A program made the position numbers and the translations under genes. This document shows, piece by piece, positions 1-64,000 of a stretch of 64,000 bases of DNA. Positions within the stretch are counted from its first letter, which is position 1; each line of letters begins with the position of its first letter. Below the pieces are notes generated by a model. The model saw nothing but the letters and a program-made list of their open reading frames with translations, made no database searches and was not told the origin of the DNA. This DNA comes from a virus. The stretch lies in IMG/VR virus record IMGVR_UViG_3300017917_001903, positions 1-64,000 of that record; one strand, given 5' to 3'.

Positions 1-309
1 AACCCTACAAACAAGCCGCATAAGAACAATGCACAAAGGCTCGTTTATGTCTAGTCAACAAAACACAAAGTTGTTCTTAATTGAAAGGACTAGAGCACAC
101 AAGCAATAAGAGTTTCGAGCTCTTTGCTGTACGGAGTATGTATAAAACATACAGGTGTGTTGGTTCTCGTCTCTCTCCCAACTCCGGGCAGTTTACTATT
201 TCTAGCACTCTGCCAAAACTTATTAAGAGAATACACTAGCCTGGACCACGCATCGTAGGTATCGGTCATCCCCCTACAGCTAATCACTAATGTATTCACT
301 TAATAAGTC

Positions 310-1165
310 ATCTAACCAAGCCTGAGATTACAGCTTCGAGCGAGTGTCTTTGACTTGTACCCTGTCCCTTGCGAGGAAGGTTGAGCCGTTATCCACTAAG
401 GTCCTTGCGGATCACCTAGTAACACTCAGTGCTGCCTTTTTTGGAGAGTGGCGTTTCTCTCGTCGTATGTTGCTATTCGTCCATCTATCTTCCGCCAGCC
501 TTGCGAGCTGTTCGACTGCGCTAACAGTCTACGTCTTCTATCCGAACAATCACTTCTGCCTTGCGAGCTTCTGTGAACCCAATTCACTTGCGTGTCAGGT
601 ATTAAGCACCTTTCACAACATACCGGAGCAGTCTTTCGCTTTTTGTTACAAACTGGGAATTGAACCCAGATCGACTGTTTAAGAGACAGTTGCATTACCA
701 TTATGCAATTTGCGAACCTACCAAGATGTGCTGCTCCAGTTGCTCCATACCTTGTTAGATACAGAATACAACACACCTCATGCCTTTCCCCTTGCGAGGT
801 ACTAAACGGTTTTTCAAGTCTCCCCTCATCGGTTCAACTATCAAACTAGTACTCGGCCCTTCTGCGCGAACAGTCGAACCCTGTACCTACCTGTTGATCA
901 TCAACATTCACAAGTTTGGTATGTTATAGCTTGGCCACCACAGCCTCTTGGAACTCACCGACTGGCTCTGTTCCTATCCTTTCGGACTATAACACCTGCT
1001 TACTGTCTATCGCCAACCATTACAGTGACGAAGGTTGCTTTCGGATTACTCCGAGTCAACCCTGACCCAGGCTTGCATAAATGGACTCTTGCGAGCGCAG
1101 GTGCGTAGGCTTTCCTGCTTTAGCTACATTGCTGTAGTTACCCTAAGGACGTTATGCCGCCCAAT
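310..1165 (-). ncRNA. GOLLD-like giant structured RNA (~850 nt)
   Basis: No credible ORF; five CTCGCAAG and other GNRA-capped hairpins on the minus strand; own promoter; adjacent to phage tRNAs; size and context fit GOLLD. Ends approximate. Confidence 0.75.
646..715 (-). ncRNA. tRNA-Lys(CTT)-like domain embedded in the giant RNA, no CCA
   Basis: D arm GCAT/ATGC, anticodon arm ACTGT-CTCTTAA-ACAGT, T arm CTGGG-TTCAATT-CCCAG, imperfect acceptor stem. Confidence 0.75.
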
Positions 1166-1171
1166 TTTTAC

Positions 1172-1200
1172 TTTTCAAAGAACGTTGCTAATTTCTTAGC
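1172..1200 (-). promoter_or_regulatory. boxB-like hairpin plus boxA-like antitermination sequence
   Basis: GCTAA-GAAA-TTAGC hairpin followed by AACGTTCTTTGAAAA just after the predicted start site. Confidence 0.6.
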
Positions 1201-1210
1201 TTATGTTATC

Positions 1211-1238
1211 ATTATACACGAATTAAAATGTTTGTCAA
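1211..1238 (-). promoter_or_regulatory. sigma70 promoter of the giant RNA
   Basis: TTGACA-N16-TATAAT. Confidence 0.85.
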
Positions 1239-1272
1239 CTACTTTTTTAATTTTTTTCTACTCTTCATAATA

Positions 1273-1533
1273 TTAATTAAGTTGTCGATTTCTTTTTTGT
1301 TCTACGCTGTCTAAGTCTTCAATCATCTCTAGGTCACGTAAAATAGACTCACGTAAGTCATCGGGGAGATCATCAAAGTCTTCTTCAGTCATTTCCCTTG
1401 AATTTTCAAACAATGACCCGTCTCCGATCATGCCCTGAATCTGCTTTACTAGACTATCAAGCTCTTCCTGGCTACCGTCAAAATTATCAAAGCAGCCTGG
1501 CTGGAATACAATCTTAATTTCTCTGTCGGTCAT
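1273..1533 (-). CDS. acidic hypothetical protein
   Basis: 86-aa ORF between tRNA and promoter. Confidence 0.75.
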   Translation of the reverse strand: MTDREIKIVFQPGCFDNFDGSQEELDSLVKQIQGMIGDGSLFENSREMTEEDFDDLPDDLRESILRDLEMIEDLDSVEQKRNRQLN

Positions 1534-1549
1534 TATTGTCTCTTATGTG

Positions 1550-1626
1550 TGGTGCCCCAGCACGGATTCGAACCGCGGACCTACCGCTTACAAGGCGGTT
1601 GCTCTGGCCAACTGAGCTACTAGGGC
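1550..1626 (-). tRNA. tRNA-Thr(TGT)
   Basis: cloverleaf, encoded CCA. Confidence 0.95.
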
Positions 1627-1637
1627 AAAATTAAATC

Positions 1638-1712
1638 TGGCTCCCCAGGATGGGTTCGAACCACCGACCAGACGATTAACAGTCGTCTGCTCTACCACTG
1701 AGCTACTGGGGA
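1638..1712 (-). tRNA. tRNA-Asn(GTT)
   Basis: cloverleaf, encoded CCA. Confidence 0.95.
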
Positions 1713-1722
1713 ATATTTTTTT

Positions 1723-1750
1723 ATTATACACTAAACAGCTAGTGTGTCAA
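1723..1750 (-). promoter_or_regulatory. sigma70 promoter for tRNA-Asn/Thr
   Basis: TTGACA-N16-TATAAT. Confidence 0.8.
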
Positions 1751-1757
1751 CCTATTA

Positions 1758-3053
1758 TTATTGGCGTGTTGTTTTTATACCGTCTGCTGTAGGGACTGTA
1801 TCAACAACGTCAATGTCTATAACTATGCTTTTTTGTCTTACGTAGTCTGCAAGTGTTGCATAATCTTTAGACGTGATATTTATAAGCGGATTATCTCCGT
1901 TGTCAAAATTAATGAAATAGTTTAAAATGCCTGTGTCTGTTTCTAACATGGTCTTGAAATGACCTGTTAACATTTTTATACCATCTACTCGAATCCAGTT
2001 AGTGTCTAATAGTCGACCAACGTAACGTATTTGATTGTCATGCAAATCAACAATATCACCGGAAGGAAACTGTACACCATTTGGGCGCTCAATTAAAAGC
2101 AAACCACTAGTGGAATTAACACTGTAGCGATAATGATGGTTTATGATATTAAAACGTTTATCGGTTTCTGACAAGTTGTTTATGTACCTAACTGCTAACG
2201 GTGGGCTAGCTTCAGTTAGACCGTAAATGTCAACTACTGTTTGAGCACCACCATCAAACAAATGCTCTAGCAACTTTGGTTTTAAATAATCGCCGCCAGT
2301 TGTAACATACCGTAGTTTGGTACACTTGGGCATTTTATGTGTGTCAACCATAGTGTAAAAAAATTGCGAGTGTGTTGCTTTAAGCATTTCACTTTCCCAA
2401 TTGTCGTGGTTAGCAAAACTTAAAACACTTGCACCAAACACAGCCGGTAATATGGCAGTAGAGTGAACCCCCACGTGACTCATACCATGTGAGAACACAC
2501 AATAGTCATCGGGCCGAATATATTCATCAATAGCAATGCGAATGCTTAGTGCATCGTATCCAACTGAAGTTTTAATTAATCTTGGTTTGCCAGTTGTGCC
2601 GCTGGAAAAACTATATTTGTAGTTATGTTCTCGGAAGGTAATATCTAAGCTATGCGGAACAGCGTATTTTGTTGCAGGATGTTGATCTGCCAATACGATT
2701 CTGTTACTGCCTCGAAAGTCTTCTTCGGGAATTTTGATATCATAACCAACAACAAAAACCTTACCAAAGCCACCAAAGTTAGTTTCAGCTGACTTTACAT
2801 AATCAATAATCGGTAGGTAAGGATCAATCTTAACGTAATCCTTTCCGTAATCGATCAGCGCCAACAGTACAGCAACAGACGAAAAGCTAGTTGATCCTCC
2901 AGCATATACTATGCCAAATGGGTATCCATTATCGTTGTCTGCAATAAACTGTTTCCAATAACCTACTGCCGCCGCTAACTGCTCACGAGTATATTCGCCA
3001 GCTGGGTCTCGGATAATTAAATTTTTACTTACTTTTAGAACTATATCTTCCAC
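1758..3053 (-). CDS. AMP-binding (acyl-CoA synthetase/ANL family) protein
   Basis: SSGTTGKPR P-loop, YGLTE and SGD motifs. Confidence 0.8.
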   Translation of the reverse strand: MEDIVLKVSKNLIIRDPAGEYTREQLAAAVGYWKQFIADNDNGYPFGIVYAGGSTSFSSVAVLLALIDYGKDYVKIDPYLPIIDYVKSAETNFGGFGKVFVVGYDIKIPEEDFRGSNRIVLADQHPATKYAVPHSLDITFREHNYKYSFSSGTTGKPRLIKTSVGYDALSIRIAIDEYIRPDDYCVFSHGMSHVGVHSTAILPAVFGASVLSFANHDNWESEMLKATHSQFFYTMVDTHKMPKCTKLRYVTTGGDYLKPKLLEHLFDGGAQTVVDIYGLTEASPPLAVRYINNLSETDKRFNIINHHYRYSVNSTSGLLLIERPNGVQFPSGDIVDLHDNQIRYVGRLLDTNWIRVDGIKMLTGHFKTMLETDTGILNYFINFDNGDNPLINITSKDYATLADYVRQKSIVIDIDVVDTVPTADGIKTTRQ

Positions 3054-3240
3054 GTGACGCTAACCTTGCTAATGCTATTGTTTTTCTATATGAGTACGAA
3101 GTAAACACATTGGGAAAAACTGCATGCATGAGGCTAGCAATACCAGCTTTAATAAGCACTATGCCGGCGCCAGCAGCAAATTTAAAATGCTGTCTATAGG
3201 AAGTTTGTTTTTCTTTGATGTGTTTGAACATAGCAAACAC
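3025..3240 (-). CDS. small conserved protein (DUF6356-like)
   Basis: SYRQHFKFA...HAVFP pattern. Confidence 0.6.
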   Translation of the reverse strand: MFAMFKHIKEKQTSYRQHFKFAAGAGIVLIKAGIASLMHAVFPNVFTSYSYRKTIALARLASRGRYSSKSK

Positions 3241-3256
3241 TATTTATATTCAGAGA

Positions 3257-3330
3257 TGGCTGGCCCTCAAGGATTCGAACCTCGGCTGCCGGAATCAAAA
3301 TCCGGTGTCCTACCACTAGACGAAGGGCCA
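3257..3330 (-). tRNA. tRNA-Gln(TTG)
   Basis: cloverleaf, encoded CCA. Confidence 0.95.
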
Positions 3331-3335
3331 ATAAA

Positions 3336-3695
3336 TTATTTTGCTAAACTATGCTTGACGGGTTTACCGTCTTCATCGAGACACACAAAAACCATTTCGT
3401 CAATTTCAACTATGATGTTTTGTGTGGTTAAGTCTCGTACTTTTACTTCAATTGTTATGCTGGTGTTGCCAACTTTCTTAAGGGCTATACCAATTTCAAC
3501 AATATCACCTTGGCGTGCTGGTGCAACAAACTCAATTGCAGAAATGCTTTTTGTTACTACTTTTTTATGGCGTGCTTCGATGGCTGCATATATAACAGCT
3601 TCTTCATCTACCCACTGTAATAGCCTACCGCCAAATAGTGTGTTGTTAGCATTTAGGTCTTCGGGCTTTACTAATTTTCTCGTTAAAAACCGCAT
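3336..3695 (-). CDS. acyl-CoA thioesterase (hotdog fold, YciA-like)
   Basis: DLNANNTLFGGRLLQWVDE motif. Confidence 0.85.
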   Translation of the reverse strand: MRFLTRKLVKPEDLNANNTLFGGRLLQWVDEEAVIYAAIEARHKKVVTKSISAIEFVAPARQGDIVEIGIALKKVGNTSITIEVKVRDLTTQNIIVEIDEMVFVCLDEDGKPVKHSLAK

Positions 3696-3720
3696 GCATT
3701 ATGTTACCTCTTATTGTGTA

Positions 3721-3797
3721 TGGCGACCCGTAGGGGACTTGAACCCCTGGCCTCATGCGTGACAGGCATGCGATCTAACCAACTGATCTAACGGGCC
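3721..3797 (-). tRNA. tRNA-Asp(GTC)
   Basis: cloverleaf, encoded CCA. Confidence 0.95.
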
Positions 3798-3802
3798 ATG
3801 AA

Positions 3803-4016
3803 ACTTGTTAGGTGTGCTGCTACTAGTCCCCACTGGCCCAGCACTGAGTTGTTACCCTGTCCACAAGTGCATTTCTAGGTCGGCACTTGAACGCCCGCGC
3901 AATGTTATCGAGTCACCCATGTTAAGCGGGTCTCTGCGGCAGATTGCTTCGCCGGTATCTTTATGGCATGATACGTCTGCCCACTTTCGTTACGCCCAAA
4001 GTGTAATGCGGGGTTC
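3803..4016 (-). ncRNA. unassigned structured RNA between tRNA-Ser and tRNA-Asp
   Basis: GC-rich, several hairpins (CAAGTGC/GCACTTG, GTGCTG/CAGCAC, GGCAGA/TCTGCC), no credible ORF. Confidence 0.5.
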
Positions 4017-4109
4017 TGGCGGTGAGGGTGGGATTCGAACCCACGGTACGCCTATTAAGCGTACGACGGTTTAGCAAACCGCTCCTTTCGGCCTCTCAGG
4101 CACCTCACC
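4017..4109 (-). tRNA. tRNA-Ser(GCT)
   Basis: cloverleaf with long variable arm, CCA. Confidence 0.95.
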
Positions 4110-4739
4110 AACTAACTCATCTACAAACTGCAATAATAATTTATGATGTGCGGCATAATGCCAACTCTTTTTTAGATATTTTTTATTATACCAAAACTCT
4201 TCGCTTTCAGGATGACATCCTATTAGACCTATGTTACCTTGTATGATTGCCATTGGGTCGCTGTTAGCATAACTAGCAATAGTTTTATAACTACCAGAAC
4301 CAACAAATGTACAACCATCGTAAAAATACATAGGCATATATTGACCTTGCCAATTAACATTAGCTACAGTTGGGAAGCTTCTGCGTACATCGGCATTAGT
4401 TTGTTTAATATACTGCACTACTTGTATATTGTCAAGTATATCAAAATACCAATGCCCGGACCAATAGGCTCCCATGCATATGCCAAGATACTTTCCACCG
4501 CTGGTTACATAGTCTGCTATTTTATTTGATAACCTACGTGTAAAAAAATTATGGAAAGAATCGCTGTCGCCAATGCCGCCCGGAAACGCAACCGCGTCAA
4601 ACACTGCGAGATCCAAGTTAGTTAAATCTAACTCATTAAACGATATCAGTTGATATTTAGAAGATAATGCTGTAGTCATGCCCGATATACACTCTTTAGA
4701 GCATTCGGGGTGTCTTAAAAATACAGCGATCTTCTTCAT
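4071..4739 (-). CDS. class I glutamine amidotransferase-like (BPL_N-type) protein
   Basis: FPGGIGD, YLGICMGAY, GCHPE motifs; start moved to MKKIAVF. Confidence 0.8.
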   Translation of the reverse strand: MKKIAVFLRHPECSKECISGMTTALSSKYQLISFNELDLTNLDLAVFDAVAFPGGIGDSDSFHNFFTRRLSNKIADYVTSGGKYLGICMGAYWSGHWYFDILDNIQVVQYIKQTNADVRRSFPTVANVNWQGQYMPMYFYDGCTFVGSGSYKTIASYANSDPMAIIQGNIGLIGCHPESEEFWYNKKYLKKSWHYAAHHKLLLQFVDELVGEVPERPKGAVC

Positions 4740-4758
4740 TATGTACCAGCTGACAAAT

Positions 4759-4833
4759 TGGCATACCCTCAAGGATTCGAACCTCGACCAGCGGTTTTGG
4801 AGACCGTTATGCTGCCGTTAACACCAAGGGTAC
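4759..4833 (-). tRNA. tRNA-Trp(CCA)
   Basis: cloverleaf, encoded CCA. Confidence 0.9.
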
Positions 4834-4837
4834 AAAC

Positions 4838-4912
4838 TGGTGCGGGATGAGAGGGTCGAACTCCCGACATTCGCCGTGTAAAGGCGCTACTCTACCACTG
4901 AGTTAATCCCGC
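4838..4912 (-). tRNA. tRNA-Val(TAC)
   Basis: cloverleaf, encoded CCA. Confidence 0.95.
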
Positions 4913-4955
4913 ATAATATTACTTATGCTTAAACTTTCTATGTGCCATTAATGAA

Positions 4956-5033
4956 TGGCCGGCCCTGAGAGACTCGAACTCCCGACCTTACGGTTCGTAG
5001 CCGTATGCTCTAATCCAACTGAGCTAAGGGCCG
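4956..5033 (-). tRNA. tRNA-Arg(ACG)
   Basis: cloverleaf, encoded CCA. Confidence 0.95.
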
Positions 5034-5034
5034 C

Positions 5035-5111
5035 TGGGGTGAAGGACGGGACTCGAACCCGCGACAACCGGTACCACAAACCGGGGCTCTACCAACTGAG
5101 CTACCGACACC
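5035..5111 (-). tRNA. tRNA-His(GTG) with G-1:C73
   Basis: cloverleaf; two acceptor-stem mismatches. Confidence 0.9.
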
Positions 5112-5117
5112 ATAATT

Positions 5118-5193
5118 TGGTAGCAACGGGCAGATTCGAACTGCCGACAGGCGGCGTATGAGACCGCTGCTCTACCAACTGAGCTACGTTGCT
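5118..5193 (-). tRNA. tRNA-Met(CAT), probably elongator
   Basis: cloverleaf, paired 1:72. Confidence 0.85.
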
Positions 5194-5608
5194 AAATTTT
5201 TGCTTTACTAACTAAATCTTTGTAACCTCGCCAGCTAGGATGAATCTTATCTGGCTGTACATATGGTGTGCTAATAACATCATCGTTATATAGTGTAGCC
5301 ATATGTTCGACTACTGCATTTACTTTAGGCTTACAAAATCCTTTGTTGCATGGAGGCATAATCCAAACCACACGCATTGACTTAATACGATAACGAATCT
5401 TGTATAATTCCTTAAAAGTATTAACGCCAGGATGATCATTTGTGCCAAGACTAATAACAACAGTCTTAGCTTCTAGCGGAGTCTTGCCCCACTTACGATT
5501 CCATTGCCAAGTATTATATCCACCTTTGGAATATGACACACATTCCTTAGGGGCAAACATCTTAGTACCAACGGCGATTGAATCGCCCATAATCAAACAT
5601 TCTAACAT
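5192..5608 (-). CDS. SGNH/GDSL hydrolase-like protein
   Basis: GDSI, LGTND, DKIHP blocks. Confidence 0.8.
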   Translation of the reverse strand: MLECLIMGDSIAVGTKMFAPKECVSYSKGGYNTWQWNRKWGKTPLEAKTVVISLGTNDHPGVNTFKELYKIRYRIKSMRVVWIMPPCNKGFCKPKVNAVVEHMATLYNDDVISTPYVQPDKIHPSWRGYKDLVSKAKI

Positions 5609-5626
5609 ACTGCTCTCTTTCTAACC

Positions 5627-5701
5627 TGGTGCTCCCGGAAGGATTCGAACCTCCAACCTAACCGTTATGAGCGGTCAGCTCTACCATTGAGCTACAAGAG
5701 C
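5627..5701 (-). tRNA. tRNA(CAT), Ile2 or Met
   Basis: cloverleaf, CTCATAA loop. Confidence 0.85.
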
Positions 5702-5721
5702 TAACCAGGTAACTGGCGTTC

Positions 5722-5834
5722 TGGCGTTCCTTGTGGACTTGCACCACTGTACACCAAGGACAGGTTTGCAGAGCAGGTCATTAGCCTGTTACAGTGACCA
5801 GAGAGATCCTTGTGCCACCCTTTATGGAGGAACA
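5722..5834 (-). ncRNA. tRNA-like RNA with expanded anticodon domain
   Basis: acceptor GTTCCT/AGGAAC-GCCA, T-like arm GTGG-TGCAAGT-CCAC, D-like hairpin, large domain replacing the anticodon arm. Confidence 0.6.
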
Positions 5835-5840
5835 TAAACT

Positions 5841-5916
5841 TGGTGGACTGTGTAGGGATCGAACCTACGACTTACTGATTAAGAGTCAGCTACTCTACCT
5901 ACTGAGTTAACAGTCC
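5841..5916 (-). tRNA. tRNA-Lys(CTT)
   Basis: cloverleaf, encoded CCA. Confidence 0.95.
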
Positions 5917-5922
5917 TAAAAA

Positions 5923-5998
5923 TGGTGGACCCTCCGGGGCTCGAACCCGGGACCAATAGATTAAAAGTCTACTGCTCTACCTACTGAGCTAAAGGTCC
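5923..5998 (-). tRNA. tRNA-Lys(TTT)
   Basis: cloverleaf, encoded CCA. Confidence 0.95.
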
Positions 5999-6005
5999 GT
6001 TAACT

Positions 6006-6200
6006 TTAATTTCCGTCTACATATTCGCCGGCTGCGTCCCACGCTTCATCTTCGGTGTTGTAGATCTTCTGCAAACGAACTTCGTTGCCTTCGCAAAACT
6101 TTACACGCCAAACCCAGCGCCACAGTGCCGCGGGTTCAACCAAGCATTCTGTTGCGACGTCTTTTTCAATCATTGCTGAACGCATTTGCATCACCCCCAT
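6006..6200 (-). CDS. hypothetical protein
   Basis: start overlaps upstream stop (TAATG). Confidence 0.6.
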   Translation of the reverse strand: MGVMQMRSAMIEKDVATECLVEPAALWRWVWRVKFCEGNEVRLQKIYNTEDEAWDAAGEYVDGN

Positions 6201-6418
6201 TACATCCATGCACTTCGTAGAGCCTGGCGCTCCCAACCATAACCATCTGCATCAGGATCCTCATCGTCGTAGATGGGAAAGTCATCTGGTGCAATGTCGT
6301 TATACTTTTCCATAGCTAGCTCTTCTTCAAGGCTAGCCTTCTGCCACGCATAGTATTCATCACCTCGCGGAGTCATAAACTTCTGCATACCAATATCGTT
6401 AAGAACCGGATCAAACAT
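6200..6418 (-). CDS. hypothetical protein
   Basis: AAGGA RBS before MFDPVLND. Confidence 0.65.
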   Translation of the reverse strand: MFDPVLNDIGMQKFMTPRGDEYYAWQKASLEEELAMEKYNDIAPDDFPIYDDEDPDADGYGWERQALRSAWM

Positions 6419-6428
6419 CTGTTGTTCC

Positions 6429-6602
6429 TTAGTCAAAGAAGTTACCCTTAGCCCAATAGTAATCTCGGATCGAACTGTTTGCGACCCAAGCACCTTGCGG
6501 TAGAGGACCAAACAGCTTATTAGCTTTGTCCATTGCTTCAAGCATACGATTAGCTTCAACTTCAATCCGCTTACCGGCGGCACTAAACGAATAAGTAATC
6601 AT
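6429..6602 (-). CDS. 57-aa hypothetical protein, not in ORF track
   Basis: MITYSFSAAGKRIEVEAN..., coupled to upstream stop. Confidence 0.6.
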   Translation of the reverse strand: MITYSFSAAGKRIEVEANRMLEAMDKANKLFGPLPQGAWVANSSIRDYYWAKGNFFD

Positions 6603-6764
6603 TACATCACCTCGCTGGGCTGAAGAAGATAACCATCACTGTCTTCTCGAATGATCTGTATTACCGGGATCAACGCAACTGCAAGAGCAAACAAAAACAT
6701 CTAACTACTCCCTACTGCCTACATTTTAACAATAGCAGGTTTTGGAGATAAGTCAACCAAAAAA

Positions 6765-6971
6765 TTAGTCGTACGGTACGTTTTTATCTTGCTTACGTCC
6801 CATGTAGTGATCGTCACTTACACAAACCATTTGCGTAGTCCAGCTACGCACAGGAGGACGAATATAATCCATTGCAATATAACATTGAGCTTCATCTGCG
6901 TAAGCAATTTCACGCTTGCCCATAAACTCACCGTTGGGTGCAATAAAGAAAATAATTAACCAAAACTTCAT
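6765..6971 (-). CDS. small Cys-pair protein, paralog of next gene
   Basis: MKFWLIIFF...QC...CVSDD. Confidence 0.7.
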   Translation of the reverse strand: MKFWLIIFFIAPNGEFMGKREIAYADEAQCYIAMDYIRPPVRSWTTQMVCVSDDHYMGRKQDKNVPYD

Positions 6972-7168
6972 TAACCGCGATCCTGTTCCAAGCGATACTG
7001 TTCGTCGCTTACACAATGAAATTGTGCCTGCATCTGCGTATTGATAATAGTTCGAGTGTAATCGCCCGCAAACTTTTCGCACTGTTCAATGCCGGCAGTT
7101 TCGTAAATGTCTTTGGCTTGAAACTGACCGTTGACATCAAACAGGTAAACAATCAACCAATACGTCAT
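6971..7168 (-). CDS. small Cys-pair protein, paralog of previous gene
   Basis: MTYWLIVYLF...QC...CVSDE. Confidence 0.7.
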   Translation of the reverse strand: MTYWLIVYLFDVNGQFQAKDIYETAGIEQCEKFAGDYTRTIINTQMQAQFHCVSDEQYRLEQDRG

Positions 7169-7243
7169 AAAAATACAAGTCCGTTTTATCAACTTATATC
7201 TTGTTATAGCACACGTTGAGTATGTGTCAACCATAATATTGAA

Positions 7244-7439
7244 TTTGTTAAGTGCCAGCCACCACATACATTGACTGCATTATTCACAAATTATGGGCCC
7301 TGTGATTTTGAGCTTGCGCTCTTAGGGTACGTTAGTGATAGAAACTACTTGACCGTTGCTAGTTTTACCTCACTTGCGGAGTCGCCTCACCACTGTGTGC
7401 CCACAGTCGGTTTTCGTTACATCTAACACACTTAACAAA
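7244..7439 (-). ncRNA. stem-enclosed structured RNA 3' of tRNA-Ser(TGA)
   Basis: 11-bp terminal inverted repeat TTTGTTAAGTG/CACTTAACAAA, internal GNRA hairpins. Confidence 0.55.
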
Positions 7440-7442
7440 ACT

Positions 7443-7532
7443 TGGCGGAAGCGGTGAGATTCGAACTCACGGTCCCTTGCGGAACGTCGGTTTTCAAGAC
7501 CGGTGCAATAAACCAGACTCTGCCACACTTCC
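7443..7532 (-). tRNA. tRNA-Ser(TGA)
   Basis: cloverleaf with variable arm, CCA. Confidence 0.95.
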
Positions 7533-7539
7533 AATATGC

Positions 7540-7615
7540 TGGTGCCGAAGACCGGGATCGAACCAGTGACACGCGGATTTTCAATCCGCTGCTCTACCAA
7601 CTGAGCTACTACGGC
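7540..7615 (-). tRNA. tRNA-Phe(GAA)
   Basis: cloverleaf, encoded CCA. Confidence 0.95.
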
Positions 7616-7625
7616 ATTTAAGAAA

Positions 7626-7703
7626 TGGTCGGGGTAGCAGGATTCGAACCTGCGACCTCCTGCTCCCAAAGCAGGCCGTCTAACCAGACTGACGTACACC
7701 CCG
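7626..7703 (-). tRNA. tRNA-Pro(TGG)
   Basis: cloverleaf, encoded CCA. Confidence 0.95.
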
Positions 7704-7710
7704 ACAAAGA

Positions 7711-7786
7711 TGGTTGCGGGAGAAGGATTTGAACCTCCGACCTTTAGCTTATGAGGCTAACGAGCTGCCGACTGCTCTATCCCGCG
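7711..7786 (-). tRNA. tRNA-fMet(CAT), initiator type
   Basis: CGCGGG 5' end, C1:A72 mismatch. Confidence 0.85.
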
Positions 7787-7794
7787 ATAATATA

Positions 7795-7879
7795 TGGTGC
7801 CCTAGGAGAGACTCGAACTCTCACGATTTTACTCGCTGGAACCTAAATCCAGTGCGTCTACCAATTTCGCCACCAGGGC
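7795..7879 (-). tRNA. tRNA-Leu(TAG)
   Basis: cloverleaf with variable arm, CCA. Confidence 0.95.
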
Positions 7880-7908
7880 CTAACTTTATTTAGTATAGTT
7901 TTAATCTA

Positions 7909-7985
7909 TGGTGTCAGAAGGTGGACTCGAACCACCGACCTCTCCCTTATCAGGGGAGTGCTCTAACCAACTGAGCTATACTGAC
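7909..7985 (-). tRNA. tRNA-Ile(GAT)
   Basis: cloverleaf, encoded CCA. Confidence 0.95.
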
Positions 7986-7990
7986 AAATA

Positions 7991-8066
7991 TGGTGGAGAT
8001 GGACGGGATCGAACCGACGACATTTAGCTTGCAAAGCTAACGCTCTCCCAACTGAGCTACATCCCC
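7991..8066 (-). tRNA. tRNA-Ala(TGC)
   Basis: cloverleaf, G3:U70. Confidence 0.95.
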
Positions 8067-8073
8067 TTAAACT

Positions 8074-8151
8074 TGGAGCGGGTAGGGAGAGTCGAACTCC
8101 GCGATCTTCAGCTTGGAAGGCTGCTGGACGCCCCTTGTCCTGTCTACCCGC
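8074..8151 (-). tRNA. tRNA-Gly(TCC), atypical 8/4 fold
   Basis: CTTCCAA loop, U73-CCA, 8-bp acceptor and 4-bp T stem. Confidence 0.8.
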
Positions 8152-8155
8152 GTAT

Positions 8156-8242
8156 TGGTGGGTGAGGATGGATTCGAACCAACTCAGCCGTAAGACAACA
8201 GATTTACAGTCTGCCGCGACTCTCCAACTTCGCCGCTCACCC
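8156..8242 (-). tRNA. tRNA-Tyr(GTA)
   Basis: cloverleaf with variable arm, CCA. Confidence 0.9.
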
Positions 8243-8263
8243 AATACAAAATTTTTAAACTAT

Positions 8264-8426
8264 CCATGTTATAGTAAAGTATTGTCCGCATGCAAATTTT
8301 TCAGTCGATTGCAGTCGTGATAAGCCATTGCAAGAGTTATATCAGGACTGAGAGATGGCCCTACCCAGCCCGCCTAGTGTATGCGTCCATACACGCTACC
8401 TCTGACAATACTTTACTATAACATGG
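8264..8426 (-). ncRNA. structured RNA enclosed by a perfect 23-bp inverted repeat
   Basis: 8264-8286 is the exact reverse complement of 8404-8426. Confidence 0.6.
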
Positions 8427-8499
8427 TACACCGTACGGGAATCGAACCCGTCTTTCCGCCTTGAAAGGGCAGTGTCCTAAACCGATAGACGAACGGTGC
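8424..8499 (-). tRNA. tRNA-Glu(TTC)
   Basis: cloverleaf, encoded CCA. Confidence 0.95.
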
Positions 8500-8520
8500 A
8501 CAGTTATTTTAAATCCACAA

Positions 8521-8532
8521 TGTTAAAGAGCA
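8521..8532 (-). promoter_or_regulatory. rrn-type boxA antitermination site
   Basis: exact TGCTCTTTAACA between promoter and first tRNA. Confidence 0.8.
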
Positions 8533-8558
8533 AGTGCCAAAACAGCACAACAAAACAA

Positions 8559-8587
8559 AGTATATTACACTTTGCTCTGCTTGTCAA
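8559..8587 (-). promoter_or_regulatory. sigma70 promoter of the tRNA array
   Basis: TTGACA-N17-TATACT. Confidence 0.8.
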
Positions 8588-8701
8588 GTTCTTTTTTGTG
8601 GAACTTAACAGCACTATTTTGACCCGGAACCAAAAACTGGTCCCTTCATATACTGTACTTGACAGTATATGACAAAGGAATCATGCTGTCAAGTGATTTG
8701 T

Positions 8702-8878
8702 TTAGTCTCGAAACTCGTCGTCAGTGTTGCGAAAATGCGACGGCTTAATATTTTTTGCCGAGACGCGACTGTTGGGGCTATAGTCGCCCTGTCGCTTATC
8801 GAGTTCTTCCCAATAGGCTTCCTCGATATTCTCGTCGTCCAAATCTTCAAAATTATATTGATTTTTCAGATTCTTCAT
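8702..8878 (-). CDS. 58-aa acidic hypothetical protein, not in ORF track
   Basis: MKNLKNQYNFEDLDDE..., AAGGT RBS. Confidence 0.55.
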   Translation of the reverse strand: MKNLKNQYNFEDLDDENIEEAYWEELDKRQGDYSPNSRVSAKNIKPSHFRNTDDEFRD

Positions 8879-8944
8879 AATATTACCTTTTCAAGACCTC
8901 CAAGTGGTATATGATCATTTATTTATCAAACTTATAAAAACCCT

Positions 8945-9250
8945 TTAGAAAAAGTGTGCATTTTCTAACGAGTCTTTACTTATTGATTGTAGCGGAAATT
9001 TTCCAAATGTCAACTTAAACATAGCCAAGTCGCTGGCATTGTCAAAATCTGCTGTAATAGCCAGACGTAAACTATACGTAGAAATATCTTCGTTTATGTG
9101 CTTTTCAAAAGACACATTGATATCGTTCTCTGCGGTCCATTGCCAGTATGGTGCAAGTGTGTTCTGAATTGCGTGGTCGTAGATGTGGCTGTAGTCAGCA
9201 TCATCAGTTATTGCAGTTTTTATAATAACCAGTCTATTCATAAACATCAA
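8945..9250 (-). CDS. hypothetical protein
   Basis: ORF coupled to upstream gene. Confidence 0.7.
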   Translation of the reverse strand: MMFMNRLVIIKTAITDDADYSHIYDHAIQNTLAPYWQWTAENDINVSFEKHINEDISTYSLRLAITADFDNASDLAMFKLTFGKFPLQSISKDSLENAHFF

Positions 9251-10190
9251 TTCCTGTTACATGAGGATACTTTGATAAGTTGTTATAGTAGTACTCAAAT
9301 GGTTTTGGATCAATCAAACCAATTCGGGCGCGACCCAATCTATAGCGCGGGGCCGTAAAATCATATCCATATTGGTCAGCTTTTACATCCATACACCATT
9401 GATAGTACCTTTTATAAAGTTTACCTTGGTTGGCTGCACCATCGTCTTTTAAATAGTTTACACGACTAAGTTCAAAAAAGCAAGCACCTGATATGTAGCT
9501 CTGTTGTTTAACTTCACGACTTGTGACTAATATGCGATCATCAGTGAAAAACGCTGTACCTAGATCCTTGCCCACCGTCCAAAAGTCACTATACAAGTGA
9601 CCATCTATATAGTTGGTTTGGAAACGCATGTAATCTTCATCATCGCATTCTGGAAACTGTATGCCTCCGTTATTGCGCACGACATAAAATTCTTTTTGAT
9701 CGTCACCAAACAAATGTTCGTTTTCGCAGGTGTGTACTAGTTTGTTTAACCGCTCAAGTGCAATCAGAAAGTCTGGCGTAGCAGTATCATTGGCTTGATG
9801 CTCGTACAACCTGTTTTCAAAAGCAAAATGAATAGCATTTAAACGCCTGTGCATTTCATCTATATCCATACTACTGTCTACAAAGTATTCAGGACCAAAT
9901 TGCACATAGCCATGTTGGTTACAATAGTTCAACTCGGCATTTAAATCAGCAATGACTTCATCTAGCACCAAGCCCGACTTGTATTTGTTCCATCGAATAA
10001 AACTTGCACGAGCAGGATCCTTTAATGCCAATACATTGTTGTAAAACTTGTCAGATGTACTATTATCCAACAAGGTCCACTCAATGGAAAACTCTCCAGT
10101 TTTATATTCTGGTTGCATTAGCAGACTAGTGCCATTAGCATCAGTTTCTCCAGCTGGACTACTGCCGAAATGTACTACACATTTTCTCAT
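9234..10190 (-). CDS. hypothetical protein, paralog A
   Basis: extensive identity with the adjacent gene. Confidence 0.85.
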   Translation of the reverse strand: MRKCVVHFGSSPAGETDANGTSLLMQPEYKTGEFSIEWTLLDNSTSDKFYNNVLALKDPARASFIRWNKYKSGLVLDEVIADLNAELNYCNQHGYVQFGPEYFVDSSMDIDEMHRRLNAIHFAFENRLYEHQANDTATPDFLIALERLNKLVHTCENEHLFGDDQKEFYVVRNNGGIQFPECDDEDYMRFQTNYIDGHLYSDFWTVGKDLGTAFFTDDRILVTSREVKQQSYISGACFFELSRVNYLKDDGAANQGKLYKRYYQWCMDVKADQYGYDFTAPRYRLGRARIGLIDPKPFEYYYNNLSKYPHVTGIDVYE

Positions 10191-11131
10191 TCTTCAAACA
10201 CCTCTATGTTACAAACATGAGGATACTTTTTTAAATTTGAAATAAAATAATCTAAAGGTTGGTCCTCAATGACTCCCAAGCAGACGCGACCTAAGCGATA
10301 CCTAGGTTCTGTGTATGCATATCCTTTATCATGCGCACCTGCATTAAAACACCATGTATAATAATCTTTATAAAGTTCATTATACTCATGCTCGCTGACA
10401 GTCTGCAAATATGTTTCTGGGTTGAACTCTATGCACACTGATCCTGAAATGTAACTTTGCTGTTTTACTTCTTGCCGATTTACTAACTCAACATCGTTGG
10501 TATAAAAGGCTGTGCCTAGGTCCTTGCCTACAGTAAAGAAGTCTGCAAACAAATTACCATTGTTGTAGATAACTTCAAATCGATTATAGTCATCGTCATC
10601 GCAATGTGGATACTCGTCAAGCCCACTGTCACGAACCACATAAAATAGTTGGTTGGTTAAATGGTCACCTTCGCAGGCATGCACCAACTTATTTAGACGT
10701 TCTAGGCTGACTAAAAAGTCTTCAGTGGCGGTGCCGTTGGCTTGATGTTTATACAGCTCTGATTCAAATGCAAAATGAATTGCGTTCAATCTACGATGAC
10801 GTTCGTCCCAGTCCTGTGCTGGATACACATAAAAATCGTCTGTGAAATTAACGTAGCCTTTGTCGCGACAGTAATCCAGCTCAGAGTTCAACTGCTCTGC
10901 TGTGCGATCAAACTGCCCAGCTGACTCGTATTTGTTCCAATTAATGAAACGATTAGGTAGTGTCTTTTGTTGCTGTATTGTGCGATAAAACTTGTCGCTG
11001 GTACTGTTATCGTATAGCGTCCAAGTTATGGCAAATTCGCCTACAGGGAATTCAGTCAAGGTACAAGTCCCGTTAGGGTCAATCTTCCCCACGGGACTTG
11101 CAGTAAAGTGTATCCTACATTTTTTTGGCAT
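10187..11131 (-). CDS. hypothetical protein, paralog B
   Basis: shares RRLNAIHFAFE, TVGKDLGTAF, VKQQSYISG with paralog A. Confidence 0.85.
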   Translation of the reverse strand: MPKKCRIHFTASPVGKIDPNGTCTLTEFPVGEFAITWTLYDNSTSDKFYRTIQQQKTLPNRFINWNKYESAGQFDRTAEQLNSELDYCRDKGYVNFTDDFYVYPAQDWDERHRRLNAIHFAFESELYKHQANGTATEDFLVSLERLNKLVHACEGDHLTNQLFYVVRDSGLDEYPHCDDDDYNRFEVIYNNGNLFADFFTVGKDLGTAFYTNDVELVNRQEVKQQSYISGSVCIEFNPETYLQTVSEHEYNELYKDYYTWCFNAGAHDKGYAYTEPRYRLGRVCLGVIEDQPLDYFISNLKKYPHVCNIEVFEE

Positions 11132-11148
11132 ACACCTATTTAAACTGG

Positions 11149-11454
11149 TTACACCAGCTCAAGCATGTTTCCAGGCACACGCCAGTTAGTGCCAAAGATG
11201 CTGTTGCCATTTGGCTGTTCCTTAACAATAATAAACTTACGATTGATCTTAGTCACTTCGCCAATAACCATACGGCCCTGGCGACCTACAAACTTAACCT
11301 TACTGCCCACAGCCATCTCACGCTTGTTAGCCTTGAGAATCTGATTGCGTCGGTAGGTAATTGCGGCACCAATTGAGCGCAACTGCTCGTCAGTGAAATC
11401 GCCAAACATGATAGCGGTGTTAACGTCATTAATAGAAATATTAGTCATTGTCAT
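11149..11454 (-). CDS. hypothetical early protein (SH3/KOW-like C-terminus)
   Basis: GGAG RBS; VGSKVKFVGRQG...GEVTKINRK. Confidence 0.75.
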   Translation of the reverse strand: MTMTNISINDVNTAIMFGDFTDEQLRSIGAAITYRRNQILKANKREMAVGSKVKFVGRQGRMVIGEVTKINRKFIIVKEQPNGNSIFGTNWRVPGNMLELV

Positions 11455-11463
11455 TTCTCCTAA

Positions 11464-11814
11464 TTAGGCAACCAACTGGTAGGGCTTGTTCCACTGCCCA
11501 ACATTAATGTCAACATAGTAAGCGGTATTGAAGTAGTCGGTCATTGCGTCTGACTCGTCATACCAATCTGCACTCTTGAGCTCTTTGATAGCCTGCACAA
11601 GGAACTCCTTGGCCTTGCCCTCATAATGCTCATGAGCCCAGTAGGTATTGACCTGAATGCGATCACCACCGAAGTCAATTTTACCGCTTTTGAGATTCAG
11701 CACAATGGTGCTGTGATTGCGAACTGCTAGCGAACCCTTGAGTCCGTACTTCTTCAGCAACGGCTTGATACGGGTTGCAATTTTCGCCTTCTTTTCCTGA
11801 TTCATGTAAGCCAT
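11464..11814 (-). CDS. hypothetical early phage protein
   Basis: AAGGAG RBS behind early promoter; DESDAMTDYF motif. Confidence 0.8.
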   Translation of the reverse strand: MAYMNQEKKAKIATRIKPLLKKYGLKGSLAVRNHSTIVLNLKSGKIDFGGDRIQVNTYWAHEHYEGKAKEFLVQAIKELKSADWYDESDAMTDYFNTAYYVDINVGQWNKPYQLVA

Positions 11815-11846
11815 TTATCGCTCCTTATTTCTCATCCTACATATGT

Positions 11847-11876
11847 AGTATAGCATAAGGACAGAAAAGGTCAACC
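11847..11876 (-). promoter_or_regulatory. early promoter
   Basis: TTGACC...TGCTATACT; near-identical copies near 41.2 and 45.5 kb. Confidence 0.75.
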
Positions 11877-12051
11877 ACTTTTTTTGGTCTTTTTAGGGGT
11901 AAAAATGTTGTTAAAAAACAACAACTTACACGCCCGTGAGCAGTTTATAGCCCCAAAGTAGGGCAACAATTATGCAGAAAAGCACCAATCTGCCCAGGGC
12001 GGTTGTAAGGATAAACTCTGCAAAACGCTCAAACATGGTTATTCCCATCTA

Positions 12052-12453
12052 TTATCTAATACGATAGTTGAGGTGATTAAAACATTTAATATTAACAGGG
12101 GTAGATTTATTACAGCGATATAAATTATGTATATAATTAAGATTGAGGTTATCGGTAACTACAGCACGGTTTTTTGTAACAGTACCGTTATATCTGATAT
12201 TCCCGTGTTCAGTATAAACTATTGCAGTAAATCCTCGGTCGTTGACATTTATACTATTTAATTTAAACCTAGTACACCCGCCTTCGCAGATTAAAATCTC
12301 CCCTCGGAGACCGTTGCTAAAATCAAATAAGAAACTGAGTCCGCTACGATCACCGGTAGTACCACTTACCTCAATATTTGAAAACTGAGTGGTCTGTGCC
12401 ACTGCTGGTGTTGCTACTAGTGCGAAGGCTAGCAAAAGATATTTCAGTCTCAT
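12052..12453 (-). CDS. secreted hypothetical protein
   Basis: signal-peptide-like N-terminus ending AVA-Q. Confidence 0.7.
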   Translation of the reverse strand: MRLKYLLLAFALVATPAVAQTTQFSNIEVSGTTGDRSGLSFLFDFSNGLRGEILICEGGCTRFKLNSINVNDRGFTAIVYTEHGNIRYNGTVTKNRAVVTDNLNLNYIHNLYRCNKSTPVNIKCFNHLNYRIR

Positions 12454-13232
12454 AACAAAAATAATTTTCTATCGCTGTTGTATTGTTCAAATAATATAGC
12501 ACACTCTTGGGCATGTGTCAACGGTACATGATTATCACCAATATTTTCTGACCTAATTGCCATATGCCAAAAAGGTAGGTCAATTGCTGCCGTAATTGCT
12601 TCAACTTCCAAACTGTCTAATCCTGGGTTCAAGACAAAACAACAAGGAATGTTCTTAAATTGCATGAGCTTGTTAAAGTACTTTAGCGCCATCAAATTTG
12701 ATCTAAAGATCCATCTTGGGCTAGCACTTTCGTAGAATTTTCGTGCATGCTCAACCATTGAAATATCACGCGGATTCTTGTTGAGAATAAAGTTTTTCAG
12801 CATGTCAGGATCGTGATGCATAAGCCAGTAGAAACTTTGCACATGCTCTAAACCAAACTTTGAAGCATACTCGGGTAGCAGATCCTTATAGGCTTCGGTG
12901 TTGTTTTTTTGTGTTTCCACCAGCAATTCTTTGTTTTTCAAAAAATCGTTCATGAACACACTTCGATCAAAAGGATTCACAGAATCTGTAGTGACTAAAC
13001 TTGCTACTTCTGATCTAAAGAAATCGGGGACTTGAAAAAATACAAATTTAAAATTGTAAGGCTCTTTATAATAAATTTCAAATTCTGAAACAATGTTAAG
13101 TGCATTAGCACCGGGGTGAGCAAAATGTTCTACGTTCCAATCATACTTTTGTGCCCAAAGGTCAACCCAGTGCAGATGCTCCGGATCAAACTTTGCAAAG
13201 CTATCACCTATAACAAGAATGTTAGACATCAA
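12450..13232 (-). CDS. SGNH-like protein
   Basis: IGDSF, PGA-N, DNH. Confidence 0.7.
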   Translation of the reverse strand: MMSNILVIGDSFAKFDPEHLHWVDLWAQKYDWNVEHFAHPGANALNIVSEFEIYYKEPYNFKFVFFQVPDFFRSEVASLVTTDSVNPFDRSVFMNDFLKNKELLVETQKNNTEAYKDLLPEYASKFGLEHVQSFYWLMHHDPDMLKNFILNKNPRDISMVEHARKFYESASPRWIFRSNLMALKYFNKLMQFKNIPCCFVLNPGLDSLEVEAITAAIDLPFWHMAIRSENIGDNHVPLTHAQECAILFEQYNSDRKLFLL

Positions 13233-14001
13233 TTCCGTTTCTTGCTAAAGCAGGCAATATTACCGAATGCATAAACTGTTGGTGCGCACTTGGGGTCGGA
13301 TGAAATCCATCTTCCAAAAATTCCGTTGGTAGTTTTCTACGAGTCCACTCGTACATACCTTCAAGATGTAATCTATTGTTTTGCCTTAGCATTGTTGCAA
13401 GATGATCAATGTGTATAGCTGATACAGATTTCTCAACACGATCCATTGTTTCTTGCATGTCATTGTTCATGGTCATCCAAAAATATTTAATGTTTTTAGA
13501 TTCGCAAAAACTTTGTACAGCAAGCATGTTCCACAGTGTGTTTTCTAGTTGTTGTAGCGAGTTATCGTAGTCAGTGTACCACCTGGCAATTGTAGGCTCA
13601 ACAAAGTTTGGATTGAACCAAATCCAACTTGGGGTGTTGCTATCTATGCAATTATTTGCATGATCAGTACCCTGAATAAACAACTTATTATCAGTGAGGT
13701 TCCGCATCACAGATGCAGTTAGTTTATTTGTTCTGTTGTCAGAGAGAAACGCTTTTCTTGCAAGCCCACTCCACATAACAATTAAAACAATTTCATCTGA
13801 AGGATAACGCTCTAATGCTTGTTGGCATGCAAAAATTGCACGTCGAGCAATTAGCTCATTTCCGGCACTGCCTGCACCGTAATTTAAATTGAATTCAGGT
13901 TTCTGATGTTCTTTTAAAAAGCCTGGCCAACACCTAGCTAGCGAAAACTCATCTAAGTGTTCGCTAAAACTACATCCTGTTGTTAGCAAGGCACGAATCA
14001 T
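13222..14001 (-). CDS. SGNH-like protein
   Basis: GCSFS, GSAGN, DGFHP. Confidence 0.75.
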   Translation of the reverse strand: MIRALLTTGCSFSEHLDEFSLARCWPGFLKEHQKPEFNLNYGAGSAGNELIARRAIFACQQALERYPSDEIVLIVMWSGLARKAFLSDNRTNKLTASVMRNLTDNKLFIQGTDHANNCIDSNTPSWIWFNPNFVEPTIARWYTDYDNSLQQLENTLWNMLAVQSFCESKNIKYFWMTMNNDMQETMDRVEKSVSAIHIDHLATMLRQNNRLHLEGMYEWTRRKLPTEFLEDGFHPTPSAHQQFMHSVILPALARNGIDV

Positions 14002-14008
14002 CTATTAT

Positions 14009-14443
14009 TTAACCACGTCGCATGCGCGAAATTTCTTGTGCTTGTTCGTCGTTAATAACCGGCACAGCATTGCTCTTGTGCATAGTGGCAATACCTTTAA
14101 TGAGTGTACCCGTATACTTCTGTGGTTCTTTCTTGGCTGTACTACTAGCAGTACCAAAGCCATTGCCGCTGGGATACATTTCTTTGTGCTGACGAATACG
14201 GTCCATTGTTTCGTCGTGCTTTACCTGTAAAGGCACAAACTTTGGCCTGTCCGTCTTTACACGACCATGTAGCGCATCCACATATTCATCAAAGGTAGGC
14301 TTGGCAAGACCTAGGCGTTTGTTCTGCTTGCACTTCTCACGCCAGCCTTCCATCCACCGATTCATCTGCGCCTGTGTAACCTTAGTCTTACGCTTACGAT
14401 AATTAGTAGTTGTAAGATACGGACCTACAAGATGCATCGACAT
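14009..14443 (-). CDS. conserved phage hypothetical protein
   Basis: YTGTLIKGIATMHKSNAVP motif. Confidence 0.8.
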   Translation of the reverse strand: MSMHLVGPYLTTTNYRKRKTKVTQAQMNRWMEGWREKCKQNKRLGLAKPTFDEYVDALHGRVKTDRPKFVPLQVKHDETMDRIRQHKEMYPSGNGFGTASSTAKKEPQKYTGTLIKGIATMHKSNAVPVINDEQAQEISRMRRG

Positions 14444-14448
14444 AGTAA

Positions 14449-14706
14449 TTAATCCTTGTGGCCAAGTTTACGAAATGCAATATCAGTCTGAGTACGCTTG
14501 AATTCTTGAATAGATTCGTACAGACCTCCCATTGACCAACACATGAACATTACCGAAACAGTACCTAATGCATAGGAGATTGTTTGTACTGTAATATACC
14601 CATTGTCAACAAAAAAGGATACAACAAAATACAGTACAACAGCAGGAACCAAAAGGACTACGCCTGTTGCAATACGCTTGATTTCTTTAACAATATCAAT
14701 GGTCAT
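14449..14706 (-). CDS. small membrane protein
   Basis: two hydrophobic segments. Confidence 0.65.
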   Translation of the reverse strand: MTIDIVKEIKRIATGVVLLVPAVVLYFVVSFFVDNGYITVQTISYALGTVSVMFMCWSMGGLYESIQEFKRTQTDIAFRKLGHKD

Positions 14707-14908
14707 TTTTTAAACCCCATTTAATTTTTAGCCAAATACGCTCATGAATATAATAGTCAATACTGAGTAAAATATGCAGTGCCGTTGCAAAGCCTGTGGC
14801 ACTACCAATATCACCAGTGAACATGTATGTCCATAAGATTGTGAACAGCCAAGCCGTAATTCTGTAGCTGATCATTCTAATTATAGTACGAGTATGTGTT
14901 TCTGTCAA
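14696..14908 (-). CDS. DUF2061-like small membrane protein
   Basis: ETHTRTI...SYRI...YYIHERIW. Confidence 0.7.
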   Translation of the reverse strand: MTETHTRTIIRMISYRITAWLFTILWTYMFTGDIGSATGFATALHILLSIDYYIHERIWLKIKWGLKNDH

Positions 14909-15177
14909 GACCTATCTCCAACTTTTCTTGTAATTGTATCTTCAAAACTTTTGGTACCAAAGGGATTTTGGTCATCACCGAATCTACTGCTACCTTCCGC
15001 TACAGCCATTTCCATATCCCATCTCCCAGGATAATGCCTGAGCAATCTACCGGCACGAACACGAATGTCTTTAGGTACACGTGGAGTCTTTTTTGGATCC
15101 ATTAAATCACGCAAAAAATCATAAGTGTAGTTAACTGCTCGTGTTCGCTCGCTAGGTATAGTCATTTTAAACTCCAA
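14905..15177 (-). CDS. conserved hypothetical protein
   Basis: TIPSERTRAV...TPRVP...LLRHYP. Confidence 0.75.
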   Translation of the reverse strand: MEFKMTIPSERTRAVNYTYDFLRDLMDPKKTPRVPKDIRVRAGRLLRHYPGRWDMEMAVAEGSSRFGDDQNPFGTKSFEDTITRKVGDRS

Positions 15178-15403
15178 AGTGTTGCTTTATAGCATCCTTG
15201 CTTTTACGAATAGTTGCTTTAAACTGGCCTTCGTCAAATGTAGTATACACATGAGTAGTATTTGTATTCTCAATAGCAATGTAACATTCGTTGATAATAA
15301 GATTTGCTAGCCGGTGTGCTTGCTCGATGCTGATCCATTTACCACTACTGTCTGTGCCAGCTTGTTTAATTAATGCGTCAATTTTGTTCATCATAGTCCT
15401 CAT
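15167..15403 (-). CDS. hypothetical protein
   Basis: ORF in tightly packed run. Confidence 0.65.
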   Translation of the reverse strand: MRTMMNKIDALIKQAGTDSSGKWISIEQAHRLANLIINECYIAIENTNTTHVYTTFDEGQFKATIRKSKDAIKQHFGV

Positions 15404-15851
15404 CGGTTTCGGTAATATCCTGACCTTCTAGGTACTGATTGTAACGCTTCTTAATCAAGTGTACTAGCTTGCGATCACGATATGGATATACGTCAGGTAG
15501 TTTGAGATTAACCACAGTCTTGCGAGTTAACCCAATATCCATTAACAAATTTTTAACTGTGATCTCATGCTCAGTATCGGCGCATACAATCTCATCTGCC
15601 CATTCGAGCAGTACCTGATCAATGAGATTAAGTGCATAGCTTTCGTCAATACCTACACTGCGAGTATTGTAATTATAAGGCTCGGCTGCTAGTGTATGAG
15701 CGATGGTAGGACTGCGAAGCAATCCGCCACTGCATACTGCTAGTACACGCTTGTATTTGCCTTGATATTTGTTTGACGCATTACCGATGCGTTCGCGTTG
15801 CCAGTAGCTGTCTGGCAGTTTATCATATGATGAAGTGTATGGTGAGTTCAT
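15378..15851 (-). CDS. low-molecular-weight protein tyrosine phosphatase-like
   Basis: CSGGLLRS (CX5RS), WADEI. Confidence 0.8.
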   Translation of the reverse strand: MNSPYTSSYDKLPDSYWQRERIGNASNKYQGKYKRVLAVCSGGLLRSPTIAHTLAAEPYNYNTRSVGIDESYALNLIDQVLLEWADEIVCADTEHEITVKNLLMDIGLTRKTVVNLKLPDVYPYRDRKLVHLIKKRYNQYLEGQDITETDEDYDEQN

Positions 15852-15852
15852 T

Positions 15853-16044
15853 TTACCAATGGTGAATTACGTTTGCAATAATAAAGAAGCAGGTTACAAT
15901 ATGTATTACAACCCAAAAGGTTTTGAGAAACAATGCTATTCGCGCTTCCCTTACTGTGAGAATAGGAACATCGGGTCTGTCATCGTCTGTGTGTCCCATT
16001 AAATGTCCAGTTGCTCTGGCCCAGATTTTTTCTAAACTGTTCAT
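15853..16044 (-). CDS. small membrane protein
   Basis: MNSLEKIWARA..., hydrophobic C-terminus. Confidence 0.65.
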   Translation of the reverse strand: MNSLEKIWARATGHLMGHTDDDRPDVPILTVREARIALFLKTFWVVIHIVTCFFIIANVIHHW

Positions 16045-16045
16045 T

Positions 16046-16468
16046 TTATCCTTTATAACGTTCTGCAATATATTGATCGTGCCGCTTCCATATACCCTTA
16101 TCAATGAAGCCCCATTCGCGTACAGTAGGGCCAGGAATGAACAGCGTCCATGTATCTACGCCTGGCTCTAATTCAACGCGGTGCAGTGATGTTGAACGAG
16201 CCCAATTGATTGTGCCAGCACCTCGCCAAAACTTGCCTTTAGGTGTGTGTTCCCAATATCCACCTCTGAGAATAATGGTAACAAATGGCCACGGATGATC
16301 GTGTAAATCATCAGGGTCGCTTTTGTGAAAGTTATGTAAAAAGATATTAAATGGAAACCACTTACGATCTTTTAGAAATAGATAGTAGCGTGTCAAGTAA
16401 GGTTCTTGACTTTCTCTATCTAAAATAACACGTTTGCGTCCAATACGCTCTAAGAGTTTTAGCATCAT
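16046..16468 (-). CDS. cupin-like protein
   Basis: LHDHPW...GGYWE...HRVEL. Confidence 0.75.
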   Translation of the reverse strand: MMLKLLERIGRKRVILDRESQEPYLTRYYLFLKDRKWFPFNIFLHNFHKSDPDDLHDHPWPFVTIILRGGYWEHTPKGKFWRGAGTINWARSTSLHRVELEPGVDTWTLFIPGPTVREWGFIDKGIWKRHDQYIAERYKG

Positions 16469-16499
16469 ACAGCAAGTATAACATCTTTTAAACCTGATG

Positions 16500-16793
16500 T
16501 CAACCGTTTATAATAAGTCTGATCAAAGCAAATGTATCGATAGTGGTTAACATTAAATAGTTGGCCAGCATGCCTGTGCTGCCGCGAGTATACGCACAGT
16601 AAGCAAATACTGCACAATGGCTAATGAATAATGGATACAATATTAAGAAGGGCGGATTGGGTAAGGTGAGAGCCATTACTACTGCACAACCAATGCTGGT
16701 AAACCAGGCAGTGACTTCCAATACTGTTCGTATCTTATTCTCTGCCCAGTCCTCACGGATATAATCAACAACTGAACTTATTAATGCTTTCAT
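16500..16793 (-). CDS. membrane protein
   Basis: three hydrophobic segments. Confidence 0.7.
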   Translation of the reverse strand: MKALISSVVDYIREDWAENKIRTVLEVTAWFTSIGCAVVMALTLPNPPFLILYPLFISHCAVFAYCAYTRGSTGMLANYLMLTTIDTFALIRLIING

Positions 16794-17008
16794 TCATTAA
16801 TTGGAAAATACTTCTTAAGTGCTTCCAACTTATCTTCGTATTCGGCGATGTGTGCCAGCTCAAGTTCAATCGCAGTCATGATGTCTGTGTGATCATGGAT
16901 AGCAATCGGGTTACTAAGGATAACTTCAACGTTCATCTTGTGCTTCTGTATATGTGATTCAAAATGAGCAGCACTGGCTCGAATTAAATTTTTCTTAAGT
17001 AGTTCCAT
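16790..17008 (-). CDS. hypothetical protein
   Basis: coupled ORF. Confidence 0.7.
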   Translation of the reverse strand: MELLKKNLIRASAAHFESHIQKHKMNVEVILSNPIAIHDHTDIMTAIELELAHIAEYEDKLEALKKYFPINE

Positions 17009-17777
17009 AATATTCTAGCCTTTCAATGTCTTGTTCATTTGTTTCGCTGCCATATTGTATTTCAATGATGACTAAGTCGTCTTTGCTTTCGTTGTATAGC
17101 TGATGCCACTCTCCTACCTTAACAACAAAAATATCATGTTGGAAGATATCAATAAGCGCATAGTTCTTTAGTGGTTCTGAATCTTTAGAATGCTTTACAA
17201 CACCCTTGCCACTTTTAACAAACCAAACTTCGCTGCGCTTGTTATGCTTTTGATAGCTGATGCCTTGTCCGGGCTTAACAACAAGTTCTTTTACCTTGCA
17301 GCCTGTTGTGGTGTAAAGGTCAGCAAACTTGCCCCAAACACGTTCTTCTGTATGTGTAGCAAGTGCATCGCGTAAAATCCAACTGCTACTGTTGGCTTTG
17401 TGTGACCCACCTATGCCAAATGCAAAACTTATATCATTGACTTGCATTTCAGGAATGTTTTCTTTAGTGCGATCACCACCATTACAAAAAACTATTGGAT
17501 GGTTTGGATATAATGACTTCACACGTTCCAAACCATCAATAGCAGTATTATCCAAATCGTCAAACCCTAGCACCATAGTAACATTCTTGAAATTTTCTAA
17601 AATGTTTTTTCTTTCTGCAAAGGGCATGAAAGGCTTACCTTTTTTACGAGTAAGCCATTCATCACTGTTAAGCAATACAACAACTCTGCCAAGCGCGGCA
17701 GCTTCGTTGATCATGGAGATATGGCCGCTGTGGACGGGATCAAAACCGCCACTGACCACTGCTACAGTATAGGTCAT
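16995..17777 (-). CDS. cytidylyltransferase-like domain fused to mannose-6-phosphate isomerase cupin
   Basis: SGGFDPVHSGH (HxGH); RVWG, SYQKHNKRSEVW. Confidence 0.85.
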   Translation of the reverse strand: MTYTVAVVSGGFDPVHSGHISMINEAAALGRVVVLLNSDEWLTRKKGKPFMPFAERKNILENFKNVTMVLGFDDLDNTAIDGLERVKSLYPNHPIVFCNGGDRTKENIPEMQVNDISFAFGIGGSHKANSSSWILRDALATHTEERVWGKFADLYTTTGCKVKELVVKPGQGISYQKHNKRSEVWFVKSGKGVVKHSKDSEPLKNYALIDIFQHDIFVVKVGEWHQLYNESKDDLVIIEIQYGSETNEQDIERLEYYGTT

Positions 17778-18130
17778 TTCTTTTGGCGTTGTGCGTTTTC
17801 AAAAAGATTTGCGGCGTCCGATACTCTACGACGCTTACGCTTACTCTTCATGTACTTGGAATCTGCTGGTGGCTTAAGTGGCCATTTGCCTGCTAGCTTT
17901 GCGCTTAATACTTCTTTCTGCCAACGCTTTTTAGCAGCATCTTTAAGACGCTTACGCTTTACGCTGGGCTTTTCAAAGAATTCGTGCTTGGCTAAATCTT
18001 TTTGCCAGTTGTTGCGCTCTAGGATCTTTTTCATCCTGCGGAGTGCGCCATTTACGTCGTTGTTATAAACTTCAACTTTAGAACCCTTAATTACAAATTC
18101 GTCATTTGGATTCTTGTTCCACTTTTTCAT
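17774..18130 (-). CDS. rpsU: phage ribosomal protein bS21
   Basis: ALRRMKK...HEFFEKPSVKRKR. Confidence 0.85.
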   Translation of the reverse strand: MKKWNKNPNDEFVIKGSKVEVYNNDVNGALRRMKKILERNNWQKDLAKHEFFEKPSVKRKRLKDAAKKRWQKEVLSAKLAGKWPLKPPADSKYMKSKRKRRRVSDAANLFENAQRQKK

Positions 18131-19391
18131 GTGTTCCTCTGTATAGCTTGTATTCTATGTCTTCGCGTTGTGTGTTATCAGCAAAAACCAACGTTGGTTT
18201 GGTATTTGCTGTCACTGGATACTTATCAAATAAAATCTTTTGTACACCTAATTTCTTGAGTTCCGGGGCGCGATACATTACGCTAATTAGGCTTTGTTCT
18301 ACAATACCTTTAAGTGCTCTAGCACCTAGGTTCTTCTTTACAGCAAGTTCCGCTGCTGTATTAATATACTCATTGCTAAATTCTAAATTAATATTATCCA
18401 TCTCTAACAATTTCTTGTTCTGCTCTAGGATACTATTTTTTACAGATTTTAACACATGCACCATGTGCGTGGTATCAAGTTTCTCAAGTGTAGCAATGAT
18501 AGGTAAACGACCTACAATCTCAGGAATCAAACCAAACTCGATAACGTCTTCGGCACTGAGACTTTCCAGTAACTTATTTCGTTCCTTGCGATCAATTACA
18601 GTAGCGTTAAAGCCGATAGTAGTACTTTTCTTCAATCGCTTTTCAATGATTTTTTCTATACCAACAAATGCGCCGCCTAGAATAAACAGTACGTTAGTAG
18701 TATCAAAGTCGATATATTCTTCGCCAAACTTTTTACCGCTATTAATTTTTACTTTAGTAGTAGTGCCTTCAATTAGTCTTAACAGGGCTTGTTGTACACC
18801 TTCGCCGCTGACATCTCTGGTAGCTGTATTCGTTTCACTGCGTCTTGCTTTTTTATCTACTTCGTCGATGTAAACAATTCCTTTTTGTGCAGCGTCAATA
18901 TCAAAGTCTGCAACATTAAGCAATCTCTCTAATACGCTTTCAACATCTTCGCCTACATACCCAGCTTCAGTGAGTGTAGTAGCGTCTGCTATAGCAAACG
19001 GAACATTTAGTTTCTTAGCTAATGTTTTAGCAAATAGTGTCTTACCTGTGCCGGTTGAACCAATTAATAAAATGTTTGTTTTTTCTAGTTCAACATCATC
19101 GGATGAATTAAGCACACGTTTATAATGGTTATATGCACTAACACACATAAGTTCTTTAGCACTGTCGTGTCCTACAATGTATTGATCTAAGTGCTGACGA
19201 ATCTCAAGTGGGGTAGGAATTGCAGTATTTTCGCTGTCAATTTTTTCTTCATCGGCAGTTTTCTTAACAATATTATAGCTTAACGTGATACATTCATTAC
19301 AAATATAAACGCTTGGCCCAGCTATTAGTTTGTCAACTGCTTCTCTATTTTTACCGCAAAAACTGCATCTTAGGTTTTTCTTGTCTGTCAT
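18102..19391 (-). CDS. clpX: ClpX ATP-dependent unfoldase
   Basis: CSFCGK zinc finger, GSTGTGKT, RDVSGEGVQQALL, IGF loop. Confidence 0.95.
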   Translation of the reverse strand: MTDKKNLRCSFCGKNREAVDKLIAGPSVYICNECITLSYNIVKKTADEEKIDSENTAIPTPLEIRQHLDQYIVGHDSAKELMCVSAYNHYKRVLNSSDDVELEKTNILLIGSTGTGKTLFAKTLAKKLNVPFAIADATTLTEAGYVGEDVESVLERLLNVADFDIDAAQKGIVYIDEVDKKARRSETNTATRDVSGEGVQQALLRLIEGTTTKVKINSGKKFGEEYIDFDTTNVLFILGGAFVGIEKIIEKRLKKSTTIGFNATVIDRKERNKLLESLSAEDVIEFGLIPEIVGRLPIIATLEKLDTTHMVHVLKSVKNSILEQNKKLLEMDNINLEFSNEYINTAAELAVKKNLGARALKGIVEQSLISVMYRAPELKKLGVQKILFDKYPVTANTKPTLVFADNTQREDIEYKLYRGTHEKVEQESK

Positions 19392-20994
19392 GCTTTACCT
19401 ATATAACGTTTGTCTACTGTTGTGTCGCTTGGTTCATCGTTCTTTGGAAGAGGGATGGCCCAAAAACCTAACTTACGCTTAACATCTTCGTCAGATCCCT
19501 TCTTAAGTATATTAAAAATTTCATCTGCCGTCAAGTCCTCTTTATTTAACTCACTAGCGGCTAAAAGGCGTGCAGCCTGGCGTAAATCGCCTGTGGCAGC
19601 ACGTTCTACTTCCACAGGAACTTCTTTTTCAACTACTACTTGTTTTTCAACAACTACTTCTTTTTCAATTATTTCTGCTGGCTTTGATTCAAGCTCAACC
19701 ACACGCTTTTTAAGTTGGCGATTATCTTCTGTTAACTGCTGAACACGCCCGCTATCTTCAACCTTTACAATTCTTTCTACGGGCTTTTCTTTAATTACAT
19801 ATTCAATTGTAGGAACTTCTACCTGAACAATTCTCTCTGGTCCAGGTACTTCTCGGACAACTTCCACTTCTTTAATAACTTCAACAATCTTTTCAACAGG
19901 CTTTTCAATTATAACTTCTTTGATGATCTCTTGCGGTTTGCTGTTATTTTCTTTTTTGAGCTCTCTGACTTGTTTTTCGAGCTCGCGGATCTTTTTTTTT
20001 GAGCCGCTGTTTCTTCTATGCTAGCAAGTCGACTGTTGTCTTGTGGCTGGTCACTAGGTGGCCCAGACTGTTGTAGCAGTACACCATCTGTACTACTTGG
20101 TCTTGATTCAACGTTTTGAATGTTGTTACCTTCATCAAGGGTTCCTCCTTGGGATTGGTCTGTGGTTGGTGTGTTGGCGGAATCGTTGAGAGGCTCACTG
20201 GATTTATTTCCATGTGGATCGTCCTCTGGTTTTGATTTATTTTTGTGGCGGCTCAGTGATTGGTTGGCCGCAATAAGTAGTGCCACAGCAAGCGGATCAA
20301 ATACAATAACTAGTAGGATAATCATCCAACGTACTGCACGTTCCATTAAGTTAGCATCTGGGTTGTCGCCGTATATAAGTGCGGCTACATATTTAATTGG
20401 GCCAACTTCGCTTTCTACTTTCTTAAGCTCTACTGCTAGTGGCGCACGTTGCTCGTTCAGCTTTTGTATTTCTGCTTGTGCTGTGCTAATTTCTGTAACT
20501 AAACGCTGGCGGTCTCGGCTCTGGCTTCTACGTACCTGTAACGCACGTTCTGCGCCTTTGGCATCAGTGGTTCGACTTAGTGTTTGGTTAACCACATCGT
20601 CCATCTGAGCAATTACTTTTTGGTTAGTGTCAATAATCTCACGTTGATATTTGATCTTCTCATCAAACAGCGCAACTTGTTCGGCAGCGCCGCCCGACGC
20701 CAAACCTTGGTCACTGTGCGCTTTACTTAGGTAGCCAAAGATACCCAAGCTGGTAATAAACATTAACACAACCACGGCTGCTGTCAAATAACTTTTAAGC
20801 AACCATTTGGTTTCTTTCCAATTGCGGTAGAGCCAGCTAGCTGTAACTAGTTTACCTAGTTCTAAACTACCTGCCATAACAGCTACAGCCAATGCCGCGC
20901 CGCTGAAAATTGCCATGAGTCCGGCGATACTAAAGTATGCCGCAATACCCGCAATTAAAATTGATGTTATAAAAGTTATAATACCGGAAGCCAT
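19388..20994 (-). CDS. membrane coiled-coil protein; 361-aa short form (19909-20994) and probable -1 frameshift-extended form ending at 19388
   Basis: A9 run at 19992-20000; the -1 frame stays open into ORF 19388-19867. Confidence 0.7.
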
Positions 20995-21054
20995 AGTATT
21001 ATTTATCTACTTAAAAACTTACCATTGGCTATTATTTGACCCATAAATATTGGT

Positions 21055-22311
21055 ATGGTACACATAGAAAAACTTCAGTCACACCTTGATAAACCACACC
21101 TGACATTGGTAGACTTACTGCACAAGGATAACACAGATTCTGCTAACTATCTTGGAATTTATCCTGCAACACACCTATTAAAACCCTATATAAACACAAA
21201 ACTTGATAATATTGCCATTGGCGAGACTTACGGATATCGTGGTATATCAATAAATGAGTTACTTGCCGAAAACAAAAACATTATTGTTGAGACAACATAT
21301 CAGGACTTGCTAGGTTTACCAAAAGTCAAACAGGTTAGGCTATTAACAAACTACACTGTTATTCTTTCAGATTTAGAAGAAGGTGGTAGCTTCTTTGGTC
21401 ACATGGGGCCATGCTTATTAGGCCATATTAGAAAACTAGGAATAGTACCTAAAAAGATTTATTCCTTAAATGCCGGGCTATACCAACATGATTGTCCAGA
21501 ATTAAATATTCAATCAATTTATATTTGTTGTTGGGCTGCTTTTCCAGTTCTTGCCGAATCATATTATACTAATTTGCTATTCAACGAAGAAGCTAAACAA
21601 GAAGCCCAAAAGAAAATAGCATCCAACAATAAAACATTTGGATTGTATTTAAATAAAAAACCTAGATACAATCGAGTCAAATGTTTAGCAGAGCTGGATA
21701 AAAGGGGCATCTTAGATAAATTTGATTGGACATTGTTATATAGTGCTGAACCTCTTGGCAACGAAAATGACTACGGAAACTTTATTAAAAGCCCAAACAA
21801 CTTTAGATTTAACAAACAATTAAACTTATACGGCGATGAACACATGAATGTGTTTTTACAGAAATATAAATTTCCCAGACTTATGTCAGACTCAAAGCAA
21901 AGCACATATGGTGATTGCTTGGGGCCAGCGCCAAGTTGGCTAGGCAAATACAAATATTATATTAGCAATGAAACATATACCACTTGCATTCCTACTAGCT
22001 TAGGTACTACTGGTTTCCTAACGGAAAAAACATTCAAAGCTATGTGCATAGGAGCATACCCTTTTGTTATTGGTACTCCAGGTTCTGAGAAAAAACTATC
22101 TAGTTTAGGATTTCAACTACTGCCGCAGGACTATGACAGTTTAGCTGGCGGAGAACGTGTCAGTGCAGTATGCGAAATAATAGAATTGGCGACTAAGTCA
22201 AATTATGACGTAACTGAAATAGTTATGCATAATTTTAACTTAATCACCAATTTAGATTTTTTAGCTGGGCTTATTGCTAGCCCAGTAAATCAGATGTTTC
22301 AGCCTTCGTAA
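21055..22311 (+). CDS. putative glycosyltransferase-like phage protein
   Basis: FLTEKTFKAM...PFVIG motif shared with 30585 and 31840 genes. Confidence 0.6.
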   Translation: MVHIEKLQSHLDKPHLTLVDLLHKDNTDSANYLGIYPATHLLKPYINTKLDNIAIGETYGYRGISINELLAENKNIIVETTYQDLLGLPKVKQVRLLTNYTVILSDLEEGGSFFGHMGPCLLGHIRKLGIVPKKIYSLNAGLYQHDCPELNIQSIYICCWAAFPVLAESYYTNLLFNEEAKQEAQKKIASNNKTFGLYLNKKPRYNRVKCLAELDKRGILDKFDWTLLYSAEPLGNENDYGNFIKSPNNFRFNKQLNLYGDEHMNVFLQKYKFPRLMSDSKQSTYGDCLGPAPSWLGKYKYYISNETYTTCIPTSLGTTGFLTEKTFKAMCIGAYPFVIGTPGSEKKLSSLGFQLLPQDYDSLAGGERVSAVCEIIELATKSNYDVTEIVMHNFNLITNLDFLAGLIASPVNQMFQPS

Positions 22312-22859
22312 ACAGCACTGTTTGCACTGTGTTCGAACACTTCCGCACTACGTAGTTTTACACCTTGTCCGACCGGATAGCGACAAGTAAATGTCTTACC
22401 ATTGGGCAGTGTATAACTTTCACCACGCTGATAAGTTTCCAGAATGTCCTGCATAGTCTTGTATGCAAGCTCTGCAAACTTCTCACAGCCTACACCTTCA
22501 ACTAGACGCAGATCGCATACTGCACCACGTTCGTTTGGAATAGGGCTAGCGGGATCGTTGGTACTGTTAATAGTAACCAAATCATTCATCTGCTTGAAGA
22601 ACGGTAAGTGCGGATCGTCTTTGGCAATAATCATAGTGTGGTCGAACATGTATTCGCTCCACTCCTTGAATGCCTTAAGACCACCAAAGTCCATTACCCA
22701 GTTACGGTCATCTAGTGTTTCGCTCTCGAACACTAGCTTGATACCAATTGAGTAACCATGTAGTAAACTACAATGACTATGTGTGCTACGCCATTGTCTA
22801 AATGTGCAGCTGAGTCCGCGGTCGTTACCGTATGTTTTTGTTGACAAATATTTTGCCAT
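22299..22859 (-). CDS. queD: 6-carboxytetrahydropterin synthase (QueD-like)
   Basis: HCSLLHGY, WVMDFG, FDHT motifs. Confidence 0.85.
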   Translation of the reverse strand: MAKYLSTKTYGNDRGLSCTFRQWRSTHSHCSLLHGYSIGIKLVFESETLDDRNWVMDFGGLKAFKEWSEYMFDHTMIIAKDDPHLPFFKQMNDLVTINSTNDPASPIPNERGAVCDLRLVEGVGCEKFAELAYKTMQDILETYQRGESYTLPNGKTFTCRYPVGQGVKLRSAEVFEHSANSAVYEG

Positions 22860-22892
22860 CTCTTGCCTCTCCTTATGAGTAAGTTTGATGAC

Positions 22893-22933
22893 ACGCAGAA
22901 TATTTAAAGAGGGTTGAGCGTCCTAAGTCCTCT
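22893..22933 (-). promoter_or_regulatory. preQ1-I-like pseudoknot leader of queD
   Basis: AGAGG-loop-CCTCT stem, A-rich tail, loop ACGC pairs with tail GCGT. Confidence 0.5.
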
Positions 22934-22993
22934 ACTACTATTTAGATAGTCTTAGTATAATACTACAATTTTATTGGTTTGTCAACAGGTAGA

Positions 22994-23437
22994 TTACTTA
23001 CACCAACTCTGTTTGGCTTCGCCGTAATACTCACGTGCATAGCCCTTGCTGATTAGCAGGCCACGTAGACTTTGTCCATCGATGATTACATCGCCTAGTA
23101 CACGACCACCATACTTGTCCCAATCCATTAGAACAATCTGTAGCTTCTTTGCACCGGCAATTGAATCTTTGGTAAACTTAGTTGCTTCTTGGCCACGTGC
23201 ATCTTCGCTAGGGCACATAGCTCTGTGGCCTTTTTCTGGTGTGTCTACACCAAACACACGAATGCTTAGTTCTTTCTTAAGAGGTTCAGGCAACCATGGC
23301 GCGGCAAACGCAACTGTGTCACCATCAATAACTCTTAGTATTGTAGCATCGTATGTTACACCTGGCTTCTGCTTCTGTGCGAATGCTGGTGTTGCTGACA
23401 CTAGTAGGGCCGCTACTAGCATAATTTGTTTGATCAT
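22994..23437 (-). CDS. thermonuclease (SNase-like), secreted
   Basis: VIDGDT, IRVFGVDTPE, DKYGGRVLG. Confidence 0.9.
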   Translation of the reverse strand: MIKQIMLVAALLVSATPAFAQKQKPGVTYDATILRVIDGDTVAFAAPWLPEPLKKELSIRVFGVDTPEKGHRAMCPSEDARGQEATKFTKDSIAGAKKLQIVLMDWDKYGGRVLGDVIIDGQSLRGLLISKGYAREYYGEAKQSWCK

Positions 23438-23492
23438 AAAAATACCCCTGTGTGCTTTATTGTTATATTTATGCACACAGGGGTATCTAAAG

Positions 23493-24047
23493 TTAACTCA
23501 TCTTATGGAATGAGTGGTTTCCAATTGTAGCAGTTCTAATAAAGTGTCTGCTCCAATCCGGATTTACTATGTTATAATTAAAATAATGTGTTGCACCATG
23601 GGTAGGGTCGCGAGTCCTACCTGATAAAACTTGAAATGCAATACGCATACTTTTAATCCATTCGTCATGGCTTCTGATGCGATCAGAATTACCATCACAG
23701 ATCCAGCTGAATTGACAACTGCCTCCGATACGTTGGTAAACAACGCCACAAACTGATTTTGGAAATCTATGATGTGCTGCCCTGTTTAGTGTAACATGGG
23801 CTACAGCCTTCATTCCGCGCTCAGATTCGCCGCGGGCTTCAAAGTATACATTTTTAGCAAGACACATAAGTTGAGTTTTATCTATCGTGCTTACACTCTC
23901 ATTATTTTTTACCCTATTGGTAATGAGCCCTTGCTCTAACTCAACTCTAGTTTGAGCTATTGCTGGATCAATACCTTTAAGCATTAAAAATGACATCAAC
24001 GCGAATAACGCTACTGCTATTAATGCTTTTGTTCTTGACTTGGGCAT
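23493..24047 (-). CDS. SleB-like cell wall hydrolase
   Basis: CLAKNVYFEARGE, CQFSW, GATHY. Confidence 0.9.
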   Translation of the reverse strand: MPKSRTKALIAVALFALMSFLMLKGIDPAIAQTRVELEQGLITNRVKNNESVSTIDKTQLMCLAKNVYFEARGESERGMKAVAHVTLNRAAHHRFPKSVCGVVYQRIGGSCQFSWICDGNSDRIRSHDEWIKSMRIAFQVLSGRTRDPTHGATHYFNYNIVNPDWSRHFIRTATIGNHSFHKMS

Positions 24048-24142
24048 AGTCCTACCTCCTTTCGACTTTGGGTCTACAATCGTTCTGTAACTATGTCTTA
24101 TGTCTACTACAAAAGTTTTCCTGTTAGTAGAGATACTGTATG

Positions 24143-24430
24143 TTAGACCATTTTAATTGAAGATGTAGCTTCAATAAAGGCCTTTGCAATCTGCTCTTGT
24201 GTATGACCGTATGTAATGATTGCAGACTTATTTAGTCGAATACGGTCGGGCAAACTGCTGATCATCCAGGGTACAAAACCCATACCCTGTGCATTTCCAG
24301 CAAGTGTTACTGGCTTGCTGACATAGAAGCTGGAATCATCCTCGCTATCAAAACGAGCGATTACTTCCTCGCCACTAAGTAGTTTAATGGTGATTGTGTC
24401 ACCATTAGAAATTGGTTTTTGAATTAACAT
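24143..24430 (-). CDS. conserved phage hypothetical protein (possibly Sm-like)
   Basis: IKLLSGEEVIAR. Confidence 0.65.
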   Translation of the reverse strand: MLIQKPISNGDTITIKLLSGEEVIARFDSEDDSSFYVSKPVTLAGNAQGMGFVPWMISSLPDRIRLNKSAIITYGHTQEQIAKAFIEATSSIKMV

Positions 24431-24661
24431 GCTATTTAATTACCTTTTTATGCAGTAAAGTTACATTATACACTGGTTTTTTTAAAAAATCAACCGTTTT
24501 TTAGAAGAATTTTTGTTTTCTGTTAAATAATTGCGTGGACAGAATATGTTCAGTCTAACAATAAATGTTTTGCGTCCCTCTTAGTATACGCTATATAGTA
24601 GCCCAGTGCTGCAACTGACTGTCCTAATTTAATGAGTAGTTGGTAGGCGCCTACCAAATAC

Positions 24662-25498
24662 TTACTTAAATTCAATATTGACTGGTGCACCAGTCAAGTC
24701 TTTTACTACGTTTACGGTAGAGAACTCAAACTCTTCTCCGGTAATTCTGCGCCAAAGTTCCCATTGTAGCAATAAAGTATTGGCTGCACCGCGGGTGCCG
24801 TGTAGATGCATGATTTTTGCATCATTCATATGAATACCATTCCAATTTTTTAGATATGCTTGTAGTGCAGGATTGTCTACATCACCAAATGGTACATTCA
24901 TTGCTTGGAAGTTCATATCAGGACGCAACCAAGTTTTTACATCGGGGTCTTGGCTGTACATCATGGCATTGAAAATGATCTGCTCAGTACCCCAAATATC
25001 GTAATCCCAATCTTTTGCATAACTCCACCCAAGGTCCCAAAGTTCCTTAGGCATGGTGCTTGGATAGTAGCGCACGCCAGCGTTGAAATAATGTTCATGC
25101 TGTAGGCCATATTTGTTGTTAGCATCATCGCCTGACAATGTCTTTGGGTCAGTGTAATTGAACAACTGGAACCTATCAAACTTACCAAATACCTCAACTG
25201 GTCCAACAACCAATGTGTCGCAGTCTAGGAACAGGATGTTGTGCGGACCATCCGCGCTGTTGAATTCGCTGTATACATGATCAAAGTTCTTGTGGAAGAT
25301 TTCCTGATAACTGTCAACTTCGTCTTGGAACACTACGTATTCAAAATCTTCTTGAATAAAAGTTTCAGCACTGTGAATTACAATCTCACTCATTGCCTGA
25401 TAAACTTTGTGTGTGTTTTCGGCCCCCAACTGTTTGTTATATTCTAACTTACCGTTGGGCTTGATTTTGCTCACAGCCATACATAAGATATTGCTCAT
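24662..25498 (-). CDS. glycosyltransferase (GT-A fold)
   Basis: FLDCD, FNAGV, EQIIFN. Confidence 0.75.
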   Translation of the reverse strand: MSNILCMAVSKIKPNGKLEYNKQLGAENTHKVYQAMSEIVIHSAETFIQEDFEYVVFQDEVDSYQEIFHKNFDHVYSEFNSADGPHNILFLDCDTLVVGPVEVFGKFDRFQLFNYTDPKTLSGDDANNKYGLQHEHYFNAGVRYYPSTMPKELWDLGWSYAKDWDYDIWGTEQIIFNAMMYSQDPDVKTWLRPDMNFQAMNVPFGDVDNPALQAYLKNWNGIHMNDAKIMHLHGTRGAANTLLLQWELWRRITGEEFEFSTVNVVKDLTGAPVNIEFK

Positions 25499-26148
25499 AG
25501 AAATAACTCCGCTGGCATCAAATCAACCATACTAATATAATTTTGGTTAGCTGTAATAATCATTATGTTATTATCTGTTTTATTGCTGTTATGCTTTAGC
25601 TGTAGCAGTCTGGTAGAAAAACCTAAATCCGTTGCAATCTTTGCAAGCTCGGTTCTAAAGTAATTTAATTCATTGTTGGGGATATCTTCGATAATAAAAA
25701 TTCCCGTGGCACTAAGTTGTTTAAAACTATTTTCAAAAAATACTTTGTTGGCCTTGTATGTATGCAAGCCGTCGTCAATGATAATATCAAAATTATCCGC
25801 ACCTACCTGACTCCACATTTCACTAACAACAGCTGGGTTAGTTTGGTCAACGTAGAACTTGGTTATGCGTTCTTCTGGTTGAAGAATATCCTTGTCAATA
25901 TCTGCCGCGTAAATTTGTGCATTTGGAAAAAACTCTCGCCATCCACGTAGACTGCCACCGGGCGAATAAATCTGTTTCATATGGCTAGCGATTGAAGGGT
26001 TAACTGATCCAATTCCTAGCTCAAAAAGTTTTTTAACTTCGTTTCGCAAATTGTTAAACAATACAGAATAAATCTGCGTATAATTATGCCAATCATCGCC
26101 TTTATCACTGCCGTGATTTTTCATTATGTTACAAAGTTCTGTTTTCAC
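25495..26148 (-). CDS. SAM-dependent methyltransferase
   Basis: ELGIG, FDIIIDDGLH, IIEDI. Confidence 0.8.
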   Translation of the reverse strand: MKTELCNIMKNHGSDKGDDWHNYTQIYSVLFNNLRNEVKKLFELGIGSVNPSIASHMKQIYSPGGSLRGWREFFPNAQIYAADIDKDILQPEERITKFYVDQTNPAVVSEMWSQVGADNFDIIIDDGLHTYKANKVFFENSFKQLSATGIFIIEDIPNNELNYFRTELAKIATDLGFSTRLLQLKHNSNKTDNNIMIITANQNYISMVDLMPAELFL

Positions 26149-26227
26149 GGAATTTCCTATAAGCCTAAATACTGTTTCGTTATTTAACTGCTAAAACCTG
26201 TCAAGCAGGCTATTACTGGCTGGGGCA

Positions 26228-26431
26228 TTAGCCCATTATTTCTAATATTTCAAAAGCATCTCGAGCCCACTGTATATCGGGCTCATCTATAAAACCATTG
26301 TCCGATACCATGACATCTCGGTAGAAACAACGCTGTAGCCAAACCCACTTTCCGGTAACAGTCTTGTGCGGAAGCACAGCAAATGTATGCTTCCAATCGC
26401 TAACTGCATATAGGTGCAAATACTCAGCCAT
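26228..26431 (-). CDS. hypothetical protein
   Basis: coupled ORF. Confidence 0.6.
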   Translation of the reverse strand: MAEYLHLYAVSDWKHTFAVLPHKTVTGKWVWLQRCFYRDVMVSDNGFIDEPDIQWARDAFEILEIMG

Positions 26432-26654
26432 TCGTGTCTGACATAGCTAATATAAAGAATCCGGCATTTGCAGGAGTCATTGTGATAAATTCATGGCCGG
26501 GCCAACTTAGCATACGTACACCATAATGATGGCCTAAAAACCTGTCAACAATTTGTAGGCTAATGCCACGATACTTGAAATTATAGTGTTGCATCAACCA
26601 ATTTTCAAAGTTCTTAAACTGCGAATCAGTCAATTTAAACTTAGTTAGATTCAT
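26424..26654 (-). CDS. hypothetical protein
   Basis: coupled ORF (ATGA overlap). Confidence 0.6.
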   Translation of the reverse strand: MNLTKFKLTDSQFKNFENWLMQHYNFKYRGISLQIVDRFLGHHYGVRMLSWPGHEFITMTPANAGFFILAMSDTNG

Positions 26655-26881
26655 CCCCACCTCAGAATAAACATAGCTAAGTCTTCTTTGCACTCAAAGG
26701 TCAACACCATGCCTTCATGCTTATAACGAGCACCAATACCAGTATCATCTAGCCATTCAACAATGTGTTCAACATTGTCAACCCACCAGCTAGCACTTTT
26801 GATAATAGCATAGTTGCCTATGCCTTCTAAATCGCCGACTAGGAAATGTCCAGCATTGTCACCCAGTGTAACTTCGCCCAT
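26651..26881 (-). CDS. hypothetical protein
   Basis: ends MFILRWG. Confidence 0.65.
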   Translation of the reverse strand: MGEVTLGDNAGHFLVGDLEGIGNYAIIKSASWWVDNVEHIVEWLDDTGIGARYKHEGMVLTFECKEDLAMFILRWG

Positions 26882-26894
26882 ACGATCAGTTACC

Positions 26895-27920
26895 TTAGCC
26901 TTTTTGCTGTGCATGTTCGTAGAGTGCAAAACTAGCAAGATTCTTGGCCTTGCTTTCGCACATGATATCAAAGTTGTCGCGGAAGGTTAAGGCCCAGTCG
27001 TTAACTGCACTGTTCCAGTAGTAGTCGCTGTGTGCGCGAAGTTTTGCTTTCTTATGCCCTTGTGCAAGCAGTGTGTCTAAGCACGGGCGGCTGACACGGC
27101 AGGCATCAGGTAGTTGGTCTTCTCTGCTGACACTATAATGTATGACAGGACGCACACCACGCCAACTATCAATAACCCTTTTAACACGGTCGTCATTTGC
27201 ATCTATGTACTCTCCATTTCTAATCCAGTGGTGGTGAATGTCCAGTACCAGCGCACAGTGGTCTACAAGCTCTAGGCTCGAATTGAGACCCCAGGACATT
27301 TCGTCGTTTTCGATTGTGAGGGTGTTTCTTGCTTCGGTGCTGAGTCTTGGGATAACTCGCTTGATACCCTCGGGGCCTTGGCGACCCGCGATGTGGACGT
27401 TGATTTTAAAGTCCTGAAACGATTTACCATACCCCATCCATCGCGCCATATCTGCATGGTATTCAAATTCCTCTATACTGCGGTCAACAATGTCTGGAGT
27501 GTCGCTTGCAAGTACACAAAATTGTCCGGGGTGAAAACTAAGTCGGACGCCGGTGTTTCGAGCGAGCTCACCAATAGCTGCAAAACGAGGTACCATAGCA
27601 TCAATGACATCCACACGATTCCAAAAATAAGACCAGCTAGGCTCAGTATAAACGGGAAGAATATCACTGCCAAGACGCACCATGCGAAGATCTTCAGGTA
27701 ACGTGGAAACATACTCAACTAATCTCCTTGCCGATTCAGTGTTATGTAACATAATATCCCAAAGACGCTGTTCGGCATCATCCCGGGATTGTCTATTTAA
27801 CCAGGCTACAGTTGTAGCTTTGGTGTTTAGAGGACGCTGTAATTCCTCTAAAATACGTTTGGGCTGACTCTGATCTGGGTGCATATATTTACATGCAAAA
27901 CCAATGCGTTTAACTGTCAT
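26895..27920 (-). CDS. uvsE: UV damage endonuclease
   Basis: RIGFAC, RLSFHPGQF, IENDE, LDIHHH. Confidence 0.9.
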   Translation of the reverse strand: MTVKRIGFACKYMHPDQSQPKRILEELQRPLNTKATTVAWLNRQSRDDAEQRLWDIMLHNTESARRLVEYVSTLPEDLRMVRLGSDILPVYTEPSWSYFWNRVDVIDAMVPRFAAIGELARNTGVRLSFHPGQFCVLASDTPDIVDRSIEEFEYHADMARWMGYGKSFQDFKINVHIAGRQGPEGIKRVIPRLSTEARNTLTIENDEMSWGLNSSLELVDHCALVLDIHHHWIRNGEYIDANDDRVKRVIDSWRGVRPVIHYSVSREDQLPDACRVSRPCLDTLLAQGHKKAKLRAHSDYYWNSAVNDWALTFRDNFDIMCESKAKNLASFALYEHAQQKG

Positions 27921-28173
27921 GTTTATTTCTCATCAAATCAAGGGCGGTGTCAATAGCGGCATCGTGGCGTTTATTATGGTCAAACTCGTTAATGTCTATT
28001 ACAGACTTTGTTAGGCTGCTAATACAGTATACTAGCATACTGGTTAAATCAGCAATAGATGCGCCCGAAATAACCAAATCATGTTTGGCTACAGGATTTA
28101 GATCTTCATCAAATTCAACAAGATATACACCGTATGTGCCAGTATCGTGTACAATTCTATAGTCTGTGATCAT
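27910..28173 (-). CDS. hypothetical protein
   Basis: coupled ORF. Confidence 0.65.
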   Translation of the reverse strand: MITDYRIVHDTGTYGVYLVEFDEDLNPVAKHDLVISGASIADLTSMLVYCISSLTKSVIDINEFDHNKRHDAAIDTALDLMRNKHDS

Positions 28174-28257
28174 AGTTTTATTGTACGACTAAACTTGAGT
28201 TTTGTCAACCAACATTTGATAAATATGTTTATAAAACTTACCTTAATGGAGAATGCT

Positions 28258-28884
28258 GTGGTAGCACCTGTCAATAACAAAATCAAAAAATACAACTTAG
28301 CAGGTTTAAATGCTAATGTTGAATTAGGCAAACAAGGTTCATATATTTCAGGCAACGCTAGCGCGATTGGTTTCTATACCAGCGCAGGCGCATTACAAAA
28401 GATTGCTATTGCTAACGCAACTGTAGGCAACGAAGCTGTTACAAAGGCACAATTAGATGCAGCCGCTGGCGAACTAGTACAGCATATTACTGTTGATGTT
28501 GATTACAACTCCGGTAGTGCTAACCTAGCAAGCATTGCAGCCGGTAGCAGAATTTTAAGTGTTACTGTTGATATTCCCGGTGCATGGGGCGGTACTGCTG
28601 ACAATACTACTACATTCATTGAAGTAGGTGATAGCAGTAACGGATCACGCTTTATCCGCGCACAGGACGTTGATGTATTGAAGGTAGGACAATACCACAG
28701 CCAATATCAATATGAATATACCAGTGCCGGCACATTAACATACAGTGTAACGCAAGGCAGTGCAAGTAGCGGTGCAGCTACAATTAGTGTTGTTCTAGCA
28801 AGTGACGCTGTAACTGTTACAGACTACGGTTCAATTAACCAAGCACAAAACAGCAACGGCGATTTAGGCAACATTACGCTTTAA
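28258..28884 (+). CDS. putative virion structural protein
   Basis: GATAAATA upstream, GGAGA RBS, G/S/A/T-rich, paralog of next gene. Confidence 0.7.
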   Translation: MVAPVNNKIKKYNLAGLNANVELGKQGSYISGNASAIGFYTSAGALQKIAIANATVGNEAVTKAQLDAAAGELVQHITVDVDYNSGSANLASIAAGSRILSVTVDIPGAWGGTADNTTTFIEVGDSSNGSRFIRAQDVDVLKVGQYHSQYQYEYTSAGTLTYSVTQGSASSGAATISVVLASDAVTVTDYGSINQAQNSNGDLGNITL

Positions 28885-28896
28885 TAGGAGACCAGC

Positions 28897-29430
28897 GTGG
28901 TAGACTCAGTAAAACAATACAACTTAGCTGGCGTAGCTGCTAATGTTGAGTTAGGCAAGCAAGGTCCTGTTATTGATGGCAGTAACGCTAGTGTAATTGC
29001 TTTCAAAGACAAAAACGGTAATGCTAGTGTAATTACAGTAGCGGCAGGCACAGATCCTACTCATGCTGTCACATTAGATCAACTAGGCGACATCAGCGGC
29101 AACGCACTATCTTATGTAACTACTACAGTTAACTACAATTCAGGTAATGTTGTTGTAGGAAACATTAGTGCAGATAGCTTTGTTCATAGTGTGAGCGTAG
29201 AAAAGGGTGCCGGTAACTGGGCCGGTGCTGATGCAAATACAGAAATCACTGTAGGCGATACAGGTAGTGCCACTAGATTGTTTAGTGGGTTTGATACTTC
29301 TATGCAGGTCACACTTGATACAAAATACAAGTATGCAAGCGCCGACACAATTAGTATTTTTGTTACACAGGGCGGCGCAAGTTCTGGTACTGCAAAAGTA
29401 ACTATTTGGTATTCAGGAACTATTAACTAA
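28897..29430 (+). CDS. putative virion structural protein
   Basis: shares YNLAG-ANVELGKQG with previous gene. Confidence 0.7.
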   Translation: MVDSVKQYNLAGVAANVELGKQGPVIDGSNASVIAFKDKNGNASVITVAAGTDPTHAVTLDQLGDISGNALSYVTTTVNYNSGNVVVGNISADSFVHSVSVEKGAGNWAGADANTEITVGDTGSATRLFSGFDTSMQVTLDTKYKYASADTISIFVTQGGASSGTAKVTIWYSGTIN

Positions 29431-30341
29431 TGAAAATATACGATATTCTAGAAGGCAAGGGCGAAAACCGCGAACTGTGGGATCGCATCAAATCAAAAGG
29501 TGTAGTGCCCAGCATCGATCGCGAACGTTACACTGACATGTCCGGTGAAGGACTAGAAGGTCCGTTCCGTATGAAGAACGGACAAGTATTGTACTACGAT
29601 CCAAAAGAAGGCAAGTACTATAATCGAGATACAGATATGTACGTTGACTACGATGACTATCGTGCAATGAATGAAGAAGATGCATACGACAAAGATGTTA
29701 AACCTTCTGGCAAGCCACATGATAAAGAAGCGGCTGCAAAACGTGCTAAGGCAGCGGCATTGGCAGCAGCTAAAAAAGCCAAAGAGCAAGGTATGGCGGA
29801 AGCTAGCGGCGACCAAGTTAAAAAAGTGTTTAAGAAAAATGGCGAGCCAGTAGGCGAAGTTGGTATTGATCCAGAAGCAAGTCCTGGTAACGGTCAATGG
29901 TACATGAAGTGCTATGCTTACAATATAGACAATTCAGGCTACGACTCATACGAAGAAGCTGTAGAAGAATTAAAATATTGTTTAAAGCAAGGTGTAGCCG
30001 AAGGCGACAAGCGTCCAGACTACGTAGTTAAAGCCAGCGACAAACCAAAGAAGGTTAAGCCAAGCATGGGCGGATCAAGCCCCCATCCTTATCAGGGCAA
30101 GCTAGTAGGTGCCACAGAAGCAGAAGTTGGTAGCACAGACTATCAATGGACACACGGTAAAAAGCCAAGTGGTCAAGGTAGCTGGTTCTTTGTTGCACAT
30201 CGTGGCGGTGTTAACTTCTACAAAGATGTAGAGGGTGAAGATTACATTCAGCTACATGGCATGAGCTACGGAGAAGCAAAGAAAGCAGCCATCAAGTGGG
30301 CAAAGTCCAAAGGACACACAAGCCTATTTGTAGGAACCTAA
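29430..30341 (+). CDS. putative head-packaged modular protein
   Basis: MKIYDILE start; modules separated by GMAEA/GVAEG/GATEA. Confidence 0.6.
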   Translation: MKIYDILEGKGENRELWDRIKSKGVVPSIDRERYTDMSGEGLEGPFRMKNGQVLYYDPKEGKYYNRDTDMYVDYDDYRAMNEEDAYDKDVKPSGKPHDKEAAAKRAKAAALAAAKKAKEQGMAEASGDQVKKVFKKNGEPVGEVGIDPEASPGNGQWYMKCYAYNIDNSGYDSYEEAVEELKYCLKQGVAEGDKRPDYVVKASDKPKKVKPSMGGSSPHPYQGKLVGATEAEVGSTDYQWTHGKKPSGQGSWFFVAHRGGVNFYKDVEGEDYIQLHGMSYGEAKKAAIKWAKSKGHTSLFVGT

Positions 30342-30360
30342 CAATTTATTTTACAACACA

Positions 30361-30386
30361 ATGGGCCTTAATGGCCCATTTTTTTT
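30361..30386 (+). terminator. intrinsic terminator
   Basis: ATGGGCC-TTAAT-GGCCCAT plus T-tract. Confidence 0.85.
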
Positions 30387-30415
30387 CGCCGTAAGTAACA
30401 CACAGGAGTAGTAAG

Positions 30416-30565
30416 ATGGCAAAAAAATCACTAGGCGCTAATACAGCACCACACGTAAAGATTGAAAAAAGAACCAGCCAGGGTAGCAAAAACCCAAAGC
30501 CCAAGACCAGTTCAATGAATAAGCATAAACGCAGATCATTTAAGAAGTACCGAGGACAAGGCTGA
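30416..30565 (+). CDS. 49-aa basic peptide, not in ORF track
   Basis: AGGAG RBS; ends KKYRGQG. Confidence 0.7.
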   Translation: MAKKSLGANTAPHVKIEKRTSQGSKNPKPKTSSMNKHKRRSFKKYRGQG

Positions 30566-30584
30566 TCATAAGTATATTATACTT

Positions 30585-31865
30585 ATGGTTTCTGTTTATT
30601 ATAGTAATAACTCCACAGGCAATGAAGTTTACGATCTTTGTGTTTACAAAGACCCATCAACGTTGCCGTTCAATCTGCCGTTATATAACGGCAGCGGAAG
30701 ATACATCTATCCTATTCTCCTGAGCAGTCAAATTTGTACTAAATGGAATTCACACGTAACCGGTGCTGTTCCAAATATTGTTGAAAAAGAATTTGGCAGC
30801 TACGACAATTTTTTTATTGCCATTCCTGAAAAAGTACTCAGTGATGTTCGTAGCAACATTTGTAAAATTGTATTTGATTATTCCAACGAGCTAGCTGATG
30901 TTCTGCATGGTGCAGTTGGCGAATATGCTGTTCCTATCATTCAGAATACAATGAAAAAGTATAATCTGCATAAGGATCATGTTTTATTCTGTACAGGAAA
31001 CTACAAGTCGACCTGCGAACACGAATCATTTCATGTATGCATATTAAATGTATGCTGGCAAACTATACCTGTTAATCACCAACTAGTTGAAGAACAAAAA
31101 AAATTAATTTCTATATCGCATCAACGTAATAAAAAAATATTATGCTTGATGAGACTTCCGCATTCTCATCGTTTATTATTTGGGCAACTTATTCACAAGC
31201 ATCAGTTGTTATCAGATAACATAGTATCGTTGATGAATCCTAATCAAACAGTTAATATCAATGAAAAACTTTTCCTACAAAAAACACCATTCAACAAAGA
31301 ATTTATAGATAGCTTGCCATGGATTGCCGACATAGATCATAGAAATTATAAATTTGATCATAATAATATCTGGCAGCAAACTATTAAAGAAGTTCCTTGG
31401 TTTATTAATCGACCTGAGGAACAGCAACTATACTTGCAAACATACATGAACTGTGTGATTGAAACTGTGGTAGAAAGTACTACTGCCAGTTTAAATAATG
31501 TAGAGCTTGACTTTAGCGAAAAAACCTTTAAGCCAATTTCAACGCTGCAACCTTTTATAGTTTACGGACAACCAGGTATACTTAAATACCTAAGGGAACG
31601 CGGATACAAAACATTTGATCGTTGGTGGGACGAAAGTTACGATAGTACCTATCACACAAGATCTCGACAGTATATGGTATTTGAAATCTTTAAAAAATTC
31701 TCCAGCGCAAGTCATACTGAGCTTGCCAGTTTGTTAAATGAAATGTTGCCTGTACTAGAACATAACTTTGAACTGTTTGCTGATACTGTTGAGAATTATC
31801 GTTATCTAGATCATTTTAATCAAACCCTTAATACAATGTTTGGCAATTATGTACACAGCAATTAA
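30585..31865 (+). CDS. putative glycosyltransferase-like phage protein
   Basis: SEKTFKPI...GYKTFDRWWDESYD. Confidence 0.65.
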   Translation: MVSVYYSNNSTGNEVYDLCVYKDPSTLPFNLPLYNGSGRYIYPILLSSQICTKWNSHVTGAVPNIVEKEFGSYDNFFIAIPEKVLSDVRSNICKIVFDYSNELADVLHGAVGEYAVPIIQNTMKKYNLHKDHVLFCTGNYKSTCEHESFHVCILNVCWQTIPVNHQLVEEQKKLISISHQRNKKILCLMRLPHSHRLLFGQLIHKHQLLSDNIVSLMNPNQTVNINEKLFLQKTPFNKEFIDSLPWIADIDHRNYKFDHNNIWQQTIKEVPWFINRPEEQQLYLQTYMNCVIETVVESTTASLNNVELDFSEKTFKPISTLQPFIVYGQPGILKYLRERGYKTFDRWWDESYDSTYHTRSRQYMVFEIFKKFSSASHTELASLLNEMLPVLEHNFELFADTVENYRYLDHFNQTLNTMFGNYVHSN

Positions 31866-33036
31866 GCACACGCCTGGTCCAGCATCCGACGATAATTTTC
31901 GTTATTTGTATGATAAAAATCATTCGCCCGTATGGAAGCACTTTAGCGAGTACACCGGTAAAGGCAAATATCTTTATATCTACTTCATGCATAACGATGT
32001 CATGAGTAGAAAGAATGTGAGGAACATTTCTGTTGGTAAAGAAAATTACTTTTTACAACTTGATGATAAAATTGTCAATGACATAAAACATAATGTATGT
32101 AAATTAATATTTGAATACACTACTGAAGCACACGACTTTTTTTACAACACTGGCATAGATCTATCTTTGCACTATATACAGAATACAATTAAGCATTATG
32201 GGTTTGAAAAAGACCACGTGATTGTTTGCACAGGCAATTTAAAGGCACAGACTGAGAACTGGCCTTTCCATGCAACTGTACTTAATAGATGGTACCATTG
32301 TGAAGTTGCGCCAATGGGAAATAATTATGTTGAAACACAAACCCGTTTAATCAAAGAAAAAACTATTAGAAAAAACAAGCTATTATGTCTTATGCGTAAG
32401 GCACACTATCATAGACTATGGGCGGCAGAAAAGATATTTCTCAAAGGGCTAAAAGATGACAACTTAGTTAGTATGTCAGTTAACTCAAAGTTTGCCTGGC
32501 TTAAACAAAAATTTGACAATAACTTTATTGATTCGTTGCCCTGGCACTGTGATATTCCTACTACACAGGTGATACTGGATTTATTTAAACAGCCTGTATT
32601 TAATGTTGCAGAGAATCTGCACTTAGACACATATATAAATTTCACAGTTGAAACTTGGCTCGGGCATTCAGCTGTTGGGGATTGGGAATTAAATTTAACT
32701 GAAAAGGTTATTAAACCTATAGCAGCAATGCAGCCGTTCATACTAGCGTCCCAGCCACGTGCCCTAGAGTTTCTACGCGACGAAGGCTATAAAACGTTTG
32801 ATCGCTGGTGGGATGAAAGCTACGATACTGAGCTAGATCACTTCAGACGACTAGAATTGTGCGTTAACATTTTTGAGAAATTATCTGGTTTATCCCATAC
32901 TGAACTGGCACAAATGATGCACGAAATGCTGCCCGTGCTAGAGCATAATCAACAACTACATGCCGCTAAGTTCAAAGAACAACATAATTTTAAACAATTC
33001 CTAAATTTAGTGGACTATTGTTTCTCCACAAACTAG
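31840..33036 (+). CDS. putative glycosyltransferase-like phage protein, tandem paralog
   Basis: TEKVIKPI...GYKTFDRWWDESYD. Confidence 0.65.
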   Translation: MAIMYTAIKHTPGPASDDNFRYLYDKNHSPVWKHFSEYTGKGKYLYIYFMHNDVMSRKNVRNISVGKENYFLQLDDKIVNDIKHNVCKLIFEYTTEAHDFFYNTGIDLSLHYIQNTIKHYGFEKDHVIVCTGNLKAQTENWPFHATVLNRWYHCEVAPMGNNYVETQTRLIKEKTIRKNKLLCLMRKAHYHRLWAAEKIFLKGLKDDNLVSMSVNSKFAWLKQKFDNNFIDSLPWHCDIPTTQVILDLFKQPVFNVAENLHLDTYINFTVETWLGHSAVGDWELNLTEKVIKPIAAMQPFILASQPRALEFLRDEGYKTFDRWWDESYDTELDHFRRLELCVNIFEKLSGLSHTELAQMMHEMLPVLEHNQQLHAAKFKEQHNFKQFLNLVDYCFSTN

Positions 33037-33067
33037 ATAAATAGTTTTACTAAAAAAGGTACATGTC

Positions 33068-33469
33068 ATGAGAATTAACGATATTACTATTGTTGAAAGT
33101 CCGCAAGTAGGCGACTACTTTGATATAGAGTTAAACGAATCAGAGATAGCATCAACATGGATTCATTCTGTTAACGGCAATAATATTGTAATACACGCAG
33201 ACAATGAATTGTTTGAAGCTCTTACACAAGAAGCTGAATATCAAGGTCGCGACGTTCCGCTAGGTAAGCCTATGCAGGGCGATGTTAAGAAGTTTAAAGT
33301 ATATGTAAAAAATCCCAAGGGTAACGTAGTTAAAGTTAACTTTGGTGATCCTAATATGCGTATCAAGAAATCAAACCCCGCACGTCGTAAGAGCTTCCGT
33401 GCTAGACACAACTGCGACAATCCGGGTCCACGTCATAAAGCACGTTACTGGTCTTGCCGCAAGTGGTAA
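33068..33469 (+). CDS. conserved phage late protein (DUF6321-like basic domain)
   Basis: KVNFGD...RRKSFRARHNC...YWSCRKW; GATAAATA upstream. Confidence 0.75.
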   Translation: MRINDITIVESPQVGDYFDIELNESEIASTWIHSVNGNNIVIHADNELFEALTQEAEYQGRDVPLGKPMQGDVKKFKVYVKNPKGNVVKVNFGDPNMRIKKSNPARRKSFRARHNCDNPGPRHKARYWSCRKW

Positions 33470-34087
33470 ATGCTCAAACGGGCCAATACCCCCACTAGGT
33501 CAGACCCTATATGTTATCGCAGTGTAGATAACATAATTGTTACCGATTTCTATTACTACGACAAAGACGGGTTTGAGCTAAATCAGGCAGAGCAAAAATA
33601 TTATGCCGCAATGGGGCATCCTATAGATTATCCATGCTTGAATCATGTGTGCTGGCAAGAGCCTTGGTACTATTTAGAACCAAATGATTTACTGTTATTA
33701 GATCACAGTTTGGTCTTACATAGATGTAGATACGAAGGTGATGCAGCCAAGCAACTGCATGACATATCCAGATCAATACCATACGCACACTTACTATTGC
33801 AAACAAAACCTAAGTGGGGATTAGACTTTGCATTAGATGCAGTGTATGGAGACCACGTTTACGAAGTATTGCACATTGAATACGATAGCAGGGATTATGA
33901 TCAATTCTGTAATCAAAAAATAATACTAGAATATACTTTTAATCATATGGATTGGAATGATGCTGCCAGCCAGATATGGCAACATAGAAATGAATGGCAA
34001 CACCTTAAAGGTTACGATCAGAATCATTGGAAGGCCAAATATCTGCTGGGTTGGGACTACGCCGAACTTCTAGAAAAAGCAGGATAG
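33470..34087 (+). CDS. hypothetical protein
   Basis: 205-aa ORF. Confidence 0.75.
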   Translation: MLKRANTPTRSDPICYRSVDNIIVTDFYYYDKDGFELNQAEQKYYAAMGHPIDYPCLNHVCWQEPWYYLEPNDLLLLDHSLVLHRCRYEGDAAKQLHDISRSIPYAHLLLQTKPKWGLDFALDAVYGDHVYEVLHIEYDSRDYDQFCNQKIILEYTFNHMDWNDAASQIWQHRNEWQHLKGYDQNHWKAKYLLGWDYAELLEKAG

Positions 34088-34105
34088 CATCAATTAAATA
34101 GTGCT

Positions 34106-34666
34106 ATGGAATATGTTAGATTAATTGACACCAATATTGATGCTGACCTTCTCAAGGTTGAAGTATTTCAACTACTTAATAAACATTCACTGCTGGATAA
34201 ACAACAGATAAGTTTAACATCAATTACCGGTGACGATGACTGGGAGGCAGGTGTAGGGAAAATTGTAAATTTACCCAAACCCGAAAGACTATACAGTACA
34301 GTTATGCAATCTCTCAAGGGCACCTATATAGAGGAATGCATCCAACGCTACTCTAATTATTACAGGTGGCGATTATTAAAACTTGAAAGTCGTCAAACAT
34401 ATAGCGTACACTACGACGGCGACGGCGTTAATCAAAACTTTAGATTACACATTCCGGTAGTAACTAATCCAGATAGTTTCTTATGTTTTTTTGATCAACG
34501 TCCGCAGTCTGGCCAATCGGTTACACTAAGGCATGAGCATCTAACTGCCGGAAACAGCTATCGTGTAAACACAACCAATTATCATACGGCTGTTAATTAT
34601 GGACATGAAACCAGATATCACATTGTAGGAGTACGCTATGAAAATAGCAATAACAGGACACACTAA
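34106..34666 (+). CDS. 2OG-Fe(II) oxygenase (Asp/Asn beta-hydroxylase-like)
   Basis: HYD...RLHIPVVTN...HTAVN...RYHIV. Confidence 0.75.
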   Translation: MEYVRLIDTNIDADLLKVEVFQLLNKHSLLDKQQISLTSITGDDDWEAGVGKIVNLPKPERLYSTVMQSLKGTYIEECIQRYSNYYRWRLLKLESRQTYSVHYDGDGVNQNFRLHIPVVTNPDSFLCFFDQRPQSGQSVTLRHEHLTAGNSYRVNTTNYHTAVNYGHETRYHIVGVRYENSNNRTH

Positions 34667-35174
34667 AGGTATTGGTAAAGCAATTGCTGACTTATATTAT
34701 ACCGACGAAGTTGTAGGCTTTAGTCGTAGCAACGGATACGACATTGTTCATCCTGGTAATGTAGCACGAATAATTGCTGAAAGTGCCGAATGTGATATAT
34801 TTGTTAATAATGCTTATCACGACTTTGTTCAATGTGATTTGCTAGATGGGATATACGATTTATGGAAAAATGACCCAACTAAAACTATTGTTAACATCAT
34901 TAGCAGAGCACGTTATGGATTAGGCAAAGCAAAGTTCTATGGCCAGACTAAAATGGAATTATACAGCAAAGCTAAAACTATGATGTTTAGTGACAAACGC
35001 TGTCGTATTATTAACATTAATCCGGGTTATGTAAAAACAGATATGGTAGCACATGTACCTGACACTGTTAAGATGCTAACACCAGAACAGTTAGCAACTA
35101 TGATCAAATGGTGCTTAGACCAACCCCAAGGTGTTGAGGTTGGTGAACTAAGTGTTTGGTGTACTACTCTTTAG
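34638..35174 (+). CDS. short-chain dehydrogenase
   Basis: TGHTKGIG, VNNA, YGQTK. Confidence 0.85.
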   Translation: MKIAITGHTKGIGKAIADLYYTDEVVGFSRSNGYDIVHPGNVARIIAESAECDIFVNNAYHDFVQCDLLDGIYDLWKNDPTKTIVNIISRARYGLGKAKFYGQTKMELYSKAKTMMFSDKRCRIININPGYVKTDMVAHVPDTVKMLTPEQLATMIKWCLDQPQGVEVGELSVWCTTL

Positions 35175-35553
35175 CACAACTGCACTTGGCTTCGTAGTCG
35201 CTGATTGCTGCTTTAATAGCATCCTCAGCTAGTATTGAGCAATGTATCTTTACCGGGGGGAGTGCTAGTTCTTCTGCAATTTGGGTATTTTTGATTGTCT
35301 TAGCATCATCTAGTGTACGTCCTTTAACCCATTCTGTAACAAGACTTGAGCTTGCAATCGCTGATCCACAACCATACGTTTTAAATTTTGCATCAGTAAT
35401 AATACCATCTTCAACTTTAATTTGAAGCTTCATAACGTCGCCGCATGCTGGTGCACCAACCATACCTGTTCCCACTGACGGATCGCCCTTTTCAAAACTA
35501 CCAACATTTCGGGGATTTTCGTAGTGGTCAATGACTTGATTTGAATAAGCCAT
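35164..35553 (-). CDS. iscU: Fe-S cluster scaffold IscU
   Basis: GAPACGD, GCGSAIASS, LPPVKIHCS. Confidence 0.95.
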   Translation of the reverse strand: MAYSNQVIDHYENPRNVGSFEKGDPSVGTGMVGAPACGDVMKLQIKVEDGIITDAKFKTYGCGSAIASSSLVTEWVKGRTLDDAKTIKNTQIAEELALPPVKIHCSILAEDAIKAAISDYEAKCSCAKE

Positions 35554-35579
35554 AACCATCCTTTCTAAAGTGATACAAA

Positions 35580-35600
35580 TATTTATCACAGTGATAAATA
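35580..35600. promoter_or_regulatory. back-to-back late promoter palindrome
   Basis: TATTTATCAC-A-GTGATAAATA. Confidence 0.6.
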
Positions 35601-35605
35601 CTAAT

Positions 35606-37279
35606 ATGAACAAAGTCGTTATATACCCGGGTAGATTTCAGCCTATGCTGAGTCACCATGCTGAAGTATTCAAACAACTACATGCACAATTCCCCGATGC
35701 AGAAGTGTACATAGGCACTAGCGATAAAGTAGAAGCACCAAAGAGCCCTTTTAACTTTAAGGAAAAGCAAGCAATTGCAACAGCACACGGTATTCCTGCT
35801 AACCGCGTTTTGTCAGTAACACGCCCATACCATCAAGAAGATTATGCAAAGTATTTTGATCCTAATAGCACTATAATTATTTTCGCAGTTGGCGAAAAAG
35901 ATCTAGATCGTTTTCCGTTTAACAATGTAGACCCAAACACAGGCCTAGATATGACGGTGCGCGGCGAAGCTAGACCAAAGTACTATCAGAAGATAAATAC
36001 ACTAAAGGCAGATCCTCGTCCTATGAGTGAGCGCGGTTATATTACACTAGCGCCAACAATTATGACAGGGAATGAAGTTGCTAGTGCAAGTGCTTTTAGA
36101 GATGCTCTAAAGTCTGCTCCCGATAAAGAAGCAGCCAAAGCGGTTTTCCAAAAGCAGTTTGGACAGTATGACGACAAGATTTTTAACCTAATTTATAGCA
36201 AGGTAACAGGTGCAAATATGAGCGAACAAATTAATATTCTAAGAAAGCTAGCAGGTCTTCCAGTTGCAGAAGCAGCACCTGTTGAATTTGGTGCAAATGC
36301 AGATGCTAAGTCCGCAAAGTTTTTACCACCAAGCCCATCCAGTGCTAAGATGAGCATTGCTAACCGTTTCCCCAAAGGTGCAGACGTTAACGATCCTGCT
36401 ACCAAGCAAGAGCAGTTCATCCAGGCATTGCTACGCTCACCTGAAGCACTAATTTCAGAATTCAGCGAGCGCCTAGATCCTAAAGATGACAACAGCCTAG
36501 CAGTTGGCCAAAAGCTAAGTGATATTGTTCAGCTTATGAACCAAAAGGACATTGGTGTTTCAGGCCTACCAAAAGACCTAAAGCAGTTTGTACTAGACCT
36601 AACAGTTAATGCTGTCAAGAACATGGATCTAAGTGCCGGCGATACAAGCCCAGCATACAGCGACATGGACGACGAAGATGAGTTTAACAAAGAAAGTGTT
36701 GACCTATCAAACATCCGCGGCGAATATGGTATTGAAGAATCAAAGCCAGACTTCTTAGACCTAGATGATGATGGCAATGAAGAAGAATCAATGAAAGACG
36801 CGGCAGCTGATGCTGAAGAAGATGATGTAAAGGAAGGATTCAGCAGTGAAGCTGATCAAGTCTTAGCACAGTGCGGTTCAGGTGAACTAGATTGCTACGA
36901 TGTGATGACAAGACCACAAGGCCCTGCACAAGAAGAAGCAGCCAAAGTTATCCAAGATATGTATGACGAAGTATCAATTGATCATCACTTACACCCAGAC
37001 GACGACTTTGAGCAGATCCTAGATATTGTTGCAGACCAACTAGCGGATCAATATGGTGACAGCGACGAAGATACTCTTGAAGCTAAGAATCCGTATGCAG
37101 TTGGCATGGCATCTGCTATGAAGTCAACTGGGGACGAGCCACCACTCAAGAAGTCAACAATTAAGAAGGCACATAAGATTGCCAAAGCTGTTGCCAAGAA
37201 TGAAGCAGTTGACGAAACAGTAAACAATGCAATGAGTGCTGCTATGGCAGAACTACGCAAACTAGCAGGTTTAAGATAA
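35606..37279 (+). CDS. nucleotidyltransferase-like domain fused to acidic scaffold-like region
   Basis: YPGRFQP...HH, SPFNF, SAS; two LRKLAGL motifs. Confidence 0.7.
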   Translation: MNKVVIYPGRFQPMLSHHAEVFKQLHAQFPDAEVYIGTSDKVEAPKSPFNFKEKQAIATAHGIPANRVLSVTRPYHQEDYAKYFDPNSTIIIFAVGEKDLDRFPFNNVDPNTGLDMTVRGEARPKYYQKINTLKADPRPMSERGYITLAPTIMTGNEVASASAFRDALKSAPDKEAAKAVFQKQFGQYDDKIFNLIYSKVTGANMSEQINILRKLAGLPVAEAAPVEFGANADAKSAKFLPPSPSSAKMSIANRFPKGADVNDPATKQEQFIQALLRSPEALISEFSERLDPKDDNSLAVGQKLSDIVQLMNQKDIGVSGLPKDLKQFVLDLTVNAVKNMDLSAGDTSPAYSDMDDEDEFNKESVDLSNIRGEYGIEESKPDFLDLDDDGNEEESMKDAAADAEEDDVKEGFSSEADQVLAQCGSGELDCYDVMTRPQGPAQEEAAKVIQDMYDEVSIDHHLHPDDDFEQILDIVADQLADQYGDSDEDTLEAKNPYAVGMASAMKSTGDEPPLKKSTIKKAHKIAKAVAKNEAVDETVNNAMSAAMAELRKLAGLR

Positions 37280-37644
37280 TGAACGAGATTGAACGCTTAC
37301 AACATCTAGCTGGCATTATGCCAAGAACTATTGCCCTAGAAGCAGAAGAACCAAACACTGGCGATCAAGTTGTAAAAACTGTAGTTGGTCACGAAGACGA
37401 TGAACCTGGTATGATTCGTCAAGAGCTATTTAAGATTGGCAAGTATGCAGTTGAGCTTTACAAGATGCTAGGTACTGTGCCAGATGGAGACTTGCCACAA
37501 TGGTGGACTGCTAAGATTGTTAAGGCTGGTGAGTTCATGGATTCAGCTAAACACTATCTAGAAGCAGAACTCGAAGCACCTGATGCAGAAGTAAGTGTTA
37601 CTCCTGATGTAGAGGACAACACCGATCCTAGCGGTGTTAGTTAA
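37279..37644 (+). CDS. acidic late hypothetical protein
   Basis: RLQHLAGI start; coupled to upstream gene. Confidence 0.7.
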   Translation: MNEIERLQHLAGIMPRTIALEAEEPNTGDQVVKTVVGHEDDEPGMIRQELFKIGKYAVELYKMLGTVPDGDLPQWWTAKIVKAGEFMDSAKHYLEAELEAPDAEVSVTPDVEDNTDPSGVS

Positions 37645-38488
37645 GCCAACTAGTATTAAGAACTAATTGTTCAGCATAAACGGGCCAGAAGCGACCAGCT
37701 CTAGGCCCGTTATTTTTTCTCCCATCGCTTTCACCTGGGATTTTAATCCACAAGTAAGCATCGCATAGTGTATGCCCGGTATTAGTTGTTGGTGCTTGCC
37801 CAATAGCACGACCTGGTGGATTGCACCATTCATTACCATATGGGCCATTTCCATTGCGACTAGTATCTACTACATAGTGTTTGCAGTTAGCATATTCGCT
37901 TACACGCTCTGCCCACTTAACAGACTCTGCTGTGGTGCGGAAGTTACTTACATTAACGCTAAAGCCTCGCACCATAGGATTGCTGACTGTGTTCAACAGT
38001 TTACCTGCTGTTTCAGGATCAAGCCAATTGCTGTGGCCTATGTCTACATATACCAGTGCATTGGTACGCTCTGTGAGAATTAGCAATGCTTGACGCATCA
38101 GGTCGTAACGCCACAGTGCTTCAGCAGGATCCATCTCTGTACTGTGAGGTAACGCATCTGGTTCAAAGATAACAATGGGTGCAAGTTCTCCTACACCTAG
38201 TGCAAAACTTTCAATGAACTCTAAGTAACTGGCAGCACTGCCTGCGCCGCCTTTGCTATACTGCCCCATGTCTCGGTTAGGGAGGTTGTACAGCACAAAC
38301 ACAGGAAGGCTTGGCAATGTTCTGCGGAACAATCTTGCCAAGCTCTTTTCTAAATGTTTAACAGGTTTGCCGTTCCTTTGACCGTACCAGAATGCAACCG
38401 GATGCTTAAATATCTTTCTTACTAAAGGATACTTTTTGGCATGGTCTCGCACACGGTCAAAGTTGTTAACATAAAACGGATAGTCCAT
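37637..38488 (-). CDS. glycoside hydrolase family 6 (endoglucanase-like)
   Basis: YNLPNRD, EPDAL, DTSRNG, WCNPPG, WIKIPGESDG. Confidence 0.9.
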   Translation of the reverse strand: MDYPFYVNNFDRVRDHAKKYPLVRKIFKHPVAFWYGQRNGKPVKHLEKSLARLFRRTLPSLPVFVLYNLPNRDMGQYSKGGAGSAASYLEFIESFALGVGELAPIVIFEPDALPHSTEMDPAEALWRYDLMRQALLILTERTNALVYVDIGHSNWLDPETAGKLLNTVSNPMVRGFSVNVSNFRTTAESVKWAERVSEYANCKHYVVDTSRNGNGPYGNEWCNPPGRAIGQAPTTNTGHTLCDAYLWIKIPGESDGRKNNGPRAGRFWPVYAEQLVLNTSWLN

Positions 38489-38494
38489 TGCATA

Positions 38495-39085
38495 TTACTT
38501 TATGCGGCGCTCAATCTTTTTGAATCGCTTATCGCGCTTTTCCTTTGCACGACGAAGTTTGAAATCACTGACAATGTCAATAAAGTTTACACCTTGTAGG
38601 TGATCGTACTCGTGAAGGAAACAACGTGCATCAATCCCGTCCAACCACATTTCAACTTGAGTTTCACCGTCGTTTTTATAAAAACGAACTTTGATTTTTG
38701 CAGGACGTTTGATATGAATGTAGAGAAGTGGCCAAGTTAAACAGCCCTCCTCAATGTCTACTTCACCTTCAGTTTCTACAATCTCAGGCTTGTACACGCC
38801 AATGTCGCCCAAGAAGCTATGGCGCATAACAAACATATTGTAACTACTGCCCACTTGAGGTGCAGCCAAGCCTACACCTAGGTTAGCATGCATGAGCTTA
38901 ATCATTTCCTGTTCGCGATCAGCCCAATCAATGTCTCCCGAAAAAGGATCCACAGATGCACTCTTATGGAGGGCAGGATGATTTGGTTCTACCAAAGAAC
39001 ATTGCCAGTCCTCTACAAGGAAATCTCCTAGTGAGATATCTGAGCTACTAGCGTACTTATCGTAAGGGTTGTATTGTTTAATCAT
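38495..39085 (-). CDS. def: peptide deformylase
   Basis: GVGLAAPQVG, EGCL, HEYDHLQG. Confidence 0.95.
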   Translation of the reverse strand: MIKQYNPYDKYASSSDISLGDFLVEDWQCSLVEPNHPALHKSASVDPFSGDIDWADREQEMIKLMHANLGVGLAAPQVGSSYNMFVMRHSFLGDIGVYKPEIVETEGEVDIEEGCLTWPLLYIHIKRPAKIKVRFYKNDGETQVEMWLDGIDARCFLHEYDHLQGVNFIDIVSDFKLRRAKEKRDKRFKKIERRIK

Positions 39086-39129
39086 ACGTATATTTAATGC
39101 TGTTGAAATCTAGAGCAATAAAATACTGA

Positions 39130-39480
39130 CTATACAATAACAGTTTTTTGTTTGCCCATGCCTTCACCAAATAGCTTAACGCCACGCTTACGGATCATAT
39201 CTGCACACATTTGTGGACTAGCTTCCCACATGTCGCGCCAATCCTGCTCAGTGATACCCGGGTCGCAGTCTACAGCATATACTTCGTAGAACCGTTGAGC
39301 ATTGAACCGAGCTCGCATGAGTATAGCATTGAGCGTACTGTTGAGTGGATTAGGCTTGGTACTCTTACCTTGTAGTACTTCAAACGCACATGTAGTTTCC
39401 CAATCCTCGTATTGTGTGATTGGGATAATGGCTTCAACGCCTGTGCAGTCCCAACTCATTAAGAAAGCATTAACAGTCAC
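39130..39480 (-). CDS. hypothetical protein
   Basis: coupled ORF. Confidence 0.7.
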   Translation of the reverse strand: MTVNAFLMSWDCTGVEAIIPITQYEDWETTCAFEVLQGKSTKPNPLNSTLNAILMRARFNAQRFYEVYAVDCDPGITEQDWRDMWEASPQMCADMIRKRGVKLFGEGMGKQKTVIV

Positions 39481-39679
39481 GATTTTTCCAAGTCATTGTA
39501 AAGAATGCCGCATCAGCACTAGAATCAAATTTATATACTGCTAGTTCATCAGCACTAGGACTAAATTCGTGTATGTCGCAAATAGTTACACCTTGATAGC
39601 TAGAGCAACAGTCCCGAGCCCAACGATCGGCAGCACCAAAATTTTTGCATTCGCCATCGTCTAAATATACTTCAATCAT
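39470..39679 (-). CDS. hypothetical protein
   Basis: coupled ORF. Confidence 0.65.
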   Translation of the reverse strand: MIEVYLDDGECKNFGAADRWARDCCSSYQGVTICDIHEFSPSADELAVYKFDSSADAAFFTMTWKNRDC

Positions 39680-39912
39680 TTATCTACTAACATCTTATTT
39701 GGATTTTTAACACACATAACTTCATACAGTTCGCGGTAGTCAGGCCAGCCCTTTTCTCCGTTGCTTTCCTTAAAGGCTTTTACATTATCGCAATAGACTT
39801 GTTCTTCGCGCTGTGCATCCTCGTAGTCTGTTCTACCAGCAAGCCCTGCTAGCATAACAAAAACAACAAAACCAACACCGACCCAAAACCAATTGATATT
39901 TTTATTAGTCAT
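39676..39912 (-). CDS. small membrane-anchored protein
   Basis: N-terminal hydrophobic helix. Confidence 0.7.
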   Translation of the reverse strand: MTNKNINWFWVGVGFVVFVMLAGLAGRTDYEDAQREEQVYCDNVKAFKESNGEKGWPDYRELYEVMCVKNPNKMLVDK

Positions 39913-39924
39913 GTTTAATATCCT

Positions 39925-40317
39925 TTAAACCATTGTTAAGTGTTTACAGGTCTTACGGAAACCAAAGCCAGGACATGTGCAACTAGAGCGGCTTCCCTCC
40001 TTAATAACTGTATAAGTGTTACCCTTAGATCCTGCTACTGTACGCTCAATACGCTCCACCTTGGGCAGAGGTTTAAACTTTACTTCAGCACCATTTACCT
40101 CAAGAATGCGTTCGCGACGAATGCGTCGGAAAGGAAAGTCCGGGTTACCAGTTGTGATACCAATCTCATCATCAGCAAACCATTTCTCACGCATAATAGT
40201 GCCGGTATAGTAATTGTACTGCTGACTAACCACACCGGTAGCGTAAAGATGCCGGCTGGGCCAGAGAATGTTCTCTACCTTAATAGTAACAGTATTACCA
40301 ATTGCCAGCTGATCCAT
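39925..40317 (-). CDS. SWIM zinc finger protein
   Basis: GSKGNTYTV...CTCPGF...CKH. Confidence 0.8.
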   Translation of the reverse strand: MDQLAIGNTVTIKVENILWPSRHLYATGVVSQQYNYYTGTIMREKWFADDEIGITTGNPDFPFRRIRRERILEVNGAEVKFKPLPKVERIERTVAGSKGNTYTVIKEGSRSSCTCPGFGFRKTCKHLTMV

Positions 40318-40321
40318 ATCT

Positions 40322-40462
40322 TTAGCCCTGTACAATTAATTCTGCTCGACGCACACCGGTGCTACGACTTATACGATTGTAAAAACCTTTTGCCGCTACA
40401 TAGGTGTCGAAGCTCTTGCTTTGACGAGCGTAATTGTAATAGCTGTATGTCACAGTATACAT
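40322..40462 (-). CDS. 46-aa hypothetical protein, not in ORF track
   Basis: MYTVTYSYYNY..., GGAG RBS, TAATG coupling. Confidence 0.6.
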   Translation of the reverse strand: MYTVTYSYYNYARQSKSFDTYVAAKGFYNRISRSTGVRRAELIVQG

Positions 40463-40809
40463 TATGCAATCTCCTTAAAGCCAAAACGGTCAACCATAAC
40501 ACTACGACCTTCTTCGTCAACGATAATGTCGCCAACACTCACGCTGTGCATGCGGGCAAGTCGCGTAATGCTTTCTTCGGGACCAATGTTACCAACGTCA
40601 AACGCACGGTTCAAGTTGTCTGCTTCAATGATGCATACGGGCTTGTAAAACTCACTGTACTCGGGCTTGTAACCATCACTGCCCTTGAACATTGTGTCCA
40701 TATATGCACGATATTCGGGGAAAGCCTGAGCCGCTTCTTCATGACCCAAACGGTTTACTTGGTCGTAAACGCGATCTGCGATCTGGATTTGCTTTACGGT
40801 GAATTTCAT
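40462..40809 (-). CDS. YodL-like early protein
   Basis: MHSVSVGDIIV. Confidence 0.7.
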   Translation of the reverse strand: MKFTVKQIQIADRVYDQVNRLGHEEAAQAFPEYRAYMDTMFKGSDGYKPEYSEFYKPVCIIEADNLNRAFDVGNIGPEESITRLARMHSVSVGDIIVDEEGRSVMVDRFGFKEIA

Positions 40810-40880
40810 TTTCTGCCCTTTATCAAACACTATATGCATATAATAACATCTTATGCCCAATTGTCAACCATTTTTTGGTC

Positions 40881-41150
40881 TTAGGCTATTTCTTCGCCCC
40901 ACTCGTAAAACGTAACGCTGGGGTCGAGCTTCTTAAGTTGCTTTGCCGCACCCATTAGTTCGCGATAGCGACGGTTAACTTCTGCACGGGGCAGTTCGCC
41001 ATCACAGGTTAGGTTCTCGGGACTAAGTGCGGCATCGATCATATCAGCAACACGCTGGCGACCTTGCGCGGTCTTGATTTCGTACTGTTCGCCGTTGAAA
41101 AAGCTGTTCCAGTGATTTTTCTGGGCGATAAACGTTTGCAGTGCTTTCAT
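40881..41150 (-). CDS. hypothetical early protein
   Basis: LSPENLTCDGE; AAGGAG RBS. Confidence 0.75.
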   Translation of the reverse strand: MKALQTFIAQKNHWNSFFNGEQYEIKTAQGRQRVADMIDAALSPENLTCDGELPRAEVNRRYRELMGAAKQLKKLDPSVTFYEWGEEIA

Positions 41151-41299
41151 CTTTAACTCCTTATTTCTTACTATATACATAGTATAGCACAAATAAGAAA
41201 AAGGTCAACCGCCTATAAGTTGTTGATTTACAACAGAAAAACCCTGCTAAAAGTGTGGGTTTTTTACAAATAACCACAAAATAAGCAGGGTTTTAACGT

Positions 41300-41674
41300 T
41301 TATGCTAGGGGAATTTCGATTAAATCATGTTCGCGATCAATATACTTCATCTGCACATTAACCGGATCAAACTCCTGGATAGCGTTAACTACATCATACG
41401 GGTCTAACGTACTACATGTATAAACATCTAGTTGCATTAGGGCAGGTTCTTCCTCGTCCCAAACATGCATTGCTATATGACTAGTCTCAATAATAGTTAC
41501 CGCTGTGAGTCCTCTGTTGCCTACCATTTCGCTGTAAACAGAATACGGACCCATTAAGATTTTCATATCAATTTTTGCTACTAGCGTTCTCATCCATTCA
41601 TTAATGGCTTCTGAACATTTTGGCGGATTATTCAATTCAGCACGTACAATTAAGTGCTTATGAAATAATGCCAT
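41300..41674 (-). CDS. speD: S-adenosylmethionine decarboxylase proenzyme
   Basis: HKHLI, ETSHIAMHVW, LDVYTC. Confidence 0.85.
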   Translation of the reverse strand: MALFHKHLIVRAELNNPPKCSEAINEWMRTLVAKIDMKILMGPYSVYSEMVGNRGLTAVTIIETSHIAMHVWDEEEPALMQLDVYTCSTLDPYDVVNAIQEFDPVNVQMKYIDREHDLIEIPLA

Positions 41675-41688
41675 CTACCTATACCTCT

Positions 41689-41871
41689 CTATTGATCAAT
41701 TTTTAGTAATTCAATATCACCCTTTACTCTACGCCACTTTACAAAATTATTCTTAATCATCAAGTCTATAGTAATTGATGAGCCGCGTCTAACACCGTAA
41801 CTAAAGCCAAAGTGTAAGCCTACTAGTGTGCCAACGATGTACCCAACAATTAATACTAGTTCTACAGACAT
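41689..41871 (-). CDS. small membrane protein
   Basis: hydrophobic N-terminus. Confidence 0.55.
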   Translation of the reverse strand: MSVELVLIVGYIVGTLVGLHFGFSYGVRRGSSITIDLMIKNNFVKWRRVKGDIELLKIDQ

Positions 41872-41906
41872 CAGTTAAATCCTTCAGTGAGTTTTATTTA
41901 TATCAT

Positions 41907-42656
41907 TTAGTCCCAGAGGTTCTCATAATAACGACCAAAAAGTCTAAAGCCATTGCTGATACGCTTCTGGTAAGCCTTCAGTCCCTTCATGTCAACCTTG
42001 TGTGTATCATTAGGTCCTTTGACCAGTTGATATAACTTAGGCTTGCCGTTCTCATCAAACTCAGTTGCTTTGCTAACAAAATCATACTCACCAGTGTAGA
42101 ACTGATCTTCCCATTTACCTTCATCTAGTTTACTGCGGAAGGCAAAGATCATTTCGTCAAGCACCCACTCCCAACGCTTAAAGTGCAAGTCATCTACAGC
42201 ACCACAGTCTTTGTCCTTTTCACTTAGTGGAGGTGCGCTGGTGCTACGCAATTCCTTGGGCACATCCTTGTCGTCTACAAAAGGTGCGCCATGCTTAGTC
42301 TTTTGCAGTTGCTCTAGCATAGGCAATACAATATATGCTAGAGTATGATCCATACTCCAGGTATCCCAACGGTCAATATGTACTTGTAACTTACGCTTCT
42401 TCTTGCTGTCCACCCATAGTAGAAACTTGTAAAGCCAAGTGGTTGGGCGATCGTCTCTCCATTGACTGATTGGATTCTCTGGTGTAGGGTCAGGTAGAAC
42501 GCTACCATGTGCAAGCCATTCGCCAAAGTCGTGAACCCAATCAGGCTTGCTTTCAATACCCCATTCGTCTTTGACTGGCTTGGCCCAGAAGCAGAGCAGT
42601 TCTGCTAGCTGGTATGGACCAAACCAATTCTTATATGGTCCAATTTTAACTTTCAT
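41907..42656 (-). CDS. conserved phage hypothetical protein
   Basis: DTWSMDHTLA...WVLDEMIFAF...LFGRYYENLWD. Confidence 0.8.
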   Translation of the reverse strand: MKVKIGPYKNWFGPYQLAELLCFWAKPVKDEWGIESKPDWVHDFGEWLAHGSVLPDPTPENPISQWRDDRPTTWLYKFLLWVDSKKKRKLQVHIDRWDTWSMDHTLAYIVLPMLEQLQKTKHGAPFVDDKDVPKELRSTSAPPLSEKDKDCGAVDDLHFKRWEWVLDEMIFAFRSKLDEGKWEDQFYTGEYDFVSKATEFDENGKPKLYQLVKGPNDTHKVDMKGLKAYQKRISNGFRLFGRYYENLWD

Positions 42657-43110
42657 TTTGTTGTTCCTTAGTAAGTTTGCATACTGCAATGAAGTAGTCA
42701 AATGCATCACGTACATTAGGGTTCTGCATCAGCTTATTAGCTTCTTCCATCATTGCATCAATGCCAGCCTCTGCAATATCGCGCATACTTGAACCTTGCA
42801 GTGTAGCAAGTTCGTCGCCAAATGCTTCAGCAAGTTTCTTCCATGCACGTTGCTGTGCTGGAGTGATAGGTGTCTTAGCTGGACGAAGTTCGCTGGCCTT
42901 GTGCATAGCTTTACACATTGCATCTTCTGCAACACGGCCAGCGGCAATCATTGCCGCATAGTTAGGGTCAATGTTGAAACGACGACTTGATCCGCCTGGG
43001 TATACCATAACCAAATGATTACCCTTTGGAAACGCATCTAGAAGATCATTGTCATATTCGCTTACAGGAATATAACGACGACCCACCTTTTCGTAAAAAA
43101 TCTTTTTCAT
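42646..43110 (-). CDS. hypothetical protein
   Basis: coupled ORF. Confidence 0.75.
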   Translation of the reverse strand: MKKIFYEKVGRRYIPVSEYDNDLLDAFPKGNHLVMVYPGGSSRRFNIDPNYAAMIAAGRVAEDAMCKAMHKASELRPAKTPITPAQQRAWKKLAEAFGDELATLQGSSMRDIAEAGIDAMMEEANKLMQNPNVRDAFDYFIAVCKLTKEQQNES

Positions 43111-43120
43111 GTGAAACCCG

Positions 43121-43363
43121 TTAGGCATTTGTTAGTTTGAGATTTAATACAAAGTTTTCAACAAGTAGTTTAGTCAATGATGCAAGTGCAACAGTAAATT
43201 GTTCATCCTTGGGTACTTGGCTAAACAATTCTAGAAGATGTGAAGCCATAAGTGCATATGCTTCATCTTCGCCAATGTTGAGCATACCCCAATCAATGGG
43301 GTCTCCTAGTTCAACCTCTTTTGCAAGGCTTACTAAATCAGCTAATGTTAGAGGTTGCGACAT
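43121..43363 (-). CDS. hypothetical protein
   Basis: coupled ORF. Confidence 0.7.
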   Translation of the reverse strand: MSQPLTLADLVSLAKEVELGDPIDWGMLNIGEDEAYALMASHLLELFSQVPKDEQFTVALASLTKLLVENFVLNLKLTNA

Positions 43364-43706
43364 TGTTTTCCTTTGCTTTACGATTACGAACTGTCCACGG
43401 ATCTCGGGTTACTAGTAAACGATCAAACGCTTTGCGGACGATAGCATCCTGCTCTTGTTCGCTGTATTCGCCATTACCACGACGATGCGCATAACTCCAA
43501 GAGCAGATGTTTTTAATTAAATCACCTACTACTTCGTGATCCATGACTACTTCTGCATTCATTTGAATCTTGTGTAGCAGTTGTTCATAGACCTGTACCT
43601 TTTCACGTAGCTCTATGAGCTCACCTGCGTAACGTTCAAGCTCGAGGTTCATCGTCTGGCTTCCCGTAATGAAATCCTTTTTCGTCCTCGTAACCTTCGG
43701 GCGCAC
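43338..43706 (-). CDS. hypothetical protein
   Basis: ORF; start uncertain. Confidence 0.65.
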   Translation of the reverse strand: MRPKVTRTKKDFITGSQTMNLELERYAGELIELREKVQVYEQLLHKIQMNAEVVMDHEVVGDLIKNICSWSYAHRRGNGEYSEQEQDAIVRKAFDRLLVTRDPWTVRNRKAKENNVATSNIS

Positions 43707-43774
43707 GGTAAATCAAAAAGATTACAAAGCCTGCGGCCAGTAAAAACATTCCAAGTGCAACTTCCCACATCATA

Positions 43775-43981
43775 TTACCAATTCTCCACTCCTGAGATTT
43801 CTACGCGAAACTCTCCCGCTGTATTATTAACTGTTAAAGGAAAGTCTGCCTCTAGAATATTGCCAATGCCATTACCTGCGCTTTGTCGCAGTGTAACAAA
43901 CTCGCTGTCAAAATCATTCATCAGCTTGATGATTTGCTCAAGCTCTGATTTTTGTAACAACATTTTTTTCATTTGCGGCAC
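43775..43981 (-). CDS. hypothetical protein
   Basis: ORF; start uncertain. Confidence 0.6.
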   Translation of the reverse strand: MPQMKKMLLQKSELEQIIKLMNDFDSEFVTLRQSAGNGIGNILEADFPLTVNNTAGEFRVEISGVENW

Positions 43982-44180
43982 TCATATATTTAGCGGTGAC
44001 ATACTTTGCAATCTTAGCATTAATCATTGCTGGGATTTCAATGTACGGAAATTCAATTTGAAACTTACAAGTCTCTAACCAACGACCTTGCTCTAAATAT
44101 ATAGCATACTCTTTCAAATGATCTTCATTTGCTGGGTCAAATTTAACTTTATTGCGGACTGCTAATGAACTATATGACAT
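43938..44180 (-). CDS. hypothetical protein
   Basis: GAGG RBS. Confidence 0.7.
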   Translation of the reverse strand: MSYSSLAVRNKVKFDPANEDHLKEYAIYLEQGRWLETCKFQIEFPYIEIPAMINAKIAKYVTAKYMSAANEKNVVTKIRA

Positions 44181-44271
44181 ATGCCCTCCTTAGGCAGTTA
44201 ACTAACCTTTGTCAATAAAAGTAAGGGGCGTTACCGCCCCCTACCAGTTGAAGTAACGTCAGTGTCACTAA

Positions 44272-44592
44272 TTACTCAGTAACAGCGGTCTCAACAGCAG
44301 GAGCCTGCGTTACAGGAGCCTGGTAGGACGGGAAAGCACGGATTGGTGACTTCTTGTCCCAACGCTTACCCTGGCGAACTTCAACAGTTACACCGCGGTC
44401 ACGCTGTGTGTTGATATAGAGCGCCATATCAACATCTTCCTCAAGATAAGAGCTCTTGCCCTTAGTGTATGAGAACGCAGTAATCTTATCCGCGATACCG
44501 AGCTCAGCAAGCTCGCGGGTCTTTACTGCAAGCCAGCCGTGACCAGCATCAGAGTGAAAAAACTTAACAACATTTGCCTTAGACTTTGCCAT
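44272..44592 (-). CDS. hypothetical early protein
   Basis: DAGHGWLAV...YLEEDVD. Confidence 0.8.
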   Translation of the reverse strand: MAKSKANVVKFFHSDAGHGWLAVKTRELAELGIADKITAFSYTKGKSSYLEEDVDMALYINTQRDRGVTVEVRQGKRWDKKSPIRAFPSYQAPVTQAPAVETAVTE

Positions 44593-44694
44593 GATGATAT
44601 TTCCTTTTAGGTTAAATTTAAAATTGTAACAACGTTACTTCAACTTCTCAACAACATACATAGTATAGCACTATGTTTCTTTTTGTCAACCGGT

Positions 44695-45147
44695 TTAGGA
44701 ACCAGTTGTCAAAATCAGGTTATTGCCGTCCTGCACAAATCCTTCAATGAAGACGTGATGATCGTCTCCGCTTTGACGGATACATGCATTAGCGGCCATG
44801 TATATAGCGGCCCAAGTAGAACCGTATACTGCACAATGTACAGGCTTTTCGCCCCAGTGATCCTTGTACACAACAAACACATCACCAGCGAAAGGGTGGC
44901 GTTCGTTCAAATTCTCGATCTCGTAAACGCTCCAAATAGCGTCAAGACCAAGATCCTTGCGGACGCTTGCATAGTGATCTGACTTGCGCTCAAAGTCGCT
45001 ACGTTCTTGCTCGTATGCACCCTTGAGCGCACCGCGAATAGTCTCAACAAGCTCGCTTACCTTAGGATTGTCTAAACAATCCAAATAGTAGAGGCTGTTA
45101 TGGAGTGTCTTAAACTCTTCAGCTTTCAGTGTTACATCGCAGTTCAT
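44695..45147 (-). CDS. hypothetical early protein
   Basis: SGDDHHVFIEGF; RBS and promoter upstream. Confidence 0.75.
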   Translation of the reverse strand: MNCDVTLKAEEFKTLHNSLYYLDCLDNPKVSELVETIRGALKGAYEQERSDFERKSDHYASVRKDLGLDAIWSVYEIENLNERHPFAGDVFVVYKDHWGEKPVHCAVYGSTWAAIYMAANACIRQSGDDHHVFIEGFVQDGNNLILTTGS

Positions 45148-45224
45148 ATCAGTCCTTTATCAAACACTATATGTATATTATACCGGAATTTCGCAAAAGG
45201 TCAACCACTTGTAAGTTGTTGTTT

Positions 45225-45479
45225 TTACACAACAATTTTAGCGACCCCGTACAGCAAAAAGCCCAAACATACAGCATTCACCAAAAAAAGTGCGGATTCG
45301 CGCATTTTGTAAGCAGCCACTAACCACAAAAACGTGCCCAGTGCGCCAGCAACAAGATCAATGTTATGGTACTCAAAAGCACGGGCGGCAGTAGCAACAA
45401 TAATCAGTGCCGTAGCACCCCACTTAATACCATTCAATGCACTATCCTTCTTTCTCACTATATACATAGTATAGCACAT
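45225..45479 (-). CDS. small membrane protein
   Basis: three hydrophobic segments; true start probably downstream of the track start. Confidence 0.6.
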   Translation of the reverse strand: MCYTMYIVRKKDSALNGIKWGATALIIVATAARAFEYHNIDLVAGALGTFLWLVAAYKMRESALFLVNAVCLGFLLYGVAKIVV

Positions 45480-45524
45480 AGCAGGAAAAGGTCAACCGGT
45501 TTTTGACCAAAAAGAAACCCTTGC

Positions 45525-45562
45525 AAATCAATGACTTACAAGGGTCGCTAAGTTGTTGATTT
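45525..45562. repeat. inverted pair of the dispersed TAAGT(TG/CA)TTGATTT motif
   Basis: AAATCAATGACTTA-N10-TAAGTTGTTGATTT. Confidence 0.65.
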
Positions 45563-45570
45563 TATTAGGT

Positions 45571-45789
45571 TTATTTTAGCGGCTTTTTAAGCCCAATTTG
45601 TTGTGTTTTTACAACACGCATAATCAGGAAAAACGCTGAAATAAGCAATTGTAGCAGAACAAACCAACCAAACCCAATATGGAAACCATCAATAATCCAT
45701 ACAGCTAGTGCTACTGCTAAACTAACTGCACAGCTCTTGGCTAATATAGCCCACACTTCTTGCATATTATTAAATCTCCAGTACTTCAA
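45571..45789 (-). CDS. small membrane protein
   Basis: two hydrophobic segments. Confidence 0.55.
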   Translation of the reverse strand: MKYWRFNNMQEVWAILAKSCAVSLAVALAVWIIDGFHIGFGWFVLLQLLISAFFLIMRVVKTQQIGLKKPLK

Positions 45790-46588
45790 ATTTGTCTAGG
45801 ATTGAGTAAAAGTTAAAATTGTAAAACTTGTGTTTCAACGGCTTTACACGACAACGTAGTGTAATTGGTCTAGATGCAATCACAGATAAGAACGGAATCA
45901 GCGAATTCTTAAGTTCTGTTGCCAACGAATAAAGATATCCGTTAGAATCAGTAAAATAAAATTGATGTACCTTTTGATGCCGCCTATCAACCTTAACTTG
46001 ATCAACTAGGTTAAGTGTAACTACCTTAAACTCAGATACATTGCCACTGTCGGTTTCTGCGGAAGATACACTCTTATACTCACTAGTGAGCTTTTCAAGT
46101 TTAATATCTTCATTATAGAAGCTGGGCAGTTTAATCAGCATTGGCATAAAACTGCGCTTAGTTTGGCACATGTCTAGCAGAGCTAGTGCCATGATAAGAT
46201 CGCTACGATAGTCACTGCGCCGACGCTTTGAACTAAGAGTGTCAGTGATAATCTTAGCCCTATAGTACTCTTTAATCTCATCAGCTAGCTTAATGTTATC
46301 CTCTGAAATCTTTAGATCAGTTACAGATTCAACATGCATAGCATCAACGATTTCCCAAGTCTGCCTACCATTTTCTAGTAACTGAAGGATGACTGCTAGT
46401 GGAGAAACAATATAATTAAGTACTGTTTCGTTGGTGTCTTTCTTACGTTTCCATGGCGATTCGTTTAGGATATCCCCTAGTGAAAATGTGTCCACAGTAT
46501 CAGACGATCCAAGAGTAATTGTATTCATGTTATCAAATACGATAGTAGGACTGTCGCTTATTGAAATAGTGTAATCGTCGTCACCCAT
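45770..46588 (-). CDS. hypothetical protein
   Basis: 272-aa ORF with RBS. Confidence 0.75.
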   Translation of the reverse strand: MGDDDYTISISDSPTIVFDNMNTITLGSSDTVDTFSLGDILNESPWKRKKDTNETVLNYIVSPLAVILQLLENGRQTWEIVDAMHVESVTDLKISEDNIKLADEIKEYYRAKIITDTLSSKRRRSDYRSDLIMALALLDMCQTKRSFMPMLIKLPSFYNEDIKLEKLTSEYKSVSSAETDSGNVSEFKVVTLNLVDQVKVDRRHQKVHQFYFTDSNGYLYSLATELKNSLIPFLSVIASRPITLRCRVKPLKHKFYNFNFYSILDKFEVLEI

Positions 46589-46613
46589 GTGTGTGTGTCC
46601 TATAAAATAAAAA

Positions 46614-46697
46614 TGGTACGGATGGCCGGACTCGAACCGGCACGGATCAACCGAGGGATTTTAAGTCCCTTGCGTCTACCAATTTCGCCACACCCGC
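46614..46697 (-). tRNA. tRNA-Leu(TAA)
   Basis: cloverleaf, encoded CCA. Confidence 0.95.
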
Positions 46698-46715
46698 ATA
46701 TAAACATTCAACTCT

Positions 46716-46823
46716 TAAACTAGACCCCGCACTCGTTTTGTCGAGTTGTATCTACTGATACTGCACCTCACGAAGCCGCCCCTTTAAGAGGTTTTCAACA
46801 CTCTATCAGCCCCGTCTAGTTTA
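46716..46823 (-). ncRNA. stem-enclosed structured RNA between tRNA-Arg and tRNA-Leu
   Basis: 10-bp terminal repeat TAAACTAGAC/GTCTAGTTTA, internal hairpins. Confidence 0.5.
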
Positions 46824-46848
46824 TGCCCTCGTCTTTCCCTCTGTAATC

Positions 46849-46925
46849 TGGCCTGCCGAGAGGGGCTCGAACCCCCGACCTAGAGCTTAGAAGGCTCTTG
46901 CTCTATCCAGCTGAGCTACCGGCAG
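46849..46925 (-). tRNA. tRNA-Arg(TCT)
   Basis: cloverleaf, encoded CCA. Confidence 0.95.
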
Positions 46926-46951
46926 ATATGTAACGCTTTATTTATACCTTC

Positions 46952-46979
46952 ATTATACAAGGTTTTTAATTTTTGTCAA
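46952..46979 (-). promoter_or_regulatory. sigma70 promoter for tRNA-Arg/Leu
   Basis: TTGACA-N16-TATAAT. Confidence 0.8.
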
Positions 46980-46987
46980 TAAAAAAA

Positions 46988-48277
46988 TTAAATCTTTTCG
47001 CCTGGTGCAAATCCACGGAATCGAAGGAAACGTGGAAAACGCAAACTATAGCTACCATCCTGATTTTGTGTTACAGCATCAGCGCGGACTTCAACAATGT
47101 TACCAATACAGCTATCGCGGTGATTCCAAAAATCATCTCGATTAGCATCACTAAAGCCACTCCCAACATTGACAGTAATAGTTTTCCCGTCGTCAACTCC
47201 GGAGCAAACAAAAGCGCCAAGTCGTCCCACGTTTCTACCAGTGCCTTCTTCAACATGAGTTACCTCCAAAGAAACTTCAATGAAGGGCTTGAGCTTGAGC
47301 CAGGCTGTGCTACGCTTGCACTCATACGGAGCATTCAAGTCCTTAATCATGATACCTTCGTAACCATTTTCTACTGCACTCTTGTTGTACATAGAAAACA
47401 ACTTTTGTCCTTGATCCGTGTCGAGGTCAACTGTTGCATGATCAAGTACAGTTACGTTGGGCAACTTGGTCATGTTATCTTCGTACCATTGCTTAAGCCA
47501 AGCAGTACGTTCATGTTGCTTAACTGTAAACTTACCCTCTTGAAACTTATCAAGTGGAATAATATCAAACAAGTGCAACACAGCATCACCGGCTGTTACG
47601 TTTTCCTTGCGGTGAACCTGCTTCATCAGATCCTGGAAACTGCTGCTCATAATCTCCCCGTCGAAAACGGTCGGTGAGCTCAACTTGCTCGCTACTGTTG
47701 CGAACTGCTCTTTGATGTGTCCAAAGTTTAACAACTCCTTGCCATTGCGACTGAACTGGTCCACTCGCCCATCTGGATATACTACGGTCAAGACTCGCAC
47801 ACCATCCAGTTTTACTTCGATCATTTTCTTGCCGCATACTTTGCTTTCATGGTTAGCACTGTCATGACTTAGCTGACATTCAAAAATAGGGATAGCACCC
47901 TTAACTACTTTGTTGATAGTTTTTTCGCTTACGCCACAGCGTAGATCCTTAATAAGAATGCGACGATACCAATGATTCCACTGCTCTTGTGTAGCAGAGT
48001 TCATCATTGTTGTTACCATATCGCGAGCTGTATTGCCGGTGACGTTGCGAGTAACGAAACCAGTAAGAGCGAGAGTAAAACTATCCCAATCCAGACCAGG
48101 ACCATCTTCATTTGTTTTCTCCGGAATTTGTTTAAGCCCAAATGTAATCATTGGGTCAAGTGCTAGTCGGCAACCTTCTAAGAATAGGCTGTTGTCATGA
48201 TTAGCTTCAATAATCTGCTCCTTGTTGGTACGCAGATTGTGTTCTTCTAGGTCCTTGATAATTTGCCAGGGTTCCAT
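46988..48277 (-). CDS. ATP-dependent DNA ligase
   Basis: KLDGVR, FDGEI, EGIMIK, SLRFPRF. Confidence 0.95.
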   Translation of the reverse strand: MEPWQIIKDLEEHNLRTNKEQIIEANHDNSLFLEGCRLALDPMITFGLKQIPEKTNEDGPGLDWDSFTLALTGFVTRNVTGNTARDMVTTMMNSATQEQWNHWYRRILIKDLRCGVSEKTINKVVKGAIPIFECQLSHDSANHESKVCGKKMIEVKLDGVRVLTVVYPDGRVDQFSRNGKELLNFGHIKEQFATVASKLSSPTVFDGEIMSSSFQDLMKQVHRKENVTAGDAVLHLFDIIPLDKFQEGKFTVKQHERTAWLKQWYEDNMTKLPNVTVLDHATVDLDTDQGQKLFSMYNKSAVENGYEGIMIKDLNAPYECKRSTAWLKLKPFIEVSLEVTHVEEGTGRNVGRLGAFVCSGVDDGKTITVNVGSGFSDANRDDFWNHRDSCIGNIVEVRADAVTQNQDGSYSLRFPRFLRFRGFAPGEKI

Positions 48278-48278
48278 A

Positions 48279-48818
48279 TTACCTCGGTAGTACATTAAAA
48301 TGTTTAAAGGTTCGTTGTACGCATACTGCCTGCCAGTATGAGTCCTCGTCTGCACTGTGTAGGTTTTGCTGAATCTCTTTGCGAGGATCCTTCGGCATCA
48401 TATTAAAGATTGTGCGGCAATCACATACTTGCCAATACGCCCAGTTACGATGATGGTCAAACTGCCGGAACAGGTCTTCTAGGATCACCATGTCAAACTG
48501 TGGACCTTGGCACCAAATCTTATCTACACCAACTAGATAACGATTTAGGTCTTTAAAGAACATGTCAAGATCAACACGCCCAAATTCGCTAAATGCTTCT
48601 TCTCGAATATGTTCTGCTTGTTTGCCCCACCACTCTAGCGTACCTTGATCCACACTGCGATCAGCTTTTAACTGTTCATCTGCGCTAGGACGCCAAAGTG
48701 TTTTTGAGTGGGGCTCGTTAAGTGTATAAGGGTCAAACTTAACAGCACCAACACTAAGTACTACGCAATCTGGATTAGTACCTAATGTTTCAATATCGAT
48801 CATTGCATGTGTGGTCAT
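48279..48818 (-). CDS. 3'-5' exonuclease (DEDD family)
   Basis: MIDIETLGT, FDMVIL, HSADED. Confidence 0.85.
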   Translation of the reverse strand: MTTHAMIDIETLGTNPDCVVLSVGAVKFDPYTLNEPHSKTLWRPSADEQLKADRSVDQGTLEWWGKQAEHIREEAFSEFGRVDLDMFFKDLNRYLVGVDKIWCQGPQFDMVILEDLFRQFDHHRNWAYWQVCDCRTIFNMMPKDPRKEIQQNLHSADEDSYWQAVCVQRTFKHFNVLPR

Positions 48819-48853
48819 ATTGCTAGTATAACACAACTGCAATGTTTGTCAAG

Positions 48854-49711
48854 TCATAATGTGATAGTTTCTTCGTCTGCAATTCGATCTTTTTCAACTG
48901 CACCAAGCTGACCGGCTCCTTTAACGCCTTTGGCCCATTTCATTTTAACAAAAGGATCTTGCTTACCAGCAACAACATTGTCCCACCATGTGCTGTGTTG
49001 ACCAATTTTATCCAAGAACCATGCTAATTTATATGCCGTGGCTACTCGGGCTTGTTGCATAGTTGGATGACCAAAATCTTTAGGATCGCTCGGGTTACCT
49101 TCCATGTACTTGCGATTTTGGAAAGTTGAGTCATCGTTGTTGCCTGTAATGTCGGCACGGTCATGTGTAACATTTACATCTGTGCGTTCAAAGATGTCTA
49201 GCATATATGCAATGTGGCTTAGCCAAGCATCATTTTGTGCATTCTGGCTAAGATGATCTAACAACATATACCAGTCACGTGGAACAATTGGGAAAATAGC
49301 GTAAGGATGACCATTATGGTTATCAGTTGGTGCTAGTAACTTAAACTGCCCATCGTACCCGCGAATGATATCATCCCAACCTTCGCTGTTCATGATTGCA
49401 TCATCATTCCAAAAGAATAGCCAATCCCCGTTGCTGTATCCTGCTAGTGTATTAACATATGTGTGCAAGTTTTCATAACCAAGTGGTTTAAAAACATTTG
49501 CGCGGCACTCAACATTATACTTCATTAACATTGGTGCAATTTCTTTTTTAATGTATTCAGTTGTAGCTTGATCGTCGTCATCGAGGCCAAGTAACAGTTC
49601 AACACGGTTAGGCTGTGCAGCCTTTGTAATTAAACTTTCTAGACTATTCTTCAAGGTCTCAGTACGACCGCGAGTAGGGAGAAGAATTGAGATGATTGTA
49701 TCACTTGCCAT
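48854..49711 (-). CDS. glycosyltransferase family 2-like
   Basis: ILLPTRGR, WNDDA. Confidence 0.8.
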   Translation of the reverse strand: MASDTIISILLPTRGRTETLKNSLESLITKAAQPNRVELLLGLDDDDQATTEYIKKEIAPMLMKYNVECRANVFKPLGYENLHTYVNTLAGYSNGDWLFFWNDDAIMNSEGWDDIIRGYDGQFKLLAPTDNHNGHPYAIFPIVPRDWYMLLDHLSQNAQNDAWLSHIAYMLDIFERTDVNVTHDRADITGNNDDSTFQNRKYMEGNPSDPKDFGHPTMQQARVATAYKLAWFLDKIGQHSTWWDNVVAGKQDPFVKMKWAKGVKGAGQLGAVEKDRIADEETITL

Positions 49712-50639
49712 GCTTATTTTCACCTGTAAATAGTTTACGAATATTACCACGGAAGGTATAGTGACCAACGTGATTAAGTGCTGTGCGTGGATCCAAGTAA
49801 ACTTCGCCGCCCATCTGCTGCCACAAACGGCAGAACATATAATCTTCACTTAGATAACGTCTGCTCTCTGGGTCAATCATGGTATCAAACAGTGCATACA
49901 TATATGGCTCAAACTTATTATCAACGTTGATGTCGTTTACATACTTGAGTTCTGGATGAGCATCCATCATCTGTTGAATAACTTCTTTCTTGATGCACAT
50001 AAAGCCTGTACCAGCATCTTTAAGTCGTACTAGGTTATCTACAATCTGTACCTGTGGAGTACGGTTGCCGTTTTCATCTTTGAGGAAGTCAAAGTTTACA
50101 ACATAGTTTGAGCTGTGTCCTTCAATGGTATCCGGTGTCTCTTCGGGGATATTACGAGCAGCATGTACAATACTCTGCCAATTAATAGCCTTCTTAGGAT
50201 AAGCACCAACTACAATTGGCTTGTCATAAGCTACTTGACGTAGTAGGTCTTCTGGTTGGAATTCAATGTCAGCATCAATAAAGAACAAGTGTGTAGCATC
50301 CTTATTTTCCATAAAGAAACTAACAAGTGTATTACGTCCGCGAGTAATCAAACTTTCGTTTGCAAGTGTGCTGATGGTATACTTAATATCGTACTTGTTG
50401 CACAAAATAGCAAGCCTCATCATACTACGGAAATACGGTTCGCCAATCTGGCCGCCATAACACGGAGTAGCAATAAAGATATGTTTTGACCGTAATAGTC
50501 CAATTGGAATTTCAATTTTAGCATCAAGTAGACGATACATGACATCGTCTGTAGGTGCAGTATTTTCCGTTGATGCAGCAACCGGATTGGATTGCTTTTG
50601 TGATTTGGCAGCAACTCTGCGTTGATTTCTGTTTGACAT
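49701..50639 (-). CDS. glycosyltransferase (GT-A)-like
   Basis: IATPCYGG, FIDADI, LSEDYMFC. Confidence 0.8.
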   Translation of the reverse strand: MSNRNQRRVAAKSQKQSNPVAASTENTAPTDDVMYRLLDAKIEIPIGLLRSKHIFIATPCYGGQIGEPYFRSMMRLAILCNKYDIKYTISTLANESLITRGRNTLVSFFMENKDATHLFFIDADIEFQPEDLLRQVAYDKPIVVGAYPKKAINWQSIVHAARNIPEETPDTIEGHSSNYVVNFDFLKDENGNRTPQVQIVDNLVRLKDAGTGFMCIKKEVIQQMMDAHPELKYVNDINVDNKFEPYMYALFDTMIDPESRRYLSEDYMFCRLWQQMGGEVYLDPRTALNHVGHYTFRGNIRKLFTGENKHGK

Positions 50640-50729
50640 AATAATCCTGTATCTGTGTGTTATGTTTTCTACACTTGAAAAACCCGCATATTGCGCATCG
50701 TTGAGAGGCTTTTTGGGTGTTGTTAAACT

Positions 50730-50805
50730 TGGTGGAGGATAACGGGATCGAACCGTTGACCTATAGCTTGCAAAGCTACCGCTCTCCCAGCTGAGCTAAT
50801 CCCCC
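50730..50805 (-). tRNA. tRNA-Ala(TGC), second copy
   Basis: cloverleaf, G3:U70. Confidence 0.95.
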
Positions 50806-50843
50806 AGTCACTAATATATATCTTTAGCCACAGGATAGTAACA

Positions 50844-51509
50844 TTATTCTAGGCTATTATAAATTTGAAAATCTAGATCATAAAACTTGTATATGCGATC
50901 TAGTGTATGTGCAGGTAGTTCAGGCAAAGTAACTGCGGATGATCTCAGAGAGTAACTTGAGAAGTCGTCAACGCTGTCAATGTTATAGTAGCCTGCAATA
51001 GATTTTACCATATTCTTTATATCATGATATTTATAAATCTTATTAATACGCTGCCCATTAAATAATAGCCAGTTTGACTGTGGATACAATTTGTCAAAGA
51101 CAATGTCTGAGTAAACAATGTATTCTAAAAACTGTTGTTGCTTTTTAGGACTACTAACCTCAACTTTATAAAAATTATGTAACTGCCTGCAAAAACTTTT
51201 AAAGCGGTCTACTGGATCTCTGCATATTGCATATATGCTGTAATCCTGCCAATTGTGCTCTAACATGCCGTGTGCAATTATCTGCGGCAGAGTAAGATGC
51301 TGTGTATCAACATTGTTTATATTGTTGATATTTTTTGAGGGTAGCAGAAGATCTTCTACGTTTAAAGTACCAACAGAATCTGCTTCGAGTCCTGCATGGA
51401 TAATGCTATCTTCTAAATTAAGTCGATCGTGAATATACGATGTTACTGAAGTTGAACCAGTTCTGGGTACTCTTAAGTAAATGTACTTGTGTTTGTTACT
51501 GATAATCAT
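50844..51509 (-). CDS. sulfotransferase family protein
   Basis: VPRTGSTS and RDPVDRFKS PAPS-binding motifs. Confidence 0.8.
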   Translation of the reverse strand: MIISNKHKYIYLRVPRTGSTSVTSYIHDRLNLEDSIIHAGLEADSVGTLNVEDLLLPSKNINNINNVDTQHLTLPQIIAHGMLEHNWQDYSIYAICRDPVDRFKSFCRQLHNFYKVEVSSPKKQQQFLEYIVYSDIVFDKLYPQSNWLLFNGQRINKIYKYHDIKNMVKSIAGYYNIDSVDDFSSYSLRSSAVTLPELPAHTLDRIYKFYDLDFQIYNSLE

Positions 51510-51525
51510 TTACTATTCTTAGAAC

Positions 51526-51601
<76 letters not shown>

Positions 51602-51607
51602 ATACAT

Positions 51608-52234
51608 TTATTTATCCTTGGTAAATATTCGCCAATCGAAAACTTTGGGCAACTCTTTGTATTTAAATTTTGGTACTATATGATCGCATACAAAACCAAC
51701 TGTTGCTAACTTAGATTCTTCTTCACACATGTACGGATAAATTTTTGCGTAGTCATTGGAATTATTTTCAGCGATCCAAGTAGTATCATCAAACACTATC
51801 ATTCCATTTGGTTTAAGCAATTGATCTATCAATACAAATGCTAGTGCTGTATTATGAAAATCATGGCCGCCATCTATATAACAAAAATCAAAAATGGGTC
51901 CATCGTTATCTTTTATTAGTTTACCAAGTTCCCAATTAAAACTTTTTTCTGCTACTGTTTTTGTAACAAACTCTTCTAGATTAAAGAACTTTAATAGCTC
52001 GTCAACGTTAGGCTTTACTTGATTTTGTACTTTATCAAATGTATGTAAAGTACCAAATCCTTGCTCTTTTAATATTGCAGCGAGATAAGACGTACTCTTT
52101 CCATGATAATAACCTAGTTCACATAAACTGCTAAAACCATTAGAGAGTATTATGTCACGCAAGTATAGTGCATGATCATGAGTCATGTAGTTAAGATTAA
52201 TACATTTTCTAGATATTTGATTTATTAACAACAT
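51608..52234 (-). CDS. class I SAM-dependent methyltransferase
   Basis: ELGYYHGKST, YIDGGH, IVFDD. Confidence 0.8.
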   Translation of the reverse strand: MLLINQISRKCINLNYMTHDHALYLRDIILSNGFSSLCELGYYHGKSTSYLAAILKEQGFGTLHTFDKVQNQVKPNVDELLKFFNLEEFVTKTVAEKSFNWELGKLIKDNDGPIFDFCYIDGGHDFHNTALAFVLIDQLLKPNGMIVFDDTTWIAENNSNDYAKIYPYMCEEESKLATVGFVCDHIVPKFKYKELPKVFDWRIFTKDK

Positions 52235-52288
52235 GTCTCAGGTTTTAAAAACATCAGCGCACATAAGTACGCTGACGTAATATAGTTA

Positions 52289-52543
52289 TTAAGATTTCTT
52301 AATTTCTTTTTGACAATCTGAAAACAAATAAGCCCTAGCTGTTCTCATCTCAGCTTCGCTAAGAACATTATCATTATCTTTGTCTGCAAGCTCAAACAAC
52401 TGTTTAGATACTTTGCATTTTGATACGAGCTCTACATAGTTTACATGTAGATCTTTGTCAATATCAAACTTTTTAACTCTTTCGGCTGCATCTACTGTCA
52501 TAGATGACAGTCCAACTATTACTACTGCTAATAAACGGTACAT
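52289..52543 (-). CDS. secreted EF-hand protein
   Basis: signal peptide; DKDNDNVLSEAE. Confidence 0.7.
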   Translation of the reverse strand: MYRLLAVVIVGLSSMTVDAAERVKKFDIDKDLHVNYVELVSKCKVSKQLFELADKDNDNVLSEAEMRTARAYLFSDCQKEIKKS

Positions 52544-52621
52544 AAAATTACCTGCTATCTTGCTTAACCCCTGTACAGGTTATGTACAGGATAGCAGGTA
52601 ATATTTATGACTACTATGCAG

Positions 52622-53131
52622 TTATCCTACTAGAACTTTGCACACGCTGTTCATAACACTAGCAATGCGACCAATGTCTTTTAGCTGATCTAAACTATAA
52701 CCAGCTTCCTTAAGTGTATTAAAGTGACTCTTTACACAGAAGTGACACTTGCCCACAATGCTAGCTGCTAGGCTGTAGGCTTCAAAGTTTTCCTTTGAAG
52801 TACCACCATGTGTAGCAATAGCATTCATACGCAGTCCAGGACTCATGCCTTTGAACGCATCATCAACCATTTCATTATATGGGTACCAAATGTTATTTTG
52901 AGCCATGATACTAGCTGCTGTCATAGCAGCGTCGCGCTCTTGCTCGTTGGTCATACCACCTAAGATAATGCCAACGATCTTTCCGTTGCCTGTAGCAACT
53001 GCGGCAGCTAACGCACAACCTTCTGCAACAACTGGATCTAAACTTGAACGTAATAGTACACCATCCAAATTTAGTCTAGTATCTTTTGCGTAGTCGGGTA
53101 GAGCCAACTTAAACCCTTCTATCCAATTCAT
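52622..53131 (-). CDS. ahpD: alkylhydroperoxidase AhpD
   Basis: LPDYAKD, SIVGKCHFCVKSH. Confidence 0.9.
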   Translation of the reverse strand: MNWIEGFKLALPDYAKDTRLNLDGVLLRSSLDPVVAEGCALAAAVATGNGKIVGIILGGMTNEQERDAAMTAASIMAQNNIWYPYNEMVDDAFKGMSPGLRMNAIATHGGTSKENFEAYSLAASIVGKCHFCVKSHFNTLKEAGYSLDQLKDIGRIASVMNSVCKVLVG

Positions 53132-53721
53132 ATTGTTTCTCCTATAGGGGCATGTTCCATAAATGCCTCCTTGACAAACGGCTCGTTAACCATCATCTGA
53201 ATAGCAACAATAACTAACACGGCTGCACCAACCCAAATAGTCTTTGGCCAACGCAACATGATCTTAGATACCATTGTACTACCAAACAAGATGATTGGTA
53301 CACTAACCAATAATCCAAATATAATCAACCACCAGTTACCACCTGCGGCACCAGCAATAGCCAGTGCATTGTCTAATCCCATGACAGCGTCGGCCCAAAC
53401 GATAGTACCCATAGCACCCCAGAAGGTACTTGCGGCTGTGACATTGTGTTCACCATCTTCTGTGGTTACTAACTTGTAAGCAATGTATAACAATGCAATG
53501 CCACCAACAAGTCTAAGTCCAGGAATCATTAGCAAGTAAGTCAATGCCGCAACACTTAAGAAGCGAACAGCAACAGCACCAAATGTTCCCCAGAGCATAG
53601 CCTTGCGGCGCAACTCCGGTGGTAGCTTGTTAGCCGCCATAGCAATAACCAAAGCGTTCTCGCCGCCAAGCACCACATCAATTAAAATGATGGCTCCAAG
53701 AGCCCAGAGTAGTTCTAGCAT
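53128..53721 (-). CDS. TerC/YjbE-family membrane protein
   Basis: DVVLGGENALVIA, DAVMGLDNALA. Confidence 0.85.
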   Translation of the reverse strand: MLELLWALGAIILIDVVLGGENALVIAMAANKLPPELRRKAMLWGTFGAVAVRFLSVAALTYLLMIPGLRLVGGIALLYIAYKLVTTEDGEHNVTAASTFWGAMGTIVWADAVMGLDNALAIAGAAGGNWWLIIFGLLVSVPIILFGSTMVSKIMLRWPKTIWVGAAVLVIVAIQMMVNEPFVKEAFMEHAPIGETI

Positions 53722-54266
53722 TATAGTGTATCACCACCAATTGGACGGCTGCATGGGCATAGTTCGCCTGTCTGTAGTGCATCTAAAACACGAAGTGTTT
53801 CTTCAGGGCTACGACCAACGTCTAGATTGTTAACAGTTACGTGCTGGATAACATTGTCTGGGTCAACAATGAATGTTGCACGAAGTGCGGCGCCAGCTGG
53901 TGCATAGAAAATGCCTAGCTGATTAGCAAGACTTAATTCGTCACGAGCAACGTCTGCAAACATCCAACTGTTTGTCTTCTTTAGATCTTCATGGGCTGCA
54001 CGCCAAGCTAGCTTACAGAACTCGTTGTCTGTGCTGCCAACTAATAGTACCGCGTCGCGATCAGCAAAGTCACGGTTGAGCTTGTCGTAGGCTACAATTT
54101 CTGTTGGGCATACGAAAGTAAAGTCCTTTGGATAGAACACAATTACCTTCCACTTACCTTCAAAGCTCTTTTCTGTGATGGTCTCAAAAGCACCATCTGG
54201 TGTTAGTGCGCCTGGCTTAACACCTGTTACTGCAAAAGTTTCAATTTTATCACCAACTGTTTTCAT
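53721..54266 (-). CDS. ahpC: peroxiredoxin AhpC
   Basis: YPKDFTFVCPTE, ELCPC. Confidence 0.95.
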   Translation of the reverse strand: MKTVGDKIETFAVTGVKPGALTPDGAFETITEKSFEGKWKVIVFYPKDFTFVCPTEIVAYDKLNRDFADRDAVLLVGSTDNEFCKLAWRAAHEDLKKTNSWMFADVARDELSLANQLGIFYAPAGAALRATFIVDPDNVIQHVTVNNLDVGRSPEETLRVLDALQTGELCPCSRPIGGDTL

Positions 54267-54277
54267 TTAGTTTCTCC

Positions 54278-54625
54278 TTAATGTTTCTGTGCCTTACAAT
54301 TCGGACAGATCAGTACCAGGTTTTCCTCGGCACTGTTGTGAGTATTGCCATCAGCATAATCAATCGCTAATGGTATTTCCTTTCCGTTATGCGTTCTACT
54401 GCCACAGACTTGACAACTATGGCCTCTGACCTCAATGAGATATTTCTTAACCCATTCAGGTACCTGTCTCCACGCTGTAGTTTCAGGATGCTGTTTCCAT
54501 TCGTTAACTAATAGTCTGCTACGATGTTGCTGTTGGCAACTGTTGTTACAGTATTTGTTAGTATAACTGTGTCCTTTAACTGGGTTATTCTTACCACAGT
54601 TTAGACAGGTAAAGCAAGCGTTCAT
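54278..54625 (-). CDS. HNH-like zinc-binding protein, first catalytic His appears replaced
   Basis: CQVC...IDYADGN...NLVLICPNC. Confidence 0.7.
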   Translation of the reverse strand: MNACFTCLNCGKNNPVKGHSYTNKYCNNSCQQQHRSRLLVNEWKQHPETTAWRQVPEWVKKYLIEVRGHSCQVCGSRTHNGKEIPLAIDYADGNTHNSAEENLVLICPNCKAQKH

Positions 54626-54723
54626 TGTGTCCTCTTTGTGTGCAGTAGAGCATATCGTAAAGCACTCTATATGTATTTATTGCTCTACAACAATATCAGC
54701 GAATAAAGTGGCAAATTTTAGTC

Positions 54724-54758
54724 AAAAAAATAGGGTACGAAGACCCTATTTTCTTTTT
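54724..54758. terminator. bidirectional terminator
   Basis: AAAATAGGGT-ACGAAG-ACCCTATTTT. Confidence 0.8.
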
Positions 54759-54774
54759 GTAGCGTTGGTATTGG

Positions 54775-55389
54775 TTATGCTAACCAACTAGCATACTTTT
54801 TAGTTTTTTCAGCACGATCGTCTAAACCGTGTGTTCCACCATTGATGCGCTTTGTTAGCTCTAGGATAGCGGCATCGTTTACACCTTTATCACAGATAGC
54901 CCATAGCTTATTTGTTTCAAAGAAGAACATAGCACTTTCAAAAGCATACTTAGATGCAACAACATCTGGATTAGTCATTACTTCTGGATCACCGATGTAT
55001 TTTGAAAACGCTTCGTAGTTGCTCTTACCTGTTAGCTGAATAGCACCTCGGCCGCGGAACTTGTAACCATCGCCTGATGCTTCCGGACCATTGCCCATTC
55101 TGCCACCGTATACACGGTTAGCAATCATTTCTGGCTTACGCTCATACTTAGCGGCTGTAGCGGCATCTGGAAAATACTTCTTAAAGATACCTAGTAAGCC
55201 TTGTGCGCCGTAGTTTAGGTTTTCGTTGAATGTTTTAAATCCGCCCGACTCATGAGCGCACTGTGCAAAGAAGTGTGCTGCTCTAGCATCACTTAGTTTG
55301 TAAAATGCTTGTGCAGCCTTTAGTGTACCAGGACCCCAAGCACCATCTGCTGTAGCACCAACTTTTTCTTGTAGAATTTTTACTGACAT
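54775..55389 (-). CDS. GH19 endolysin
   Basis: FAQCAHESG, RGRGAIQLTG, INGG. Confidence 0.9.
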   Translation of the reverse strand: MSVKILQEKVGATADGAWGPGTLKAAQAFYKLSDARAAHFFAQCAHESGGFKTFNENLNYGAQGLLGIFKKYFPDAATAAKYERKPEMIANRVYGGRMGNGPEASGDGYKFRGRGAIQLTGKSNYEAFSKYIGDPEVMTNPDVVASKYAFESAMFFFETNKLWAICDKGVNDAAILELTKRINGGTHGLDDRAEKTKKYASWLA

Positions 55390-55398
55390 ATGTGCTCC

Positions 55399-55899
55399 TT
55401 ATAGCTTTTTCCAAGCATCTGTAGCATCAAAGTCATTGGTTGGTAGATACTTAGTTGATGAACCGTCTTTCTTAGCGATTAGTTTTTGTTTACGGTTTCC
55501 ACCACCCTTCTTAATAGATGCGTGTACCCACCCCGAGTTCTTATCACCCTCTACATAAAATTCTAGGATAACTTGGTCAAACTCTAGGTTTTCAGAAACC
55601 CAGTCTGCAACAACCTTGTTGCTGATGCCTTGGATTTCAAAGTCAACAGCTTCACCGTTAACGTGCTGACTTGTTGTTGAACCACCAACTGCCTTGTTTA
55701 ATGCTGGGCAGCGATAGCTTGAATTGATTGTTATTGGTTTACCAAAATGAGCGCGAGCTGGCTCAAGGATCTTCTCGCAAACATAACGCATGTTTTCGAG
55801 GTGTTCAGGTGTGGGTGTGTTTGCAATACCCTTAGCTTTTGCTGTTGGGCTTGCTGTAAGCTCTTCAACTGTGAAGTGTTCAGTTAATTTTGTAGCCAT
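55399..55899 (-). CDS. peptidase M15A
   Basis: SSYRC, SQHVNGEAVD, WVH. Confidence 0.85.
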   Translation of the reverse strand: MATKLTEHFTVEELTASPTAKAKGIANTPTPEHLENMRYVCEKILEPARAHFGKPITINSSYRCPALNKAVGGSTTSQHVNGEAVDFEIQGISNKVVADWVSENLEFDQVILEFYVEGDKNSGWVHASIKKGGGNRKQKLIAKKDGSSTKYLPTNDFDATDAWKKL

Positions 55900-56057
55900 T
55901 GTGTTTCCTTCCTGCTAGTGTTTATATACACTATTTATGAAAAGAAACACCAAAAATAAGTACTCGGTTTATCTCCGTCCGGTCGACACGGACTTGATCC
56001 TACTCATTGCCATCGCTGTGCGACAAACCTTACACCGAAAGGTAGGGCGGCAAATTC

Positions 56058-56133
56058 TGGTGCCCTCACCATGATTCGAACACGGGACCTACTGATTACA
56101 AATCAGTTGCTCTACCAGCTGAGCTATAAGGGC
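56058..56133 (-). tRNA. tRNA-Thr(TGT), second copy
   Basis: cloverleaf, encoded CCA. Confidence 0.95.
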
Positions 56134-56213
56134 GATGCATTATTTATTGGTTAGCTATATAAAGAATAAAAAAATAGGCCATATGGCCTATTTGTTTTGC
56201 AAGTCAAAAAGTA

Positions 56214-56384
56214 TTACTTGCTTTCGTATGGTTTCTTGCTTACGAAATCATTTAGCTTTTCGGCTTCTTTAATAACATCTTCTGTGCTTGGCATATCTTC
56301 TGGATTTTTAGCACGGGCTTGCAAAATTTCTTTTGCTTCACGCACCAAGTCCAAGCGGATTTCATATGGTGTTTTATTTGACAT
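56214..56384 (-). CDS. 56-aa conserved phage protein, not in ORF track
   Basis: MSNKTPYEIRLDL...AEKLNDFVS; AAGGA RBS. Confidence 0.7.
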   Translation of the reverse strand: MSNKTPYEIRLDLVREAKEILQARAKNPEDMPSTEDVIKEAEKLNDFVSKKPYESK

Positions 56385-56589
56385 AACTGTTTAAATCCTT
56401 AATACTTTTGGTATTATATAGAAATATTTATCACAAAATGTACTAATCATTAAAACAGTATATTGGCACTCTGGCCCAAATGGTAGCGAATCATTTGTTG
56501 CCCAGCAGTTCCCGCTGTTGACGCCCTGCCGCGAACGGTCCTAGGGACATAATAGTATTTATAAAAAAAGGAGCATACGCTCCTTAATG

Positions 56590-56760
56590 TTACTTCTTAC
56601 CTTCTTCTTTCTTAGCTTCAGGTTTTTTAGCCTCAAGCTTCTTAGCGTCTTCCTTTTTGGCTTCCGCTTTAGCTGGTTTAGCTTCTTCTTTCTTAGCGTC
56701 CGCTGCAACTGCTGTTACTGCAAATAGTCCTACAAATAATGATGCTAAAATTGCTTTCAT
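56590..56760 (-). CDS. 56-aa secreted K/E/A-rich protein, not in ORF track
   Basis: signal peptide plus AKKE repeats. Confidence 0.7.
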   Translation of the reverse strand: MKAILASLFVGLFAVTAVAADAKKEEAKPAKAEAKKEDAKKLEAKKPEAKKEEGKK

Positions 56761-56824
56761 TTTTATTTTCCTTATTAAAAAGCAGAAGTATTAGTTTCTG
56801 CTAATATATTTATAGGGAAATTTT

Positions 56825-57000
56825 TACAAGTGCGATTTTTTCTGTTGCTAGGAAAAATCGCAAACCCCGGAGAATTACGCTGCTAGAGCGTAATCACCAT
56901 ATGCAAAGTCATTATCGTTTGCAGTTACTTTTTTTGGCACTTTGCCAGTCAATCAGTCTCGGCATTCCTATTCCGCGTCAATCGATCCTATTTCAGGCCC
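56825..57000 (-). ncRNA. ssrA: two-piece tmRNA, coding piece; tag ANDNDFAYGDYALAA (56875-56922)
   Basis: GGGCCTGAAATAGGATCGA 5' end; tag frame ending LAA-TAA. Confidence 0.9.
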
Positions 57001-57001
57001 A

Positions 57002-57202
57002 TCATAAAAAAACTGCTGCTAGCGCAAGAAAAATAGCAAATGCAAGTAATGCTCTACCCCAATACTCTTGGTCGCTTTCATTGGGAATACTGCGACCATA
57101 ATATTTGTCTACTATCTTGTGCCATTCTGCTAATTCCTTGTCCGAGAGTGTCCCAGGAAAGTGATAGCCTCTCCAATATAAACGATTCTCTTCCTCAGTC
57201 AT
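57002..57202 (-). CDS. 66-aa membrane-anchored protein in the tmRNA intervening segment
   Basis: AAGGA RBS, ATG, C-terminal hydrophobic helix; fills the spacer. Confidence 0.7.
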   Translation of the reverse strand: MTEEENRLYWRGYHFPGTLSDKELAEWHKIVDKYYGRSIPNESDQEYWGRALLAFAIFLALAAVFL

Positions 57203-57215
57203 AGCAATTTCCTTA

Positions 57216-57280
57216 TGGTGGACCTGCCCGGTACTGCCCCGGGGTCTTGCCGCTTTTATTGTCAGCTGTCAACAACTGAT
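57216..57280 (-). ncRNA. ssrA: two-piece tmRNA, acceptor piece
   Basis: CCCGG-GGCAGTA-CCGGG T arm, CAGGTCC-ACCA pairing with GGGCCTG (G3:U70); 5' end approximate. Confidence 0.9.
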
Positions 57281-57900
57281 GTATTATTTAGTATTGTAAT
57301 TACGTCCTCAGCAAATTTATAGTGTGCAAGTTTTCCAGGATGCTCATTGTCTAACGCTGGAGAAAAATTAAGTGATATATCATTCATAAACACTTTTTCT
57401 ATTTTAGCTGTAGACCAACTAAATTTAACTATCATTCTCTTAGAAACTAAAAAGTGTAAAACTTTAATACCACGTTTTTTAAAATGTAAATCAGCATACT
57501 CAATTCTAGTATAAAGGTCAACGTTGGCATCATAGTCATCATATAGTGTATAAAAATGTTTAGTCGCTGGATCATCTGAATCAGCAGGAATGAAACGTTT
57601 AAATTTATTGGTAATGTGTGCATCTGCAGATTGTACAATGCAGGATCGTTCAGGGTACGTCCAAAGTATAACCACAATGTCATCATCTTGAAAAGCAAAG
57701 TTTTGTATCTTAAAAAGTATCTCTTTATTACTTGCGCCCGGAAAACTTGTGTTTATACATTCTCTTTTAAGATGCTTTGCAACCATAGCTGGCCAAGCAA
57801 ACGAACTAGGTTTACTAAGAGGCTTTTTTGCAACATGATCCCAACAGTCTGGTAAGCCGTGACCATATGTTAGACTGCATCCAAAGGTAATTAATCTCAT
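57262..57900 (-). CDS. SGNH-like protein
   Basis: FGCSLT, PGASN, DNEHP. Confidence 0.75.
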   Translation of the reverse strand: MRLITFGCSLTYGHGLPDCWDHVAKKPLSKPSSFAWPAMVAKHLKRECINTSFPGASNKEILFKIQNFAFQDDDIVVILWTYPERSCIVQSADAHITNKFKRFIPADSDDPATKHFYTLYDDYDANVDLYTRIEYADLHFKKRGIKVLHFLVSKRMIVKFSWSTAKIEKVFMNDISLNFSPALDNEHPGKLAHYKFAEDVITILNNTSVVDS

Positions 57901-58388
57901 GATTTGGTTCTGCTGTACGAATTGAGTTTATATGCCCATGGGTTGATTGCACAACTCATTCTCTCACCGGCAAACTTTTCAACTGCATGTTGTAAGCCCG
58001 GTGAAAATGCTATTAGTCTATTTTGTCTCGGTACTGCCAAGTGAGATTTAGTTACAAATCGTCCGCCGGACATGTTTTTAATATACGGATAATAAACAAT
58101 GCTACAAACAGGATGCTTTAATTCTTTAAGATCAGACCATGCTTCTTCATCTTTGTCAACATGCCAACTTGCTCTAGTATTAACATGCGACCAACATTCA
58201 TATCCAACAGCTTGACTTAGGTCAAATGTTTTAGATACTATATTGATAATTTTTTCTAGTGGGAAACTTACTTCGCTGCCGAGGTCTATCCAACTAGAGT
58301 TGCCGTTGCTCAACCCTAGAAAAAAGTTTCTAGTTGATTCCATCTCCTCCGGAGATAGTACATCGTCAACAACAAGAAAAGTAGTCAT
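57897..58388 (-). CDS. 2OG-Fe(II) oxygenase
   Basis: WHVDKD...HAV...R. Confidence 0.75.
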   Translation of the reverse strand: MTTFLVVDDVLSPEEMESTRNFFLGLSNGNSSWIDLGSEVSFPLEKIINIVSKTFDLSQAVGYECWSHVNTRASWHVDKDEEAWSDLKELKHPVCSIVYYPYIKNMSGGRFVTKSHLAVPRQNRLIAFSPGLQHAVEKFAGERMSCAINPWAYKLNSYSRTKS

Positions 58389-59095
58389 CAGACAAATCTA
58401 ATCCAGCTACTCATTGGTTGGAGACCCAGTGATCTACGATTGTTAGGATCTTTGAATGTCATTAGGAAGTCGCCGGAAATACTGATGCGACGATTTTTAA
58501 GCACCTCAGGATCCTTACTAGTGTCATCAATTTCGTATGGTGAATTTGGCGAGATAGTTGCATGTCGAAGTTTACCAGGAAACATTAGTAAGTTTCCCTC
58601 TAGTGCATCAAATGCCGGTGACGAATTAAACTCGTTGCGCTCCAAGACACTTGATTCGCCAGCATAACTATCTTGAAACAATCCGCTGGTTAAATCATTG
58701 AAATGATTGTATGGTGGCAAAAAGACTAACTTGTTACTGTTAGCTGGCACATTCAGATAATATACAAACGACAAGTGTGCATCGCTGTGATCGTGTTCTG
58801 GTATGTTTGATTTTTCGTTTGAATTCCACCACGACTTGACAAGATGGTAAGCCCATACATTAGGGTCAACTCCTAATTTAGAAACATACTGCTTGGCGCA
58901 ACTTGCAACAAAGGTATAAAACGGATTGAGTTCTTCAAACTTGTGAAGTACTACTGTGCCCGATTCATCCTGTGTACCACTGTCGTAGGGCGAGATGTAT
59001 TTGTCAATGTTTTCAAAAAATATCTTTTTAAAATCGTCGTGATGCTGATAATCATAATCACATATTAAAATAGGGAACAGCCCAATTGCATTCAT
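58388..59095 (-). CDS. 2OG-Fe(II) oxygenase (TIGR02466-like)
   Basis: HDH...LSFVYY...FPGKLRH...RISIS. Confidence 0.8.
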   Translation of the reverse strand: MNAIGLFPILICDYDYQHHDDFKKIFFENIDKYISPYDSGTQDESGTVVLHKFEELNPFYTFVASCAKQYVSKLGVDPNVWAYHLVKSWWNSNEKSNIPEHDHSDAHLSFVYYLNVPANSNKLVFLPPYNHFNDLTSGLFQDSYAGESSVLERNEFNSSPAFDALEGNLLMFPGKLRHATISPNSPYEIDDTSKDPEVLKNRRISISGDFLMTFKDPNNRRSLGLQPMSSWIRFV

Positions 59096-59274
59096 GTCTC
59101 ACCGGTACTTTCAATTTTTGAGATGTGTAAGCAACCGTTAATGACTTCAACGTTTAATGTGTCGCCTTCCTTCCATCCTGTGCTATTAATTATTTCAGGA
59201 GGGAAAGTTAGTAGTATATTACCGGCGTCACCTTCAATTTCGCTGAATAGATCTTCAGACAGATAAGTCTTCAT
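59092..59274 (-). CDS. AbrB/MazE-like small protein
   Basis: FPPEI...GWKEGDTL. Confidence 0.65.
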   Translation of the reverse strand: MKTYLSEDLFSEIEGDAGNILLTFPPEIINSTGWKEGDTLNVEVINGCLHISKIESTGET

Positions 59275-59743
59275 TTTCTAGCCCCATTTGTTTTTTGCAG
59301 TATCGCGCAAGTGCAAGCTCTTTGCTAAATGCTTCACGTTCCCACGGACTATCTCTGTACGGGTCAGCTTTTTTGCGTATGCGCCATATTTTCCCTCGCC
59401 ACGCATCAAAACCCCTAATCGTAGATATATCACGTTTTAGATACTGCTTTGCATGAATCATTTCGTGCGCAAGTGTACGTAGCATTAGTCCAAAACGCTT
59501 ACGTCTAGCTAACACTATGTCTATAGTCCAATACCCGTTTTTGAACTCACCAATGCAAGTACCTTGGGCATCACCGTCAATCCACTTATTTGTAACGCGA
59601 CCTAAACGAATGTTTAAAACACCGCGATGATAATTTAAGGCTAGCTTTTTGGACATTATATTTACAGCATGTGCGATACTGTTAGCCACCGTTTTACTGT
59701 ACGGTTTGCCTCCTCGCAACCCCTGTATTTTAACTGTGAGCAT
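59255..59743 (-). CDS. zinc metallopeptidase-like
   Basis: LAHEMIHAKQ, PWEREA. Confidence 0.8.
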   Translation of the reverse strand: MLTVKIQGLRGGKPYSKTVANSIAHAVNIMSKKLALNYHRGVLNIRLGRVTNKWIDGDAQGTCIGEFKNGYWTIDIVLARRKRFGLMLRTLAHEMIHAKQYLKRDISTIRGFDAWRGKIWRIRKKADPYRDSPWEREAFSKELALARYCKKQMGLENEDLSV

Positions 59744-59789
59744 ACGGTCTCTCCGCAGAATGTCCTCACTAGTATTTATCTGTTTTTAT

Positions 59790-59872
59790 TGGTGCCCCAG
59801 GAGGGACTCGAACCCCCACCCTTTCGGAGCGGATTTTGAGTCCGCTGCGTCTACCAATTTCACCACTGGGGC
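59790..59872 (-). tRNA. tRNA-Leu(CAA)
   Basis: cloverleaf, encoded CCA. Confidence 0.95.
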
Positions 59873-59964
59873 TGGTACCTCGGGCCGGAGTCGAACCGAC
59901 ATTGGCCAATTATCTGTTGCACACGGGATATAAATCCGCTGTTTTACCGTTAAACTACCGAGGC
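59873..59964 (-). tRNA. atypical tRNA-Ile(TAT) with extra arm
   Basis: normal acceptor, D and T arms; TTTATAT loop; 22-nt extra arm. Confidence 0.7.
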
Positions 59965-60054
59965 ATAGAACTGCTACTTTAGAGTACTCTAAAGCAAACT
60001 TTTAGTTCATATTCGGTGAGTATTAACAGTCATCATCTTACTAGTATTTAGTAC

Positions 60055-60549
<495 letters not shown>

Positions 60550-60584
60550 AATGCTATTATAGCAGATCTAGAACACATGTCAAC

Positions 60585-61610
60585 CTAGAAATCAAATCTA
60601 TATAAATTACACGGTTCTAAATTATTATCAATTATCAATTTCTGGGCTTGATCAAGAATTTTAGAAATTTTACCTTTTTGGTGATCACCAGAAGTTTTAG
60701 TAGCTATGTTTTTAGCCCATGGTTGCGATAATATCAGATCATACAAAGGATGTCTATATAGCTTATCAAATTGATTGTAAATACCAGTTTCCTGTGCAAG
60801 CATCTTTTTAACTGTTTCAAACCCTGTTGCTTTATATAATGGCGGCATTAACTTAGCGCCTAACAGACTATAGTAATGTTGCTTGTATAGGTAGTTTGAA
60901 TCCTGATATGAGCTCAGTTCTGCAAAATAGGTATTGCACTGCTGAATTACATCTAAATTAAACTTTAGCGAAAGATAGTTAGTATATTGATCCATCTTAA
61001 ATGGATCCTTAATCACTGGTATATTACTTTCGACAGCAAAGTTGTAAAAAGCACATAAATTATTAACTATAAATCCTTTGTGAGAATTTACCAAAGACAT
61101 ACTGTTTTTAGCCAAGTCATATTTAACAATTGTAGGGTCACCTCCCAAGATGCACACATTGTTAGCAGCGAGTTCTAGCATCTTAATTTGTGCTGTAATT
61201 TGAGGGCTCCCTGTGCGGTATTTCAAACCAATGCTAACATATTCCTCGCTTTCAAACAGTTCTTTAAGATCAAGCACAAACATACGATATGTGAGATCGT
61301 TTAAATTAGCATATCGCTGAGCAGCCAAAACGTCGTGGGCATTTACAGTAACATCGCCCCAACGCATGTCACAGATAACTGTATCAATGCTGACCTTTAA
61401 TGTCTTTAAAAGATGTAGAGAAAATTGACTATCTAAACCCCCGCTTAAAAACAGTTGGCATTCTTTAATATTCTTGAACTTTTCAGCCCAAATATCATAC
61501 AGTGTTATATTGTTACCCGGGTCTGCATAAAAGGATACTACGCTTGTTGTTGAGTAATCTACTTGTATTGCAGCCGGATCACCAATTTGTAAGATATTGT
61601 TAGACATCAA
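60585..61610 (-). CDS. PP-loop (adenine nucleotide alpha hydrolase-like) protein
   Basis: LFLSGGLDS. Confidence 0.65.
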   Translation of the reverse strand: MMSNNILQIGDPAAIQVDYSTTSVVSFYADPGNNITLYDIWAEKFKNIKECQLFLSGGLDSQFSLHLLKTLKVSIDTVICDMRWGDVTVNAHDVLAAQRYANLNDLTYRMFVLDLKELFESEEYVSIGLKYRTGSPQITAQIKMLELAANNVCILGGDPTIVKYDLAKNSMSLVNSHKGFIVNNLCAFYNFAVESNIPVIKDPFKMDQYTNYLSLKFNLDVIQQCNTYFAELSSYQDSNYLYKQHYYSLLGAKLMPPLYKATGFETVKKMLAQETGIYNQFDKLYRHPLYDLILSQPWAKNIATKTSGDHQKGKISKILDQAQKLIIDNNLEPCNLYRFDF

Positions 61611-61687
61611 TTTTTCTCTCTCGCATGCGCTGATATGATAAATACTTATAACTGAACTGTAAAAGTTTAATATAATTTGGAGCTCAA

Positions 61688-63235
61688 ATGGCTAGATATA
61701 TCGTAACATTAGACCCTGCGATTCATGCTAATGAAACTGAGGCTGAAGCTGCTATAGCATCAGCCGGTGCTACATTGCTTAAATCCTTTAACTTTAACCA
61801 GACTTTCTTAATTGAAGCTTCTAACGAGCAGAAGTCTGCAATTGTTGGTTTAGCAAGTAGTGAATTAGCGGATTCCCCGTTGCAGGTTTCACTACAAGTG
61901 TTAAACATTGATCACTTGAAATTAACACTATTAAGTGATGATGGTGAGCTTGTTCCAGCAACGTACAACCCAATGAATAGAGGTGCCGGACAGCACATTT
62001 ATTTGGTTGATACTGGTGTTAGAGCAACACACGAACAATTCACCGGTGTATCTATTAATAACCTATATTCAAACTTTACCGGTAACGATGCATATGATGA
62101 GTTTGGTGACACAACAGGTCACGGAACTATTGTAGCTAGTGTGATTGTTGGTAAAGACTTAGGTCCAGCCAAAGATGCTACATTACATAACGTAAAACTT
62201 TTTAATTCTGGTTCTGACACTAGTACTGTTGTAGAGATTGTGGATGCGCTAGATGCTGTATTACAGCATCACTTAGCAAACAGCCCTTCTCAAGCAAAGG
62301 TTGTGTGTATGCCATGGATTGCAACAAGAAACGCATTCATTGATAGTAAGGTGCTAGAAATGAATTCGTCAAACCTTGTTGTAGTTGCTGCTGCCGGTAA
62401 TAATGGTGCAGACGTATCAGATTATTCACCGGCTGGTATCAGACAAATTATCACAGTAGGTGCGTTTGACAGCCAATTTGCTGTAGGCCCATTTGTTAAC
62501 ATGCCATGGGATAACACAAACGCTGTAACTACATATAATAACTACGGTGCCGAGATTGATATTTTTGCTATGGGTGTTAATGTGTATACCGCATCAGGTA
62601 CTTCTGACACAGCCTACTTAGATACAGCAACAGGTACCAGTGTCTCATCAGGTATCACTGCTGGTGTTGCTGCACAATATATTGCAAGGTACCCATCATA
62701 TAACTCAGCTAAAATCAAAGATGTCATGCTACAAGAAGGTCACCTCTTAGGTATGGACTTACTTGCGTTTAATCAAGTCCCAGCTGGTGTAGATTACACA
62801 ACAGTAAACAAATCTATTGTTGTATTTGATGAACTTAACGAAGAAATGCTAACTACTCTACCGTCAGGCAGAATTGCAACACTAGCAGTTGGCCAAACTA
62901 CAACTGTAAACTTAGGTTTAAATAGTTCAGCAACCGAAGTTAGTGCATTAGACTTTGCTCCGCTACCACCATTTGCTACATTTGATACAGCAACTGGTAT
63001 TGTTTCAATTAACACATCAACAGTTGATTCTAGCGTTGTACCAGGTTCATTTGTATTTGCTATCAAAGGCAAGATCAACGGTGTAACCAAAGTTGAAGAA
63101 TTTAGTATTGCAGTGTACAACACTAGCGAAACTGAAATTGAAGGTTCATCACAGTATTATTATGATGCTGACTCAAACGCATACGATCCTGTTGTTAGCT
63201 TCCAAGTAGCACCAGGAAACGTTGCTAAAAACTAA
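61688..63235 (+). CDS. subtilisin-family S8 protease with prodomain and C-terminal Ig-like domain
   Basis: LVDTG, GHGT, AAGN, GTS; GATAAATA upstream. Confidence 0.9.
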   Translation: MARYIVTLDPAIHANETEAEAAIASAGATLLKSFNFNQTFLIEASNEQKSAIVGLASSELADSPLQVSLQVLNIDHLKLTLLSDDGELVPATYNPMNRGAGQHIYLVDTGVRATHEQFTGVSINNLYSNFTGNDAYDEFGDTTGHGTIVASVIVGKDLGPAKDATLHNVKLFNSGSDTSTVVEIVDALDAVLQHHLANSPSQAKVVCMPWIATRNAFIDSKVLEMNSSNLVVVAAAGNNGADVSDYSPAGIRQIITVGAFDSQFAVGPFVNMPWDNTNAVTTYNNYGAEIDIFAMGVNVYTASGTSDTAYLDTATGTSVSSGITAGVAAQYIARYPSYNSAKIKDVMLQEGHLLGMDLLAFNQVPAGVDYTTVNKSIVVFDELNEEMLTTLPSGRIATLAVGQTTTVNLGLNSSATEVSALDFAPLPPFATFDTATGIVSINTSTVDSSVVPGSFVFAIKGKINGVTKVEEFSIAVYNTSETEIEGSSQYYYDADSNAYDPVVSFQVAPGNVAKN

Positions 63236-63257
63236 ACCAAAAGTTAAATTTTGATAG

Positions 63258-63290
63258 AAAAACCGCGCTAAATACTAGTGCGGTTTTTTT
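63258..63290 (+). terminator. intrinsic terminator, loop contains CTAAATA
   Basis: AAAAACCGC...GCGGTTTTTTT. Confidence 0.75.
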
Positions 63291-64000
63291 ATGATCACAG
63301 TTGATATAACTACAAAGAATACAGTGTTTGATCCATTATCTGGGCAAGGTAGTTGGATTCAACATCGGTTTGGGCAAAGAAATTATCCTTGCTTAGATTT
63401 AAATCTCGATTGTATAACAGAAATTATAAATTCACATGATATAATATTTTTGCGATCTGTATACGGCGATCCGTTATGCCACCCTGAAATCAAAGAAATT
63501 ATTGGCGTCGCCAATAAGATGCGCAAAACTCTAATCATATTCTCTTATCTCAATACCAGCAACAGTGAGGTGCTAGATCAAATCCTACAGTCTGAAACTG
63601 TGTCTGTGTACGTGCCCGTAGATGGATTTGAGAATTATGGGTGTACAATACTAGATTCAAATAAGTCAACAGTGTTTGAAAATCTAATCAAATTAGGATC
63701 AAAAGCTACTGTTGAATTCTTATTATATAGTTACAATATCAATGATTTAAAAGATTTAAGAGAATTTTGTGATACTCACGGTTGTTTATTAAAAACTCAT
63801 CCTGGGAGAAACTTTGGGTTACCTGTTACATCAATTGTTAACAAAGACGGACATTGGTTATATGATGTGTTTCCGTTGACTTCAGAATTGGATGCAATTT
63901 GGGATAATCGTGTTAAAGAAAAAACAGTTGAAGGTTATAGATCACTACTAGACTACGTGGGTAAAATCGAGGGTATTTCAATATTGGATGATCCGGCTAT
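63291..64000 (+). CDS. partial ORF, degenerate radical-SAM-like protein
   Basis: YGDPLCHP and DGFE motifs but no CxxxCxxC; runs off the window. Confidence 0.55.
   Translation, partial: MITVDITTKNTVFDPLSGQGSWIQHRFGQRNYPCLDLNLDCITEIINSHDIIFLRSVYGDPLCHPEIKEIIGVANKMRKTLIIFSYLNTSNSEVLDQILQSETVSVYVPVDGFENYGCTILDSNKSTVFENLIKLGSKATVEFLLYSYNINDLKDLREFCDTHGCLLKTHPGRNFGLPVTSIVNKDGHWLYDVFPLTSELDAIWDNRVKEKTVEGYRSLLDYVGKIEGISILDDPA

Follow-up and report, generated by a model that had tools for sequence, protein, structure and literature searches.

The window, by which we mean the whole 64,000-nt stretch of viral DNA that was analysed, belongs to a virus record of 86.9 kb with an estimated completeness of 25%, which suggests a jumbo phage of ~350 kb; the DNA data set that matches it best is a pond metagenome. 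The window contains 32 tRNA genes and a tmRNA gene, all encoded on the minus strand. One of the tRNA genes, at positions 59873–59964, was called as tRNA-Ile(tat) by ARAGORN, comprised 92 nt including the encoded CCA and scored 52.1 bits against Rfam RF00005, for which the gathering score is 29. The features of this gene, and of the tRNA genes that bear on its interpretation, are listed below.

7909–7985, minus strand: ordinary tRNA-Ile(GAU) with the anticodon loop CUGAUAA (ARAGORN).
59790–59872, minus strand: tRNA-Leu(CAA), abutting the CCA of the tRNA(UAU) gene with zero spacer (59872/59873; ARAGORN, Rfam).
59873–59964, minus strand: tRNA(UAU) gene (ARAGORN; RF00005; cloverleaf covariation in 72 homologues).
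59901–59903, minus strand: 3′ linker AAU ahead of the T stem (sequence and alignment of 72 homologues).
59904–59922, minus strand: extra arm with the 7-nt loop CAGAUAA at 59916–59910 (sequence, covariation, loop base frequencies).
59923–59939, minus strand: decoding anticodon arm GCGGA-UUUAUAU-CCCGU (sequence; pairs 28-42, 29-41 and 30-40 covary in the family).
60078–60156, minus strand: tRNA with the anticodon CAU, 113 nt upstream of the tRNA(UAU) gene (ARAGORN, Rfam).

Read on the minus strand, the 5′ part of the tRNA(UAU) gene (GCCUCGG UA GUUU AACGGUA AAAC A) and its 3′ end (GUCGG UUCGACU CCGGC CCGAGGU A CCA) form a 7-bp acceptor stem (GCCUCGG/CCGAGGU) with a G1·U72 pair, a D arm (GUUU-AACGGUA-AAAC) made of a 4-bp stem and a 7-nt loop with GG and followed by A26, and a T arm (GUCGG-UUCGACU-CCGGC) with a 5-bp stem, with A73 preceding the CCA. 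The features of an elongator tRNA, namely U8, G18G19, a T loop of the form UUCRANY, U33 and R37, are all present, and the body is of class I type with 7/5 acceptor/T geometry. The decoding anticodon UAU (59932–59930) occupies a canonical 7-nt loop, UUUAUAU, in which U33 and A37 are kept. The sequence at 59873–59964 is a genuine tRNA gene of isoleucine type with the anticodon for the rare codon AUA, a codon found at 13.5 per 1000 in the ORFs of the phage. The determinants that point to isoleucine include A73, invariant in the family, and U12-A23, which is the family majority and is present in the window gene; C4-G69 is also the family majority (47/72), with U-A in the window gene. Against an isoleucine identity, the pair C29-G41 is mostly G-C in arm-bearing tRNA(UAU). 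The tRNA may thus be charged with isoleucine by IleRS and may read AUA.

Two pairs of the body deserve mention. The loop-closing pair 31/39 of the decoding arm (59935 and 59927) is an A·C mismatch, which is A·C throughout the window subfamily, A·A in the homologue from the cultured Stenotrophomonas phage DLP_6 and C·C in Lysobacterales; a 31·39 mismatch was present in 15/84 other long-armed tRNA(UAU) (within loci L213–L460) compared to 0/89 ordinary viral tRNA(UAU). The G1·U72 pair (59964 and 59877) occurs in ~40–50% of viral tRNA(UAU), ordinary and long-armed alike.

In phage DLP_6, a tRNA-Leu(CAA) also lies close to the homologous tRNA(UAU), 8 nt upstream of it. The tRNA(CAU) at 60078–60156, read by eye against E. 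coli tRNA-Ile2, is presumably Ile2-like and a candidate lysidine-dependent reader of AUA; its matches in cultured phages are annotated as tRNA-Ile or tRNA-Met. A dCMP-deaminase-like ORF (60055–60549, minus strand) has an open frame that continues through this tRNA(CAU), and upstream of the ORF, at 60585–61610 on the minus strand, a 341-aa orphan protein with the PP-loop motif SGGLDS is encoded. The latter, considered and set aside as a TilS-like enzyme, matched no sequence in Pfam, PHROG, NCBIfam or the PDB, and one distant homologue carries an asparagine-synthase domain (PF00733). No match to IleRS (PF00133) or TilS (PF01171) was detected in the 86.9-kb record, which is ~25% complete, so that their absence from the phage is not proven. 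The tmRNA at 56829–57315 (minus strand) is permuted and of the alphaproteobacterial type (RF01849, 85 bits; RF04321, 92 bits), with the tag ANDNDFAYGDYALAA, and a COG2908 RNA motif at 56008–56052 (minus strand, 70 bits) adjoins a tRNA-Thr.

The original prediction had described this gene as a tRNA-Ile(UAU) with a TTTATAT loop and a further CAA-CAGATAA-TTG hairpin, and ARAGORN, Rfam and the sequence itself place both elements exactly where it had them. The variable region that holds the hairpin is 22 nt long (GUG-CAA-CAGAUAA-UUG-GCCAAU, 59922–59901), and the GAU triplet (59914–59912) lies at the centre of the loop. The stem is longer than the 3 bp originally described and consists of six layers, G-C, U·C, G·G, C-G, A-U and A-U, of which the outermost is A-U or G-C in 57/57 distinct sequences of the window subfamily, around an invariant G·G. 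The last U of the 3′ linker can probably pair with A15 in a Levitt-type A15-U48 pair. A 3-bp hairpin alone could be due to chance, so the case against chance rests on the homologues.

Homologues proved plentiful. The arm design was detected in more than 250 viral contigs, in one cultured phage (DLP_6) and in a few bacteria. A pattern search of viral sequences that fixed the anticodon arm and the T loop and left 18–34 free bases between them returned at least 119 viral contigs, and among the matches listed all arms had the form G-C-N-N-[C/U]AGAU[A/U/G]A-N′-N′-G-G, with compensating changes in the stem. Covariation was analysed in an alignment of 72 distinct homologues from several subfamilies, in which 92.7% of the cells of the cloverleaf and arm were paired compared to 66.8% in shuffles, none of 500 shuffles reaching the observed value, and to 40–52% when the pairing partners were slid out of register. 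The 7-bp acceptor stem was 99.8% paired and the 5-bp T stem 100% paired. The three loop-proximal pairs of the arm had changed on both sides in 11, 36 and 39 of the 72 sequences, and the two pairs with 36 and 39 such changes were 100% paired. When stems were counted outward from the loop, at least 25 versions of 2–5 bp were found, all made of Watson-Crick or G-U pairs. These alignments show the arm to be a conserved RNA helix that holds GAU in its loop. Chance is not a sufficient explanation because the loop is conserved, the stem covaries and GAU is central in ~80/84 of the long-armed sequences described below, as opposed to 1/64 expected by chance. The original prediction had staked its proposal on conservation of the GAT loop, and this was clearly borne out, G34-A35-U36 being nearly invariant over many covarying stems.

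The association between the arm and the UAU anticodon was examined in two samples drawn from opposite directions. In sample (a), the pattern specified the arm loop and the T arm and left the anticodon unconstrained, and 58 new viral loci were collected. All 46 of the arm-bearing tRNA-like genes in this sample (46/46) had a UAU anticodon loop, about half of them having been missed by ARAGORN; the remainder comprised 3–4 tRNA-Ile(GAU) of ordinary length whose own anticodon loop was CAGAUWA, and sequences that were not tRNA or were ambiguous. In sample (b), CUUAUA, a long gap, the T loop, A73 and CCA were specified and the arm was left unconstrained. Of the 84 distinct tRNA-like sequences obtained, 81/84 contained a hairpin whose loop has 7 nt, and the loop was centred on GAU in ~80/84. 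Numbered as an anticodon loop, the arm loop of the 84 sequences had a pyrimidine at position 32 in 99%, and A in 84%, U in 9% and G in 6% at position 33. Positions 34–36 were G, A and U in 93–94% as picked automatically, or in ~95% once five mis-registered hairpins were read by eye. Position 37 was free (U 47%, A 31%, G 16%, C 6%), and position 38 was A in 79%. One long-armed tRNA(UAU) departed from the rule by having GAC in place of GAU at the centre of its arm loop (L224).

Bacteria gave the same picture. When the pattern of sample (a) was run over 185,579 species, each represented by a single genome, no more than seven real cases emerged, 7/7 with UAU; they lay in Vibrio albus, in three tRNA arrays of acidobacteria and in metagenome-assembled genomes of Lysobacterales. 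Among 301 genomes of the order to which the latter belong, a long-armed tRNA(UAU) was present in 7, with a CAGAUAA arm in 7/7. As a control, the 3,514 tRNAs in the viral loci were inspected for extra arms on other class-I isotypes, and ~40 such tRNAs were found (Thr, Gly, Met, Lys, Trp, Asn, Pro, Gln, Cys and Glu; for example in L027, L063, L098, L110, L135, L168 and L278), with tetraloops of the GNRA or UUCG type. Within this control the 7-nt GAU loop was specific to UAU tRNAs, barring a lone oddity, an 88-nt tRNA-Trp (CCA) with CAGAUAA in a 17-nt variable region and no clear stem (L154). Sequence comparison thus ties the GAU arm to the UAU anticodon in all the tRNA-context cases sampled, viral and bacterial. 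A nearly invariant GAU with this tie to UAU implies a reader that recognises the isoleucine anticodon specifically. Ordinary short tRNA(UAU) are also abundant among viral contigs (at least 119), and some adjoin an arm-bearing one, so the arm is not obligatory.

Arm-bearing tRNA(UAU) are easily passed over in annotation, since gene finders label them as plain tRNA-Ile, overlook them or miscall them. A blastn comparison of the window tRNA with cultured phages gave no match, nor did a relative of the L122 type; only an L129-type query matched a cultured phage, DLP_6 (vB_SmaS-DLP_6), whose copy (KU682439.2, 104738–104829) is annotated in GenBank as plain tRNA-Ile-TAT.

Several other ideas about the arm were considered and set aside. 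A38 of the decoding loop was found in 35% of arm-bearing compared to 57% of ordinary tRNA(UAU) (p = 0.004, a value not corrected for kinship); the idea that this determinant had been relocated to the arm was dropped, the difference being modest. Were both loops served by one reader, position 37 of the arm might be expected to follow that of the tRNA-Ile(GAU) encoded alongside; it does not, and CAGAUUA arms occur beside CUGAUAA tRNAs. A kissing interaction of the arm GAUA with U36-A37-U38-C39 of the decoding loop could form in the window gene, but the complementarity is missing in the L129 and DLP_6 subfamilies. Pairing of GAU with a T-box or with 16S rRNA was ruled out by the geometry and the A33 mismatch, on reasoning alone.

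Related subfamilies contain an additional element that bears on the fold. Where the linker between the two arms is 5 nt or longer, 34/44 sequences repeat the D-stem 3′ strand, together with one further nucleotide, immediately before the GAU arm, and the repeated strand can form 3–4 of the 4 possible pairs with the D-stem 5′ strand, as compared to 6/78 in shifted controls. The pairs (GCUU/AAGC, GCUG/CAGC, GCUC/GAGC) covary with the D-stem 5′ strand, and the carriers, with 5–7-nt linkers, include L122, L126–L128, L143, L181, L201, L341 and others. The duplicated strand fits an origin by tandem duplication running from the D-stem 3′ strand through the end of the anticodon arm, and it would make possible a second, equally good cloverleaf in which GAU is the anticodon. 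In the window subfamily the linker between the arms has only 3 nt and the D-stem strand is not repeated, and the strand-swap fold is for this reason closed to it. The suggestion in the original prediction that the RNA may switch folds thus gained sequence support in the related subfamilies and none in the subfamily to which the window gene belongs.

What might read the GAU arm is best approached from the way in which AUA is decoded. Bacteria tell AUA (Ile) from AUG (Met) by means of lysidine, and a plain UAU tRNA skips lysidine but serves IleRS poorly. IleRS reads G34, A35 and U36, with most activity lost in anticodon variants (PMC13752280), and is the only enzyme known to read the three nucleotides together (PMC9976931). 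The kcat/Km of the E. coli enzyme is 360 times higher for LAU than for UAU, and the IleRS of Mycoplasma mobile is adapted to UAU by Arg865 in place of a conserved Trp (PMC3575796). We regard it as a serious possibility, falling just short of an even chance, that the extra arm supplies the GAU that IleRS needs to charge the tRNA(UAU), a reading favoured because the ordinary enzyme charges UAU so much worse than LAU. In line with such a reading, a Lysobacterales genome with an arm-bearing tRNA(UAU) encodes an ordinary IleRS1 whose zinc-domain motif C-x-R-C-W keeps the Trp, not the Arg/Lys of the UAU-adapted Mycoplasma enzymes. The genome of Vibrio albus (G002), whose arm-bearing tRNA(UAU) is L190, matches ileS twice over its full length, at 984 and 957 bits, both above the cut-off for the family. 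Hairpins that mimic an anticodon arm outside the anticodon position of a tRNA do bind their synthetase, as at the thrS operator (PMC9976931).

The original prediction had proposed that one loop recruits IleRS while the other decodes AUA without TilS, and the mechanism that we envisage follows this line. An ordinary bacterial IleRS requires A35 and U36 accompanied by G or lysidine at position 34, and charges UAU poorly; the GAU arm would present these nucleotides to the host enzyme at its anticodon-binding domains, and the tRNA would thus obtain isoleucine without depending on TilS, after which the UAU arm, with U33 and A37 kept, would decode AUA on the ribosome. The pattern of conservation is in keeping with such a separation: the UAU arm retains the features required for decoding (5-bp stem, U33, A37), and the GAU arm retains those that a synthetase reads (G34, A35, U36 and mostly A38) while U33, in most sequences, and the purine at 37 are lost, which fits recognition over decoding. 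The independence from TilS is to be taken as a rationale only, as the phage also has the Ile2-like tRNA(CAU) 113 nt away.

Geometry is an obstacle to this proposal. In complexes of class I synthetases with tRNA the variable region faces the solvent, and the loop of a variable arm should miss the anticodon pocket, so that under standard class I docking the position of the GAU arm is a real difficulty for its reading by IleRS. Because the variable region faces away from the enzyme, the GAU arm would have to replace the anticodon arm during charging and occupy its position, be it through alternative coaxial stacking, a strand-swapped cloverleaf or non-standard docking. The complete division of labour, in which IleRS would read the GAU arm and the ribosome the UAU arm, the charging state being reached by re-stacking or, in the relatives with a duplicated D strand, by a swap into the second cloverleaf, is offered as a more tentative scheme, clearly short of an even chance. 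Two features of the loop also speak against reading by IleRS. Bacterial-type IleRS depends strongly on t6A37 (PMC9976931), whereas ~70% of the arms have U, G or C at position 37, and the conserved A33 has no explanation in IleRS recognition.

These same features suit a reader other than IleRS, which could be a tRNA-modifying or processing enzyme of phage or host that requires a loop resembling the Ile anticodon, or else an anticodon nuclease or toxin of the host against which the arm acts as a decoy or shield in anti-defence. The conserved loop, with A33 and any base at 37, departs from a working anticodon loop, and similar deviations are met in ordinary phage tRNA-Ile(GAU), whose non-U33 loops include CAGAUAA (L121, L137 and L160), CAGAUUA (within the set L121, L137, L160 and L164) and, in DLP_6, CCGAUUA (the tRNA-Ile(GAU) at L212 1661–1732). 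Changes in the anticodon loop reportedly allow phage tRNAs to evade anticodon nucleases, and the non-U33 loops of tRNA-Ile(GAU) may be of this type; extra arms are, moreover, frequent in phage tRNAs generally. On the other side, IleRS is the only enzyme or nuclease known to us to single out G34-A35-U36, a decoy need not ride on a UAU tRNA and yet the arm is found only there, and no conserved protein gene adjoins the tRNA, its neighbours being tRNAs, the dCMP-deaminase-like ORF and a 2OG-Fe(II) oxygenase-like ORF. On balance such a reader is unlikely, though it deserves to be kept in view.

The tandem duplication raises a further alternative, in which the arm is a relic of the duplicated tRNA-Ile anticodon arm, kept for folding or processing and with no sequence-specific job. 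The related subfamilies indeed retain the whole duplicated module, D-stem 3′ strand, N26 and anticodon arm (34/44 against 6/78 in the controls), and other class-I-isotype phage tRNAs bear extra arms that are purely structural. A relic loop would drift, however, and here G-A-U stays fixed while at least 25 stems vary and position 37 is free; the structural arms of the other isotypes also have tetraloops, not 7-nt loops. We consider an origin of this kind without a present function of the loop improbable.

Should either arm, through alternative stacking or folding, be able to act as the anticodon arm, a single tRNA could read AUU and AUC in addition to AUA. Some relatives come near to this: their arm has 5 bp, their 3′ linker of 5 nt resembles an ordinary variable loop, and the D-stem strand is duplicated. 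In a few, such as L263, the arm loop is identical to the canonical CUGAUAA, and there are ordinary phage tRNA-Ile(GAU) that have CAGAUAA as their anticodon loop. Against this, A33 in 84% of the arms and a pyrimidine at position 37 in about half of them are both bad for decoding, stems go down to 2–3 Watson-Crick pairs, a canonical tRNA-Ile(GAU) is already among the tRNAs of the phage and the window subfamily lacks the second D-stem strand. Double decoding therefore appears very unlikely.

Slightly less credit still is due to the view that the tRNA does not carry isoleucine at all, the long arm making it a substrate of LeuRS, SerRS or TyrRS and AUA being recoded. Besides the long variable arm, the tRNA has A73 and a possible A15-U48, both of which are among the features of E. 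coli tRNA-Leu. There are precedents as well, in the nev-tRNA(UAU) that takes leucine in vitro (PMC3333845) and in the allo-tRNAs, among which UAU is common (PMC5389517). The D arm is nevertheless of class I type (4-bp stem, 7-nt loop), unlike those of the Leu, Ser and Tyr tRNAs that the phage itself encodes, and the geometry is 7/5, not 8/4; A73 instead of G73 speaks against serine, and A35 against tyrosine. Charging of this kind would leave the conserved GAU loop without a reason, and the phage ORFs use AUA at a normal, isoleucine-like frequency.

Removal of the extra segment as an intron or otherwise, to leave an ordinary tRNA(UAU) of 70-odd nucleotides, had also been raised in the original prediction and is hardly credible. 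The insert does sit amid otherwise normal tRNA parts, but its 19–22 nt cannot accommodate a group I intron, inspection by eye revealed no bulge-helix-bulge motif, and the alpha-type tmRNA of the phage points to a bacterial host. If the 19-nt arm were excised, only 3 nt of variable loop would remain, and the conserved GAU would have no role. In four runs of assembled contigs with full-length armed relatives, no joint that skips the arm was present, which is not proof at the RNA level.

Of these explanations, reading of the GAU arm by IleRS is the likeliest, and its consequences would be considerable. If true, it would establish a new principle, by which synthetase and ribosome consult separate, uncoupled anticodons. 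On the more tentative scheme of a complete division of labour, a tRNA identity element would have shifted from the anticodon to a separate arm, and the molecule would be a natural fold-switching tRNA. The phage would gain a reader of AUA that does not wait on host TilS, and the finding would bear on the rules of tRNA identity and on the takeover of translation by phages, besides offering a ready-made design for orthogonal or recoding tRNAs. The design is frequent, being present in hundreds of viral contigs, in the cultured phage DLP_6, which has a culturable host, and in some bacterial chromosomes. A full-text search of the literature found no description of a GAU-loop arm on a tRNA(UAU), and as far as that search goes such tRNAs are undescribed.

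The nearest known counterpart in decoding is the TilS-independent tRNA-Ile2 of M. mobile (PMC3575796), which likewise uses UAU for AUA on a body of class I type with A73 and meets the same difficulty, UAU being a poor substrate for an ordinary IleRS. The two differ in where the remedy lies: in M. mobile it is on the side of the enzyme (Arg865) and the variable loop of the tRNA is short, whereas here a second, GAU arm is present on the tRNA itself, and the helical variable region of 22 nt departs from the 4–5-nt variable loop of a class I tRNA-Ile(UAU). A helical arm in the variable region is shared with class II tRNAs (Leu, Ser and Tyr), and a variable arm together with UAU is shared with the allo-tRNAs (PMC5389517) and the nematode nev-tRNA-Ile(UAU) (PMC3333845). 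All of these have class II D arms or 8/4 or 9/3 geometry, with short, non-conserved arm loops, and receive Ser or Leu through the shape of the arm; the window tRNA has 7/5 geometry, a class I D arm and a 7-nt, anticodon-like arm loop. It shows neither the marks of class II (a D arm with a 3-bp stem and a long loop, a Leu, Ser or Tyr anticodon, and G73 for Ser) nor the 8/4 or 9/3 geometry of allo-tRNAs, the acceptor stem having 7 bp and the T stem 5 bp in the homologues. The class I D arm and the 7/5 geometry thus put it outside the definitions of both groups.

A helix inserted in the variable region is also what the arm has in common with the phage class-I-isotype tRNAs with extra arms that stand beside it in tRNA arrays; the arms of those tRNAs are capped by GNRA or UUCG tetraloops and are without an anticodon-like sequence. 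The loop itself finds its closest likeness in the thrS operator of E. coli (PMC9976931), a hairpin with a 7-nt loop that contains the cognate anticodon, recognition by the identity rules being a property of thrS. The arm described here has the form of such an anticodon mimic, with a 7-nt loop and the anticodon at loop positions 3–5 (CAGAUAA). Mimics of the thrS type reside in mRNAs and regulate the translation of the synthetase, whereas the putative mimic in tRNA(UAU) lies inside a tRNA that has a different anticodon of its own.
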